From Cyanophora paradoxa CCMP329 (Eukaryota > Plantae > Glaucophyta): a DNA stretch of 64,000 nucleotides. Numbering within the stretch: position 1 is the first letter of the stretch; every line of letters begins with the position of its first letter. This document shows positions 1 through 64,000 of the stretch, in pieces. Under the pieces are notes generated by a model. It saw nothing but the letters and a program-made list of their open reading frames with translations. It was not told where the DNA came from and did no database searches. The position numbers and the translations under genes were made by a program. The DNA lies in assembly GCA_004431415.1 (NCBI GenBank), contig QPMI01000087.1:13253-77252 (forward strand), read 5' to 3'.

Positions 1-287
1 GTCTTCACCCTGCGACTTGGTCTCGGTAATGGGACTAAAGCTAAGGATAAGATATTCTGACCTACTAAAGCGCGACCTAGCTATAGCTATAGGCGCTCCC
101 AACGACGTTGCTGAAGCGCGGGCCGGGAGCGATTAAAGAATGGGAACTGAGCGCTTCTGCGGAAAGAATTGAAATGAAAGGAGGGTGCTGGGGGGTCCGA
201 CGGTCCAGAACGGTGTGGCTCAAAGAACGAAACCGCAGTGCAGACAGCAGCTGCAGGGCCGAAGCCCCCCTCGCCATAGCTAGCCGC

Positions 288-3200
288 TCACCCCGGCGGG
301 AGGGCGCCGCCGCCAACGCCGGCGCCGGCGCCGGCGCCGGGCTCATGATCGGGGCCCACCTGGACCCCCCTCCTGGCGAAGGCGGGGAGGCTGAAGACGC
401 TGTACCACGCGGGCGGCGCCGCCCGCCGCTCCGCCCGCAGCTCCTCCATCGCCGCCTCCACGCGCTGCGCACGACCCCGCCTTCAGACAGGAGGGGGAGA
501 AGGAGGGGGCGGGATCGGATTCGAGCGCACGCGGACGCGGGGGTGGTCGGGTGGGAAGGCGCGGGGGAACTTGGAGCGGTACGAGGCGAGCGCCGCCTTG
601 AGGAGCGGCAGGGCGGCCCCCGCCTTGCCTGCCCCCCCCGGCCCGGCTCGAGCGCGAGCGAGCGAAACGAACGGGAGCGGGGCGGGGCGCGGGGCGGGGC
701 GGGGCGGGCGCACCGGCGGCGCGGAGGGCGTCGGCGCGCCGGACGAGTACGTGGGCCAGCATCGGCGTCCGCTCCTCCGGGTCCGCAGCCTGTTCTCGTA
801 CCCCGCCCGGCCCGGCGCCCCCGGATCAGCGATCAGGCGCGGCGCCCCCAACTGGAGGAGAGCGGAGGCGGGTCGAGAACCCGCGTCCGCCCTCCGCCCT
901 CCGCCCTCGGCCTCGGGCGCGCACCTTGACGATCTTGGCGGCGACGGAGAGGACGCGCGCGCGCACCGCCGGCGTCATATTCGCCCGCGCCGCCGCCACC
1001 TGCGCCCGCGAAGGGGCCCCGGCCCCCCCGCTCAGCTCAGCTCAGCCCGAGAGCCGTGGCGGAGCTCGAGGCCGGCGCGCCTCCTGGTGGGACAGCCTGC
1101 GCCCCAATATGAGCCGCGGCGGGGGCGGGGGCGGGCGGGCATCTGGTTCTTCCAAAGAAGAGCTACGAACTGCTTTCTTAAAGAGGGCGGCTCCGCTTGA
1201 AGCTCTATCAGGGCGCTAGTAGAATCTATCGTGAAAGTTCAAGAATCTATCAGGGCGCTAGGGCCGCGGGCACCAGTCCAGGTCGGGGAGGGCCGGGTCG
1301 TCGAGGGCGACCAGCACCCGCAGCGCCTCCAGCCGCGTCCCCCGCGCCGCCAGCAGCCGCCCTGCCCCGCCCCGCCCGTCAAACCGGGGGGAAGGGGGGA
1401 GGGGGAAGGGCGGGGGGTACGCGGGCACCGGCGACGAGGAGATCGGTCGCGTGGACGTGCAAGATGCGGGCCAGCAGGAGCCTGAAAAAACTGAGGGGGG
1501 GGGAGGGGCAGGGGGGTAGGGGCGCACTCGTGCCCGGGCCCGAGCCCCTGCGCGACTTCGACGGCGCGCGTGGAGAGCGCGATGGCGCCCCCCGCGTCCA
1601 GCACCCTCCGGCACGCCGCCACTGGGAGCGAAGGGGTTCGGCTCCGCGCGGGACCATTGTTTGCGAGGCGCGCGTACCGTGGGCGTGGAGGACGAGGAAC
1701 TGCGAGACGGCGGCCTCGACCCCCTCCCCCGCCAGCGTGTACGACTTCTCAGTGACGCGTATCCCCATCTTGATGCGGCCGATCGAGTCTAGCGTGGGCG
1801 TTAAGAAAGGTTTGGGGGGAAGGGGGGGGGGGGGGGGGGGGGGAGGGGGAGAAGGGGAGAAGGGGGAAGAGGGTTACACTGGAGGTCCGCGAGGGCCGGG
1901 ATGAGCGCCGCCTCCATTCGCGAGGGCGTCATCTGCCGCTTCACCAGCTCCGACCACGCCTGCCGGGGTACACGCTCGCTCGGGAGGGGTACAGGGCCCG
2001 AAAAGGGGTACGGGCCGGCCGACCTCGAAGTAGAGACCTATCGCCTCTTCCTTCCTCTCGAACTGGCCGGTCGCGATGGCGTCACGAAGGGTGCGGGGGT
2101 ACGATGCGGTCCCATAAACGCGTACCCTGTCCAGCGCGGAGGCGTGGAAGAGGATGGCCTTGGGGCGGAGCGGCCCCGGCGACTCCGCGTACTCGTTGGA
2201 GAGTTGCAGTACCCTCCGCAGGAGCTGCGCGGGCGGCGCGGCGGGTTCGGAGGGGGCGATAAGCGCGGCTCGGTAGGGGTACGGCGATGCGCACGCGGGA
2301 GGTCAGATCCCAATCCAGCGCGAAGAGGTCCTCGCTGGCCCGCGGCATCTCCACCGTACCCGCCTGGGAGGGGGTACGGTTTCGGCGGAGACTGGGGAGG
2401 GAGGGGGAGAGAGAACGGAGGGGGTACCAGGAGGAGCCCCGTGGCGCTGTCGATGAGGAGCTCGGCCTCCTCGACGGAGAGGGGCGCCGGGCCTGCCCGC
2501 TGCAGCGCGCTCACCAGCGCCGCGAGCGCGCCCCGCGCCTGCGCGAGGGCCGTCGGGGGCGAGGGGGGTGGAACCCGAGGGGGGTACGCGTCCGTACGAG
2601 GCGGGGGTCGTGGGAGGCGCGCAGGACGGCGAGTGCTCGGCGGACGGCCATGCGGCCTTTGATTGTTTGGAACAGGTTCGAATTCAGCAGGCGCGCGTCC
2701 GAAAGGGTCTTGGGCGAGGGGGGTACGTGAGAAAGCGCAGCCGGGTGCGGGCGGGAAGGGGCGGGGGTACCAGAGCGAGCTTGTCTGCAAGAACGGGCCG
2801 ACTCGCGGGTGCGCCTCTTGAAGCCTCCGTCAGGCTGAGAATGCTCGCCACTAGCGCATCTCCGGGGGGGCCAGGCGGCAGACGGTATGGCGGTTTGCTC
2901 TGCGGCGGGTCCCCGTCAGAGCGGGTGGGGGGAGGGAGGCCGCGATAGGGGGACAAGGGCACTGCGCACCGGCTGGTGGAAGAGGAGTCCCGCGACGGGG
3001 GGCGTGTGGGGGAGGGCGGGCGCGGCCTCGGCCTCCGGCTCGCCCGGCCCGGTCCCGGCGGCCTCCGAGTCCGGATCGGGCTCGTCGCCCTGGCGCACGA
3101 CCATGTCGCCCACGGCTTGCGCGCGCCCCGCGGAGGAAAAGAACTCTGCGCGCTCGCTCGCCTCGTCTCGCGGGCGGCCAGCGCTCGACGCTCGCGGGGG

Positions 3201-3351
3201 GCGCGTGCGCACCGTGAAGCCAGTCGCTTTTGCCGCGCTCCCACGCCTCGATCCTGTTCTGCTTGTCCGCCTCCACGAGCCAGCTGCTCACCTCCGGCCG
3301 CGGCGGCGCCGGCGCCCACGTGCACGGCGCCGGCTCGAAGGCGGGCTGCAT
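288..3351 (-). CDS. Multi-exon hypothetical protein with C-terminal TPR-like helix (paralog 1 of tandem pair)
   Basis: ATG conserved in both paralogs (MQPA..PAPCTWAPAPPRPEVSSWLVEADKQxRIEAWERGK). Conserved exons are separated by diverged GT/GC-AG introns. C-terminus AALPLLKAALASYRSKFPRAFPPDHPR|VQRVEAAMEELRAERR resembles the last repeat of kinesin-light-chain-type TPRs. Stop TGA at 288-290. Exon boundaries only partly resolved. Confidence 0.6.
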
Positions 3352-3844
3352 GGCACTCCTTCGGGACTAGGGAGTCCTCCAAGCGGGGCGATTTCACGCC
3401 GGAGCGTGAGCTCCGCGGCGGATGGCGTTACGCGCAGAACGGGGAGGCGGAGGCGGACGGCCACAGACACCGCCTCCAGGATCCGGAGCCGCTGCGCTGC
3501 CGCCAGCAGGTTGCTTGGCGTTGCAGAGCGTGGGCGCTTACACCTGTAGTCGCATCCGCGCCACAGCAAGCAGCGAGCTTGATCCTTCGAAGGCGACAAC
3601 GCGTCCCGCCGACGAGTGCTCTACATGCTGTGGGAGCCGCAGCCGCGCGCCGCGAAGTCTTCGTTACCACCCGTACCCCCGTACTGCTCGCGGTACGTAT
3701 ACGTATACGTCTATACGTCACGTCCAGCAGCAACTTGCAACGTTAACGTTAACCGTTGAACGTAACAGCGACTCAACATATGCATATACAACGCCGTCCG
3801 CACTAGTACTTCGCGATCGGCTCTAGTATACGTAGATCTAGATC

Positions 3845-3928
3845 TTTTTTTTTTTTTTGGTGAATTACCGGCCACAGTCTCTAGACACCAGCACTGCGGG
3901 GGCTGCCCAGGGGGCCTAAAGACAAAAA
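3845..3928 (-). mobile_element. Short (~80 bp) dispersed element with A-tail and 9-bp target-site duplication (SINE-like/non-autonomous), copy 1
   Basis: T14-ggtgaattaccggccacagtctctagacaccagcactgcgggggctgcccagggggcctaaagacaaaaa, flanked by agatctttt at 3840-3848 and 3929-3937. Near-identical copy at 42776-42860. Confidence 0.6.
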
Positions 3929-4362
3929 AGATCTTTTGGGGCGTGCCACATGCACGGTGTACTGTATATAACGTGCGAGCTCTCCCTGCAGCTGCATGCG
4001 CATGGCCACTGGGCCAGCTGCAGCAGCCTGGCAGCTCGCTCGCGATCGAGCGATATCAATTGCAATGAATTCGAATGGAATCGCTTCAAAAGTCACTGCA
4101 GCTGATCATGACTACTTTAGTGTTTCTCCTTCTTCTTCTTCTGGTAATGCGACTAAAGCTAAGGACAACATATTCTGACCTACTGAAGCGCGACCTAACT
4201 ATAGCTATAGGCGCTCCCAACGAGCGATTAAAGAACGGGAACTGAGCGCTTCTGCGGAAATAATTGAAATGAAAGGAGGGTGCTGGGCGTCCACGTCCAG
4301 AAGCAGTGTGGCTCAAAGAACGAAACCGCAGTGCAGAAAGCAGCTGCAGGGCCGAAGCCTGG

Positions 4363-7300
4363 CTAGCTGCTGGCCCCGGCCCCGGCGGGAAGGGCGCCGC
4401 CGCCCCCCACGCCGCCGCCGCCGCCGGGGGGCTCGGGGCCCACCCGGAGCCCCCGCCTGGCGAAGATGGGGAGGCCGAAGAGGCTGTGCCACGCGGGCGG
4501 CGCCGCCCGCCGCTCCGCCCGCCGCTCCGCCCGCAGCTCCTCCATCGCCGTCTCCACGCGCTGCGCACGACCCCGCCTTCAGAAAGGAGGGGGAGAAGGA
4601 GGGGCGGGATCGAATTCGAGCTCACGCGGACGCGGGGTGGTCGGGGGGAAGGCGCGGGGGAACTTGGAGCGGTACGAGGCCAGCGCCGCCTCGAGGGGCG
4701 GCAGGGCGGCCCCCGGCTTGCCTGCCCGCCCGGCTCGAACGGGGCGGGGCGGGGCGGGGCGCGCGGGCGGGCGCACCGGCGGCGCGGAGGGCGTCGGCGC
4801 GGCGCACGAGCACGTGCGCCAGCATCGGCGTCCGCTCCTCCGGGTCCGCCGCCTGGCCCGCGGATACGGGCACGGGCCCTCGAATTAGAACGCGGCGGAC
4901 GCGCTGGAGGCGGCGCGGCGGAGAGGAGAGGGGGCGCCCGCGCCCTAAAGCTTCGCTTCCTCCTATCCTCGAAGCCCGCGCCCCGGCCCGCAGACCGCCG
5001 GATCCGGAGGGAAGCGCACGCGGCGCAGTTGCAATTGGCGCACCTTGATGACGCCGGCGGCGACGGAGTGGAGGCGGACGCGCACCGCCGGCCTCATCTT
5101 CGCCAGCGCCGCCGCCACCTGCTCGCCCAGCCCAGCCCAGCTCACCTCAGCTCAGCTCGAGAGCTGCGCCGGGGGCCGGCGCGCCTCCTGGTGGGATAAC
5201 CTGCGCCCCAATATGAGCCGCGGCGGGCGGGGGCGGGGGCGGGCGGGCATCTGGTTCTTCCAAAGAAGAGCTACGAACTGCTTTCTTAAAGAGGGCGGCT
5301 CCGCTTGAAGCTCTATCAGGGCGCTAGTAGAATCTATCGTGAAAGTTCAAGAATCTATCAGGGCGCTAGGGCCGCGGGCACCAGTCGAGGTCGGGGAGGG
5401 CCGGGTCGTCGAGGGCGACCAGCACCCGCAGCGCCTCCAGCCGCGTCCCCCGCGCCGCCAGCAGCCGCCCTGCCCCGCCCCGCCCGTCAAACCGGGGGGA
5501 AGGGGGGAGGGGGAAGGGCGGGGGGTACGCGGGCACCGGCGACGAGGAGATCGGTCGCGTGGACGTGGAGGATGCGGGCCAGCAGGAGCCTGAAAAAAAT
5601 GAGGGGGGGGGAGGGGCAGGGGGGTAGGGGCGCACTCGTGCCCGGGCCCGAGCCCCTGCGCGACTTCGACGGCGCGCGCGGAGAGCGCGATGGCGCCCCC
5701 CGCGTCCAGCACGGTCCGGCACGCCGCCACTGGGAGCGAAGGAGTTCGACTCCGCGCGGGACCATTGTTCGCGAGGCGCGCGTACCGTGGGCGTGGAGGA
5801 CGAGGAACTGCGAGACGGCGGCCTCGACGCTGTCCCCCGCCAGCACGTACGACTTCTCAGTGACGTGTATCCCCATGTTGATGTGGCTGATCGAGTCTGC
5901 AGGGGGCGTCAAAAAAGAAGGGGGAGGAGGGGAAGGGGGAAGGGGGGTACACTGGAGGTCCGCGAGGGCGGGTATGAGCGCCGCCTCCATCGGCGAGGGC
6001 GTCATCTGCCGCTTCACCAGCTCCGACCACGCCTGCCGGGGTACACTCTCGCTCGGGAGGGGTACAGGGCCCGAAAAGGGGTAGGGGCCGGCCGACCTCG
6101 AAGTAGAAACCGATGGCCTCTTCCTTTTTCTCGAACTGGCCGGTCGCGATGGCGTCACGAAGGGTGCGGGGGTACGATGCGGTCCCTGCAATAAACGCGT
6201 ACCCTGTCCAGCGCGGACGCGTGGAAGAGGATGGCCTTGGGGCGGAGCGGCCCCGGGGAGTCTGCGTACTCGTTGGCGAGATGCAGTACTCTCCCCAGGA
6301 GCTGCGCGGGCGGCGCGGCGGGTTCGGAGGGGGCGATAAGCGCGGCTCGGTAGGTGTACGGCGATGCGCACGCGGGAGGTCAGCTCCCAGTCCAGCGCGA
6401 AGAGGTCCTCGCTGGCCCGCGGCATCTCCACGGTACCCGCCTGGGTGGGGGTACATTTTCGGCGGAGACTCGGGAGGGAGGGGGAGAGAGAACGGAGGGG
6501 GTACCAGGAGGAGCCCCGTGGCGCTGTCGATGAGCAGCTCGGCCTCCTCGACGGAGAGGGGCGCCGGGCCCGCCCGCTGCAGCGCGCTCACCAGCGCCGC
6601 AAGCGTGCCCCGCGCCTGCGCGAGGGCCGTCGGGGGCGAGGAGGGCGGAGCCCGAGGGGGGTGCGCGTCCGTACGAGGCGCGGGTCGTGGGAGGCGCGCA
6701 AGGCGGCGAGGGCGCGGCGGACGGCCATGCGGCCTTTGATTGTTTGGAACAGGTTCGAATTCAGCAGGCGCGCGTCCGAAAGGGTCTGGGGCGAGGGGGG
6801 TACGTGAGAAAGCGCAGCCGGGTGCGGGCGGGAAGGGGCGGGGGTACCAGAGCGAGCTTGTCTGCGAGGAAGGACAGACTCGCGGGTGCGCCTTTTGAAG
6901 CCTCCGTCAGGCTGAGAATGCTCGCCACTAGCACATCTCCGGGCGGGCCCGGCGGCAGACGGTATGGCGGGTTGCTCTGCAGCCGGTCCCCGACTCCCCG
7001 TCAGAGCGGATGGGGCCGGGAGGGCGCGAGGGGGTACGAGGGCACTGCGCACCGGCTGGCGGAAGAGGGGTCCCACGACGGGGGGCGAGTGGGTGAGGGC
7101 GGGCGCGGCGGGGCCGGCGCGAAGGGAACCGGAGCCGCCGGCCTCCTCCTCCGGCTCGCCCGGCATGGGCCCGGCTGCCTCCGAGTCCGGATCGGGCTCA
7201 TCGACCTGGCCCGCGGCCAGCCCTTCCACGGCGCGCCCCGCGGAGGAGACGAACTCTGCGCCCCCGCCCGCCCGCTCGTCTCGGGGCGCGGGCGGCTAGC

Positions 7301-7475
7301 GCTCGACGCTCGCGTGGGGCGCGAGCGCACCGTGGAGCCAGTCGCCTTTGCCGCGCTCCCACGCCTCGATCCTCTTCTGCTTGTCGGCCTCCACGAGCCA
7401 GCTGCTCACTTCCGGCCGCGGCGGCGCCGGCGCCCACGTGCACGGCGCCGGCTGGAGGATAGCTGCAGGCTGCAT
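4363..7475 (-). CDS. Multi-exon hypothetical TPR-like protein (paralog 2 of tandem pair)
   Basis: Co-linear with paralog 1 at about 4.12 kb offset. Many substitutions and indels but exon frames are kept (e.g. QFEKKEEAIGFYFE vs QFERKEEAIGLYFE). Stop at 4363. Confidence 0.6.
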
Positions 7476-8164
7476 GGCTCTCCTTCGGGAGCCCTCCAAG
7501 CGGGGCGAGTTCACGCCGGAGCGTGAGCTCCGCGGCGGGCGGCGTTACGCGCAGGGGGACGCGGAGGCAGGAGGGACGCTACAGCTACGGCAACAGACAC
7601 CGCCTCCAGGATCCGGAGCCGCGGCGCTGCCGCCAGCAGGTAGCTCGGCGTTGCAGAGCGTTGCCGCGGACGGTGGGGAAGTTGGGGGATCCAACAGCTG
7701 TAGCCGCATCCGCACCGCAGCAAGCAGCGAGCTCGACCTTTCGGGTCACTGCGCGTCCCGCCGGCGTGCTCTACGTCTGTCGCAGCCGCAGCCGCGCGCT
7801 TCGCGCAAGTCTCGTTACCACCCGTACCCCCAGACGCACCGACCGCCCGCCTCCCAGGGCGCCCAGGGCGCCCATTGGCGGTGCGAGGGCGCTCAGCAAG
7901 ACGCGGTAAGGAGGGCTGCGCAAGGCGAGGGCGCTGGGCACGTGCAATGAATTTCATAATTGCCATGATGGACCTAGCGCCTGGGTCGTCTTAGGTCCTG
8001 GGGGGTACAATTGTTCTCAGGTGGACCGTCAATAACGAGGCCCGGCCGCCTTCTCACTCACTCCGGTCCAACGACAACAGCGACGCACCAGCGCCGTCCG
8101 CACTTCGCCTCTTTCGGGGCGTGTACAGTACCAGCACTCCAACTAGCTCAGGGCCACTTCTTCA

Positions 8165-11100
8165 ATGGCGTTCCTCTCCCTCGCGGTCGGGGCCCCGGCC
8201 CGCGACACGGTCTCTGCCCAGCAGCTCGTTCAATGCGATGTCACTGCTCGCGTCTCCAACGCGCCCTCCGGTGAGCCGGCCGCTCTAGGTCTAGAACTTA
8301 CGTACGCGTACGCATGCGCGTGCAATGATGTACGCGCGCCCCGCGGTCGGGCCCGGGCGTACGCGGCCTTAAATCGCTTCACAAGTGCTCCAGTGTTCCT
8401 CCTGCTTGTTCTCCGCCCCGTCTATCGGCTGGTTCGCCCGAGCCCGCGGTCTGACGCTTCGTGTTCGCGCAGGTTCTCGGGCGCGCCGCCAGCTCCGGCG
8501 CGTGGCGGCCGACGTGACCGAGGCCCGCCAGTTCTTCGGCAGCAATGTGGCCTCCAGTAGCCGCGCGACTCCGGCGCCGTCGGCCTCGGTCCCGCAGCCC
8601 ATCCGCGCCATCGCCGACCCGCCGGTCAAGCCCGCCAAGAAGACGAAGGAGCAGTACGTGTTCAGCTTTGGGAAGGACGTCGAGTCCCCTCCGCTGGACC
8701 GGAACCTGCTCGGCGGTACGCGCGCGCGGAACCTTCGACGCCTCCGCCGAGCGTCGCCGCCGCCCCTGCAGCTGACTGGGGCCGCTGCGCGCAGGCAAGG
8801 GTAACAACCTTTGCGAGATGAGCACCATCGGCATCCCGGTACGTGCTGCCGCGCGGAAATTATTACCCGCGGCGGGGGGCGGCCCTTCGGCCAGGCCCCT
8901 GGCCCGGCCCGCTATATCGTTCCGTGGGGCCTAGTTTAGTCGAATATGCGCGGAATTTAGCTCCAGAGTCGCCCAAACTCGCGTGCGCCGCTGACCGGAG
9001 CGCGGCAGGTGCCGCCGGGCTTCATCATCACCACCCGCGCCTGCAACGACTACCGCGGCAGCGGCCGCCAGCTCCCTGAGGGCCTTCGCGAGCAGGTAAG
9101 CCCCGCCCCGGTCAGGTCCGCGGCCGCCGGCTGACGCCGCGCCGGCAGGCGATCAACGCGCTGCGCACGCTCGAGGCCCAGATGGGCGCGAAGCTCGGCG
9201 CCCCCGTCAACCCGCTGCTTGTCTCCGTTCGCTCGGGCGCCCGCGTCTCCATGCCCGGGTGCGCTGCGCGAACTCCTGCGGCGCCCGGCGCGGCCCGCGC
9301 CGGGCTGACGCCTCTGGGCCCGCAGGATGATGGACACCGTTCTGAACCTCGGCTGCAACGACCTCTCGGTCGTCGGCCTCGCCAAGGCGACCGGCAACGA
9401 GCGCCTGGTGCCTGATTTGAATTCTATCCGGATTTGATCCGAATTTGATCCGGCCCGCTCCGCGCGCCGCAGGCGTACGACAGCTACCGTCGCTTCGTGA
9501 TGATGTATGCGGACGTCGTGATGAGCGTGGAGCGCCGGCTCTTCGAGAAGGCCTTCGACAAGCTGAAGGAGGCCGAGGGCGTCGAGCACGACGTCGATCT
9601 CTCCGTGGACGGCCTCAAGAAGGCCGTCGAGGTCTTCAAGGGCATCTACAAGGAGGAGCTCGGCGAGGAGTTCCCGCAGGACCCCGTCGAGCAGATGTTC
9701 GGCGCCGTCCGCGCCGTCTTCAACTCCTGGGACTCCGAGCGCGCCAAGGTGCAGCTTCTCTCTCAACTCTTTCCTCCCTTTCCTTCCTTGTTCTGACCCG
9801 CACCGCCAGGTCTACCGCCGCGTGAACTCGATCCCGGACGACTGGGGCACGGCCGTCGTCGTCCAGTCCATGGTCTTCGGGTGCGCCGCCCCCGGATCGA
9901 ATCCCGGCCTCTCCCGTTCCTTTCTCTTCCTCTTTCTGACCGCTCCGCAGCAACAAGGGCGACACCTCCGCCACCGGCGTCGGCTTCACCCGCAACCCCA
10001 TGTCCGCCTTTCTTCTCTTCTTTTCTTGCAAAACGATCGGCGCCTGATTCGAACCCGCAGCTCCGGCGAGGACTCGTTCTACGGCGAGTTCCTCGTCAAC
10101 GCCCAGGGCGAGGACGTCGTCGCCGGCATCCGTACCCCCCTCCCCATCAACAAGAAGCAGGCCCAGGAGACGGGCCGCACGGGGCAGCCGACGCTCGAGG
10201 AGGTCATGCCCGAGGCGAGCCGTACCCCTCCCCCCCCTTCCGCCTGGTGCCCCCCCTAACGGGGCCGGGCCACAGGTCTACCAGCAGCTCATTGATACCG
10301 GCAAGACTCTCGAGAAGCACTACGGCGACATGCAGGTACCCCCTTCTCCGCCCGTTGTCGTTCGCGCACCCCCGTCCGACCGAGTGCCGGTACCCCCAGG
10401 ACCTCGAGTTCACGATCGAGAACGGGCGCCTGTACATGCTCCAGACGCGCTCCGGCAAGCGTACCGGCATGGCCGCCGTCACGTGCGCCCCTTTACCCCC
10501 CCTCACCGAATCCGCCCAGCCGATCTGAGCCGGGCGCAGGATCGCGGCGGACATGCTGAAGGAGGGGGCCATGAGCGAGACGGCGGCGCTGAAGAACGTG
10601 CAGCCGGAGCAGCTCTCGCAGCTCCTCGCCCCCGTCTTCGACCAGAAGGCCAAGGACGCAGCCAAGGAGAAGCGCGCCGCGAAGGGATTCAACGCGGGGC
10701 CCGGCGCCGCCTCGGGCCTCCTGGTCCTCTCCACCGAGAAGGCCGTCCAGTGGGCCGCCGAGGGCAAGAAGGTCGGCCTGTGCAGATCTAAGCTTGATTT
10801 CTTGTCCTTATCTTCTCCGGATCCTTAGGTGGTTCTGGTGCGCGAGGAGACGAGCCCGGACGACTACCCCGGCATGGTGGTGGCGCAGGGCGTCCTCACC
10901 GCCCGCGGCGGCTCGACGAGCCACGCCGCCGTCGTCGCCCGCGGCATGGGCAAGCCCTGCGTCGTCGGCTGCAGCTCGCTGCACGTCGACGAGGAGAAGG
11001 GCGTCGTCGCTGCCGGCGGCATGTCCATCAAGGTCTGTGCCTATTTCTTACTTTCTGCTCTCATATTATTTCTTATAGAAGCGCTGACGCCGCCCTCCGC

Positions 11101-13310
11101 CGCGCAGGAGGGCGAGGCGATCTCGATCGACGGCTCCACCGGCGAGGTCTTCTTCTGCGACCTCCCCACCAGGTGCCCCCACGCGCCTTCCCACCCCGGC
11201 CCCTCCCCGATCTTACTCCTCCCCGCGCAGCCCGTCGGAGGTGGTGCAGGTGCTCGTGGAGAAGACGCGCAGGCCGGAGGACTCGCTCGTGTACCAGCGC
11301 TTCGCCTCCATCATGGAGCTCGCCGACAAGTACGGCACCATGCAGGCAAGCTCTCTTTCTTCTTTTTGGTTCTTCCTCTTTAAGTTCTTACTCTTCTTCT
11401 CTCCTCTTTAGGTGCGGACGAACGCGGACACGCCGGCGGACGCGAAGGCGGCCCGCGCCTTTGGGGCCCAGGGCATCGGCCTCTGCCGGTCCGCCCCGCC
11501 CCGCCCCGCCCAATTCTATCGTCTAGACCAGTACCCCTTCCTTCCCCCCGCCTCTCCGCCCCGCCCCGCCCCCCGCCCCTCCGAAATCTATCGTCTAGAC
11601 CGGCACCCCTTCCTTCCCTCCGCCTCTCCGCCCCGCCCCGCCCCGCTTTGCTTTGACTCTAGATCTTGAACTTATCCTCTCCTTAGGACGGAGCACATGT
11701 TCATGGACCCGACCCGCCTCGCGGACGTGCGCCGCATGTTCTTCTCCACGGACGCCGCCTCCCGCACGGAGGCCATCTCCCGCCTCAAGAAGTACCAGAA
11801 GGCGGTGCGCCGGCCTTGCATATAATTAGATCTCACCTCGCCTTGGCTTTTCTAAGTCGTCTCCGCTTAGGACTTTGCGGCGATCTTCGAGGCGATGGAC
11901 GGCCTGCCCGTGACCGTCCGCCTCCTCGACCCCCCGCTCCACGAGGTACTCCCGATTCTATTTTTAGAAGCCTCCGCGTCCCTGAGCTGTATACCCCCCT
12001 CCGCAGTTCATCCCGCACTCGGAGGAGGAGCTGCGGGAGCTGTCGGGGGTACTGGGAACCAGCTTCGAGGAGCTCAAGGCGACCCGCGAGGGCCTGCTCG
12101 AGGCGAACCCGATGCTGGGGCACCGCGGCTGCCGCCTCGGAATCACCATCCCCGAGCTCACGTGCGCCTCTCTTCTTATCTTCCTTATCATCTTCTTCTT
12201 CTCTGATCTTAACTTCGTGCGCAGTGAGATGCAAGTGTCTGCGATCCTCGAGGCCGCCATCGAGTGCGAGGCCAAGGGCATCAAGGTCGCCGTCGAGATC
12301 AAGGTACCCCCCTTCCCTCCTCCTCTCTGCCCCCCTCCTCTCTAAGGCCGTCCGGCCAGGTGCCGCTGGTGACGACGCACCGGGAGCTTGAGCACCAGGC
12401 GAGCCTCATCCGCCGCACCGCCACCCGCGTCTTCGAGGAGACCGGCAAGACCGTCAAGTACAAGGTGAACCCGTACCCCCCTTCTTCTCTCCTCCTCCCT
12501 CCGCGCTCTTACCTCGGCGTTCGCGCGCGCCAGGTGGGGACCATGATCGAGCAGCCGCGCGCGGCTCTCACCGCCGAGATGATGGCCAAGCACGCCGAGT
12601 TCTTCAGGTACCCTGTACCCCCCTCTTCCTCCCCCGGCCCCCTCTCACGCCCGCCCGCCCGCCCCCTGCGCAGCTTCGGGACGAACGACCTGACGCAGAC
12701 GACGTTCGGGATCTCGCGGGACGACGCGGCCAAGTTCTTGACGCCCTACCTCGAGGGGGTACCCGACCCCGAGAGCCCCAGCGAGCTCATGTCCATGTGC
12801 GCCCCGCTCATATATATGACACCTGAGCGACCCGCGTGATCTGATCTGATGCAATCCCCGGGCAGCCTTAGCGCGGACCCCTTCCAGAAGCTGGACCAGG
12901 AGGGCGTGGGCGAGCTGATGCGCATCGCCGTCGAGAAGGGCCGCCGCACGCGCCCCGGCCTCAAGATCGGCATCTGCGGCGAGCACGGCGGCGAGCCCAG
13001 CTCCGTCCTCTTCTGCCAGTCCATCGGTCCGCCCTGAAAATCTCCTACCCCCCCTCCCCCCGCGTCTGAGCTTCGTCGTTCGCCCGCAGGCCTCGACTAC
13101 GTCTCGTGCTCGCCGTACCGCGTACCCCTGGCGCGCCTCGCGGCGGCGCAGGCGAGCCTGAACCAGGCCGTCGAGTCCCGCAACGTCACCTTCCCGGGCG
13201 CCAAGAGCTGGATGTGCGCTCCTTCGTTTTTGCCGTACCCCGCCCCGGGGGGGAGGGGGAGGGGGGGGAAGGAAGACCGAGAGCTGACCGGGGCGCGCGC
13301 GCGCAGGTAA
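8165..13310 (+). CDS. ppdK: Pyruvate, orthophosphate dikinase, plastid-targeted precursor (27 exons)
   Basis: Spliced protein carries the PPDK signatures [89 protein letters not shown] (regulatory Thr, catalytic His), [44 protein letters not shown] and [21 protein letters not shown]-terminal Ser/Ala/Arg-rich extension begins MAF. 26 introns, 2 of them GC-AG (10215, 11346). Final exon is G+TAA at 13307-13310. Confidence 0.97.
11490..11650 (+). repeat. ~73-bp tandem duplication inside a PPDK intron
   Basis: ctatcgtctagacc...ccccttccttccc...cgcctctccgccccgccccgcccc occurs twice in succession. Confidence 0.7.
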
Positions 13311-13589
13311 ACGGACGATTCAAAATCGATCGTCGTCAATCGAGCTGTACACTAGTCTCATTGTACTTTTCGTTTTCGATCTCACCATGAGTCCTTTAAT
13401 TTCGGGTGGAGTGGAGATCGCTGTCAACATCTTTTTGTGCAGTAATTATGAAGCTCTTTGTACATTGCAGTCTCTTAAAATTATGCGGTTTTGTGTGCCA
13501 AGATTATCAATATCTGATAGCTTACGTAGTCCGGCTGTACAAGTGTAGAGTCCCTTTGAATGTACAACAGCGTGTGCCAATTAAGACAT

Positions 13590-15400
13590 TCAACTGCAAT
13601 CTCTGAGCCTCCGAGGCTCGAAATTTGGCGGAGCGGGGGTTGGCAGGCACCAGCCCGCCCCGCTCCGGATCTCCTGCTCCCCGACCGAGAGGAAGCGCCC
13701 GTACCCCACCACGTGCTCCCGAAGGGGATGGGGCTCGGGCCGGGGGGCGGATAGGGGAGGGGATGGGAGGCGGGCCGGGGCGGGGGGAGCGGATGGGGGA
13801 TGGGGGGATGGGGGGGAGGGGGGAGGGGGGGATGGGCCGATGCGCCGTTCGATGCGCGAGTCGCCCGTGTCCGCCACGAGTGACATCATGTTCGAGACCG
13901 CGTTCGCCTCCTGGGGGGAGCGCGAGTCAGAGATGCGAGGGGGACGTCGGGCGGGGGGGGATGCCTCATGGTCGAAGTGGGACGAGCAGTACGACTGCGC
14001 GTACCCCGACTGGTGCTTCCGCACGCTGGCCAGAGAGGGCGGTCGGGTACAGCGACGGGGAGCGGAGGGGTACCGCACCAGTGGGAGAACAGCTGCGAGA
14101 CGCGGTACCCGATTTCCGCGTCGGCCTCGGCGCTGGAGAGGGGTACCGGTTCGCCCTCCGGTCCGGGCCAGCCCCGCCCCCTCGCACGTGCCTGCGGAGC
14201 GGGGGTTCAAGACTTGGAGGAAGGCGGCGGAGAGGGGGTACGGGGGCCGCGCCTGCCGAGCTCGGCGACCTCGTGGGGCTCGAGGGGGCGGAGGCGGCCC
14301 AGGAAGGCCCGTACCCGGGCCGTGCTCGAGATGAATGACAGCAGGACCTGGGGGGTACACGCTCGCCCCGCTTCGAGGGCGCGGGGCGGGCCCCTCACCT
14401 CGGGGATCGAAAGCCAGGTGGGCGATCTGGGCGGGGGGTACAACTCAAAATGGCGGCGGTGGGGCGGAAGGGCAGCGCTCGAGCGGCTCACTCGGGGTCG
14501 GGCATCAGCTGCGGCGAGGGGGGTACGTCAGTCGCGGCGGAGCGAGATGCAGTACCCGGCGCGCCCACCTGGGTATACGTGGCGAGGTCCGCGCAGACGG
14601 CGTCGACCGTGAGGTAGTCCCGCATGAGGGTGCACAGCTCGTCCGTGGCCTTCTGCGGGGGTACGGGCCTCGCCCGGGGGGCGCGGGGCGGGGGCGGGGG
14701 GTACGACACCGCGGTGAAGGCCTGGAGGTTCGCGAGCATCTGGTCCCGCGTGAGGCCGTCCTCGCGGGCCGGCGCCGCGGGGTCCATCTCCGCCAGCTCC
14801 TGCGCCGCCTCAGCGTCGCCCCGGGGGGGCGGGGTCCGGGGGCGGGGGGCGGGCGCGCCAGGCGGAGGGCTTCGGCCTCCTCGAGGGCCTCCTCGAGCGC
14901 CTCGCTCCGCTCCTCCAGCCGCCACTCGGCGACCGCCGCCCGCACCAGCGCCACGTCCCGCTCCAGCCGCCGGCACTCCTGCCCGCCGTACTCCCCGCAG
15001 ATCAAATCGTACGCCGAGTTCCACACGAGGCTGCCCTGCACCAGGTCGCTCTCGTCGCTGCCCGGCGGCGGCTCCGACGGCGGCTCCGACGGCGGCTCCA
15101 GCGGCTCCGCGCCGGCGAAGTTGTTCGACTGCGAAGACAGCCGCCGCGCGTGCGGCCGCCCCGCCGCCGGCGCGACGGAATTCGAACCCGCGGCCCGCTG
15201 CGCCGACGGCGCTTCGCTGCCTGATGGGAGAGCCCGCGCATGGGACGGCCTCCGCGCCGCGCGCTCATCGGGCTGCCTCAAGGGCGCGAGCTCCGCCGGT
15301 CGCCCGAGCGTCGCAGCCGCTGCTGGTCTGAGCGCTCGCGCCGCCTCGAGCTCGCCACGCAGCTGCAACCGATGCACCGAGCTCGCCACGCTTCCTGATA
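13590..15400 (-). CDS. Multi-exon hypothetical protein (start not resolved)
   Basis: Coding-like exons (SDLVQGSLVWNSAYDLICGEYGGQECRRLERDVALVRAAVAEW; ATDELCTLMRDYLTVDAVCADLATYTQ; VLLSFISSTARVRAFLGRLRPLEPHEVAEL; VRKHQSGYAQSYCSSHFDHE) bounded by GT/GC..AG. Converges on the PPDK 3' end. Confidence 0.55.
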
Positions 15401-15901
15401 TCGAGGCAGATGCATCGGCGTGCCAGGCACTGCCAGCTGTAGCTGCAGGCTGGTACAAGGCAGCGTCCCGGTCACGACCCCACCCGTGCGCATATACGCC
15501 GTGGACGCAGCAGACTAGGACGTGCACCCGTACCCCAAGGGGCGCTCACTTCGGCTCAACGAACGCGGGCACAACGGAGCGGACGGAGGATGAACTGAGA
15601 GTTTTCAGGCCGCCGTGGCGCCTGCCGCAGGTGCTAGCGCTTGGCGCCCCGGTACGGATGTGACCCTTCCTGCAATTACGAGGTGGTGCTGTACCCGTGC
15701 GCTACAACTGCTGCGGAAACTGCAAGAAGCAATCGTTTTGGCGAGAAGGAGGCTGGGCTCGGTTTGAGCAGTTTGATCAGGCACGCAGATCTAGATCACT
15801 CGCGTCCGATCAGTTTGATCACTTCCTAACGCAGAAGCCAGCGCTAGCGCGCGCCCACCCCAGCCCGTGCCTTCCAGCCCGGCCAGTTCTGCGCGGCGCA
15901 C

Positions 15902-17478
15902 ATGCCAGCAGTCGAGATGTCTGCGGCACAGCAATTCATGCCGGAGGCATCGTCCTCGTCTTCTTCTTCTTCGCGGCCAAGGCTACAGCCCGCGGCACTT
16001 GTTTCGGCAGCTGCGGAGGACGACGCGCAGCTGCCCACCTCGCGGGAACTTGATGCCGACCCGGAGCTGGCCGATCCGCGGGCGGAGCTTCGGCGTTTGG
16101 GCATCACGGGGCCCGGAAAGGACATCAAGAAGGCCGGCGACGGATCGTGCGCCCGCGCCCGCCCCGCACCCGCGGAGTTTCCCGACCTTACCGCAGTGCG
16201 CGCAGCACCCATGTCTCGGCCGTGGACAACGTTCCCGGACTGCCGGGGACGTACGCAGCGCCTCCCTCGGGGCGGGACTGGCGCTGGGCGGTGCCGGAGG
16301 AGAAGCCGGCGCGGCCGGAGGTTTTCGACGACGAGTGCGAGCTGCCGGCCGGCAGCCTTCCCTACATCGAGCGGCGGCCGATCCCGACGCCGGCGGAGGC
16401 GGCCAGCTCGTCCGCATCGTCGCGCCGCGACTCGCTCGTCCCGCACAAGAAGTCCCTAAAGGGCGCCCTCCAGGTCGGCCCGGCCGCCCGCCTCGATCCC
16501 GACCATCGAATTTCATCGCTGACGTCCTCTGCCCCTCCTCTCAGTCCATGTCCACGAACATTGCGGCGCCGCTGAAGCTGGAGGACCGGTGGGCGTCCGC
16601 CAAGCAGCTCGCCACGCCCCGCGGCCTCCTCGGCCTCGCCAAGCGCCACAAGTTCACCATCGCCGCCACGATCTTCTACGGTGCGACGATCTTAAACCCG
16701 CGGATCGGAGCGCCCGCGCCCGCCCGCGTCGCGATCGCTCACGAACAGCCGCGCAGCTATCTTCTTCGGCACGCTCGCGAACACGATCTGGAAGGACAAG
16801 CTCGGCTTCAAGGGCCACATCATGCTCGTCATCCTGTGCGTACTCTTTACGCTCTGGCCGGGCCTGCGCGGGCCTGACCTTCGAATTCTCCGCCTCCGCC
16901 AGGTACTTCCTGATGTTCGCGCTCATCAAGGACTTCTCGGCGGGCCTGGCGTTCCTCGGCGCCCTCACCGCCTGCCTCATGTTCGACGTCGTCTCCCAGG
17001 CCGACGCCCTCGCCGGCTTCTCCAACGCTGGCGTCTTCCAGGCTCGCCCGCCCGCCCGCCCGCGAGATTTGATCCGCGGATCGAATTCGAATCGAGTCTG
17101 AACCCTGCCGCGCAGGTCGGAGTTCTGTACATCATCGCGGCCGGCATTGAGGAGACCGGAGCCCTCGACTACGCCCTCCGCCGGTGCGCCCCCCTTCCTT
17201 ACTTTGCCGCCGCTCTTCCGCCCGCCCCGCCCGCCTCGCCCTGACCGCGGCTCTCCCGCCCGCCCGCCCGTGCGCAGCGTGCTGGGGACGCCCAAGTCGA
17301 AGTCGAACGCCATCTTCCGCATCTCCGCCTCCTGCATCTTCCTCTCTACCTTCCTCAACAACACGCCCATCGGTGCGGGCGGCTGGCGCCCCCGTCCTTG
17401 AGAATTCCAGCGCCGGCCGCGGCTGACCGGTGCCCGTCGCGTCGCCCGATTCTCCTTCGCCCCACCAGTCGCCATGAT
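15902..17478 (+). pseudogene. 5' half of the SLC13/SLT transporter gene, cut off by the duplication junction
   Basis: Intact exons up to ...[11 protein letters not shown]|VAM, after which the sequence jumps at 17508 back into the PPDK intron-9 acceptor. Confidence 0.75.
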
Positions 17479-17508
17479 GTGAGCTCGGTCTCGATTCTCG
17501 GGTCTCCT

Positions 17509-20500
17509 CCCGCAGCTCCGGCGAGGACTCGTTCTACGGCGAGTTCCTCGTCAACGCCCAGGGCGAGGACGTCGTCGCCGGCATCCGTACCCCCCTCCCC
17601 ATCAACAAGAAGCAGGCCCAGGAGACGGGCCGCACGGGGCAGCCGACGCTCGAGGAGGTCATGCCCGAGGCGAGCCGTACCCCTCCCCCCCCTTCCGCCT
17701 GGTGCCCCCCCTAACGGGGCCGGGCCACAGGTCTACCAGCAGCTCATTGATACCGGCAAGACTCTCGAGAAGCACTACGGCGACATGCAGGTACCCCCCT
17801 TCTCCCGCCCGTTGTCGTTCGCGCACCCCCGTCCGACCGAGTGCCGGTACCCCCAGGACCTCGAGTTCACGATCGAGAACGGGCGCCTGTACATGCTCCA
17901 GACGCGCTCCGGCAAGCGTACCGGCATGGCCGCCGTCACGTGCGCCCCTTTACCCCCCCTCACCGAATCCGCCCAGCCGATCTGAGCCGGGCGCAGGATC
18001 GCGGCGGACATGCTGAAGGAGGGGGCCATGAGCGAGACGGCGGCGCTGAAGAACGTGCAGCCGGAGCAGCTCTCGCAGCTCCTCGCCCCCGTCTTCGACC
18101 AGAAGGCCAAGGACGCAGCCAAGGAGAAGCGCGCCGCGAAGGGATTCAACGCGGGGCCCGGCGCCGCCTCGGGCCTCCTGGTCCTCTCCACCGAGAAGGC
18201 CGTCCAGTGGGCCGCCGAGGGCAAGAAGGTCGGCCTGTGCAGATCTAAGCTTGATTTCTTGTCCTTATCTTCTCCGGATCCTTAGGTGGTTCTGGTGCGC
18301 GAGGAGACGAGCCCGGACGACTACCCCGGCATGGTGGTGCGCAGGGCGTCCTCACCGCCCGCGGCGGCTCGACGAGCCACGCCGCCGTCGTCGCCCGCGC
18401 ATGGGCAAGCCCTGCGTCGTCGGCTGCAGCTCGCTGCACGTCGACGAGGAGAAGGGCGTCGTCGCTGCCGGCGGCATGTCCATCAAGGTCTGTGCCTATT
18501 TCTTACTTTCTGCTCTCATATTATTTCTTATAGAAGCGCTGACGCCGCCCTCCGCCGCGCAGGAGGGCGAGGCGATCTCGATCGACGGCTCCACCGGCGA
18601 GTCTTCTTCTGCGACCTCCCCACCAGGTGCCCCACGCGCCTTCCACCCCGGCCCCTCCCGATCTTACTCCTCCCGCGCAGCCCGTCGGAGGTGGTGCAGG
18701 TGCTCGTGGAGAAGACGCGCAGGCCGGAGGACTCGCTCGTGTACCAGCGCTTCGCCTCCATCATGGAGCTCGCCGACAAGTACGGCACCATGCAGGCAAG
18801 CTCTCTTTCTTCTTTTGGTTCTTCCTCTTTAAGTTCTTACTCTTCTTCTCTCCTCTTTAGGTGCGGACGAACGCGGACACGCCGGCGGACGCGAAGGCGC
18901 CCGCGCCTTTGGGCCAGGGCATCGGCCTCTGCCGGTCCGCCCCGCCCCGCCCGCCCAATTCTATCGTCTAGACCAGTACCCTTCCTTCCCCCGCCTCTCC
19001 GCCCCGCCCCGCCCCCGCCCCTCCGAAATCTATCGTCTAGACCGGCACCCCTTCCTTCCCTCCGCCTCTCCGCCCCGCCCCGCCCCGCTTTGCTTTGACT
19101 CTAGATCTTGAACTTATCCTCTCCTTAGGACGGAGCACATGTTCATGGACCCGACCCGCCTCGCGGACGTGCGCCGCATGTTCTTCTCCACGGACGCCGC
19201 CTCCCGCACGGAGGCCATCTCCCGCCTCAAGAAGTACCAGAAGGCGGTGCGCCGGCCTTGCATATAATTAGATCTCACCTCGCCTTGGCTTTTCTAAGTC
19301 GTCTCCGCTTAGGACTTTGCGGCGATCTTCGAGGCGATGGACGGCCTGCCCGTGACCGTCCGCCTCCTCGACCCCCCGCTCCACGAGGTACTCCCGATTC
19401 TATTTTTAGAAGCCTCCGCGTCCCTGAGCTGTATACCCCCCTCCGCAGTTCATCCCGCACTCGGAGGAGGAGCTGCGGGAGCTGTCGGGGGTACTGGGAA
19501 CCAGCTTCGAGGAGCTCAAGGCGACCCGCGAGGGCCTGCTCGAGGCGAACCCGATGCTGGGGCACCGCGGCTGCCGCCTCGGAATCACCATCCCCGAGCT
19601 CACGTGCGCCTCTCTTCTTATCTTCCTTATCATCTTCTTCTTCTCTGATCTTAACTTCGTGCGCAGTGAGATGCAAGTGTCTGCGATCCTCGAGGCCGCC
19701 ATCGAGTGCGAGGCCAAGGGCATCAAGGTCGCCGTCGAGATCAAGGTACCCCCCTTCCCTCCTCCTCTCTGCCCCCCTCCTCTCTAAGGCCGTCCGCCAG
19801 GTGCCGCTGGTGACGACGCACCGGAGCTTGAGCACCAGGCGAGCCTCATCCGCCGCACCGCCACCCGCGTCTTCGAGGAGACCGGCAAGACCGTCAAGTA
19901 CAAGGTGAACCCGTACCCCCTTCTTCTCTCCTCCTCCCTCCGCGCTCTTACCTCGGCGTTCGCGCGCGCCAGGTGGGACCATGATCGAGCAGCCGCGCGC
20001 GGCTCTCACCGCCGAGATGATGGCCAAGCACGCCGAGTTCTTCAGGTACCCTGTACCCCCTCTTCCTCCCCGGCCCCTCTCACGCCCGCCCGCCCGCCCC
20101 TGCGCAGCTTCGGACGAACGACCTGACGCAGACGACGTTCGGATCTCGCGGACGACGCGGCCAAGTTCTTGACGCCCTACCTCGAGGGGTACCCGACCCG
20201 AGAGCCCCAGCGAGCTCATGTCCATGTGCGCCCCGCTCATATATATGACACCTGAGCGACCCGCGTGATCTGATCTGATGCAATCCCCGGGCAGCCTTAG
20301 CGCGGACCCCTTCCAGAAGCTGGACCAGGAGGGCGTGGCGAGCTGATGCGCATCGCCGTCGAGAAGGGCCGCCGCACGCGCCCCGGCCTCAAGATCGGCA
20401 TCTGCGGCGAGCACGGCGGCGAGCCCAGCTCCGTCCTCTTCTGCCAGTCCATCGGTCCGCCCTGAAAATCTCCTACCCCCCCTCCCCCCGCGTCTGAGCT

Positions 20501-20738
20501 TCGTCGTTCGCCCGCAGGCCTCGACTACGTCTCGTGCTCGCCGTACCGCGTACCCCTGGCGCGCCTCGCGGCGGCGCAGGCGAGCCTGAACCAGGCCGTC
20601 GAGTCCCGCAACGTCACCTTCCCGGGCGCCAAGAGCTGGATGTGCGCTCCTTCGTTTTTGCCGTACCCCGCCCCGGGGGGGAGGGGGAGGGGGGGGAAGG
20701 AAGACCGAGAGCTGACCGGGGCGCGCGCGCGCAGGTAA
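17509..20738 (+). pseudogene. ppdK: Frameshifted 3' partial copy of PPDK (copy B)
   Basis: Same exons as 10061-13310 with multiple 1-bp deletions, e.g. gtggtgcgcagg at ~18335 vs gtggtggcgcagg at ~10878. Confidence 0.85.
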
Positions 20739-21016
20739 ACGGACGATTCAAAATCGATCGTCGTCAATCGAGCTGTACACTAGTCTCATTGTACTTTTCG
20801 TTTTCGATCTCACCATGAGTCCTTTAATTTCGGTGGAGTGGAGATCGCTGTCAACATCTTTTTGTGCAGTAATTATGAAGCTCTTTGTACATTGCAGTCT
20901 CTTAAAATTATGCGGTTTTGTGTGCCAAGATTATCAATATCTGATAGCTTACGTAGTCCGGCTGTACAAGTGTAGAGTCCCTTTGAATGTACAACAGCGT
21001 GTGCCAATTAAGACAT

Positions 21017-22800
21017 TCAACTGCAATCTCTGAGCCTCCGAGGCTCGAAATTTGGCGGAGCGGGGTTGGCAGGCACCAGCCCGCCCCGCTCCGGATCTCC
21101 TGCTCCCGACCGAGAGGAAGCGCCCGTACCCCACCACGTGCTCCCGAAGGGATGGGGCTCGGGCCGGGGGCGGATAGGGGAGGGATGGGAGGCGGGCCGG
21201 GGCGGGGGAGCGGATGGGGATGGGGGATGGGGGAGGGGGAGGGGGATGGGCCGATGCGCCGTTCGATGCGCGAGTCGCCCGTGTCCGCCACGAGTGACAT
21301 CATGTTCGAGACCGCGTTCGCCTCCTGGGGGGAGCGCGAGTCAGAGATGCGAGGGGGACGTCGGGCGGGGGGGGATGCCTCATGGTCGAAGTGGGACGAG
21401 CAGTACGACTGCGCGTACCCCGACTGGTGCTTCCGCACGCTGGCCAGAGAGGGCGGTCGGGTACAGCGACGGGGAGCGGAGGGGTACCGCACCAGTGGGA
21501 GAACAGCTGCGAGACGCGGTACCCGATTTCCGCGTCGGCCTCGGCGCTGGAGAGGGGTACCGGTTCGCCCTCCGGTCCGGGCCAGCCCCGCCCCCTCGCA
21601 CGTGCCTGCGGAGCGGGGGTTCAAGACTTGGAGGAAGGCGGCGGAGAGGGGTACGGGGCCGCGCCTGCCGAGCTCGGCGACCTCGTGGGGCTCGAGGGGG
21701 CGGAGGCGGCCCAGGAAGGCCCGTACCCGGGCCGTGCTCGAGATGAATGACAGCAGGACCTGGGGGTACACGCTCGCCCCGCTTCGAGGGCGCGGGGCGG
21801 GCCCCTCACCTCGGGGATCGAAAGCCAGGTGGGCGATCTGGGCGGGGGGTACAACTCAAAATGGCGGCGGTGGGGCGGAAGGGCAGCGCTCGAGCGGCTC
21901 ACTCGGGGTCGGGCATCAGCTGCGGCGAGGGGGGTACGTCAGTCGCGGCGGAGCGAGATGCAGTACCCGGCGCGCCCACCTGGGTATACGTGGCGAGGTC
22001 CGCGCAGACGGCGTCGACCGTGAGGTAGTCCCGCATGAGGGTGCACAGCTCGTCCGTGGCCTTCTGCGGGGGTACGGGCCTCGCCCGGGGGGCGCGGGGC
22101 GGGGGCGGGGGGTACGACACCGCGGTGAAGGCCTGGAGGTTCGCGAGCATCTGGTCCCGCGTGAGGCCGTCCTCGCGGGCCGGCGCCGCGGGGTCCATCT
22201 CCGCCAGCTCCTGCGCCGCCTCAGCGTCGCCCCGGGGGGGCGGGGTCCGGGGGCGGGGGGCGGGCGCGCCAGGCGGAGGGCTTCGGCCTCCTCGAGGGCC
22301 TCCTCGAGCGCCTCGCTCCGCTCCTCCAGCCGCCACTCGGCGACCGCCGCCCGCACCAGCGCCACGTCCCGCTCCAGCCGCCGGCACTCCTGCCCGCCGT
22401 ACTCCCGCAGATCAAATCGTACGCCGAGTTCCACACGAGGCTGCCCTGCACCAGGTCGCTCTCGTCGCTGCCCGGCGGCGGCTCCGACGGCGGCTCCGAC
22501 GGCGGCTCCAGCGGCTCCGCGCCGGCGAAGTTGTTCGACTGCGAAGACAGCCGCCGCGCGTGCGGCCGCCCCGCCGCCGGCGCGACGGAATTCGAACCCG
22601 CGGCCCGCTGCGCCGACGGCGCTTCGCTGCCTGATGGGAGAGCCCGCGCATGGGACGGCCTCCGCGCCGCGCGCTCATCGGGCTGCCTCAAGGGCGCGAG
22701 CTCCGCCGGTCGCCCGAGCGTCGCAGCCGCTGCTGGTCTGAGCGCTCGCGCCGCCTCGAGCTCGCCACGCAGCTGCAACCGATGCACCGAGCTCGCCACG
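21017..22800 (-). pseudogene. Copy B of the 13.6-15.4 kb hypothetical gene, with frameshifting deletions
   Basis: Near-identical to 13590-15400 apart from 1-bp indels (e.g. actcccgcag at 22401 vs actccccgcag at ~14990). Confidence 0.7.
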
Positions 22801-23311
22801 CTTCCTGATATCGAGGCAGATGCATCGGCGTGCCAGGCACTGCCAGCTGTAGCTGCAGGCTGGTACAAGGCAGCGTCCCGGTCACGACCCCACCCGTGCG
22901 CATATACGCCGTGGACGCAGCAGACTAGGACGTGCACCCGTACCCCCAAGGGGCGCTCACTTCGGCTCAACGAACGCGGGCACAACGGAGCGGACGGAGG
23001 ATGAACTGAGAGTTTTCAGGCCGCCGTGGCGCCTGCCGCAGGTGCTAGCGCTTGGCGCCCCGGTACGGATGTGACCCTTCCTGCAATTACGAGGTGGTGC
23101 TGTACCCGTGCGCTACAACTGCTGCGGAAACTGCAAGAAGCAATCGTTTTGGCGAGAAGGAGGCTGGGCTCGGTTTGAGCAGTTTGATCAGGCACGCAGA
23201 TCTAGATCACTCGCGTCCGATCAGTTTGATCACTTCCTAACGCAGAAGCCAGCGCTAGCGCGCGCCCACCCAGCCCGTGCCTTCCAGCCCGGCCAGTTCT
23301 GCGCGGCGCAC

Positions 23312-26300
23312 ATGCCAGCAGTCGAGATGTCTGCGGCACAGCAATTCATGCCGGAGGCATCGTCCTCGTCTTCTTCTTCTTCGCGGCCAAGGCTACAGCC
23401 CGCGGCACTTGTTTCGGCAGCTGCGGAGGACGACGCGCAGCTGCCCACCTCGCGGGAACTTGATGCCGACCCGGAGCTGGCCGATCCGCGGGCGGAGCTT
23501 CGGCGTTTGGGCATCACGGGCCCGGAAAGGACATCAAGAAGGCCGGCGACGGATCGTGCGCCCGCGCCCGCCCCGCACCCGCGGAGTTTCCCGACCTTAC
23601 CGCAGTGCGCGCAGCACCCATGTCTCGGCCGTGGACAACGTTCCCGGACTGCCGGGGACGTACGCAGCGCCTCCCTCGGGGCGGGACTGGCGCTGGGCGG
23701 TGCCGGAGGAGAAGCCGGCGCGGCCGGAGGTTTTCGACGACGAGTGCGAGCTGCCGGCCGGCAGCCTTCCCTACATCGAGCGGCGGCCGATCCCGACGCC
23801 GGCGGAGGCGGCCAGCTCGTCCGCATCGTCGCGCCGCGACTCGCTCGTCCCGCACAAGAAGTCCCTAAAGGGCGCCCTCCAGGTCGGCCCGGCCGCCCGC
23901 CTCGATCCCGACCATCGAATTTCATCGCTGACGTCCTCTGCCCCTCCTCTCAGTCCATGTCCACGAACATTGCGGCGCCGCTGAAGCTGGAGGACCGGTG
24001 GGCGTCCGCCAAGCAGCTCGCCACGCCCCGCGGCCTCCTCGGCCTCGCCAAGCGCCACAAGTTCACCATCGCCGCCACGATCTTCTACGGTGCGACGATC
24101 TTAAACCCGCGGATCGGAGCGCCCGCGCCCGCCCGCGTCGCGATCGCTCACGAACAGCCGCGCAGCTATCTTCTTCGGCACGCTCGCGAACACGATCTGG
24201 AAGGACAAGCTCGGCTTCAAGGGCCACATCATGCTCGTCATCCTGTGCGTACTCTTTACGCTCTGGCCGGGCCTGCGCGGGCCTGACCTTCGAATTCTCC
24301 GCCTCCGCCAGGTACTTCCTGATGTTCGCGCTCATCAAGGACTTCTCGGCGGGCCTGGCGTTCCTCGGCGCCCTCACCGCCTGCCTCATGTTCGACGTCG
24401 TCTCCCAGGCCGACGCCCTCGCCGGCTTCTCCAACGCTGGCGTCTTCCAGGCTCGCCCGCCCGCCCGCCCGCGAGATTTGATCCGCGGATCGAATTCGAA
24501 TCGAGTCTGAACCCTGCCGCGCAGGTCGGAGTTCTGTACATCATCGCGGCCGGCATTGAGGAGACCGGAGCCCTCGACTACGCCCTCCGCCGGTGCGCCC
24601 CCCTTCCTTACTTTGCCGCCGCTCTTCCGCCCGCCCCGCCCGCCTCGCCCTGACCGCGGCTCTCCCGCCCGCCCGCCCGTGCGCAGCGTGCTGGGGACGC
24701 CCAAGTCGAAGTCGAACGCCATCTTCCGCATCTCCGCCTCCTGCATCTTCCTCTCTACCTTCCTCAACAACACGCCCATCGGTGCGGGCGGCTGGCGCCC
24801 CCGTCCTTGAGAATTCCAGCGCCGGCCGCGGCTGACCGGTGCCCGTCGCGTCGCCCGATTCTCCTTCGCCCCACCAGTCGCCATGATGTGAGCTCGGTCT
24901 CGATTCTCGGGTCTCCGGCGGCGGCTGACGGGCCGCGCCCTCGCGCAGGATCCCGATCATCGCCTCCTACGCGAAGCGAACGGGAATCGCCCCCTCGTAC
25001 CTCCAGATGGTGCGCTTTGGCTCGGCTCGGCCCGCCCTGGAGGGCCTCGAATCCGGAACCCTCACGCGCCCTTCGCCGCAGCCGATGTCGTTCGCGACGA
25101 TCCTGGGCGGGACCTGCTCCTACATCGGGACCTCGGTGAACCTGGTCGCCTTCTCGCTCGCCAAGGCCCGCGAGCCGACCCTCGAGATGAGCAACCTCTT
25201 CGAGATCGGCGTCATCGGCGGTCCCGTCGCCATCGTCCGCACTCCTGCACTTTCGATTCTACATCTAGATCTGAATCTAATTCTAAATTCGGCGCAGGTC
25301 GGGCTCCTCTACCTCGTGTTCCTGGGGCCCGTGCTGCTCCCGAACCGCAAGTCGATCGCCGACGAGGAGGCGGAGCGGTCCGCCCGCAAGTACCAGGTCT
25401 CCATGCAGGTGCGGGGCGGCAGCTTCGTTCAGTTCAGTTCAGTTCGCGCTTTATTGACGTGCGCGGGTCGTTCTGCAGGTGACGAGCAAGTCCAAGATGG
25501 TGGGGCAGACGTTCAAGGCGGCCGGATTCGAGGACGTGGCGGCGACGGAGATCCTCTGGATCGGCCGCGGGGGCGCCAACTACAGCGCGCGCGCCTTCGA
25601 CGTCAGCGGGGCGACCGTGTGCCACCACGACGTGATCCAGTACTCGGGCCCGCAGTACGCGATCAAGGAGGTGCTCAAGGTCGAGGGCCTCAGCGTCCTC
25701 GGGAACCAGCTCATCAAGCTCGAGGAGGAGGAGCGCGATCGCAAGGACAGCGGCGACGGCCTCGTCCTCGGCGACTTCTGCGTGGCCGTCAACTCGCCCT
25801 ACGTCGGCCGCACCGCCCGCCAGCTCCGCATGCGCAGCAGCCTCCGCGCCGCCCTGCTCGCCATCCAGCGCCCCGGCGTGACCCTCACCACGCCCGTCTC
25901 GGAGACGCCGCTCGTGGCCGGCGACACGCTCCTCGTCGCGTGCCCGCCGGCCCTCATCAAAGCCCAGAAGCACCTGCCCGACTTCGCCAGCGTGGCTGAG
26001 GTCGAGGACTCCGAGCGCTTCGTCAACCGGGTGCGAGCGCTAGCTAGCTCCCCGCGCGCGCGCCGAGCCGGCCGGCCGTCTTCTAACCGCAGCGGGCGCA
26101 GCCGTCGGTGGTGAAGATGGTGGTGGCGACGCTCCTGACCATCGCCATGATCGTGCTCCCGTCGATCGCGGACGACGTGCCGGCCCTCTGGTACTCCCCC
26201 TGGAACGCCAAGGCGAACCCCAACAAGCTCTCCCTCACCCACACCGTCCTCCTCTCCGGTGCGAGGAGCCAAGCCGTGCTAAGCCGTCTGGATCTGACAG

Positions 26301-26950
26301 GATCTCGCCCGCAGCCTTCCTCATGATGGCGTTCCGCGTCGTCAAGGCCAAGCGCGCGTACGGCTACGTCGGCGCCGACGTCCTCCTCACCATCGCCTGC
26401 GCCTTCGGCATCGGCACGGCCCTCGAGCGCTCCGGCCTCGCCAAGGTCTTCGCCGACTCCATCGTCGACATCTTCAAGGTGATTACAATAAGCGAAATCT
26501 GTCAAGCGTCTTGTTGTTTGTATCTTATAATCTCCTCAGGGCTCGGAGCTGGGCCTCCTATTCGGCGTCTACATCGCCTGCGTGCTGCTCAACGCCGTCA
26601 TCTCCAACGCCGCCTGCGTCGCCCTCGTCTTCCCCATCGTCTACAACATCCTGGTGCTTAATTTAAGCTTAAGCTTAAGCTTCTATACTTCTTCGTCTTG
26701 TTCTTACGTTTCTTGCTATGATAAATTGCAGAAGGGGAAGATGGCTATCAAGGTCCTCATCTACATCCTCATGATGGCCGGCTCCGCCGACTTCTCGACG
26801 CCGATCGGCTACCAGACGAACCTGATGGTGCAGAAGCCCGGCGGCTACCGCTTCCTCGACTACACCAAGTTCGGCCTCCCGCTCCAGCTCATCTGCATGG
26901 GGATGTCCGTCCCCATCGCCTACTTCGCCTTCCGCGGCGGCCAGATGTGA
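23312..26950 (+). CDS. SLC13/DASS-family Na+/sulfate cotransporter of the SLT/SAC1-like type with TrkA-C (RCK-C) domains
   Basis: Motifs [59 protein letters not shown], a TrkA-C region ([28 protein letters not shown]...LVAGDTLL), [30 protein letters not shown] and [37 protein letters not shown]. Stop TGA ends at 26950. A 1-bp deletion at ~23520 in this copy is intact in copy A. Confidence 0.92.
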
Positions 26951-27966
26951 GCCCGAGACCGAGCGCTCGGCCGACGCTCCGCTCTAGCTTGCTTTCGTGC
27001 GCCAGAGAGCGTATCTATAATCTCTGCTTAGCTGTCTTCTTTAATTTCGTAGAACCAATGCCTGTACAATAGAAACCTTCTTTCTTTTTAATGCTTTTTT
27101 ATCGATGATTCGATGATTCGTTTGAATGCACTAGTGTTGTGCTTTCCGCTATTCGCGTTATGTCATTATATATGGTATGTATCTAGGTATAAACTAGATT
27201 GCATGGCAGCAGCGCTAGCACTAGGCCTAGATATTCAAGTAGATCCTTTACGTATTCGATCCAGACCACAATACTTGGTGCCGAAGCAGTTGTAAAAGTC
27301 GTAATTGATCATGAACTGCACAACACCGATATATTCGCCAGTGGGGCGGACCGGAGGAAGGGGAGCAGGACGCGCGCGAGGCCTAGGCCTGGCCCTGGAT
27401 CAAGGCCCTTATAATTAAGTTTCAGGCTTGGGGAGCTCGAGGGCCGGGCCCGGCGCCCGGGGGCGCGCGCGCGCGAGCTTCCTGAATTCGAACTTATCCC
27501 GGGCCCCGCCGGGCCGGGCCTGAACGTGATGCACTGGGCCCGATTTAAATTTTCCCCCGCAGGCAGCGCTAGCTATAGCGCTGGCGCTAGCCCAGTCCGG
27601 ATCCTTTCCCCAGCTGCAGCGTCTATATATATATAGCCCGCGGACCCCGCCAATTTGAGGCCGGCTCACCGAGTCAGGATCCGGATCGAAACGCGGCTGT
27701 AAGGCGACCGATAAAACTGGCTTGATCGAAGGAAAGCAAACTGCGACTAGCACCGCGACTACCTATAGCTATAATTACATAGATGAAGAAAAGAGTATTG
27801 TGTGTGGCTGCGGGCGCCTAGCCTAGTAGGCGTGGGCGCGCCGGCGCCCGTCGCTGCGGGGCCGGGGCGCACCTCGCAGCGCTGGGAGTGAGCCCGAGGG
27901 CGAGAATACGGTACAGGATGGTGGTACAAGCGCGAGGGCCCCGCCGCCTGGCCGCCGGGGGGCGGC

Positions 27967-30252
27967 TCAGGCGGCGCCGGAGGGGACGAAGCCGAGCTTG
28001 CGGGCGGCCTCGCGGATGCGCCGGGCGCTGCCCTGCAGGCTCTCCAGCTCTGCCCCCGCCCGCCCCCGAGTGAGTGAGCGCCCGAAGCTGAAGTTTGGAG
28101 GGCGACGGCCTCGGGGTGGGATCGGAGCGGGGCGCGCGCACGCTTCTGGAGCTGCTTGGCGACCTCGTCGGACTCGCGGCGCTCGGCCGCATCTCGCGAT
28201 CGGCGACCTTCCAGGTAGAAGAGGCGCGGGTCCGCCCGCATCCGCTGCGCCCGCCCCGGCCCGTCGGCCCTCGGCCCCGCTCGGCCCCGGCCCCCGATCC
28301 TATGAAGCGGAGGAGGCGCGCCGGGCGGCCCTCGCCCTCACTAGTACTCACCTCGGCCTCGGCGATGACGTCACGGATCTTGTCGTGCTCCAGGCGCGGG
28401 AAGCTCAGGTCCGCCTCCAGGATCTCCTGCGCCCGCGATCGAGATCGATTTATAGCCCGCTAAGAGGGGCGCGCGGGGCGCGGCGGGGCGCGGCGAGGGC
28501 GGGCGCGCGCGCGTGCGGGCGCGCACCCGCGTTTCTGAGAGGAGCTTTGCCAGGGCCCCGACGCGGCGGCCGGGCCAGCGTTGCACGCCCAGATTCCGCA
28601 CCTGCTTCTTGAGCAGCTGCACCGGGCCGGGCCGCGCCGCGTCGGACGCGCAAGGAGAGAGCGAGAGAAAGGCGAGGAGAGAGGGAAGAGCTACCGTCTC
28701 GCAAACGCCGAGGGCGTGGGCGGCCTGGGTCTGCTGGAGGTGGAGGAAGGGCTTGAGGTCCTCCAGCGAGAGCTGCCGCACCTCCTGCGGCGCCGAGAGG
28801 ACCGTCCGGGCGCTCTTCCGGGCCTTGCCCTTGGCGCCGCCGCCCTTGGCCGGCGCCGGCGCCCCGCGCCGCCGCTTGGTCGCCCCGCTGGCCGCCACGA
28901 GGAAGACGTGCCGCCCCTCCGCCTCCGAGGCGCTCCCGAGCGATTCCGAGTCGGACTCGTGCCGCGCCGCCGGCCCCGCGCGGGCGGCCGCGGCCGGCGC
29001 CGAGTCGAGCTGGAGGCGAGCGAGGTCGGGACGCAGGGGGCCCAGGAGCGCCGGCGCCGGCGCCGGCGTCGCGCTCGGGGGCTGCGGCTGCGGCTGAGTC
29101 GCCTCGGAGGCCCCGAGCTGGAGACACGCGAGGTCGCCTAGCGACGTCGGCGGCGCGCTCGGAGCCACCTGGAAGGCCTCGAGGTCGTGGGCCGGCAAGA
29201 AGGGTCCCAGCTCGCGTAAGATCGCCCCCATGCTCCCGTCGTCGGCCAGAAGGCCCTCCCAGTCGATCTCGACGTCGGGGGAGGAGGGCGAGGCGGAGCA
29301 GAGCGAGGGTACCGCCTCCGCCTCCGCGTCGGCCAGAAGACCCTCGGGGCTGAGCGCCGCCTCCAAGTGGATGTCGAGGTCGATCTCGGCGTCGGAGGAG
29401 GAGATCTCGGCGTCGGAGGAGGAGGGGGAGACGGGGCAGAGCGAGGGCGTCGCGTCGGGCCCGGGCTCCAGCTCCCGCTCCGGGCACGCCTCGGGGTGCG
29501 ACCAGGCCGAGGGGCGCATCGCTAGCGCCTGCCGCGGGGAGGGGGACGCGGGTCAGCGGCCAGCCTCCTGCGGGCGGCGGGAGGCGCGCGATCGCGAGCA
29601 CGAGGGTGCGAGGCGAACCTCCCCCGCAGGCTGCTGGGCGCTGGTACACTCTAGAAGCCGCCCAAGGTTGAGACATTTGAGAAGCGCATCCTGTGCGGCC
29701 GTGTGATTGCACGGAGCGGCGTGCCAGCGCGGGGGAGGAGAAGGATCGGCGGACCTCGAACTCTCCCGCGGCAGGCGCCGCAGCCGCGAAGGCGCTGCCG
29801 CTTTCGCTGGCTCCATAGAATGCCGGCTGCACTACGGCTGCAGCTGCGGTCGCCGTGGCGGTGCCCCAGGCCTCGTACGCATGCGCGACGAATTCCGCCG
29901 GGGGCTGCGGCTGCGGCTGCTTTGACGCCTTCAAATCTTCGGCCGCCGCGGGAGGCACGAAATGCAGCCCCGCTATGGCCGCGTGCGCGTGCCTCCTGAA
30001 TTCCTTTGCCGACGGCGCTCCGGAGATGCGCGGCGCCAGCTGCAGGCTCGCCGTGCGGCTGGAGGCGTGGAGCGCGCTGGCGACGCTGGGCAGGATGTGC
30101 GGGCTCGAGCTCGCAGAGAACGAGATGGGAGTCACATGCTCAGCAGGCCTTGGCGGCGGCGCGTCGTCATCACAGAGTTGCTGGATGATCGGTCGTAATC
30201 GATTTGCGCAGCGGACATTCCGCGTGCGACAGGCCGCGCTGGTGGTGTTCAT
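27967..30252 (-). CDS. RWP-RK domain transcription factor (start uncertain)
   Basis: Spliced domain VRQLSLEDLKPFLHLQQTQAAHALGVCET|LLKKQVRNLGVQRWPGRRV preceded by a basic NLS-like stretch (TKRRRG...KGKARKSAR) and an acidic Ser-rich region. Predicted stop TGA at 27967-27969. Confidence 0.85.
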
Positions 30253-30874
30253 CTGCAGCTGCGGCGGATGGTCGAGGTCAGAAGCGGCCGAGGCGAGCCC
30301 GTGCGCCACTTCAGCCGGGGGCCCATACGCATGCGGACGCACTTTATCTTATCCAGGCGGCAGACGCGCTGATCTTATCCAGGAGAACTCGTATACTCCG
30401 CTGCGCAACGGGGCGGGTGTTTAGATCATGGCGGAAGACCGGTCACACCAGTTCGCCGCTCCGCCCCACATGCGGTCTAAAGTGTGCGGCAAATGCTTTT
30501 AAGAAGCTATCTAGCAATGCGCGCACACCAAAGCTGCGGCCGGAAGGCCGCCGAACGCGCCCGAACAAGCGCCTTTGCGGAGGGGTACGGTGCTCGTTCA
30601 ACATGCGGTCCACGCTGCATCCGGCCAGCTGGCGCCTGTAGTCAGCGCTGCTGCCTAGGAGCGACCGGGGTGCATCATAGCTCTTCGCTCTTGCCGATCA
30701 AACCGGCGACATCCACATCCTCCGGCGCCCTATCCGGCCACTTACCGCTGCCTCCATCCTCGAGCTCGCGGCGCCAATCGATATCGGCGGCTCAGCATTC
30801 TTGTCGTTCTTTCACGGCGCTGGCTGCCCGTCGGGCGAGGCGATGCGGTTGCGCTGACAGACAGCAAACTGCGG

Positions 30875-32956
30875 ATGCGCAACGCAGACGCTGATCGCAT
30901 CGTGCGCGCTCTCCTACGGCCGTTTCTCGCCTCGTTTCATCGGCAGTTCACCGCCACGGGGCCTGCTCACGCCGCCTCGCTCAGGAGCGTTATCTTTCGG
31001 GCTCCGACTACCGGTGGCGAGGCGGAGGCGCCCTGCGAGATGATGAGCGACCGGTGCGCCATTAAGCGCCTCCCTGATCTTCTTCGGGCGTCGCCGCGTG
31101 TGGGTCGCCGCCGGGCCACTGGCGTCGCTCCACGGACGGGACCGGCCTGACGCCCATTTCGGCGTCGCGGCGCAGGATGAGCTTGAGGCGGCGGCTGGAC
31201 TGGGACCGATGCGCGAGCTCCCGCGGCATCGAGGACCTCGTCACCCTCGCGCTTTCGATCCGCGACCAGGCTCCCGCGAGCCTGCGCGAGGCGAGCGCAC
31301 GTGCCGGGCCCGCCGCGCTCCGCCGTCTCTGACATCCCCCGCTTTGCGCACAGGTCAAGCCCGAAAACGGAATCTTATCTGAGATTCGTTGCATCGAGTT
31401 CCGCGGGCTCTCCAGAGAGGTGCGCCGGGCCGGGCGGAAGGGCGCCGGCGCCGCCGGCCGCGCTCCGGCTGACGGGCGGGCGGGCGTCCCCGCGCGCAGG
31501 TGATCGTGACCGCCTTTGCGGTGCCGCACGTGCCGCCCCGCGAGGCCTGCTCCTTCATGACCGTCGACGAGCTCCGCTTCCAGTGGGAGCTCATGGCGCG
31601 CACGTGCCCCCCTCCCTTCTTCCCCGCTTCTAAGCGACCTGCGCGCGCAGTTCCGCGGGACGAAGACGCAGATCCCGCTGGACGGGTTGCGCCTCGGGGG
31701 CGCGGCGCACTGCGACGTGGCCTACTCGGTCGAGGAGAAAGGCCTCTCGGACCTCTTCCGCATCGCCAACGCCGCCTCCACCGTCCTCCGCGGCAACACC
31801 GCCCTCCCCCCGCCCTTCAGCTGCTCCCGCCCCGACCTCGCCGACGCCTGGGTACACTTCCGCTCCGACGTCACCGCCCTACCCCCCCGCTGCGACGACG
31901 CCTCCTCCCTCCCCGGCATCCCCGAGTGCGCCCCCGCGCACCGCGCCACGTACCCCCTCCCTCGCCCTTCATACCCCTGTCCTCCTTCTACAGGCACCCC
32001 TTGAACGTGGACTGCAAGGCAGCGGTCTGTACCCCCCTCGTGCCCGGCAACCCGCAGAGCGGCTCTCGCGTGATCATCTTTTGGGCCTGGGAGCGGGTGC
32101 GCGGGGGGTACCGGGTCCTCCCGCCAGCGGGCGGATCCAGCTGAGCGCTCGTACCCCCCAGCGCTACCTGGAGAGGCACCTCCCCGCCTTCCTCATCGCG
32201 CGGGCCCTCAAGTACGTCATATCCCACGCCGCGAACCTGCAGTGCGCCCGTACCCGTGCCCCCCTCCCCTTTCTCGTATCGCCGCCGCTGATTCCCTGTA
32301 CCCCAGCTGGATGAAGCTGCAGAAGGTGATGCTGGAACGCGCGGCCGCCATCTCCGAGGAGAAGAGTACGCGCTCTTTTTCCCGGCAGGGGGTACGCGTG
32401 CACGCCTCCGCGCGGGCCTGACCGGCGCCCCGCCCGCCCCGCCGCAGCCGCCGTCGCCGCGGCGCAAGGGAGCGTCCTACCCCGCATGCGGCTCTCCCCC
32501 CCCTCCCAGGGGCCCGCCAGCGCTGTACCCCGCTCCCTGTCCCCCCCCGAAGGCGGCTCGCGCCCCTGCAGCGCCGGGGCGGCCCTCTCCGACGAGGCCG
32601 CCGTCGACGTGCGCCGTACCCCCTCCGAATTCGCCCCCCCCCCGTTCGACGATAACGTACCCCCTCGTTCGCCGCAGTCGTTCTCGTCGTTCGTGGACAC
32701 AGAGCTCGAGGTGGACCGGCTGCAGTGCGCCATGGCGGCCGCCTCTCTGCGGGACCGATCCGTCAGCCCCCCCCGCGAGCCCTGGCCCACCGAGCCGCCC
32801 TCCGCGCCCCGCGCCGCCGAGCCGGCGGCGTACCCCCCTTGCGCCCAGACCTTTGCCCAGCCGGCCCGCTCCTGTCCCTTCTCCGGTCTCGCTGCCGCGT
32901 TCAGCGCCGTCCCGACGGGCATTCTCCCCAGACCATCTATGGCCTTCGGGGCCTGA
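30875..32956 (+). CDS. Multi-exon hypothetical protein, possible START/SRPBCC lipid-binding fold
   Basis: Exons VIVTAFAVPHVPPREACSFMTVDELRFQWELMAR, AHCDVAYSVEEKG, SGSRVIIFWAWER and HLPAFLIARALKYVISH resemble the START pattern (V.P......D...R..W; GS.V; LP.FLI). Ser/Pro-rich tail; stop at 32956. Start uncertain. Confidence 0.5.
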
Positions 32957-33614
32957 CCCGCGGCGCCGGCCGGCGCCGCTGGACCATCGTTTAGCTATCT
33001 CGGTACTCTTTCTCTCCAGTCAACCCTTACGTGCAGCCATCACATCAAGTCAAGTAGTGCGTCAGGATTTTCAGAGTTTAGTGCGTCAGGTTTGGCGTTA
33101 GCTCAATTTCTAGCTGTACATGTAAAGCCCCCGCGGTGCAGATGATACATCTAGATCCAGGTATATGGACGTGCGATTGAAGCGATATCGGTATCTCTAA
33201 GCAATATACGTGTATTTCTATAACTTAGTGTACGGTATCAGCTATTATAGTTATGCACAGAACCTCCTCAAATTCGAGCTTGATCGCTGCTCATGAGTTA
33301 TTTGTGCTCTTTGCGAGTGTTGACGTTCTGATCGATCTTCTTTTTTCAATATCGATGAGTGAAGGCTCTTGTCTCGAGCTTGAGACGTGGCCGAATGGGT
33401 GCGAGCTTGGGGGGGAGGGGGTTGCGGCTGGGCCGTGCCACGGTGGGCACCGCTCGCCAAGTCGGGAAAGACTGCGAAGCCCAGTGCGATGGGAAAGCCT
33501 AGGACGGAAGCGGAGGCGGAGGCGGAGGCGGAGGCGGAGGAGTAACGGCCACGGGCCGGTGCGGGTGCCACGGTGCGGCGGCCGGCTGCGACCTGACCGC
33601 AGCCGCGGGCGCTT

Positions 33615-34325
33615 CTACTGCTTGGGGAAGGGGGGGCCCTGGCACGCCTCCCCGCAGCGCTCCAGGCAGTACTGCGAGTGCGTTAAGTTAGGGGGGGCGC
33701 GCGCGGCGCTCATGGGGCGCGGGGCGGGGCGGGGCGGGGCTTAAGCGGACCTTGCGGCTTCGGAATCCCTCCTTCAGCGCGATAGGACTCTTCCTGATAT
33801 CTGCGGCCGGCAAGTTAAGGCGCGGGGCGCGCGACCGTGGGCGTGGTGGGGGCCAGCCGCAGGCGCACTCAGCGGGTAGTCGCCGGGGGCGTCGCCGGGC
33901 CGGATCTGCGCGTGGACCCCGGCCACAACCGGGGGGCGGTCCCTCAGCCGCAGAACGCACGGCACGTGCGCAGACACAAGCTTAAGGTGCGTGGAGCGTA
34001 CGCATGTAGCGACGCATTTCCTGAGGCACGCGTCTCTCTCTTTCGCGAACTTCGGGTCGACGTCCGACTTCGAGCCCGCGGCCGCGCTGGCCCTGTCCGC
34101 GCCTGCGCCCAAGGCCAGCGACGCCAGGAGCGCCGCCAAGGCTCTCCTGCCGAGCCCCTGCGCGTCCTGTTTACGTTCGCTGCCGCTTCTGCTGCAGCTT
34201 TCGCCGGCGCCGTGCGCGACAATCGGCGCTGGCGCAGCGCCGAGCCCAGCATCCGCCGGAACCCGCGCTTCGCGCTCCCTGCGCGGTGCATGGGCATGCC
34301 AAGGCCAGGTGAACGCCCCGCTCAT
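33615..34325 (-). CDS. Small Cys-rich thylakoid-lumen protein with bipartite (transit + twin-arginine) presequence
   Basis: 4 exons: MSGAF...GLGRRALAALLASLALGAGADRASA-AAGSKSDVDPKFAKERDACLRKCVATC|IRPGDAPGDYPL|NIRKSPIALKEGFRSRK|YCLERCGEACQGPPFPKQ*. RR + hydrophobic stretch + AxA cleavage site; two CxxxCxxxC motifs. Confidence 0.8.
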
Positions 34326-34416
34326 CGCCACGCGTTGTCTGCGCCGAGATGACTGCAACTGCCGGGCCGGGGTACTCTGAATTCGATCAGCGGTAGCAGC
34401 GGCCCCGATCCGAGCG

Positions 34417-37400
34417 ATGCGTCTCCGCCTGCTGCCCCTGCGGAGCAGCGCAGAGCGCACGGTCGCGGTATGGACCTTGTCGAGCGATGGCTCGGGGGAC
34501 GGCTGGGTCGGGCTGCTCCCCGCGCTGCAGGAGCTCGAAGCAGAAGGAGCTGCTGCTGCAGGATTCAGCAGAGCTGACATCGAGCGCCTGCGGGTCGCCG
34601 CGGCTGACGTGCTGCTGTGGCTGGAGCTCTCCGTCGGCGCCGCCGGCGAGTTTGACGTGCGCGCTGCGACGAAGAGGCTGCTCGAGTTCGTTCAAGCGGA
34701 TCGATCGCGCTGGGAGCGCTGCACGTGAGTCCGAGGCGCCGGCGCATGGTTGTCAAAATTGCTCACATTGATCGAACAGGGAGGCATGCGACGCGGCGGC
34801 GACGCTGCTTCCATTCGCGCCGAAGTCATTCCGCGACTTCAGCAGTGCGCCTTCCGAGTCCGGCTCGAAGCGCCTCGCGCGACCTGACCGGCCCCGGGCC
34901 CTGCGCCGGCGCCGCGCACGCACGCGTCCGCAGTCTACACGCCGCACCTGAAAGCGGCGACGCGCGGGCTGCTCAAGCTCTCCCCAAGCTCGGCGCTGCA
35001 GGTCCCCGCGCGCCCGCTCGGATTCGGCGCCGCCGCCGCCGCCGCCCCAGAGCCTCAACAGATCCTCTGCGGTGGCCTCGCCCGCATCCTCCGCCTGCCC
35101 CTACCCCTCCCCGACGTTCTCCACGCTTTCAAAAACAAGGCGCGCCCCTACCTTTAGAACCGTTTGGTCTGGGAACCCTCACGCTCGCGCCCCCAGCCGA
35201 TCTACTACTGCGCCAACCACCTCTCCTTTATCCCCCCCAACGCCGAGGTCCCCTGGCCCCCCTACGCCCGGTCCGCGCCCCCCCCCCCCGTACCGGGTAC
35301 CCCCCGCCCAGCTGAAGTAGGGTGTAACCCCTAGGACGCTGGACTACGAGCTGGAGATCGGCCTCGTGATCGGTCGACCCGTCCCTGCAAACACCCCGCC
35401 CGAGGAGGTGCGCGTGTACACGTACCCCCATCCGAGCGAGGAGGGTACCGCGTTCGACTCGGGGTACGGCAGGCGGCGAAGGCGGTGGCGGGGCTCGTGC
35501 TGCTGAACGATTTCACAGCGCGTGACGTCCAGGCCCGCGAGATCTTCGAGGGCGCGCCGTACCCCCCTCCTACTCTATTCACCCCCCCCCCTTGCGATCC
35601 GAGCCACGGCGCAGGTAACTTCGGGATGGCGAAAACAAAGAACTTCGCGACCGCAATGGGCTGCGAGGCGCGCCGCCCCGTGCCCCTATACCCTCTCTCG
35701 GTCGCCCACGTACCCCCCGCAGGTCGTCACGGCGGACGAGCTGCTCCCCAGGCTCCACTCGATCGACGGCCTCCGCGCCACAGTCGCGATCGACGGTGCG
35801 CGGGACGCGGTACCCCTCCGCCGCCTGCGTCGAAGGGGGGTACGATGCTCCGCTTTCGGCGCAGGCAAACCGGTGGCGACGTCCTGCACCGCCGAACCCG
35901 AGCACAGGTATGCCCGCGAGCCCCAAACTCTTTCTCCTCCTCCGTATCTGAACCCGCATGTCAAACCCAACCAGCGTGGCGGACATGGTGGGGTACGCGT
36001 GTCTCGGGGAGGCGCTGCACCCCGGGGAGGTCCTGGGCACCGGTACCGTCACCCGCTGCGCCGGCGTCGAGAACGGGTGCGCTCTCTGCCTGTACCCCCT
36101 CCCGCATTATTCCGAACGATCCCGACGCGCAGCCGCTACCCAAAGCCCGGTACGTACGGGAGCAGAAGTACAGCCGCGCAGCGCCCGCACGCGCACGCGC
36201 GCGCCCGCCCGGCCGACGCGCCCGCTCAGGCGAGCGGTTGGAGCTCGCCGTGGAGGGCTTCGCCCTGCCCCTCGCCAACCCCGTCGGGCGGCCCCAGCGG
36301 CACGCGGAGCCCGCCGCCAACGGCGCCTGGGACGGCCTCGGTGCGGGCGGCCTCGGCTTCCCCCCCGCCCCCCCCCCCCCCCCCCCTCTTCTTGGCTCAG
36401 GCGCGCACGGGGCAGTGCTCCGGGGCGGCCGCTTCTCCCGCCAGCGCCGAACCGGCTGCCTCCTCTTCCTCGCCGCCCTCGCCGCCCTCGCCGCCGTCCT
36501 GTACCCCCTTCTCGCCGGGCCCTCCAAGGCGCGCTCCTCCCCCGTACCCCCCTTCTTGCCCCGTCCCCTCTGAGCTCGCGCGCAGATTTCTCCCGTTGCG
36601 TGGGTGCCCGATCCGGCCCCGGCGTGGTGGAAGACGAGCCTGCCGGGCCGCGGCGCCCTCCGCAACGCCAGTGCGGCACCCCGCGCCTTGTCCGCGCGCG
36701 TGACTCACGCGATCGCGTACCCCCGCCCGCCAGCGATTCTGTTCAGTGGGGAGCTGAACGGCCCTGAGAGCTTCGCGTTCGACTCCGCGGGGCGCCTCTA
36801 CGCTTCCCTGTGGGGTACGCGACGCTTCAATCTTCTTCCCGTGTCTTCATGCCAACCGGTACCCCCCGCGCAGACGGACGCGTGGTGCGAACGCGAGAGC
36901 CATGGAGGGACCCCACAGAATCGCGTACCCCCATCGACTTCGAAGACTTCATACCCGCGGGGGCGCTCAACCCGCGAGGGCCCGACCCCCGCTGCGGGCC
37001 CGGGGTACTCTCCCACGAGGAGGTCGGAACCGTACCCCTCCCCCTCCTCCGCGTCCCCGTCTGATATCCCCCCCCCCAGGAGTGCGGGCGGCCGCTGGGC
37101 CTGCACATGACGCGGGGGGGTACCCTCATTCTCTGCGACGCCTACTTCGGCCTCGTCTCCGGTGCGCCCTGTACCCCCCCTCCACACCGGTGCCGCATCC
37201 CCCTGACCCCCCCCCCCTCCCAAGTTTCTGCGGAGGGGCGGGTCGAGTGGCTGGCGTCGGAGGCGGGCGGGCGTCCCATCGTGTTCGCCAACCAGGTCCG
37301 AGGGCGGGGGCGGGGGGGGTCGGGCCGGGCCGGGCCGGTCCGGGGAGATCTGGACGGCTGGAGAATGTATTTGGCGGCAACGAGCGGCTAAGTGCCGGGC

Positions 37401-38765
37401 GGGCGGGCGGGCGGGCGGGCGGTGCTCGGGGAGCGTCGCAAACTTTCGTTCGCTCGTTTGCCTGAGCCGACGAACGTTCCCCCGGGCAGCCGGCGGTGGA
37501 CGAGGAGGCCGGCGTCGTCTACTTCGCCGACAGGTGCCCCCCCCCCCCCCCCCCCGCCTCGAAAGGAGAGAGAGAGAAAGAGGAGCCCACTGCCCCCCGC
37601 CCCCCCCTCCCCCGGGCTCTTGATCTCCTCCCTCGCCGGAGAAGGAGAAGAAGAGCAGAGCCGGCGCCTTCGCAACTCTCCCAACTCTCCTAACTCTCCC
37701 GACTCGCCCCCGGGCAGCTCGGGGCGGTCGCGGCGGCGGGAGGTCGTCCTCCTCGTCCTCGAGAGCGCCTGCGACGGCCGCCTCCTCCGCTACGACATCT
37801 CCAAGCGGTCCGCCGGCGCCCCCCGCTCGGAGAGGAGATCTTTTAGATCCAGGAGAGGAGAGCGCCGAGCCGCGGCTAACATGCCCGCGCCGGCCTCTCC
37901 CGCTTCGCTTCCCTGAAGCTTCCCTTCGGGGCGCTCCCTAGGCCTATCCCCTCTCTCTCCTCCTTCCTTCCCGGGGGGAGGGACCCTGCTCTCTCCTCGT
38001 GGCTGGCTCCCTTCCCCCCTCCTTCCCTCCTCCTGCTGCCCGCCCCCGACCTTAACCCAGTTCTTTTCCGCGCTTCTTTCTCGCTCTCTTTCTGACGGGC
38101 GGGGTCCCGCTCGCAGGGAGGCGTCGGTGCTGGCGGAGGGCCTCTGCTTCCCCAACGGCCTCCTCCTCTCCCCGGACCGCCGCACCCTCGTCGTGCGCCC
38201 TGCAGGAACAGGGGGGGGAGGGGGGGGGGGGGGGGGGGGGAAGCCTTCGGGGACCTAGTTGGGGAGGGGGGTTCTTCTGCAAGTCCCCCGCCCGCGGCCG
38301 CAGCTAGCCCAGCTCAACTTAGCCGCGCGCCCTCCTCACCGCACCGCACCGCACCGCACCGCGCAGGTGGCGGAGACGACGCGGATGCGGCTGCGCGCCC
38401 TCGACGCGGCGACCGGCCGCCCCCTCGGGCCCGAGACACCGGGCGCCCGCCTCTCCGTCCCCTGCATGCCGGCGCGCCCGCCCCGCCCCGCCCCGCGGCG
38501 CCGCCTTTAGAGAGCTTATCCTCCCGGCGGCAGGACAACCTCGCGTGGCTGCCGCCCCGCAACGCGAGCGGCGCCGGCGCCGGCGGCCCGAGCTTCCTCG
38601 TCGGCTGCGCCAACCAGTACGGGCTGAAGTTCTCCCTGCCCCCCGCCATCGCCGGGGTGCCCCCCCTCTGCTTCTCGACTTCCGTATCCCTTCTGACATC
38701 GTACCCGGCAGTACCCCGGCCTCCGCAAAGTCGTCGCCTCCCTCATACCCCAGGCGAGCCTTCCC

Positions 38766-38796
<31 letters not shown>

Positions 38797-39191
38797 ACAC
38801 ACACGCACGCACACGCCCTTCTTCTCCGCCCCGTCCGCCCTTCCAAGCTCATCGCAACGCGGTTCCCCAGGACCTCATCGCCCGGTTCATCCCCCCCTAC
38901 GGCGTCGTGCTGGAGGTGGGGTACAGCGAGGACCGGGGCGCGGGGGCGCCGCTCCTGACGCTGCGGCGGGCGCTGACGGACGCGCGGGGCGGCGTGGCGC
39001 ACGTGAGCGAGGCGGCCGCCACGCCCGAGGGCGGCCTCCTCCTCGGCTCCTACCGGTCCCCCCGCCTCGCCCGCCCCCCGTCCCGCCCGCCCGCCCTCAC
39101 GCGGCCCCGCTCGCGGCGTAGGAACGACCACGCGGCGTACCTGTCCAAGGCCGCCCTCGACGCCGCGCTGGGCCTGGGCCCTGGGGCCTGA
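34417..39191 (+). CDS. Fusion protein: fumarylacetoacetate-hydrolase-family domain + TM helix + strictosidine-synthase-like/APMAP beta-propeller
   Basis: FAH motifs SFRDFS, PIYYCANH, LDYELEIGLVIG, LLNDFTARDVQ, KTKNFAT, VVTADEL, LHPGEVLGTGT. Then TM CLLFLAALAALAAVLYPLL. Then SSL motifs LNGPESFAFD, CGRPLGL, DAYFGL, VYFADSS, GRLLRYD, LCFPNGLLLSPD, VAETTRMRL, MPDNL. No stop between the domains. Confidence 0.82.
38761..38812. repeat. Poly(C) run followed by (CA)n microsatellite in an intron
   Basis: Seen directly in the sequence. Confidence 0.9.
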
Positions 39192-39500
39192 TCGTCGTGT
39201 GAGATTCATATTGTTGAATTCGAACGGGCGGGTCGGCGTCCTATCCGACTCGATGAAGCATGCGCGTGTGCAGAACATGTACATGTAGATACGCACAATG
39301 GCAACAAATGAAACAGGGGAGAAAAAGATAAAAGCTACCCTGCAGTTGATAAACGAACTAAAGTCGAGCCGTACAGGCAACCATACTATTACTAGTACTG
39401 TACGTTCTTGAGCTAGCTGTATTGGGCGCGTGCTGAAGCTTATAATTACTAAGTTAATTGCATAAGCAATTTGTAATACGAGTCAACTAAACATGTACAG

Positions 39501-41791
39501 CTAGATCGCGGCGCCGGCACACTCGGCGATGGTGAAGCCGATGTCGAGGCAGCACTTCGTGCTAACGTCGACCTCCGCCTGCTGAGGGGCGATGCGCTGC
39601 TCGAGGCTGTTCTTGATGCTCTCCTGGCTCATGTGCCGGATCGCGCCGACGAGCATGAAGAGGCCGTCCGCGGCGGTCGAAAGCGCCGTCAGAAGTTTGA
39701 TGCCCTCCGCAGGGGTGCACGTGCGCAAGTTGGTTTCGTTGTCCAACTCGCAAGTTTCTGTGCCGCTGGCTTGCATGACGAGCCCCACGACTTTGATCAC
39801 GAAGCACGTCACCGTGAAGATGTAAATGTTCTAAAAGACACGAATTCGAAGTCGAAGTCAACGAAACGCGAGAGCGCAGAAAACTACGTATACACGCGCG
39901 CGCACGAAGATTTCGCTGTAGTGCATGTTCTTCTTGTAGCGCGTGGGGATGTCCAGCATTTTGCTCTTTAGAACTTTGGAGGCGATGTAGAGCTTGTAGA
40001 AGGGCGTGAGGATGCTGAGCTTGTGGGGGAACTTGCACCAGCACGATTTCTCCCCGCAGCACGAGGGGCAGCAACACCTGAACGCGCGCGGCCGGCTCTT
40101 ATCAGGCGAAGTCGTTAAATAAAGCGATAGACGGTCAAGGACATCTAGACCTCGATATCAACAGTCGAGGTTACAAAACCAATGGGATTTAAATTTAGCG
40201 GATACTTGCCAAGTTGGCTAGGCCAATATAGGGGATTCATATTTAGATTGAGCGATCGCGATTGCGATGTGAATCCGGATCCGCACGCATGCGCACTTGC
40301 CCTTGTTGGAGACACAGCGGAAAACAGCCCAGATGATGACGTAGCATGCGGGGAGCAGGGGGGCCAGGAGCACCGCCCTGCCGACGCCGAGGGCGTGCTC
40401 GTACGCGTCCAAAACGGTCAAGACGCCGGCTGCGCATGCGCAAACCGCCTCACACACTATAATATACCGGTGCTCGCGCTCTTTATTATAAAGCATAGCT
40501 GTATAGCTCTAATCTTATTCATAATCTTTGAGTGTTGTAATTAGACATGTACGGCTTGAAAAAATGTATGTTGGGGGCGCACCGATGGACGAGAAGTCGA
40601 GGAACATCGAGACCCAGGCCGCGAAACGGATGAGACACAGCTTGTTATCCCGAATGATGAGCAGCTTAATATCAGCGGCTGCGAAGAAAATGCGGAATTG
40701 ATTAGACATTGAATGCGCGCGAGCGCATGCGCAGTGGTTGCAGCCAGATCTAGAATCTAGATCTTGCAATAGGTCTTCAGAATAAACAATCGCAAGGGCG
40801 TTATTTATATTGCACGCACGCGTGGTCCAGTTGCAGCAGCACGCGCAGCATGCGTCGCCGTTATCGGCCGCGGGCGCCTGCTCGGACTCATTCTGCGCAT
40901 ACTTTATAGTCAGTACTAGTTGCGTGAGACACAGGATCCCGGATGAGCCCAGGCCTGGGAAAGAACCTTGCTCGGTTGCGCTGGCCATGGAGCGTGCTGC
41001 ACGTTCACGTTGACATCCGAGGGCTGCACGTACCCTGCAGGTGGCTGCCGAAGCAATTGCGAACAGGCATGAGGATTCGAGCCTTCGAATTCGAGCGGGC
41101 TCGAAAGCTAGACAGGCCTAGGCCTAGGGTCGGGCTATTGCTAGCGCTCACATAGAAGTGCGGTGCCTGCGGATGCGGATGCGGGTGCTGATTCATGTAC
41201 TGCGGTGGGTGCTGGCCATGGTACGCGTACGGCCCCGCGGGCGACTGCGCATGCGGACGCAGGCTACCGTGAGAACGAGAAGGAAAAGGCTCCGTGCACG
41301 CGGCCAGGCAAGCATATGCTTTGATCGGTATACGTAGCTATATATAGCTGCAGATCGCCTAGCACAAATATATATAATGCAATGCGCATGCGCGAGGCAC
41401 AAACCATTTGCATCTGTGGGTGCCCCTGGAACCCGTACGCGTGCGGTGGCGGCGGTGGCATGTACATTTGGACAGGAGGAGGTGAGAACCCCGGAGCGCC
41501 GGGCTGCCAGACAGGCGGCTTCGTCAGTTACAGAAGTATACGCGCACGAATGCATATGCGCAGCGGTCGGACAAACAGATCTAGACGGCCGCGGGAGCTC
41601 ACTTTGTCATACATGTACACAGGACCCTGCGACGCGTACGGGGCATGAAGCTCTTGCAATTGGCCGTCTTTGCTTTCTCTGCCGTTTTCGTTGCCGTAGT
41701 CCTTCGAGCTCTCATGATCATGATCGCTCGCATTCTCGTCTTCATCGTGCTCCGGATCCGTCAACTTGTTGTCCTCTCCAGCGTCAGCCAT
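39501..41791 (-). CDS. Multi-exon hypothetical membrane protein with acidic and Pro/His/Tyr-rich N-terminus and Cys-rich segments
   Basis: ATG at 41791 (MADAGEDNKLTDPEHDEDE...). Hydrophobic exons (IRFAAWVSMFLDF; VLLAPLLPACYVIIWAVF; IYIFTVTCFVIKVVGLVM) and Cys clusters (CCACCC, CCCPSCC). Ends ...CCLDIGFTIAECAGAAI* at 39501. Confidence 0.55.
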
Positions 41792-42212
41792 TCCTGTACG
41801 TATGCGTAGCTTGATCTGGGAGCCTGCAGCTGGCAGACTAGCCTAGCAGCTGCTAAGCGATCGCCTCGAGCGATCGCGAGCGAGCTAAAACTCTGTATAC
41901 GTAGCAGGCTGGGCCTGGGAGACGGGGGCTGATGCCGAGGAGACTCTGAGTCTCAGAGCAAGATACAGGTGCAGGCGAATTCCCGCTGCAAGCAAAGTCT
42001 GCAACTCTAGCTCTTACTAAGTTACGTATACACTGCTATACCGTAGTACAGTATACTCGACAGCTTACAAGTTAAGCTACAAGATAGTTGAAGATAGTCT
42101 CGGCTGTCAATGTCGCGAGTCTCGCGACTTCTTTAAATTTTGCTGCGCGCGCGGCGGCCGCGGCCTGCCAGGCTGGCCAGGCTGGCCGGCGGGCCTGCGG
42201 ACTGGGGCCCTC

Positions 42213-42765
42213 GTGAATGAAAAAAGCCCCGCCGTCCGCGAATAAAAAAGTCGGCCCCAGCAAGAAGTGTCATGATCACGATCAGCATTCATGAATCGCT
42301 TTTGCGCTAGGCGCCGCCGCGCCGCTAGCTAGTAGCTACTAGGGGTAGCTAGAGGCTAGAGGCCTAGAGCTATTTGTCGAACCCCGCCGGTCCCGGCCCC
42401 GCGCCGAGCCCGCGGTCCTCAGGGGCCAGCCTGGCAGGGCCTGCGCACTGCGGCATGCCGGCCGCCGCGCGCCGGGCCGGCGGCCGGCCCGAAAGCCCCG
42501 AACCCCGGCCCGCCGCCCGCGGCCCGCGGGCCGCGGGCTCGGCGACTCCGGCCCGCGACTCCGGCCGCGAGGGCCGCGGGCCCGCGACCCGGCTCTCGGC
42601 GCCGGGCCCCGGGGGACGGCCGCCGGCCCGGCGCCGGGCCGGCGCCGGCCCGGGCCCCGGGGTCACCTGCACGTGAATGAATTTTCAATGAAACAAAGCC
42701 CCGGCCTCGTGAATAAAAAAGTAGACCCCAACAAGACATGTCAATAGGCATGAATCTCGATCAGT
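42213..42765 (+). repeat. Two diverged ~85-bp direct repeats (42213-42296, 42673-42765) bracketing a very GC-rich palindromic block
   Basis: gtgaatgaa...aaagcccc...gaataaaaaagt..cccca.caaga..tgtca...atgaatc occurs twice. Confidence 0.6.
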
Positions 42766-42775
42766 GGATTCCATG

Positions 42776-42860
42776 TTTTTTTTGGTGAATTACCGGCCAC
42801 AGTCTCTAGCTACAGACACCAGCACTGCGGGGGCTGCCCAGGGGGCATAAAGACAAAAAA
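42776..42860 (-). mobile_element. Copy 2 of the ~80-bp A-tailed dispersed element
   Basis: Matches 3845-3928 with one 6-bp insertion and one substitution; same boundaries; no clear TSD. Confidence 0.6.
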
Positions 42861-42879
42861 GCAAAATAACTAAGATAAA

Positions 42880-43950
42880 CGTTGTACGTTATATAATTAA
42901 TTCTAAACTTAATTTCTAGCTATATATATAGCTAGCTATATATATATATATATATTATATAGCCTATATACAGCTAGCGCTATAGCACTGATAATAGCCT
43001 AGTAGCAGCCTGGCAGCCAATTGCAATTGCAAACACTGCGCAGTGCGCACTGCGGCGCGCATGCGCATGCGCACGCCGCATGCGCAGTGCACGTGCGGCA
43101 GTGCGCTACTTGGTAGCGCTGCTGTACATGTTACTACATGTGCGCATGTGCGCATGCCAGTGCGGCCCGGGCGCCGACGCCGGCTCGCAGGCTGGGCCGG
43201 GGCCGCTGGGCCGCAGGCCCGCAGCTGCAGCTGCGCGGGGCCCGTTTCCCGATGCCCTCGAAGCGCCGCGAATTCGAAGCAGCCCGGGGTTGCAATATTT
43301 AATATATTAATTAAAAAACAAAATATTACACAATTAGTTTAATTTGCACATACTGTCAATGTATTATGTTAGATTATGTTAGATCAATTATGAAAAGTTT
43401 TTACGATCCTATGATTTCGACATTCATTACTACCGACACTTCTTCTTTTGCCTAGGCATTTTTATTCGTGCGGCCCGCTTCTACCCGGCTAGTCCCCGCT
43501 ACGGACGCATACGCCGTGACGACGATGCTAGTACTCAGGCAGCCGAGTCAGGCTACCCGCCGGGCCCGGGTCCCCGGGCCCGGCTACCTGGCCGGGAGTC
43601 CCGGGACTCGGGACTCGGGAGTCGGGAGTCGGGAGTAGTAGTACTCGGGAGTCGGGAGTCGGGACTCCGGGAGTCGGGCAGACTCGGCCCGGACTCGGGC
43701 TCAGCCTGGCACAGCTGCAGCCTGCAGGCTGGCAGACTGCCGCTCACTGAGTCACTCGTGAGTCGTGACTACTAGGCTAGTACTGACTCCTGAGACTATG
43801 AGAGTCAGTCGGCCCGCGCCGCAGGCTCCCGCAGCCCCAGGCCCCCAGCCGGCCCTGAGCCGGGCCCCAGGCTCCCCAGCCTCCCCCAGCCTGGGCCCCA
43901 GGGCCTCATGACTCAGTGATCAGCTGCTGCAAAGGCTAGTCAGTACGACT
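42880..43950. repeat. Low-complexity intergenic tract of TA, TAGC, TGCGCA and GACTC/GAGTC motif expansions
   Basis: Seen directly, e.g. tatatatagctagctatatata, gcgcatgcgcatgcgca, gggagtcgggagtcgggactc. Confidence 0.8.
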
Positions 43951-44348
43951 CAGTAGCTGATAGCGCTGCAGCGGCTGTTGATCCCAGCTTGGGGCGCGAG
44001 TCGCGGCGAGGGTACCGGTGCAGCTGCAGCGTCGGGCCGAAGTCACCGGGCGCATTGTCACTTCCAGCCTGGGCTCGTCCGACGGTCGCGCCCCTCGGTG
44101 CGTGAAGACAGCCAGCCGTTGACGTTGCAATGGAAAAAGGCAAAGGCTCCCGCTTTCAGGGTGCGCACATATGCATGATGCATATGCATCAACTGCCCCG
44201 CGGCCGGGCCCGAGCCCGGTGGCCACAAGTTCAGGGCCGGCCGCGGGTGCTTGCAATTGTGACCAGGAAACTTTGAGGTCTTATTCGCTCAGCAGCTGCG
44301 CATGACGGTCGGCCAAGGCTCGGATTGGGCGCGCCGGCGGCCCTTGGA

Positions 44349-47300
44349 ATGAGCGCCGGGCCGCGTTCATCGGACGCTGCAGCAGTAATGCCGGCAGCCG
44401 TCGTCTACACTGCTGCAGGAGTCTCGCAGCGAGCGCAGGACGACGACCGCTCGCCCTTTCTCGCGAGCATGCGCATGGCCAATATCGATCTGGGCCAGGC
44501 CATGGGCAATATCGAGAGCTTCTTCTTGACGTCAACATCTGTGCGGGTTCCGGGCCGCTCTGCGGAGCCGGAGGCCTCTGACGAGGAGCCGGACGATGGA
44601 GATGATGACGACGGAGACCGGCAAGACGGCGCAGACGAAACGGACAAGCATCGACAGCTGCACAAGGCGGCCGAGGACGGGAACCTTGATCTTGTGAAGT
44701 GAGCCGATTAAATGTTCGATGAACGCTAGCTATAGCTCTTCGATCTAATTTATGATCGTTTTGAATTCGCGATGGACCAATTTGACCTTTTCGCCTGTGC
44801 TCGTGCAGAACTATCCTGGATGAAGCAAGCGTACGCAAATCTCAAGATAATACCCCGATGGATCAAGTTTATGCGAAGGATCCTCTGCCTGGGGGCCGAG
44901 ACAGCGAGTGGACCGCGCTTCACTACGCAGCCTCGGGGGGTCATGCGCCAATCATCGAGTGCGCATGCATGCGCATACGCATATGCATGTCGGTCTTAAG
45001 CCTCGTAATGGGTCTAATCATGGTCCGGCCTGGACCGCGGGTTCTGCAGGGTGTTGCTGGGTCACGGTGCTGATGTGGATAAGAAGAATGCGGATGGTCA
45101 AACAGCTCTACATTTGGCAGCGCGGGGGGCTGGAGCGGCTCAGGATAAAATGGCGCTCAGGTGCATTTGCATTCGTATCTAGACGTTCTCTAGCTATAGT
45201 CCACCTCGATATCGATGCCTTGCAGCAACGTTAAAACGTTAACGGTAACACACAAATATCTATGTTTCTCGAATTCTCAGGCTTTTGATCGAGACATACG
45301 ACGCAAGCGGCGATGATAACCAAGTGAAGAATATCGTCAAAGACGAGAGCCGGTGGGCCGGTGGGAAGCATGTCAAACTCCTCCGGTCTCCACTCCGGAT
45401 CCCTCCTGCGCGCTTTGCCGCGTGTGACCTCCAAACAGAATGCTTATTCTCAACGGGGCCTATGTCCGCTCACTGGATAAGTTGAAATTGCCTCCAGTAG
45501 CTCATGCTATTGAGAATTTCCAGTGGAGCAATCTTGATGCGATCCTGAAAGAAGATGATATCAAAATCTCCCTTGAATTTTCCTTTCCTGTCTGCCAGTC
45601 AGCGACCAAGATGGCAACTACCCAAGACGTGGATCTTGGTGCTGTGGTGGATTACTTCGCATACGGAAAACCGCTTGTCTCGATGCTCTTGGTAAAGATT
45701 TTCAAGGTAAATGCAACAATATTTTCATTGAAGAGCGTGTGCTATCGCCCGCGCTTTCGCACGGCCTCGAGAGCAAAACCCGTTCTCAGGACGCCGCTGC
45801 AACGGACTCTACGCACGCTTCAATTCTGCTGGAACGCAAGCAAGACGCAGAAGACCTTACAATCCAACTGTTGGACGCGTTGGAGGCCAAATGGAGCGTG
45901 CTGTTAGACCCCCCAGTCACCGGTTCAAAGAAGCTTGGCCGCGCTGCAAAAAAGCATCGCAGGAGCGCCATCGACAACTGCATCCAGGTGAACTTTTATC
46001 CTGAAGTGGGGGCACACTCATCTATTGTAATCTTGCCATTCTTGCAGACATTGGATTACGAAGTATCTTTAGTGGGCTTGAAAGACCGTACCAGTTTTCT
46101 GGAGCTTGCCGTTGAGCTTGATCAGCAGCAAGTTATGGTAACAATCTGCGCTCGTGATCGCGATCGGCAGTTTCAATCTGCGAGCTCAAAAATATATAAT
46201 GCGGCTGCGTGCAGGCGCATCCTTTTGTCCGTCGTTACATCAACAAACTGTGGAATCCATCAGACAGCTCCTTTTGGAGCAATTTAAATCTATTTTCCGT
46301 TTTTATGCCACGACGCCTGGTCGACAGTCACGGGGTTTCTAATCAATACGCAAAGGTCTGATCTTGGAAGAAAGCTGTTTTATAAATAATAGCCACAGCC
46401 GATCTGATGCGCTACAATTGCTCTGCGCAGGAGGTTGTTTGCTACTTAATTTTTCTTGCACTCTACGCAGCTGGTAAAATGCCTTGACTTTATGCATATA
46501 ACTTCTTGTTTCCGAATTCGAATTGAAGCTGAAATTATATATGTACCTCATACATTTATACCAGCTATGATCGTCGGTCTGGAGGCTGGACGGTCTACAG
46601 ATGCGATTCTGTGGTGCTTGCTTATTCACGACGTCGCCATGCTTATCTACGAAATGCAACAGGTCAAAATTCGAATGCGCGCGTGCAATCTGCCAATGGC
46701 TACTCCTTCTGACACCAATACATTCATCCCCATTTCTCAGATTATGAACTTCAAGTGGCACGAGTATTTCAGCGACGTGTTCAATCTACTTGACTTTCTC
46801 CTTTACATAATATCCTTTTTTATTGCAATTTTACTCCGCGGTTTATGGATATCTTTCTTCTTTGACATACTCGATGGTTACGCTGTTCTTGTGTTATCAA
46901 TTCTTTGCCTTCTCCGGAAGGGAACTGCTCTCGCGATCTTGTCGATTCGTAAGCAATTTCAAAAATTATTGTCACGCACTCGCTCAAATCTTTGTGTCTT
47001 CTATTTGCCATTGATCCCCTGCTGTCGCAATTGATGCGATACCGGTGATTTCCAGTCTTTGCTCCAGCCTGTCTTCGCTTCCTCGAATTCGCGTCCATCC
47101 AGGAAGACCTGGGGCCCATTCTCATTGTGCTCGGCAAGGCGCGCTCTCGTAATCCGAATCTGGAGCTTCCCTCGGCTATGCTTATTTAAATTCGGAGCCA
47201 GATGTTTAAGAATGTGGGCTCGATTGCCATCATAATTGCCCTGGTGCTAGCAAGTTTCTGTGTTTCGATGGTCGGCTGGTCCAGCGCAATCGGCTCGGAG

Positions 47301-48706
47301 CTCGACCCGAAAGACCTGAGTTTCCTGGAGACAGCGTGCGCGCATATGCAGCTTATGTTCTAATCTAGATCTCTGAATAGGTGGCGCTCACACATGTAAT
47401 CTTGCTCAGAGAGATTCTCTACCTAGCAGTCATTGGAGAAACGGATTATGAGGCTTTCGCAACTCGAGTCCCTTACATCGGTGAGAATTTGTTGTCGTGC
47501 GCATGCTGCGGACCAGCTTGCAATAGCAAACTTTAACAAACAAAACCTTTCACGTGTGCCTGGAGCAGGGAAGTACGCTTTGTCCGTCTTCCAGATCTTC
47601 ACCGTGGTGATCATGCTTAATGTACTTACGGGTCTTTTTAGGTACGATGGATGGAATCGGCATATAGCTGTAGCTGCGCGATGGCTATTAGCTAGCGCTG
47701 ACTGATCGCGATCGTACGACACAGCTTTTCGTTCACATCGGTGTTCGAAAAATCTCGTCTTACAAACGCTTTTGGAGTTTCCAAGGTTCGATTTCGCGTT
47801 GGAGCGATGCCTGAATAATAAGTACTTTATTTAATAATAAGTACTTTTGTCTGCAGCTCATTCTACGGTACCACCGGGAGATCTCGGATGAGGACCTGCA
47901 GGTTGCACCTCCGCTGAATCTCCTTTATTTCTGCTGCATCACTCGGTGCTTCTACTACCCCGTTGCGTTCTTTGTGGGGTGCGCCTGGGCGATCTTCTTC
48001 GTGCCTTTCGCCATCCTTGGAGGCATCTTTGCGTGCTTCGGCAACTGCATGGGGTCGTGCACCGCCGGCGAGTTGTACACGCGGAAGGCGTTCGTGCTTC
48101 CGAGTTATAGGGGCCACAAGAACGAGGCCTCGATGTGGACGAAGGCGATCGAGGATTGGCGCAAGGATCGGAAAACGGACTTCTCGCTGGGCACATTTAA
48201 GTACACGTACGACGACTCCGCCGAGGCCGACACATCCAAGAAGACACTCGCATGCTTCCAACCTGACGAGATTGTGGCTTCCAAGCTGCCATCCCGCATA
48301 ACTTCCGAGAATCTTCCGAAAAACGTCGAAAAACTTCAAAGAGATGTCGCGCGCGTACGTAGACACTCTTATTATTCGCAAGAACTGTACCACGCGTACG
48401 TGTATATATTAAATATAAAATCGACCACTGCATTCGCAGATTCAAGACAGATTGAAGTCGATGCAAATTGCATCTTTCGATCTGCAAGGAAAGGTAAGCG
48501 TTTGCTTGAAATCTGCTTGCAGGCTGCGCGCGCGTTCAAGCTTTTCATCGACCGCGGGCCCGGGGTGCACGTGCCCCTCGCAGATGGGGGTGCAGCTCGC
48601 GGCCATTGCTGCCGCCGTTGGCGTGAAGGAGGAGCCGGCATTGCACGCTGCGCGCGCGCGCGCTGAAGCGGGGCTCATGGCCGCTTTCGCGCGGCGCTTT
48701 AAGTAG
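44349..48706 (+). CDS. Ankyrin-repeat TRP (transient receptor potential) cation channel
   Basis: Ankyrin motifs LHKAAEDGNLDLVK, WTALHYAASGGHAPIIE|VLLGHGADVDKKNADGQTALHLAA. Pre-S1 AHPFVRRYINKLW. YFSDVFNLLDF (S3), LRFLEFASIQEDLGPILIVLGK|MF (S4-S5), VVIMLNVLTGLF (S6). TRP-box-like WSFQ followed by PPLNLL. Stop at 48706. Start and some TM exons are approximate. Confidence 0.88.
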
Positions 48707-49917
48707 CCATAGCGCTAGCTGCTGCCGGCCCCTTCTCGTGACCCGAAGCCCCTCGAGCTCCTTTTTCGTATTTTATAATGCGAACGCTCATTGCGTCACC
48801 CCCGTGGCTCAGCGGCTGACGTCAGATAGTTGACCTCACGCGAACTGTGCTCATGCGCATGGCGGGTATCCGGAGCTTGAGGGGCGGCCCGGCCCGGCGG
48901 GGGAGGAACAGATCTTTGGAGGCGGAGGGCGTGGCGGGCCGGGGACAAAATTTCTCGATCGGGCCATCGATATCGTGCAAATGGGAGGGGCCGGGGAGGA
49001 ACGTGTACGGAGGGGTGCGGGATCACGCGCGGGGATCGAGCTCGATTACCTAGTGGCCCGGCCGCGATTTTAGCGCCGGGGGTGCAAGGGGGGAACCGGG
49101 ATCCAATGTCCAATGTCCGGGATTTTAGCGCCGGGGGTGCAAGGGGGGGTGCAAAGAGTCCTAGTGGCACGCACATGCGCAGAGTCCTCCCCTCGGGGTC
49201 GCGCGCGAAGCGCTCGACCCCTCGGCTCGGTCACGCGTGCTCGGCTGCGGGCAGCGGCACAGCTAGGCAGCGGCGCAAGCGGTTTTGCGGTGCAAGCTCA
49301 AGCACGAGTGCCGGGCAGCGTGCTCGGCTGCACTCGGCTGCACATGCGGGCAGCGGCGCGTGCTCGGTAGGCGGTGCCACGGTGCTGCGGTGCAAGCTTG
49401 ATGCAGTGGAAAGTAGTCCAGGCGGCACGGGTACCGTGCGGCGTACGCGGCGCAGTGCGAGGAAGCGGAAATCTAGAGGAGACAGCTAGGGAGAAGTGGT
49501 TCCATGCGCATGCAGAACCGCGCAAGGAAGAGCCCGGAGTGAGAGAGAAGTTGGTTTTCCCCTCGAAAACCACTTTTCGCGAGTTCGAGAGAGCTCTCGC
49601 GAGCTCGACTTTGACGCTCGCGATCGAAAGTCGAAGGCTTAATTTAACGCGCGGCAGGCGTCAAGGGCCTCAAGGCGAGAGAAAACTGGTCTTCGCCCTC
49701 GAAAACCGCTTTTTGCATGGACGGCCGCAGCGACAAACACGTGGCGCAACCCAATTTCCACTCATGTTTTTCCCGTGTTGCATACTGGCCCTCGGAAACG
49801 GCCTCGTAGAAAAATTTTGGCTGAAGCGAGGGAACGGGAAGCAAGCTGGGAGAAGCCCTTCGGTCTTCGTCCCCCCTTGCAATTACGTCCATAATATTAA
49901 TAAGATCAAGTCGGGGA

Positions 49918-52900
49918 TCACGGGCGCGGCCGGCCGCGACTAATCGACATGTCGTAGAGCCACTGGACCTCGGCGGCGGCCGCCCCGCCTCTGCCTTCGC
50001 CGCCCTGCGTCGCGTCCCGCACCAGCAGCGCCACCTGCGGCACATGTACAGCTGAGGCGGGCCGCGGAGGAGGCTCGGGATCGATCGACATCGGCATCGG
50101 CGCCGCACCTCGCCGTCGAGGGCGTTGAGGACGGCCTCGAGGGCGCCGGAGAGCTCGGCGGCCGCGCCGGCCTCCAGCGCCTGCTTGCGCGCGATCGCGA
50201 GCAGCGGCCGGCGCAGCGCCGCCGCCGGGTGCATCAGCAGCGCCCGGCCCGTCAGCGACAGCTGCCTCAGGCACTCCAGCCTGCGAACGACGTCCGGAGT
50301 ACGCGTGTGAGGCCAGCTAAGAATGCGCATGGCTGGAAGAAGAGCAGTGCGGAGGGCGGACTCGAGCTTTGCGTCGGGGTCCGAGAGGAGGCACTTCTCG
50401 TGTAGCCAGTCGAGGGCGACGGCCTCGGGCCAGTCCAGCACCGTCGTCGGGTCCCGCCAGTCCGGCGTTGCCGCGCTCGCCGCCGCGGCGTCAGCATCGG
50501 AGTCGGCATCGGAGCCAGCGTCGGCGACGGCGACGACGCTGGCAGGGATGACCGGGGCGGCGATCGCGAGATCGATATCCAGACGCTGCGCGATGGCAGC
50601 TGCGAGCTCGAGGGCGGCCGCGAGAGGCTGCAGCTGGCCATGGGAGGCGGCGGCTGCAGGGGCGGCCGCGACCGCGAGAGGCTGGGCGGGGGCAGACGAA
50701 GGGGCGGCGCCGGCCGGGGACGGATCGGCGGCCTCGCAGGGCTCCACGGCCGACTCATGGGTTCCGCTGCCAGCACCGGCTCCGCTCGGCGGCCCTGCAT
50801 CCTCTGAAGGCGAGGGTTGGGCGACTGCATCGCCTGCGATGATCGAGAGGGAATGAGTAATGTTAATTAATTGAATGCGGGCATGCGCAAGGCCGGCTTT
50901 GCTCGCAAGACGAGGGGCGCGCCACCGCTGCCGGGGTCGTCGTCTGCATCGAGATCGATGACCTCGACGACCCCGACGGAGCTGCCCGGAGACTGCGGCT
51001 GGCTCCGCGCCCCGCCTCCCCCGTTGTCGTCGTGCAGGGCGGTGGGCGCCGCGGCCGCGCCCGCGCCCGGCTGGCTGCCGGCGGCCGGCGACGGTCGCGG
51101 GGGTTTTGCCGCTGCGAGGAAGGCGCGTCAGCAGCGCTGGCGGAGAAGGAATGCGGCACGCGTGCCCACCGGCGCCAGAAGTAGAGCCTTGTCCGACGAC
51201 ACGCGCAGATCCGACTCCAGGGGCGACGGCGGCTGCTGGGGACGCTGCGAGAGGGCGATGCGATCGCGAGAAATCAGATGCATTTGGATTAGCGGAGCGC
51301 CACGGGTTGGCGGGCGGCGCGAACCGCGGTCGAAGTCGGCGATCGCGACGGCCGCGTGCGCGGGCGTGCGAGAGCTCGTCGAACCCGAAGAAGAAGCCAG
51401 AGCTCGCCAGAGCTGGCCCGGACGCCCGATCCCTTCCTCTTCGCCGCCGCCGCCGGTGTCGTTGGCGCTGCCGCGCGGCCGCTTCGCCCCCGGCTCCCGC
51501 TCCGCCAGCCGCGCGGCCGACAGCGACGCCGATGCCGCCCGCGGCTGCGCGGCCGGCGGTGCGGGCGCGGACGGCAGCTCCGCGTCGACGACCTCTGGCT
51601 CCCGTTGGAAGGCTGAGGCCGGCGCGTCCGGCCCCGTGCTTTGAGTGGCTCGAGCTCGGGGCGAGCCTGCCAGGAAGGGAGGTTAGCAGGAGGACACAAA
51701 CGAGGGCGGGGGGCAAGGGGGTGAAAGGGAGGGCGAGGGGGGCGGAGCTAGCAAGCAGCGCTCACCGGCCGCGGGGTGCCGAGTAGGCGTGGGCCCGGGA
51801 CCAGCGCTGCCTGCGAGGCCGGTGCCGGTGGAGGCGTGCTCCTGACCCCCTTGCGACGCGCGCGCTGAGCCTATGGTCGAGCATTAGCAACGAGAAGGGC
51901 AGGGCGCGACTGAACTCAAGCGGCTGCAGGCGGCGCGCACCGGCGGCGGCGGAAGAGCTGCCACGCAATCGGTCGCTGGCGGGTTCTGGCGGCGCTTGCG
52001 GGATTTCCGAGACGGCCCCAGCCCTCGCCGGCGGCCGATTCCCACCGGCCGCCGACGTGCCGCGTGCATGCCCACCGCTCGCACTGCCTTCGAATTCGCC
52101 ATCGACATCGCGGTCGAGCGCATCCTCTGCCGACGCTTGGCCGTGCTTGCGCTTTCGGGCAGCGTCCGCAGGCGTATACGACGGCAAAGGAACCGTCTCC
52201 TGCACCGCGAAAATGGGGACGGAGAAGAGAGCTCGGGACGAGGGAGGCGAATCGCGCACGGAATAGACGCCCGTTGCATTCACGACGAAAGTGACAGTGC
52301 GCGCCACAGCGCAGGCCATGTCCTGGGACCGCCTGTGGCCACGCCCTCCCGATCAGGCAGCTGCAGTCTGACGGCGGAGAGGGGGGGGGGGGGGGGGGGG
52401 GGGGGGGAGGAAGGGGGGAAGGGGGGGGGGGGGCGGAGCGACGCCTCGCGCACATCGGATCGTTTACCCCGACGGGCGCTCGGCCCTCCTCGGGTCCGCA
52501 GAAAAGCGCCGTGAAAAACGGCTCCCCAATGTACCCTAGAAAAAGAGCGTGGATTCGAACTGGAATCAGGGCATGCTGGACTTCGATGTCGTACCCATCG
52601 GCGGAAATGCGAGAGCGGAGGCCTGTCCACGGGTGCGGCCGAAGTGATCGTAAGATGGGATCACGGGCCCATTAGGGCCGAACCTGATGATTACGACCAC
52701 TTAGAGAGCGTGAACGGGGGCTGGCCGGCCAGGAAGCGGGGCGAGGCGGGCCGCACCACGCGATGAGACAGCGGTCGTGGAAGCGCAGGGCCGCATCGAC
52801 AGAGCAGAGGAGGGGCGAGATGACCTGCCGGCGGCCGCCCCGGTCGTCAGCCGCTCGCTCGGATCGGGAACGGCCACAGCCGCGCGGCACGGCCAGCGGC

Positions 52901-55900
52901 GCGCCTTTCGGCCGTCCAGCATAAAGGCAGCCACGTAGGGGCTCGTAAGGGGGTTGAGGCAGTAGACGCTCTGGAGCAACGCCTGCGGAGGGCGGGCGTC
53001 AGGGCGCGCAGGCGGCGGGGATCCGGGGCTCGGAATGGGCGCTGGTGAAGCCGCGGCGGCGATGGCGGTGGCGACGCGCCTCACGGGCCGTCGCGAGCCT
53101 CCAAGCAAGCTCGACGACCCGCGGGTCGACCTGGATTGGGTATGGCGTCAGGGCGGGCCAGAGGTCGTGCAGCAGAGGGAGGTGGGGCCTGGCGCGGCGC
53201 CGGCGGCCGCCCGGCACGCACCAGGTGGGCGACCAGTTCGCCCCAGTGGCGCGCGAGGAACTCTGCGAAGCCATGAGGGGGCGAGCTCGAGGGGCGCACG
53301 GCGGCACACGAGGCCAGCTGCGCACGCTGGAGCCCAAGCTTTCCATGGCCACTGGCATTGGCGTTGGAGAGGAAGGTGAGGGGATCTGCACGCAGGGAGA
53401 GGGGGGTAGTTAACATGCAGCTAGAGCGTTGTCAAGAGAGTGGAAGGGCAGCGGAAGAGCGCGGCCGACCAAATGCATCGATGTCGCTGTCACTAGCTCC
53501 AGCTGCCGTACCGGCGGCAACGCCGTGCTTGTGGGCTGCCGTGTTCGGCTGCCGAAGCGAATGGGGCGGCGGGGAGGGGGCCGCCTCATAGGCATCGTAG
53601 CCTGGCGGCGGCCAAAGCGAATGGGGTGGCGGGTTGGGGGGCGCGCGGTGGGCTGGCCATGGCGTCGGCTGTGGGGCTGGCGGGCATGGGGCCGACGCCG
53701 CCTGAGGGGCCGGCGCCGGACTGCCGCCCGAAGGCGCGGAAGATGCCGTCGGCTTCTGGCTCTTCCCGACAGGCGCAGATTCTGCAAACAAAAACGAGCC
53801 GGGTCGCAAAAGAAACGTGGCGGGCCGCAAAAATGCAAGAGGGAAAAGGTCGATGCGGACCGGTGGCTGGAGCCTTTCGCTTCTCTGCCGCCCTCTGTAC
53901 GCCCGCCGCTGCGGCTGTGACCGGGCCCCGGATCGTCTTGCTCAGCAGCAGCGCTTGCAGCCCGGGGCACGCCTGCTCATGTAGTCCGGATCCCTTACTA
54001 GTTAGATAGAGAGGAAGCAGCATGCGATTGGGGCGATGCAGAAATTAGAGAGCACCTTCAGGACCCCTGTCTGGCTTACAAGATAGCTGACTGTCCGCGC
54101 CACAGCCTCCGCCGTATCCGTTTGCTTCCTGCAAGTTAAGAGGCTCAGCGGCTCGTTTCTCGTTTCCAGCCCAACTGATCATGATCGAAATAAGCTCATC
54201 ACCTTGCGAGTGATTCACCGTGTCCGATGCGGGAGCCGGGAAGGGCGAGCTTCATCCCAATGCCGGGAAGCGTGCTGATGAAGCGCATGTAGTCTGCGGT
54301 ACAGGTTGTGGAAATCGTGATCACGAACGCCCACGCTCAGGGATCCGGACAGCGCGCATGTGCAGGGACAGACCTGCCAGTGGGAAGGCCAGCGTGTCGT
54401 CACGGGCGGCTACAGCTGCAACAGCGGACACCGATGGAGGCGGGACCGGCCATTTCCTGGGCCGAAACGCATCCGGCCCCAGCCTGGCGGCGAAACACAC
54501 ATCAAGGACGCCAGCGAAAAGCGCGCGGGAAGGCTGCACCACGCGATGCAGCAGCGGTCCCGGAAGCGCAGGGCCTCCTCAACAGAGGGAAGCGGGGGAG
54601 AGATCACCTGCCCGCGGCCATCAGCGGGACGTTTAGCAGCAGCCGGGGCTGGCCAGCCCGCATCGCTAGGGCGGGGCACCTTGACTCCCTCCAGCAGAAA
54701 AGCGGCAACGTAGAAATTTTCTGAGGTCTCACGGCCCGGCAGGATTCGATAGACGAACCATATCGTGCGCTGGATGAAAATAAGGGATTAAAAAGGTTCG
54801 GGGGGCGGGGCGGGGAGAGAACGCGCGCCTCCCGTGACAAGATTAACGACCACGTTTTATCGATTAGCTGAGAGTCAAGCTGATGGGACAAAGGGAGCGT
54901 GAGTTGTACATAGCGGAGGCTTTGAGGGAAGAAAGTCGACCCGCACCGGTAGTGTCACCAGCTGCCGCCAGTGAGTTGCGAGGAACCCTACGCACGCGCG
55001 ATCGTGAGACGCTTGCAAGAGAAGCGACGAACAGCATACACGCACAAAGAAGCGCGTATTTACACGGCAAGTACATGCCAGGGGAAACCAGTTCCAGCCC
55101 CTCGCCATCTGCCGCCATGGCCATGAAAGAAGGCACCGCCTGAGAAGAGCCCGGAGGAGCCACAGGAGGGGCTGCGGCGGGGGCCGCCGCAGGTGCCACC
55201 GGAGGGGCCGCGGGAGGAGCCGCCTCGAAAGCCGCCTCAGGAGCTGCCAAAGGGGCTGACGGAGGGGCCGCCGGAGGGACCGCCGGAGAGGCCACCGCAG
55301 GGGCCGCAGAAAGGACCCGGGGAGGTGTCGCCAAAGGGGCCGACTCAGAGACCGGCTCAGAGGCCACCGGGGGTACCGCCTCCGCTGCAGGCGCCGCGGG
55401 AGGAGCGGAGAGAGGGTCCGCCGGGGGTAACGCCTCAGGGGTCAACGCAGGGGCCGCCGGAGGGGCCGCCGGAGGGGCCGCCGGAGAGGCCGCCGGAGGG
55501 GCCGCAATGGGTACTGCCTCAGTGGTAGCGTCAGGGGCCGCCGGGGGGACCGCCGAAGGGGCCGCCGGGGGTACCGCCTCAGGGGTAGCCTCAGGGGCCG
55601 CCAGGGGTACAGCCGAAGGGGCCGCCGGGGGTAACGCCTCAGTGGTAGCCTCAGGGGCCGCCGGAGGGGCTGCCGGGGGTACCGCCTCAGGGGTCAACGC
55701 AGGGGCCGCCGGAGAGGCTGCCGGAGGGGCCACCGGGGGTACTGCCTCAGCGGCCGCCGCAGGGGCCGCCGGAGGGTCCGCGGGAGGGGCCGACGGGGGT
55801 ACCGCCTCAGGGGTCAACGCAGGAGCCGCCGGAGGGTCCGCGGGAGGGGGCGCCGGGGGTACCGCCTCAGTGGTAGCCTCAGGGGCAGCCGGGGGTACAG

Positions 55901-58900
55901 CCGAAGGGGCCGCCGGGGGTACCGCCTCAGGGGTAGCCTCAGGGGCCGGCGAGGGTACCGCCGGGGGTACCGCCTCAGGGGTAGCCTCAGGGGCCGCCAG
56001 GGGTACAGCCGAAGGGGCCGCCAGGGGTATCACCTCAGCGGCCGCCAGAGGGGCTGCGGGAGGGGCCGACGGGGGTAACGCCTCAGCGGCCGCCGCAGGG
56101 GCCGCCGGAGGGTCCGAGGGAGGGGCCGCCAGGGGTAACGCCTCAGCGGCCGCCGCAGGGGCCGCCGGACGGTCCGAGGGAGGGGCCGTCGGGGATACCG
56201 CCTCAGCGGCCGCTGCAGGGGCCGCCGGAGGGTCCGCGGGAGGGGCCGTCGGGGATACCGCCTCAGCGGCCGCCGCAGGGGCCGCCGGAGGGTCCGCGGG
56301 AGGAGCCGCTGGGGGTACTGCCTCAGGGGTCAACGCAGGGGCCGCCGGAGGGTCCGCAGGAGGGGCCGTCGGGGATACCGCCTCAGCGGCCGCCGCAGGG
56401 GCCGCCGGAGGGTCCGCGGGAGGAGCCGCTGGGGGTACCCCCTCAGCGGCCGCTGCAGGGGCCGCGGGACGGGCCGCCGGAGGGGTCGACGGGGGAACCG
56501 CATCAGGGGTAACCTCAAGGGTCGCCTCGGGGGCCGCGGAAAGGACCGCCGGAGGGGCCGCCGGGGGTACCGCCTCGGAGACTGCAGCAGGGGCCGAGGA
56601 AAGGACCCCCGGAGGGGCCGCTGGGGTAACCGCCTCAGGGTTCGCAGGGGCCGCAGCAGGGGCCGCCGGAGGGGCCGCCGGGGGTACCGCCTCAGGGGTC
56701 GACGCAAGGGCTGCAGGAGGGGCTGCGGGAGGGGCCGCTGGAAAGACTGCGGGATGGGACGCGGGAGGGGCCGCCGCAGGGGCCGCGGGAGGGGCCACTG
56801 GACGCGCTAAGACCGGCCGATTGGCTGACAGGATGAGGGTTACCGGATGTGCTGGCGCCAGGGCGTCGGCCCTCGGACGGGCTGAAGACCGCCGTCGAGC
56901 AGGCGGAACAGGGGCCTGGCAGGCTGGCCATGACCGCAGGGCAGGCGGAGCAGCAACCGCCTGCGCAGCAGGCGCCAGCGGAGCGGCGACCGCCTGAAGG
57001 GCAGGGGCGGTCGGAGCGGCGACGGCCCAAGGGGCAGGCGCCAGCCGCGAGGCAGGAAGGGCAGGGGCCGCCTGACTGCTTGTCGCTGGTCGCTGGGTAG
57101 GTGGAGCAGGGGCCGCCGCACGGGATGGCAACAGCCGCGAGGCTGGCGTGCCAGGGGCTGGCTGACGAGGTTGCGCAGGAAGCTGGGCTGGCATCGGCTG
57201 TGGGGCTGGCGGGGCGGGGGCCGCCTGATAGGCGTCGTAGCCTGGCGGCGGCCGAAGCGAAGGGGGTGGCGGGGCGGGAGCTGCCTGATAGGCGTCGTAG
57301 CCGGGCAGCTGTCGAAGCGAATGGGGCGGCGGGGCGGGGGCCGTCTGATAGGCGTCGTAGCCTGGCGGCTGCCGAAGCGAATGGGGCGGCGGGGCGGGGA
57401 CCGCCTGATAGGGATCGTGGCCTGGCGGCTGCCGAAGCGAATGGGGCGGCGGGGCGGGGACCGCCTGATAGGCGTCGTAGCCGGGCAGCTGCCGAAGCGA
57501 ATGGGGCGGTGGGGCGGGGGGCGCCTGATAGGCATCGTAGCCTGGCGGCTGCCGAAGCGAATGGGGTGGCGGGGCGGGGGCCGCCTGATAGGGATCGTAG
57601 CCTGGCGGCTGCCGAAGCGAATGGGGTGGCGGGGCGGGGACCGCCTGATAGGGATCGTGGCCTGGCGGCTGCCGAAGCGAATGGGGCGGTGGGGCGGGAG
57701 CTGCCTGATAGGCGTCGTAGCCTGGCGGCGGCCGAAGCGAATGGGGCGGCTGGGCGGGGGCCGCCTGATAAACATCGTAGCCTGGCGGCGGCCGAAGCGA
57801 ATGGGGCGGCGGGGCGGTGGCCGCCTGATAGGCGTCGTAGCCTGGCAGCTGCCGAAGCGAATGGGGCGGCGGGGCGGGGGCCGCCTGATAGGCATCGTAG
57901 CCGGGCAGCTGCCGAAGCGAATGGGGCGGTGGGGCGGGGGCCGCCTGATAGGCATCGTAGCCGGGCAGCTGCCGAAGCGAATGGGGCGGTGGGGCGGGGG
58001 CCGCCTGATAGGCATCGTAGCCTGGCGGCTGCCGAAGCGAATGGGGCGGCGGGGCGTGGGTCGCGCGGTGGGCTGGCCATGGCGGCAGCTGCGGGGGCGG
58101 CAGGGCGGGGGCCGCGGTGGCCGCCGACTGAGAGCCCGGCGCCGGCCTGCCGCCCGAAGGCGCCGAAGATACTGCCGGCTTCGGGCTCTTCCCGACAGGC
58201 GCAGATTCTGCAAACAAAAACGAGCCGGGTCGCAAAAGAAACGTGGCGGGCCGCAAAAATGCAAGAGGGAAAAGGTCGATGCGGACCGGTGGCTGGAGCC
58301 TTTCGCTTCTCTGCCGCCCTCTGTACGCCCGCCGCTGCGGCTGTGACCGGGCCCCGGATCGTCTTGCTCAGCAGCAGCGCTTGCAGCCCGGGGCACGCCT
58401 GCTCATGTCATCCATCAGAATAGAAAGCAGAACGAGGCAGACGGCCGAGACAGAAAGAGAACCTTCGAGGCCCCTGTCTCATCTGCAATGAAAGCAACCA
58501 TCCGCGCCACGGCCCCCACTGTGTCCATTCGCTTCCTGCGCACACGAGAGGCTCGTTTCTCGTTTCCAGCGCTCAGAGCCGGCTCGACTCACTGCGGGTC
58601 GTTGTGTCCGAGGCGGAGGTGCTGCGCCCCATAGCCGCGCAGAAAAAGCAGGCTGTAGAAACGCTCGATTCGGTAGGCTGCGGAGGGAAGAATCACGAGT
58701 GCCCACGTTCGGGCGTCGCGAGGATTCGAACCCGCGAGCGGAAAGGCGAGTGGGTCGTCGCCAGTGACAGTGGGTGCAGGCAGAGAAGGCACATTTCGGC
58801 CTAGCGCAGACAAGGCGCCAGCCGACGGCTTGCTGGCCTCAAACGCCTCCGGCCCAAGCCTGGTGGCGGGAACACTCGTCACGGTCAAGGATCGAACGCC

Positions 58901-59451
58901 AGCGGATTGCGCACAGGGCGGGCCGGGGCGGGTTCGCACCACGCTATCCGACAGCGGTCTCGAAAGCGCAGCGCCTCTTCGATGGAGGGAAGCGGGGGGG
59001 AGATCACCTGCCGGCGGCCGTCCGCGGGCCGTTTAGCAGCAGCCCGGGCTGGCGGGCACGCATCGCTAGGGCGGGGCACCTTGACTCCCTCCAGCAGAAA
59101 CGCGGCGACATAGAATTCTTCTGAGGCCTCGCGGCCCGCCAGAACTCGAAAGACGAAGGCTGTAGCGCGCTGCAAAAATGGGGCGCTCAATCAGAGGCAA
59201 TCGAGGAGGGGGAGGGGGGGGGGGGGGGGAAGGGGAGGGGGAGGGGAGGGGGGGAAGCTCGAGGGAGAGAGCGTGCCTGCTGTGACATGATCGACGCCCA
59301 GACTTTACACGCGAGCTGGTGGTCAAGCTAACGGAGCAAAGGGAATGTGAGGCGGAATTATAATCATGCGATTAACGAGAATATCTCGAAAGAAAGAAAG
59401 CGGCCGGACCGGGGGTGTCACCAGCTGCCGCCAGTGAGTCGCGAGAAAACC
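49918..59451 (-). CDS. Large multi-exon protein: three homologous modules with an AP2-like motif, Pro/Ala and PPxY repeat linkers, C-terminal SAM-like domain (5' end unresolved)
   Basis: Modules at ~58455-59451, ~54055-54990 and ~52255-53260 share exon order and intron positions (FLAxHW..LV | ..W | YVAAF.L.G.K | VISP.L.S.EEALRF.DRC.IAW | ..LAFP | ..AVAR.V). SAM-like PTTVLDWPEAVALDWL...LSLTGRALL at ~50200-50470. Stop at 49918. Confidence 0.6.
55150..56800 (-). repeat. Degenerate coding minisatellite (PPAAPP..PAAP...EAV repeats)
   Basis: Recurrent ggggccgccggagg / gggggtaccgcctcag units within ORF 54864-58256. Confidence 0.85.
57200..58052 (-). repeat. 60-bp coding tandem repeat, ~14 copies, encoding PPPHSLRQ(P/L)PGYDAYQAAPA
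   Basis: Exact 60-nt period visible from line 57241 to 58021. Confidence 0.95.
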
Positions 59452-60398
59452 TGCGCATCGGGATTTGCGCTCTCAATGCGTAAATCGAGTTTTGCGCCGA
59501 CGGAATGCGAACAAAGAAGACCGTAGCCGAGCGCCAGGCACGAAAGAGCTGAGCGACTCGCTAGCCGCGGTAGCTAGCGGCGCGAGGCGAGCACGGGATT
59601 AGCAGCAGGCTGCTGCGAGCGCCCCGCAAGGGACTAGCTGAGCTAGCCGTTGGGCCGAGCCGGCGGGCTTGAAGCCGCCGAGCTCCGAGGGGTACGCTGA
59701 TTCGGGGTTTCCCTTCACGCCCAGCTTCGCTCGCGGCCGCCCCAGGCCACGGAGCGACCAGCGGCGAAGCGAAATCGCCACAGCCAGCACAGCAATCACT
59801 CCTAAACAGCCCTGTCGGACCGGCGGCCGCACATCTCGGCCGTCCCTCCTATTGCACGGAACCGACCCAACTCTGCAGCACCATGGCTAGCTGCAGTGGA
59901 GCGCGATCCCGCGGCAGCAACTGTGAAGCAGTTCTGCCTCGTTGGCTGGCCGGAGCAAACCCTGTTCCCAGCGATCCTCCCGGAATCGGCCCCGGGCCCC
60001 GATTCACGCTTGAATCTGGTGCCTTACTGCCGTGCCGGTACGTGGATTCACGTCCGGGCCCGCCCGCCACGCTCGCATCCAGCGCGCGCTGGCTATCCCG
60101 GGGGCCCACCGTCAGTCCGCGGCCGCCGGCTTGCCTATACACTCTATAAGCGTGTATTGAGACCCGCCGCGCGATTCCTCCGGATCCCTGACCATTCCCT
60201 GCGCGCATGATCCGGGAGCTCCTCGGCGCTCGAACCGGACGCCGCCGCCGCGCCACGCCGGCGGAGCTCGCGCAGGACCGCCCCGGCCTGCTGGCGCTCG
60301 CGCTGCAGGCCCACTGCGCCGTCGGGGCTTGGATCGTGCCTTACGCGTGATCCACCGACGGACGGTGCCCGGCCGCCCGCGCGGCTCGGGGTGGCGAC

Positions 60399-61300
60399 GG
60401 AGTACGGTTCTCGCTGGCGCCTCGCTGCGAGTCGGCCCGCTGGCGCCTCGCTGCGGGCCCCGTGCTCGGAGTTCCGGGGACCGCTGGCGCGGCGCGCCGC
60501 GGTCCCGGCCTGCCCCGCAGGCCCCGGCCGCGCCCGCGGCCGGCGAGCTCCACCCCGGAGTACGGCCTCGCTGGCGGAACCGCTGCGAGATGGCCCGCTG
60601 GCGCGTCGCGCTGCGGGCCCCGTGCTCGGAGTTCCGGGGACCGCTGGCGCGGCGCGCCGCGGTCCCGGCCTGCCCCGCAGGCCCCGGCCGCGCCCGCGGC
60701 CGGCGAGCTCCACCCCGGAGTACGGCCTCGCTGGCGGAACCGCTGCGAGATGGCCCGCTGGCGCGTCGCGCTGCGGGCCCCGTGCTCGGAGTTCCGGGGA
60801 CCGCTGGCGCGGCGCGCCGCGGTCCCGGCCTGCCCGCAGGCCCGGCCGCGCCCGCGGCCGCGAGCTCCACCCGGAGTACGGCCTCGCTGGCGGAACCGCT
60901 GCGAGATGGCCCGCTGGCGAGTCGCGCTGCGGGCCCGTGCTCGGAGTTCGGGGACCGCTGGCGCGGCGCGCCGCGGTCCCGGCCTGCCCGCAGGCCCCGG
61001 CGCGCCCGCGGCCGGCGAGCTCCACCCCGGAGTACGGCCTCGCTGGCGGAACCGCCGCGAGATGGCCCGCTGGCGCGTCGCGCTGCGGGCCCCGTGCTCG
61101 GAGTTCCGGGGACCGCTGGCGCGGCGCGCCGCGGTCCCGGCCTGCCCCGCAGGCCCGGCCGCGCCCGCGGCCGGCGAGCTCCACCCCGGAGTACTAGTAC
61201 GGCCTCGCTGGCGGAACCGCTGCGAGATGGCCCGCTGGCGCTCGCCGCTGCGGGCCCCGTCCTCGGATCTAGTTCCGGGACCGCTGGCGCGTCGCTCTGC
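60399..61300. repeat. GC-rich satellite, ~160-bp unit, ~5.5 copies
   Basis: Unit start ggagtac at about 60399, 60557, 60717, 60873, 61029 and 61188. Confidence 0.95.
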
Positions 61301-62029
61301 AGGCCCGCGGCCGCACTCCGTCGGAGTGCCCGCTGCGCATGCAGCCTCGCGATCGATCGCGATCGCAGAGTGTTTTTGTTTTTGTTTGTCTGTGGTCGAT
61401 TTTAATCAATTCAATGGTTGACTCGACCTAAAGAAACAAAACAAAACAAAAAAAAACGTCCCGGCCGGACCGGCGGACCCGCGAGGGCGCGAACCCGCGG
61501 GCCGCGCCGCGGCCCGCGCGCGCGGGCCCGGCGCGGCCCGCGCCGGCCCCGCGGCGCCGGCGGCCGCCGGGCCGCGGCCGCGCGCGCGCGCGCGCCGCGC
61601 AGTCTCCGCGGCCGAGGCTCGCTAGCCTTGAAGCTGCCAGGCTGGTGCTTCCGGCCCAAGTTCCGGGCGCTTCGCGCGCGCTCAGAATCCGCTGCCGCAG
61701 GCCTCTAGCTAGGCCCGCAGCGCGCATCAGCCGCTGAGCAGCGCCGCGGCGCATCGCCGCATGCCCGCGGCCATGCCCGGCCGCACGTAAGCTAGTCCTC
61801 AGTACTACTAGTAGTACTGCAGCCCCCGTGCGCGTGCGAGTCAGATCGGACTCAGCCGACACCGCGGCGCCCGACACCACAGCCGCTGAGCTGCAGCTAC
61901 AACTGCCAGGCTGGCACTTCCGCTGCCGCAGTGCTGTCGCTGGCGCGTTGCGCTGCGGACTACAGCCCTCGCTGGCACTCTAGATCTCGCTGCGAGTCGG
62001 CCCGCTGGCGGCCTTCCGCGCATCCGCGC

Positions 62030-64000
62030 CGCGCCCTCGCGCGCCCCACGCCGCCGCTCGACCCGCCGCCGCCGCATAACCTGCTTGCGCAGGGCGGGCC
62101 GGCCGCTGGCTCGACCGCGCGCTCTCCGGCGGGAGCCCTGGGCCCACTCCACGGCTCCGCCCCGAGGTCCGAAAGCGACCTCGCGCGGCCCCGCACCGCC
62201 GCTCGACCGCCACCGCCGCCTGACCTGCTTGCGCAGGGCGGCCGGCCGCAGGCTCGCCTGCAGCGCCCTCCGGCTGGAGCCCTTGGGCTCCACTCCGCCC
62301 CGAGGTCCGTAGCGACCTCGCGCGGCCCCGCGGCGCCGCTTACCGCCGCCGCCGCATAACCTGCTTGCGCAGGCAGGCCGGCCGCTGGCTCGCATGCAGC
62401 GCTCCCCGGCTGGAGCCAAGGCTCCACCTCCGCCCGAGGTCTGCAGCGACTCGCGCGGCCCGGCAACGCCGCCCGGCTCGCCGCCTCCGCCTGACCTGCT
62501 GGCGCAGGGCGGGCCGGCGAGGTCCAAAAATCGACCTCGCGCAGCCCCGCATCACCGCTCGACCCGCCGCCGCTGCCTGACCTGCTTGCCAAGGCGGGCC
62601 GGCCGCTGGCTCGCATATAACACTCCCGGGCTGGAGCCCAGGGCCCCACCTCCGCCCCGAGGTCCGTCACGGCCTCGCGCGGCCCCGCGCTGCCGCTCGA
62701 CCCGCCGCCGCCGCATAACCTGCTTGCGCAGGGCGGGCCGGCCGCTGGCTCGACCGCGGCGCCCTCCGGCGGGAGCCCAGGGCTCCACCTCCGCCAGAGG
62801 TCCGTCACGGCCTCGCGCGGCCCCACACTGCCGCTCGACCCGCCGCCGCCGCATAACCTGCTTGCGCAGGGCGGGCCGGCCGCTGGCTCGACCGCGGCGC
62901 CCTCCGGCGGGAGCCCAGGGCTCCACCTCCGCCAGAGGTCCGTCACGGCCTCGCGCGGCCCCACACTGCCGCTCGACCCGCCGCCGCCGCATAACCTGCT
63001 TGCGCAGGGCAGGCCGGCCGCTGGCTCGCATGCAGCGCTCCCCGGCTGGAGCCCAAGGCTCCACCTCCGCCCCGAGGTCTGCAGCGACCTCGCGCGGCCC
63101 GGCAACGCCGCCCGGCTCGCCGCCTCCGCCTGACCTGCTGGCGCAGGGCGGGCCGGCGAGGTCCAAAAATCGACCTCGCGCAGCCCCGCATCACCGCTCG
63201 ACCCGCCGCCGCTGCCTGACCTGCTTGCCAAGGCGGGCCGGCCGCTGGCTCGCATATAACACTCCCGGGCTGGAGCCCAGGGCCCCACCTCCGCCCCGAG
63301 GTCCGTCACGGCCTCGCGCGGCCCCGCGCTGCCGCTCGACCCGCCGCCGCCGCATAACCTGCTTGCGCAGGGCGGGCCGGCCGCTGGCTCGACCGCGGCG
63401 CCCTCCGGCGGGAGCCCAGGGCTCCACCTCCGCCAGAGGTCCGTCACGGCCTCGCGCGGCCCCGCGCTGCCGCTCGACCCGCCGCCGCCGCATAACCTGC
63501 CTGCGCAGGGCCGGCCGCTGGCTCGCATGCAGCGCCCCCCGGCTGGAGCCCAGGCTCCGCCTCCGCCCCGAGGTCCGTCACGGCTTCGCGCGGCCCCGCG
63601 CTGCCGCTCGACCTGCCGCCGCCGCGTAACCTGCTTGCGCAGGGCGGGTTGGCCGCTGGCTCGCATGCAGCGCCCCCGGCCGGAGCCCAGGGATCCACCC
63701 CGCCCCGAGGTCCGTTCACGGCCTCGCGCGGCCCCGCGCTGCCGCTCGACCCGCCGCCACCGCATAACCTGCTTGCGTAGGACGGGCCGGCCGCGGGCTC
63801 GCATACCGCGCTCCCGGCTGGAGTCCAGGGCGCCACCTCCGCCCCGAGGTCCGTCACGGCCTCGCGCGGCCCCGCGCCGCCGCTCGACCGGCCGCCGCGC
63901 ATCACCTGCTCGCGCAGGGCGGGCCGGCCGCTGGCTCGCATGCAGCGCCCCCCGCTGGAGCCCAGGGCGCGCCTCCGCCCCGAGGTCCGTCACGGCCTCG
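62030..64000. repeat. GC-rich satellite, ~137-bp unit with higher-order ~640-bp structure; runs off the window end
   Basis: Recurring gccgcataacctgcttgcgcagggc...gaggtccgtcacggcctcgcgcggcccc. The variant unit containing gtccaaaaatcgacc recurs at ~62522 and ~63161. Confidence 0.95.

Follow-up and report, generated by a model that had tools for sequence, protein, structure and literature searches.

The minus strand of a 64,000-nt window from Cyanophora paradoxa CCMP329 (contig QPMI01000087.1, positions 13,253 to 77,252; coordinates below count from the first letter of the window) carries a large, transcribed and spliced gene. The gene encodes three copies of a module (M1, M2 and M3) whose core is predicted, from the structure model of a paralog, to have an AP2-like fold. 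The protein has at least 2,335 residues and the gene at least 34 exons, and both figures are lower bounds as the 5' end lies beyond 59451. The locus adds a member of unusual size to a family that is a new variation on the AP2 fold.

The sequence of this stretch is present in ten sequencing runs from one organism. Splicing was analysed over 49400-55150 by comparing three sets of RNA-type contigs (X1, X2 and X8), drawn from two studies, with a DNA set (X5). The RNA-type sets gave at least 14 joints; those listed all had GT-AG or GC-AG ends when read on the minus strand with ambiguous letters allowed for, and two further joints were read from loose contig ends (54988-55045 and 50834-50922). In contrast, none of the RNA joints was found in the DNA run X5 over 49400-55150. 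At least 16 introns of the gene, all GT/GC-AG, are supported by RNA-type contigs from the two studies. A 1,115-nt X2 contig spans part of M2 and the linker exon that follows it (53470-54769), and a 614-nt X1 contig runs on from the end of the X2 contig into the first exons of M3. The gene is therefore real, transcribed and spliced.

The gene model draws on the RNA joints, on the homology between M1 and M2, on splice signals and contig depth, and on a codon-position score for which the module exons served as training set. It comprises 34 exons on the minus strand that run from 59450 to the stop codon at 49918-49920 in one open frame of 2,335 codons with no internal stop. The 33 introns are each 54-145 nt long and all have GT/GC-AG ends. 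We regard the model as checked because junctions from independent sources close in frame on a stop codon, and because the spliced C-terminus aligns gap-free to the C-termini of paralogs. A sequence-only reading of this DNA had proposed one multi-exon gene ending at 49918. The in-frame closure of the 34 exons and the RNA joints from two studies support the single gene, 49918 proved to be the end of the stop codon, and the motif blocks quoted in that reading were all found in place on the minus strand, where they lie in short open stretches.

The 5' end as traced (59410-59513) consists of the tail of an upstream exon, which runs to 59513 and lacks an ATG in frame, then an intron, then exon a of M1 (59410-59450). 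It was placed by homology to the RNA-verified junction 54988-55045 of M2. Between M1 and M2 lies a single low-complexity exon of 3,162 nt (55046-58207), in which only one minus-strand frame is open throughout and whose 3' end is joined to exon a of M2 in an RNA contig with a loose end at 54987. M2 and M3 are connected by two linker exons (53326-53781) with RNA joints, namely 53470-53781, which is Pro-rich and encodes one PPGY, and 53326-53385. Low-complexity exons then follow M3 over 50923-52199, at 51941-52199, 51766-51870, 51325-51666, 51170-51244 and 50923-51111, and the last of these encodes a hydrophobic stretch followed by acidic residues. Here RNA contigs supplied introns 51871-51940 and 50834-50922, the frames were scored by codon position, and the 75-nt exon 51170-51244 was placed by contig-depth arithmetic. 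The last three exons (49918-50833) are 50362-50833, 50109-50280 and 49918-50034; intron 50281-50361 is RNA-verified and intron 50035-50108 was deduced from a contig end and the frame. The G+C content of the region is 64-79%. The encoded protein is mostly low-complexity, with 558 Ala and 441 Pro among its 2,335 residues (43% Ala+Pro), and the segments that join the modules are Pro/Ala-rich, as had been proposed when they were described as Pro-rich spacers. Basic clusters follow the modules, KRK after M1 and M2 and RKRK after M3 (in exon 51941-52199).

Each module is about 150-180 aa long. M1 (58287-59450, minus strand) is encoded by eight exons at 59410-59450, 59277-59327, 59080-59169 (b), 58940-59007 (c), 58732-58859, 58593-58677, 58463-58535 and 58287-58398 (g), which were placed by homology to M2, GT/GC-AG ends and the open frame, with tblastn matches from paralogs. 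M2 (53861-54987, minus strand) also has eight exons, at 54947-54987, 54829-54879, 54680-54769 (b), 54540-54607 (c), 54374-54483, 54203-54293, 54056-54128 and 53861-53972 (g), and every one of its introns was seen as a joint in X1, X2 or X8 contigs. M3 (52260-53262, minus strand) has seven exons, at 53222-53262, 53080-53130, 52905-52982 (b), 52757-52824 (c), 52595-52683, 52468-52535 and 52260-52322. Its first three introns, down to exon b, are RNA-verified; the later ones were placed by splice signals, frame closure and alignment to paralogs, and contig depth is consistent with the exon sizes of this part. The modules share exon lengths and phases: exon a has 41 nt and phase 1, a2 has 51 nt, b has 90, 90 and 78 nt, c has 68 nt, and exons d, e and f follow. 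This agrees with the earlier observation that the modules share their intron positions. Exon a codes for an F-L-A-x-H-W helix, and exons b and c form the AP2-like core.

Protein identity is 69.5% between M1 and M2, 38.4% between M1 and M3 and 45.0% between M2 and M3, and the dN/dS values for these pairs are 0.47, 0.38 and 0.31, respectively. These identities and dN/dS values indicate that the module copies are coding and constrained, and that M3 is an old copy. By sequence, the likeness among the three modules is far above chance. M1 and M2 are additionally related at the DNA level with a 4.4 kb period, with identities of 84% across 237 nt and 96% across 292 nt in stretches that take in introns, and the 112-nt exon g, present in M1 and M2 only, is identical between them at 112 of 112 positions. 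Part of the likeness of M1 to M2 is due to an internal duplication or gene conversion of recent date.

Two repeat arrays sit between M1 and M2. The first, at 57201-58064 on the minus strand, is the (L/P)PxY array that had been recognised from the letters, and consists of 14.4 copies of a 60-nt (20-aa) unit, with 91% identity among the copies. It holds 12 motifs at 20-residue spacing, out of 14 (L/P)PxY motifs in the whole protein model. The second, at 55151-56796 on the same strand, is Ala/Pro-rich with 12-nt and 60/120-nt periods. Tandem satellite arrays were also observed just upstream of the gene.

We searched 1.84 billion representative proteins exhaustively with HMMER, using a profile of exon b, the intron and exon c. 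Six proteins matched, five from Cyanophora paradoxa (EukProt EP00741) and one bacterial. We set aside the bacterial repeat protein, P0006, because it resembles the helix motif only by chance. A word search with alignment A4, which combines paralog modules with exons of the window, added one Cyanophora fragment, P0009. The paralogs in EukProt EP00741 are tig00000430_g623, tig00020999_g16974, tig00000093_g3628, tig00000520_g1810, tig00021357_g20788 and tig00000430_g611. A search with a module HMM had been suggested in the sequence-only reading. Built from the three spliced modules of the window, such an HMM aligned over its full length to the type A modules of the paralogs, with E-values of 1e-26 to 7e-41, and in P0001, P0002 and P0003 it was covered over positions 1-171 at 1e-32 to 7e-41. 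The full-length type A alignment extends from the N-terminal F-x-x-x-R/H-W helix through the core to the A-V-A-R helix. The same HMM matched type B modules weakly; type B is a shorter, basic relative of type A with a W-R-G motif that is found in the paralogs, and tblastn from the paralogs detected no type B module in this window. These matches place the gene in a paralog family that has so far been seen only in Cyanophora paradoxa.

Other searches added no relatives. A word search with P0003 matched only P0003 itself, one with the 5' part of the 3,162-nt exon gave no match, and when phage genomes were searched by tblastn with a type B module, for HNH-AP2 relatives, only chance matches (E 8) appeared. 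The protein had been suspected to be undescribed. A limited full-text search of the literature found no description of such a family, or of a gene that joins three such modules with a PPxY array and a tail specific to the family. The gene is not a one-off, as it has relatives in Cyanophora.

To model the module fold, we used AlphaFold2 on a paralog module, P0003:318-480, with alignment A4, in which exons of the window take part as fragments; the modelled sequence is that of the paralog and not of M1-M3. The model had a pLDDT of 92.3 and a pTM of 0.89, with helices at 3-17 and 24-39, strands at 43-45, 48-52, 55-62 and 65-68, a helix at 75-90 and further helices on to 154. The four strands and the helix at 75-90 of the paralog model agree with the architecture of AP2/ERF domains, in which a three-stranded antiparallel sheet packs against a C-terminal helix within about 60 aa. 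Its best structural matches were AP2 domains in Foldseek/PDB, in exhaustive VIA-align and in the ESM Atlas. In Foldseek/PDB the TEM1 AP2 domain and WRINKLED1 ranked first and AtERF1 came 19th, with an rmsd of 3.1 across 57 columns; E-values were only 0.13-1.3. Of the six rows from the shape search of the ESM Atlas, four were labelled PF00847 or AP2/ERF and the other two were AP2 by name only, with TM of 0.35-0.49 over 69-100 aligned residues.

Sequence profiles gave a different picture. Pfam gave no family match for the window exons or in-frame read-through pieces (exon b with the intron and exon c, and a C-terminal piece with a 27-aa intron). PF00847 did not match these sequences at E up to 10, nor the type A and B sub-ranges of the paralogs (E up to 10) or the full paralogs (E up to 1). 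PDB sequence searches with the window exons, the read-through pieces and the A4 profile returned no AP2 or other relevant match, and an ESM Atlas feature search with the read-through pieces returned no usable match. We conclude that the module core has a predicted AP2 fold, a likeness that holds at the level of the fold and is drawn from the paralog. The claim that an AP2-like unit is embedded in a larger unassigned domain is supported at that level. The paralog fold, with AP2 domains as top structural matches, speaks for it, and the larger domain is indeed one that Pfam does not recognise. Sequence profiles do not pick out AP2, and the Arg/Trp-rich strands expected of a DNA-binding unit are missing.

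The C-terminus is predicted to be a family-specific helical domain that is common to paralogs. It extends from about 50480 down to about 49960 on the minus strand, aligns gap-free to P0002, P0005 and P0008, and matches P0002 in tblastn with an E-value of 4e-12. An AlphaFold2 model of the domain consists of long helices at a pLDDT of 63.9 (49-66 in the relevant part). The C-terminus had been read as SAM-like, and it resembles SAM domains (PF00536/PF07647) in having a Trp-containing first helix, a later L-T-G-R-x-L-L at SAM-like spacing, a helical character and a C-terminal position. However, Pfam and PDB sequence searches of the C-terminal exons and pieces gave no match, SAM included, and the 50 best structural matches of the low-confidence model were generic helical proteins with no SAM among them. 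These results neither support nor exclude the SAM assignment; the domain itself is conserved within the family. A homodimer prediction with two copies of the domain scored 0.00, a result that carries no weight for or against self-association.

In AP2/ERF proteins, basic Arg/Trp-rich strands of the sheet contact the DNA major groove, as in the complex of AtERF1 with the GCC box (1GCC). The exon b+c cores of M1-M3 have a net charge of +1 and a pI of 8.0-8.2. Their strands are mostly aromatic, aliphatic and acidic when the correspondence to AP2 positions is judged by eye, and Arg/Trp-rich basic strands were not found in any of the three modules. A near-neutral core that lacks basic strands makes it doubtful that the modules bind DNA. 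In the paralogs, by contrast, the type B cores have net charges of +4 to +8 and keep W-R-G, suggesting that the canonical contact between sheet and DNA has been lost in type A. For the protein as a whole, we think DNA binding possible, with the balance tilting slightly against it.

We propose that this transcribed family member is probably a nuclear multivalent scaffold or regulator with three type A modules. The AP2-fold modules would provide repeated weak binding to nucleic acid, chromatin or a partner protein, the PPxY array could recruit WW-domain proteins by offering them docking sites, and the C-terminal domain may link family members through self-association. A credible but less likely alternative is that the AP2 fold of the type A modules has degenerated, so that they have ceased to bind DNA and instead serve as protein- or ligand-binding units of a disordered adaptor. 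Their near-neutral cores, with hydrophobic and acidic strands where type B is basic, would suit such a role, and conservation in the modules is strongest in the helix and tail and not in the sheet; yet basic KRK/RKRK clusters follow the modules, the paralogs pair type A with basic type B, and the pI of the whole modules M1-M3 is 7.1-9.5.

It is improbable that the locus instead holds more than one gene or transcript, such as M1 with the repeat exon and a separate unit of M2, M3 and the tail, with the giant open frame an artefact of GC-rich repeats. The 3' end of the 3,162-nt exon is spliced to M2 in RNA, the one minus-strand frame that is open through its 3.16 kb is the frame that links exon g of M1 to exon a of M2, and an X2 contig has a loose end that corresponds to 57996-58025, inside the exon. 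These points outweigh the in-frame ATGs near its 3' end, the tendency of GC-rich repeats to yield long open reading frames in several frames, and the coverage of the RNA-joint evidence, which takes in 49400-55150. It is very unlikely that, instead of a host regulator, the locus represents mobile-element cargo, what is left of such an element, or a duplicate in decay: the family is lineage-specific and expanded and satellite arrays lie just upstream, but Pfam searches of window pieces and paralogs found no transposase, nuclease or reverse-transcriptase match, and the gene keeps its frame intact across 33 short spliced introns, with dN/dS values under 0.5.

AP2/ERF ranks among the chief DNA-binding domains of plants; to our knowledge, its early history in Archaeplastida is poorly known. 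This glaucophyte family shows an AP2 fold by structure prediction only, with extra helices and with basic and neutral sub-types, and suggests that a whole expansion is absent from catalogues of algal transcription factors that were compiled with profiles. Type A and type B form a natural pair for testing which features of the fold DNA binding needs. More speculatively, and with considerable reservation, the family could be a glaucophyte branch of the AP2 superfamily that is invisible to profiles, in which the type A sheet lost its DNA-contact residues and helical extensions were gained. Three such modules on a disordered PPxY-rich scaffold would then make a multivalent chromatin or protein hub, possibly condensate-forming, and not a classic transcription factor.

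Compared with its Cyanophora paralogs, the protein has the same type A module and, in three cases (P0002, P0005 and P0008), the same C-terminal domain. The paralogs range in length from 79 to 900 aa and combine type A with basic type B, whereas only type A was found in this gene; the PPxY array and the Ala/Pro content of 43% were recorded for this gene. Like AP2/ERF domains (PF00847; AtERF1, 1GCC/2GCC; TEM1, 7ET4; WRINKLED1, 7WQ5), the module has a predicted small antiparallel sheet packed on one helix and a helix motif similar to the AP2 pattern (S/T-x-E-E-A then D-R), followed by L-(N/A)-F-P, at a structure-based identity of 23-25%. Unlike AP2/ERF, it shows no HMM-level similarity, its core lies between an N-terminal helical hairpin and a helical tail of about 70 aa, and the domain is split over at least three exons and occurs three times in a low-complexity protein of 2,335 aa.

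The first and second type A modules of the gene (M1 and M2) resemble each other unevenly. Exon g, which occurs only in these two modules, and the introns on either side of it have an identity of 96-100% between M2 (53696-53987) and M1 (58122-58413), whereas the remaining parts of the two modules are only 60-88% identical. This looks like a recent intragenic gene conversion. The intron between exons b and c, which together encode the AP2-like core, is 72 nt long in both modules (54608-54679 in M2 and 59008-59079 in M1), in frame and free of stop codons. Its two copies are 88.9% identical, compared to a lower 81-82% for the flanking exons. In two of the annotated C. paradoxa paralogs, P0002 and P0004, a few extra residues are inserted in frame precisely at the b/c junction, which is the position of the predicted β2-β3 hairpin. 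Retention or alternative splicing of this intron in M1 and M2 could change the hairpin. In the RNA-type contig set X1, the M2 copy was completely spliced out.

Two other introns contain runs of ~50 G on the plus strand, corresponding to poly-C in the pre-mRNA: one between exons e and f of the third module, M3 (52381-52433), and one between exons a2 and b of M1 (59208-59254). Contigs of another RNA-type set, X8, matched the C-terminal exons at ≥95% identity and then continued with up to 255 non-matching letters, diverging at 50181, 50485, 51054, 51094, 51439 and 51500. These may be paralog transcripts or chimeric contigs. Large tandem satellite arrays lie immediately upstream of the gene (60398-61295 and 62031-64000); one has 5.6 copies of a 160-nt unit at 94% identity, and the others, with units of 136-138 nt, extend to the window end. 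Just downstream of the 3' end is an AT-rich island (46000-47500) with 43-46% G+C, compared to 60-79% elsewhere in the window, and a strong AT skew.

The paralogs P0001-P0005 also contain a second kind of module, type B, which is basic and carries a W-R-G motif. The two types can be aligned with each other over a stretch that starts at the second strand, includes the helix and ends at the Y-x-G-E/D motif that follows the helix. Of the two, type B looks more like canonical AP2.
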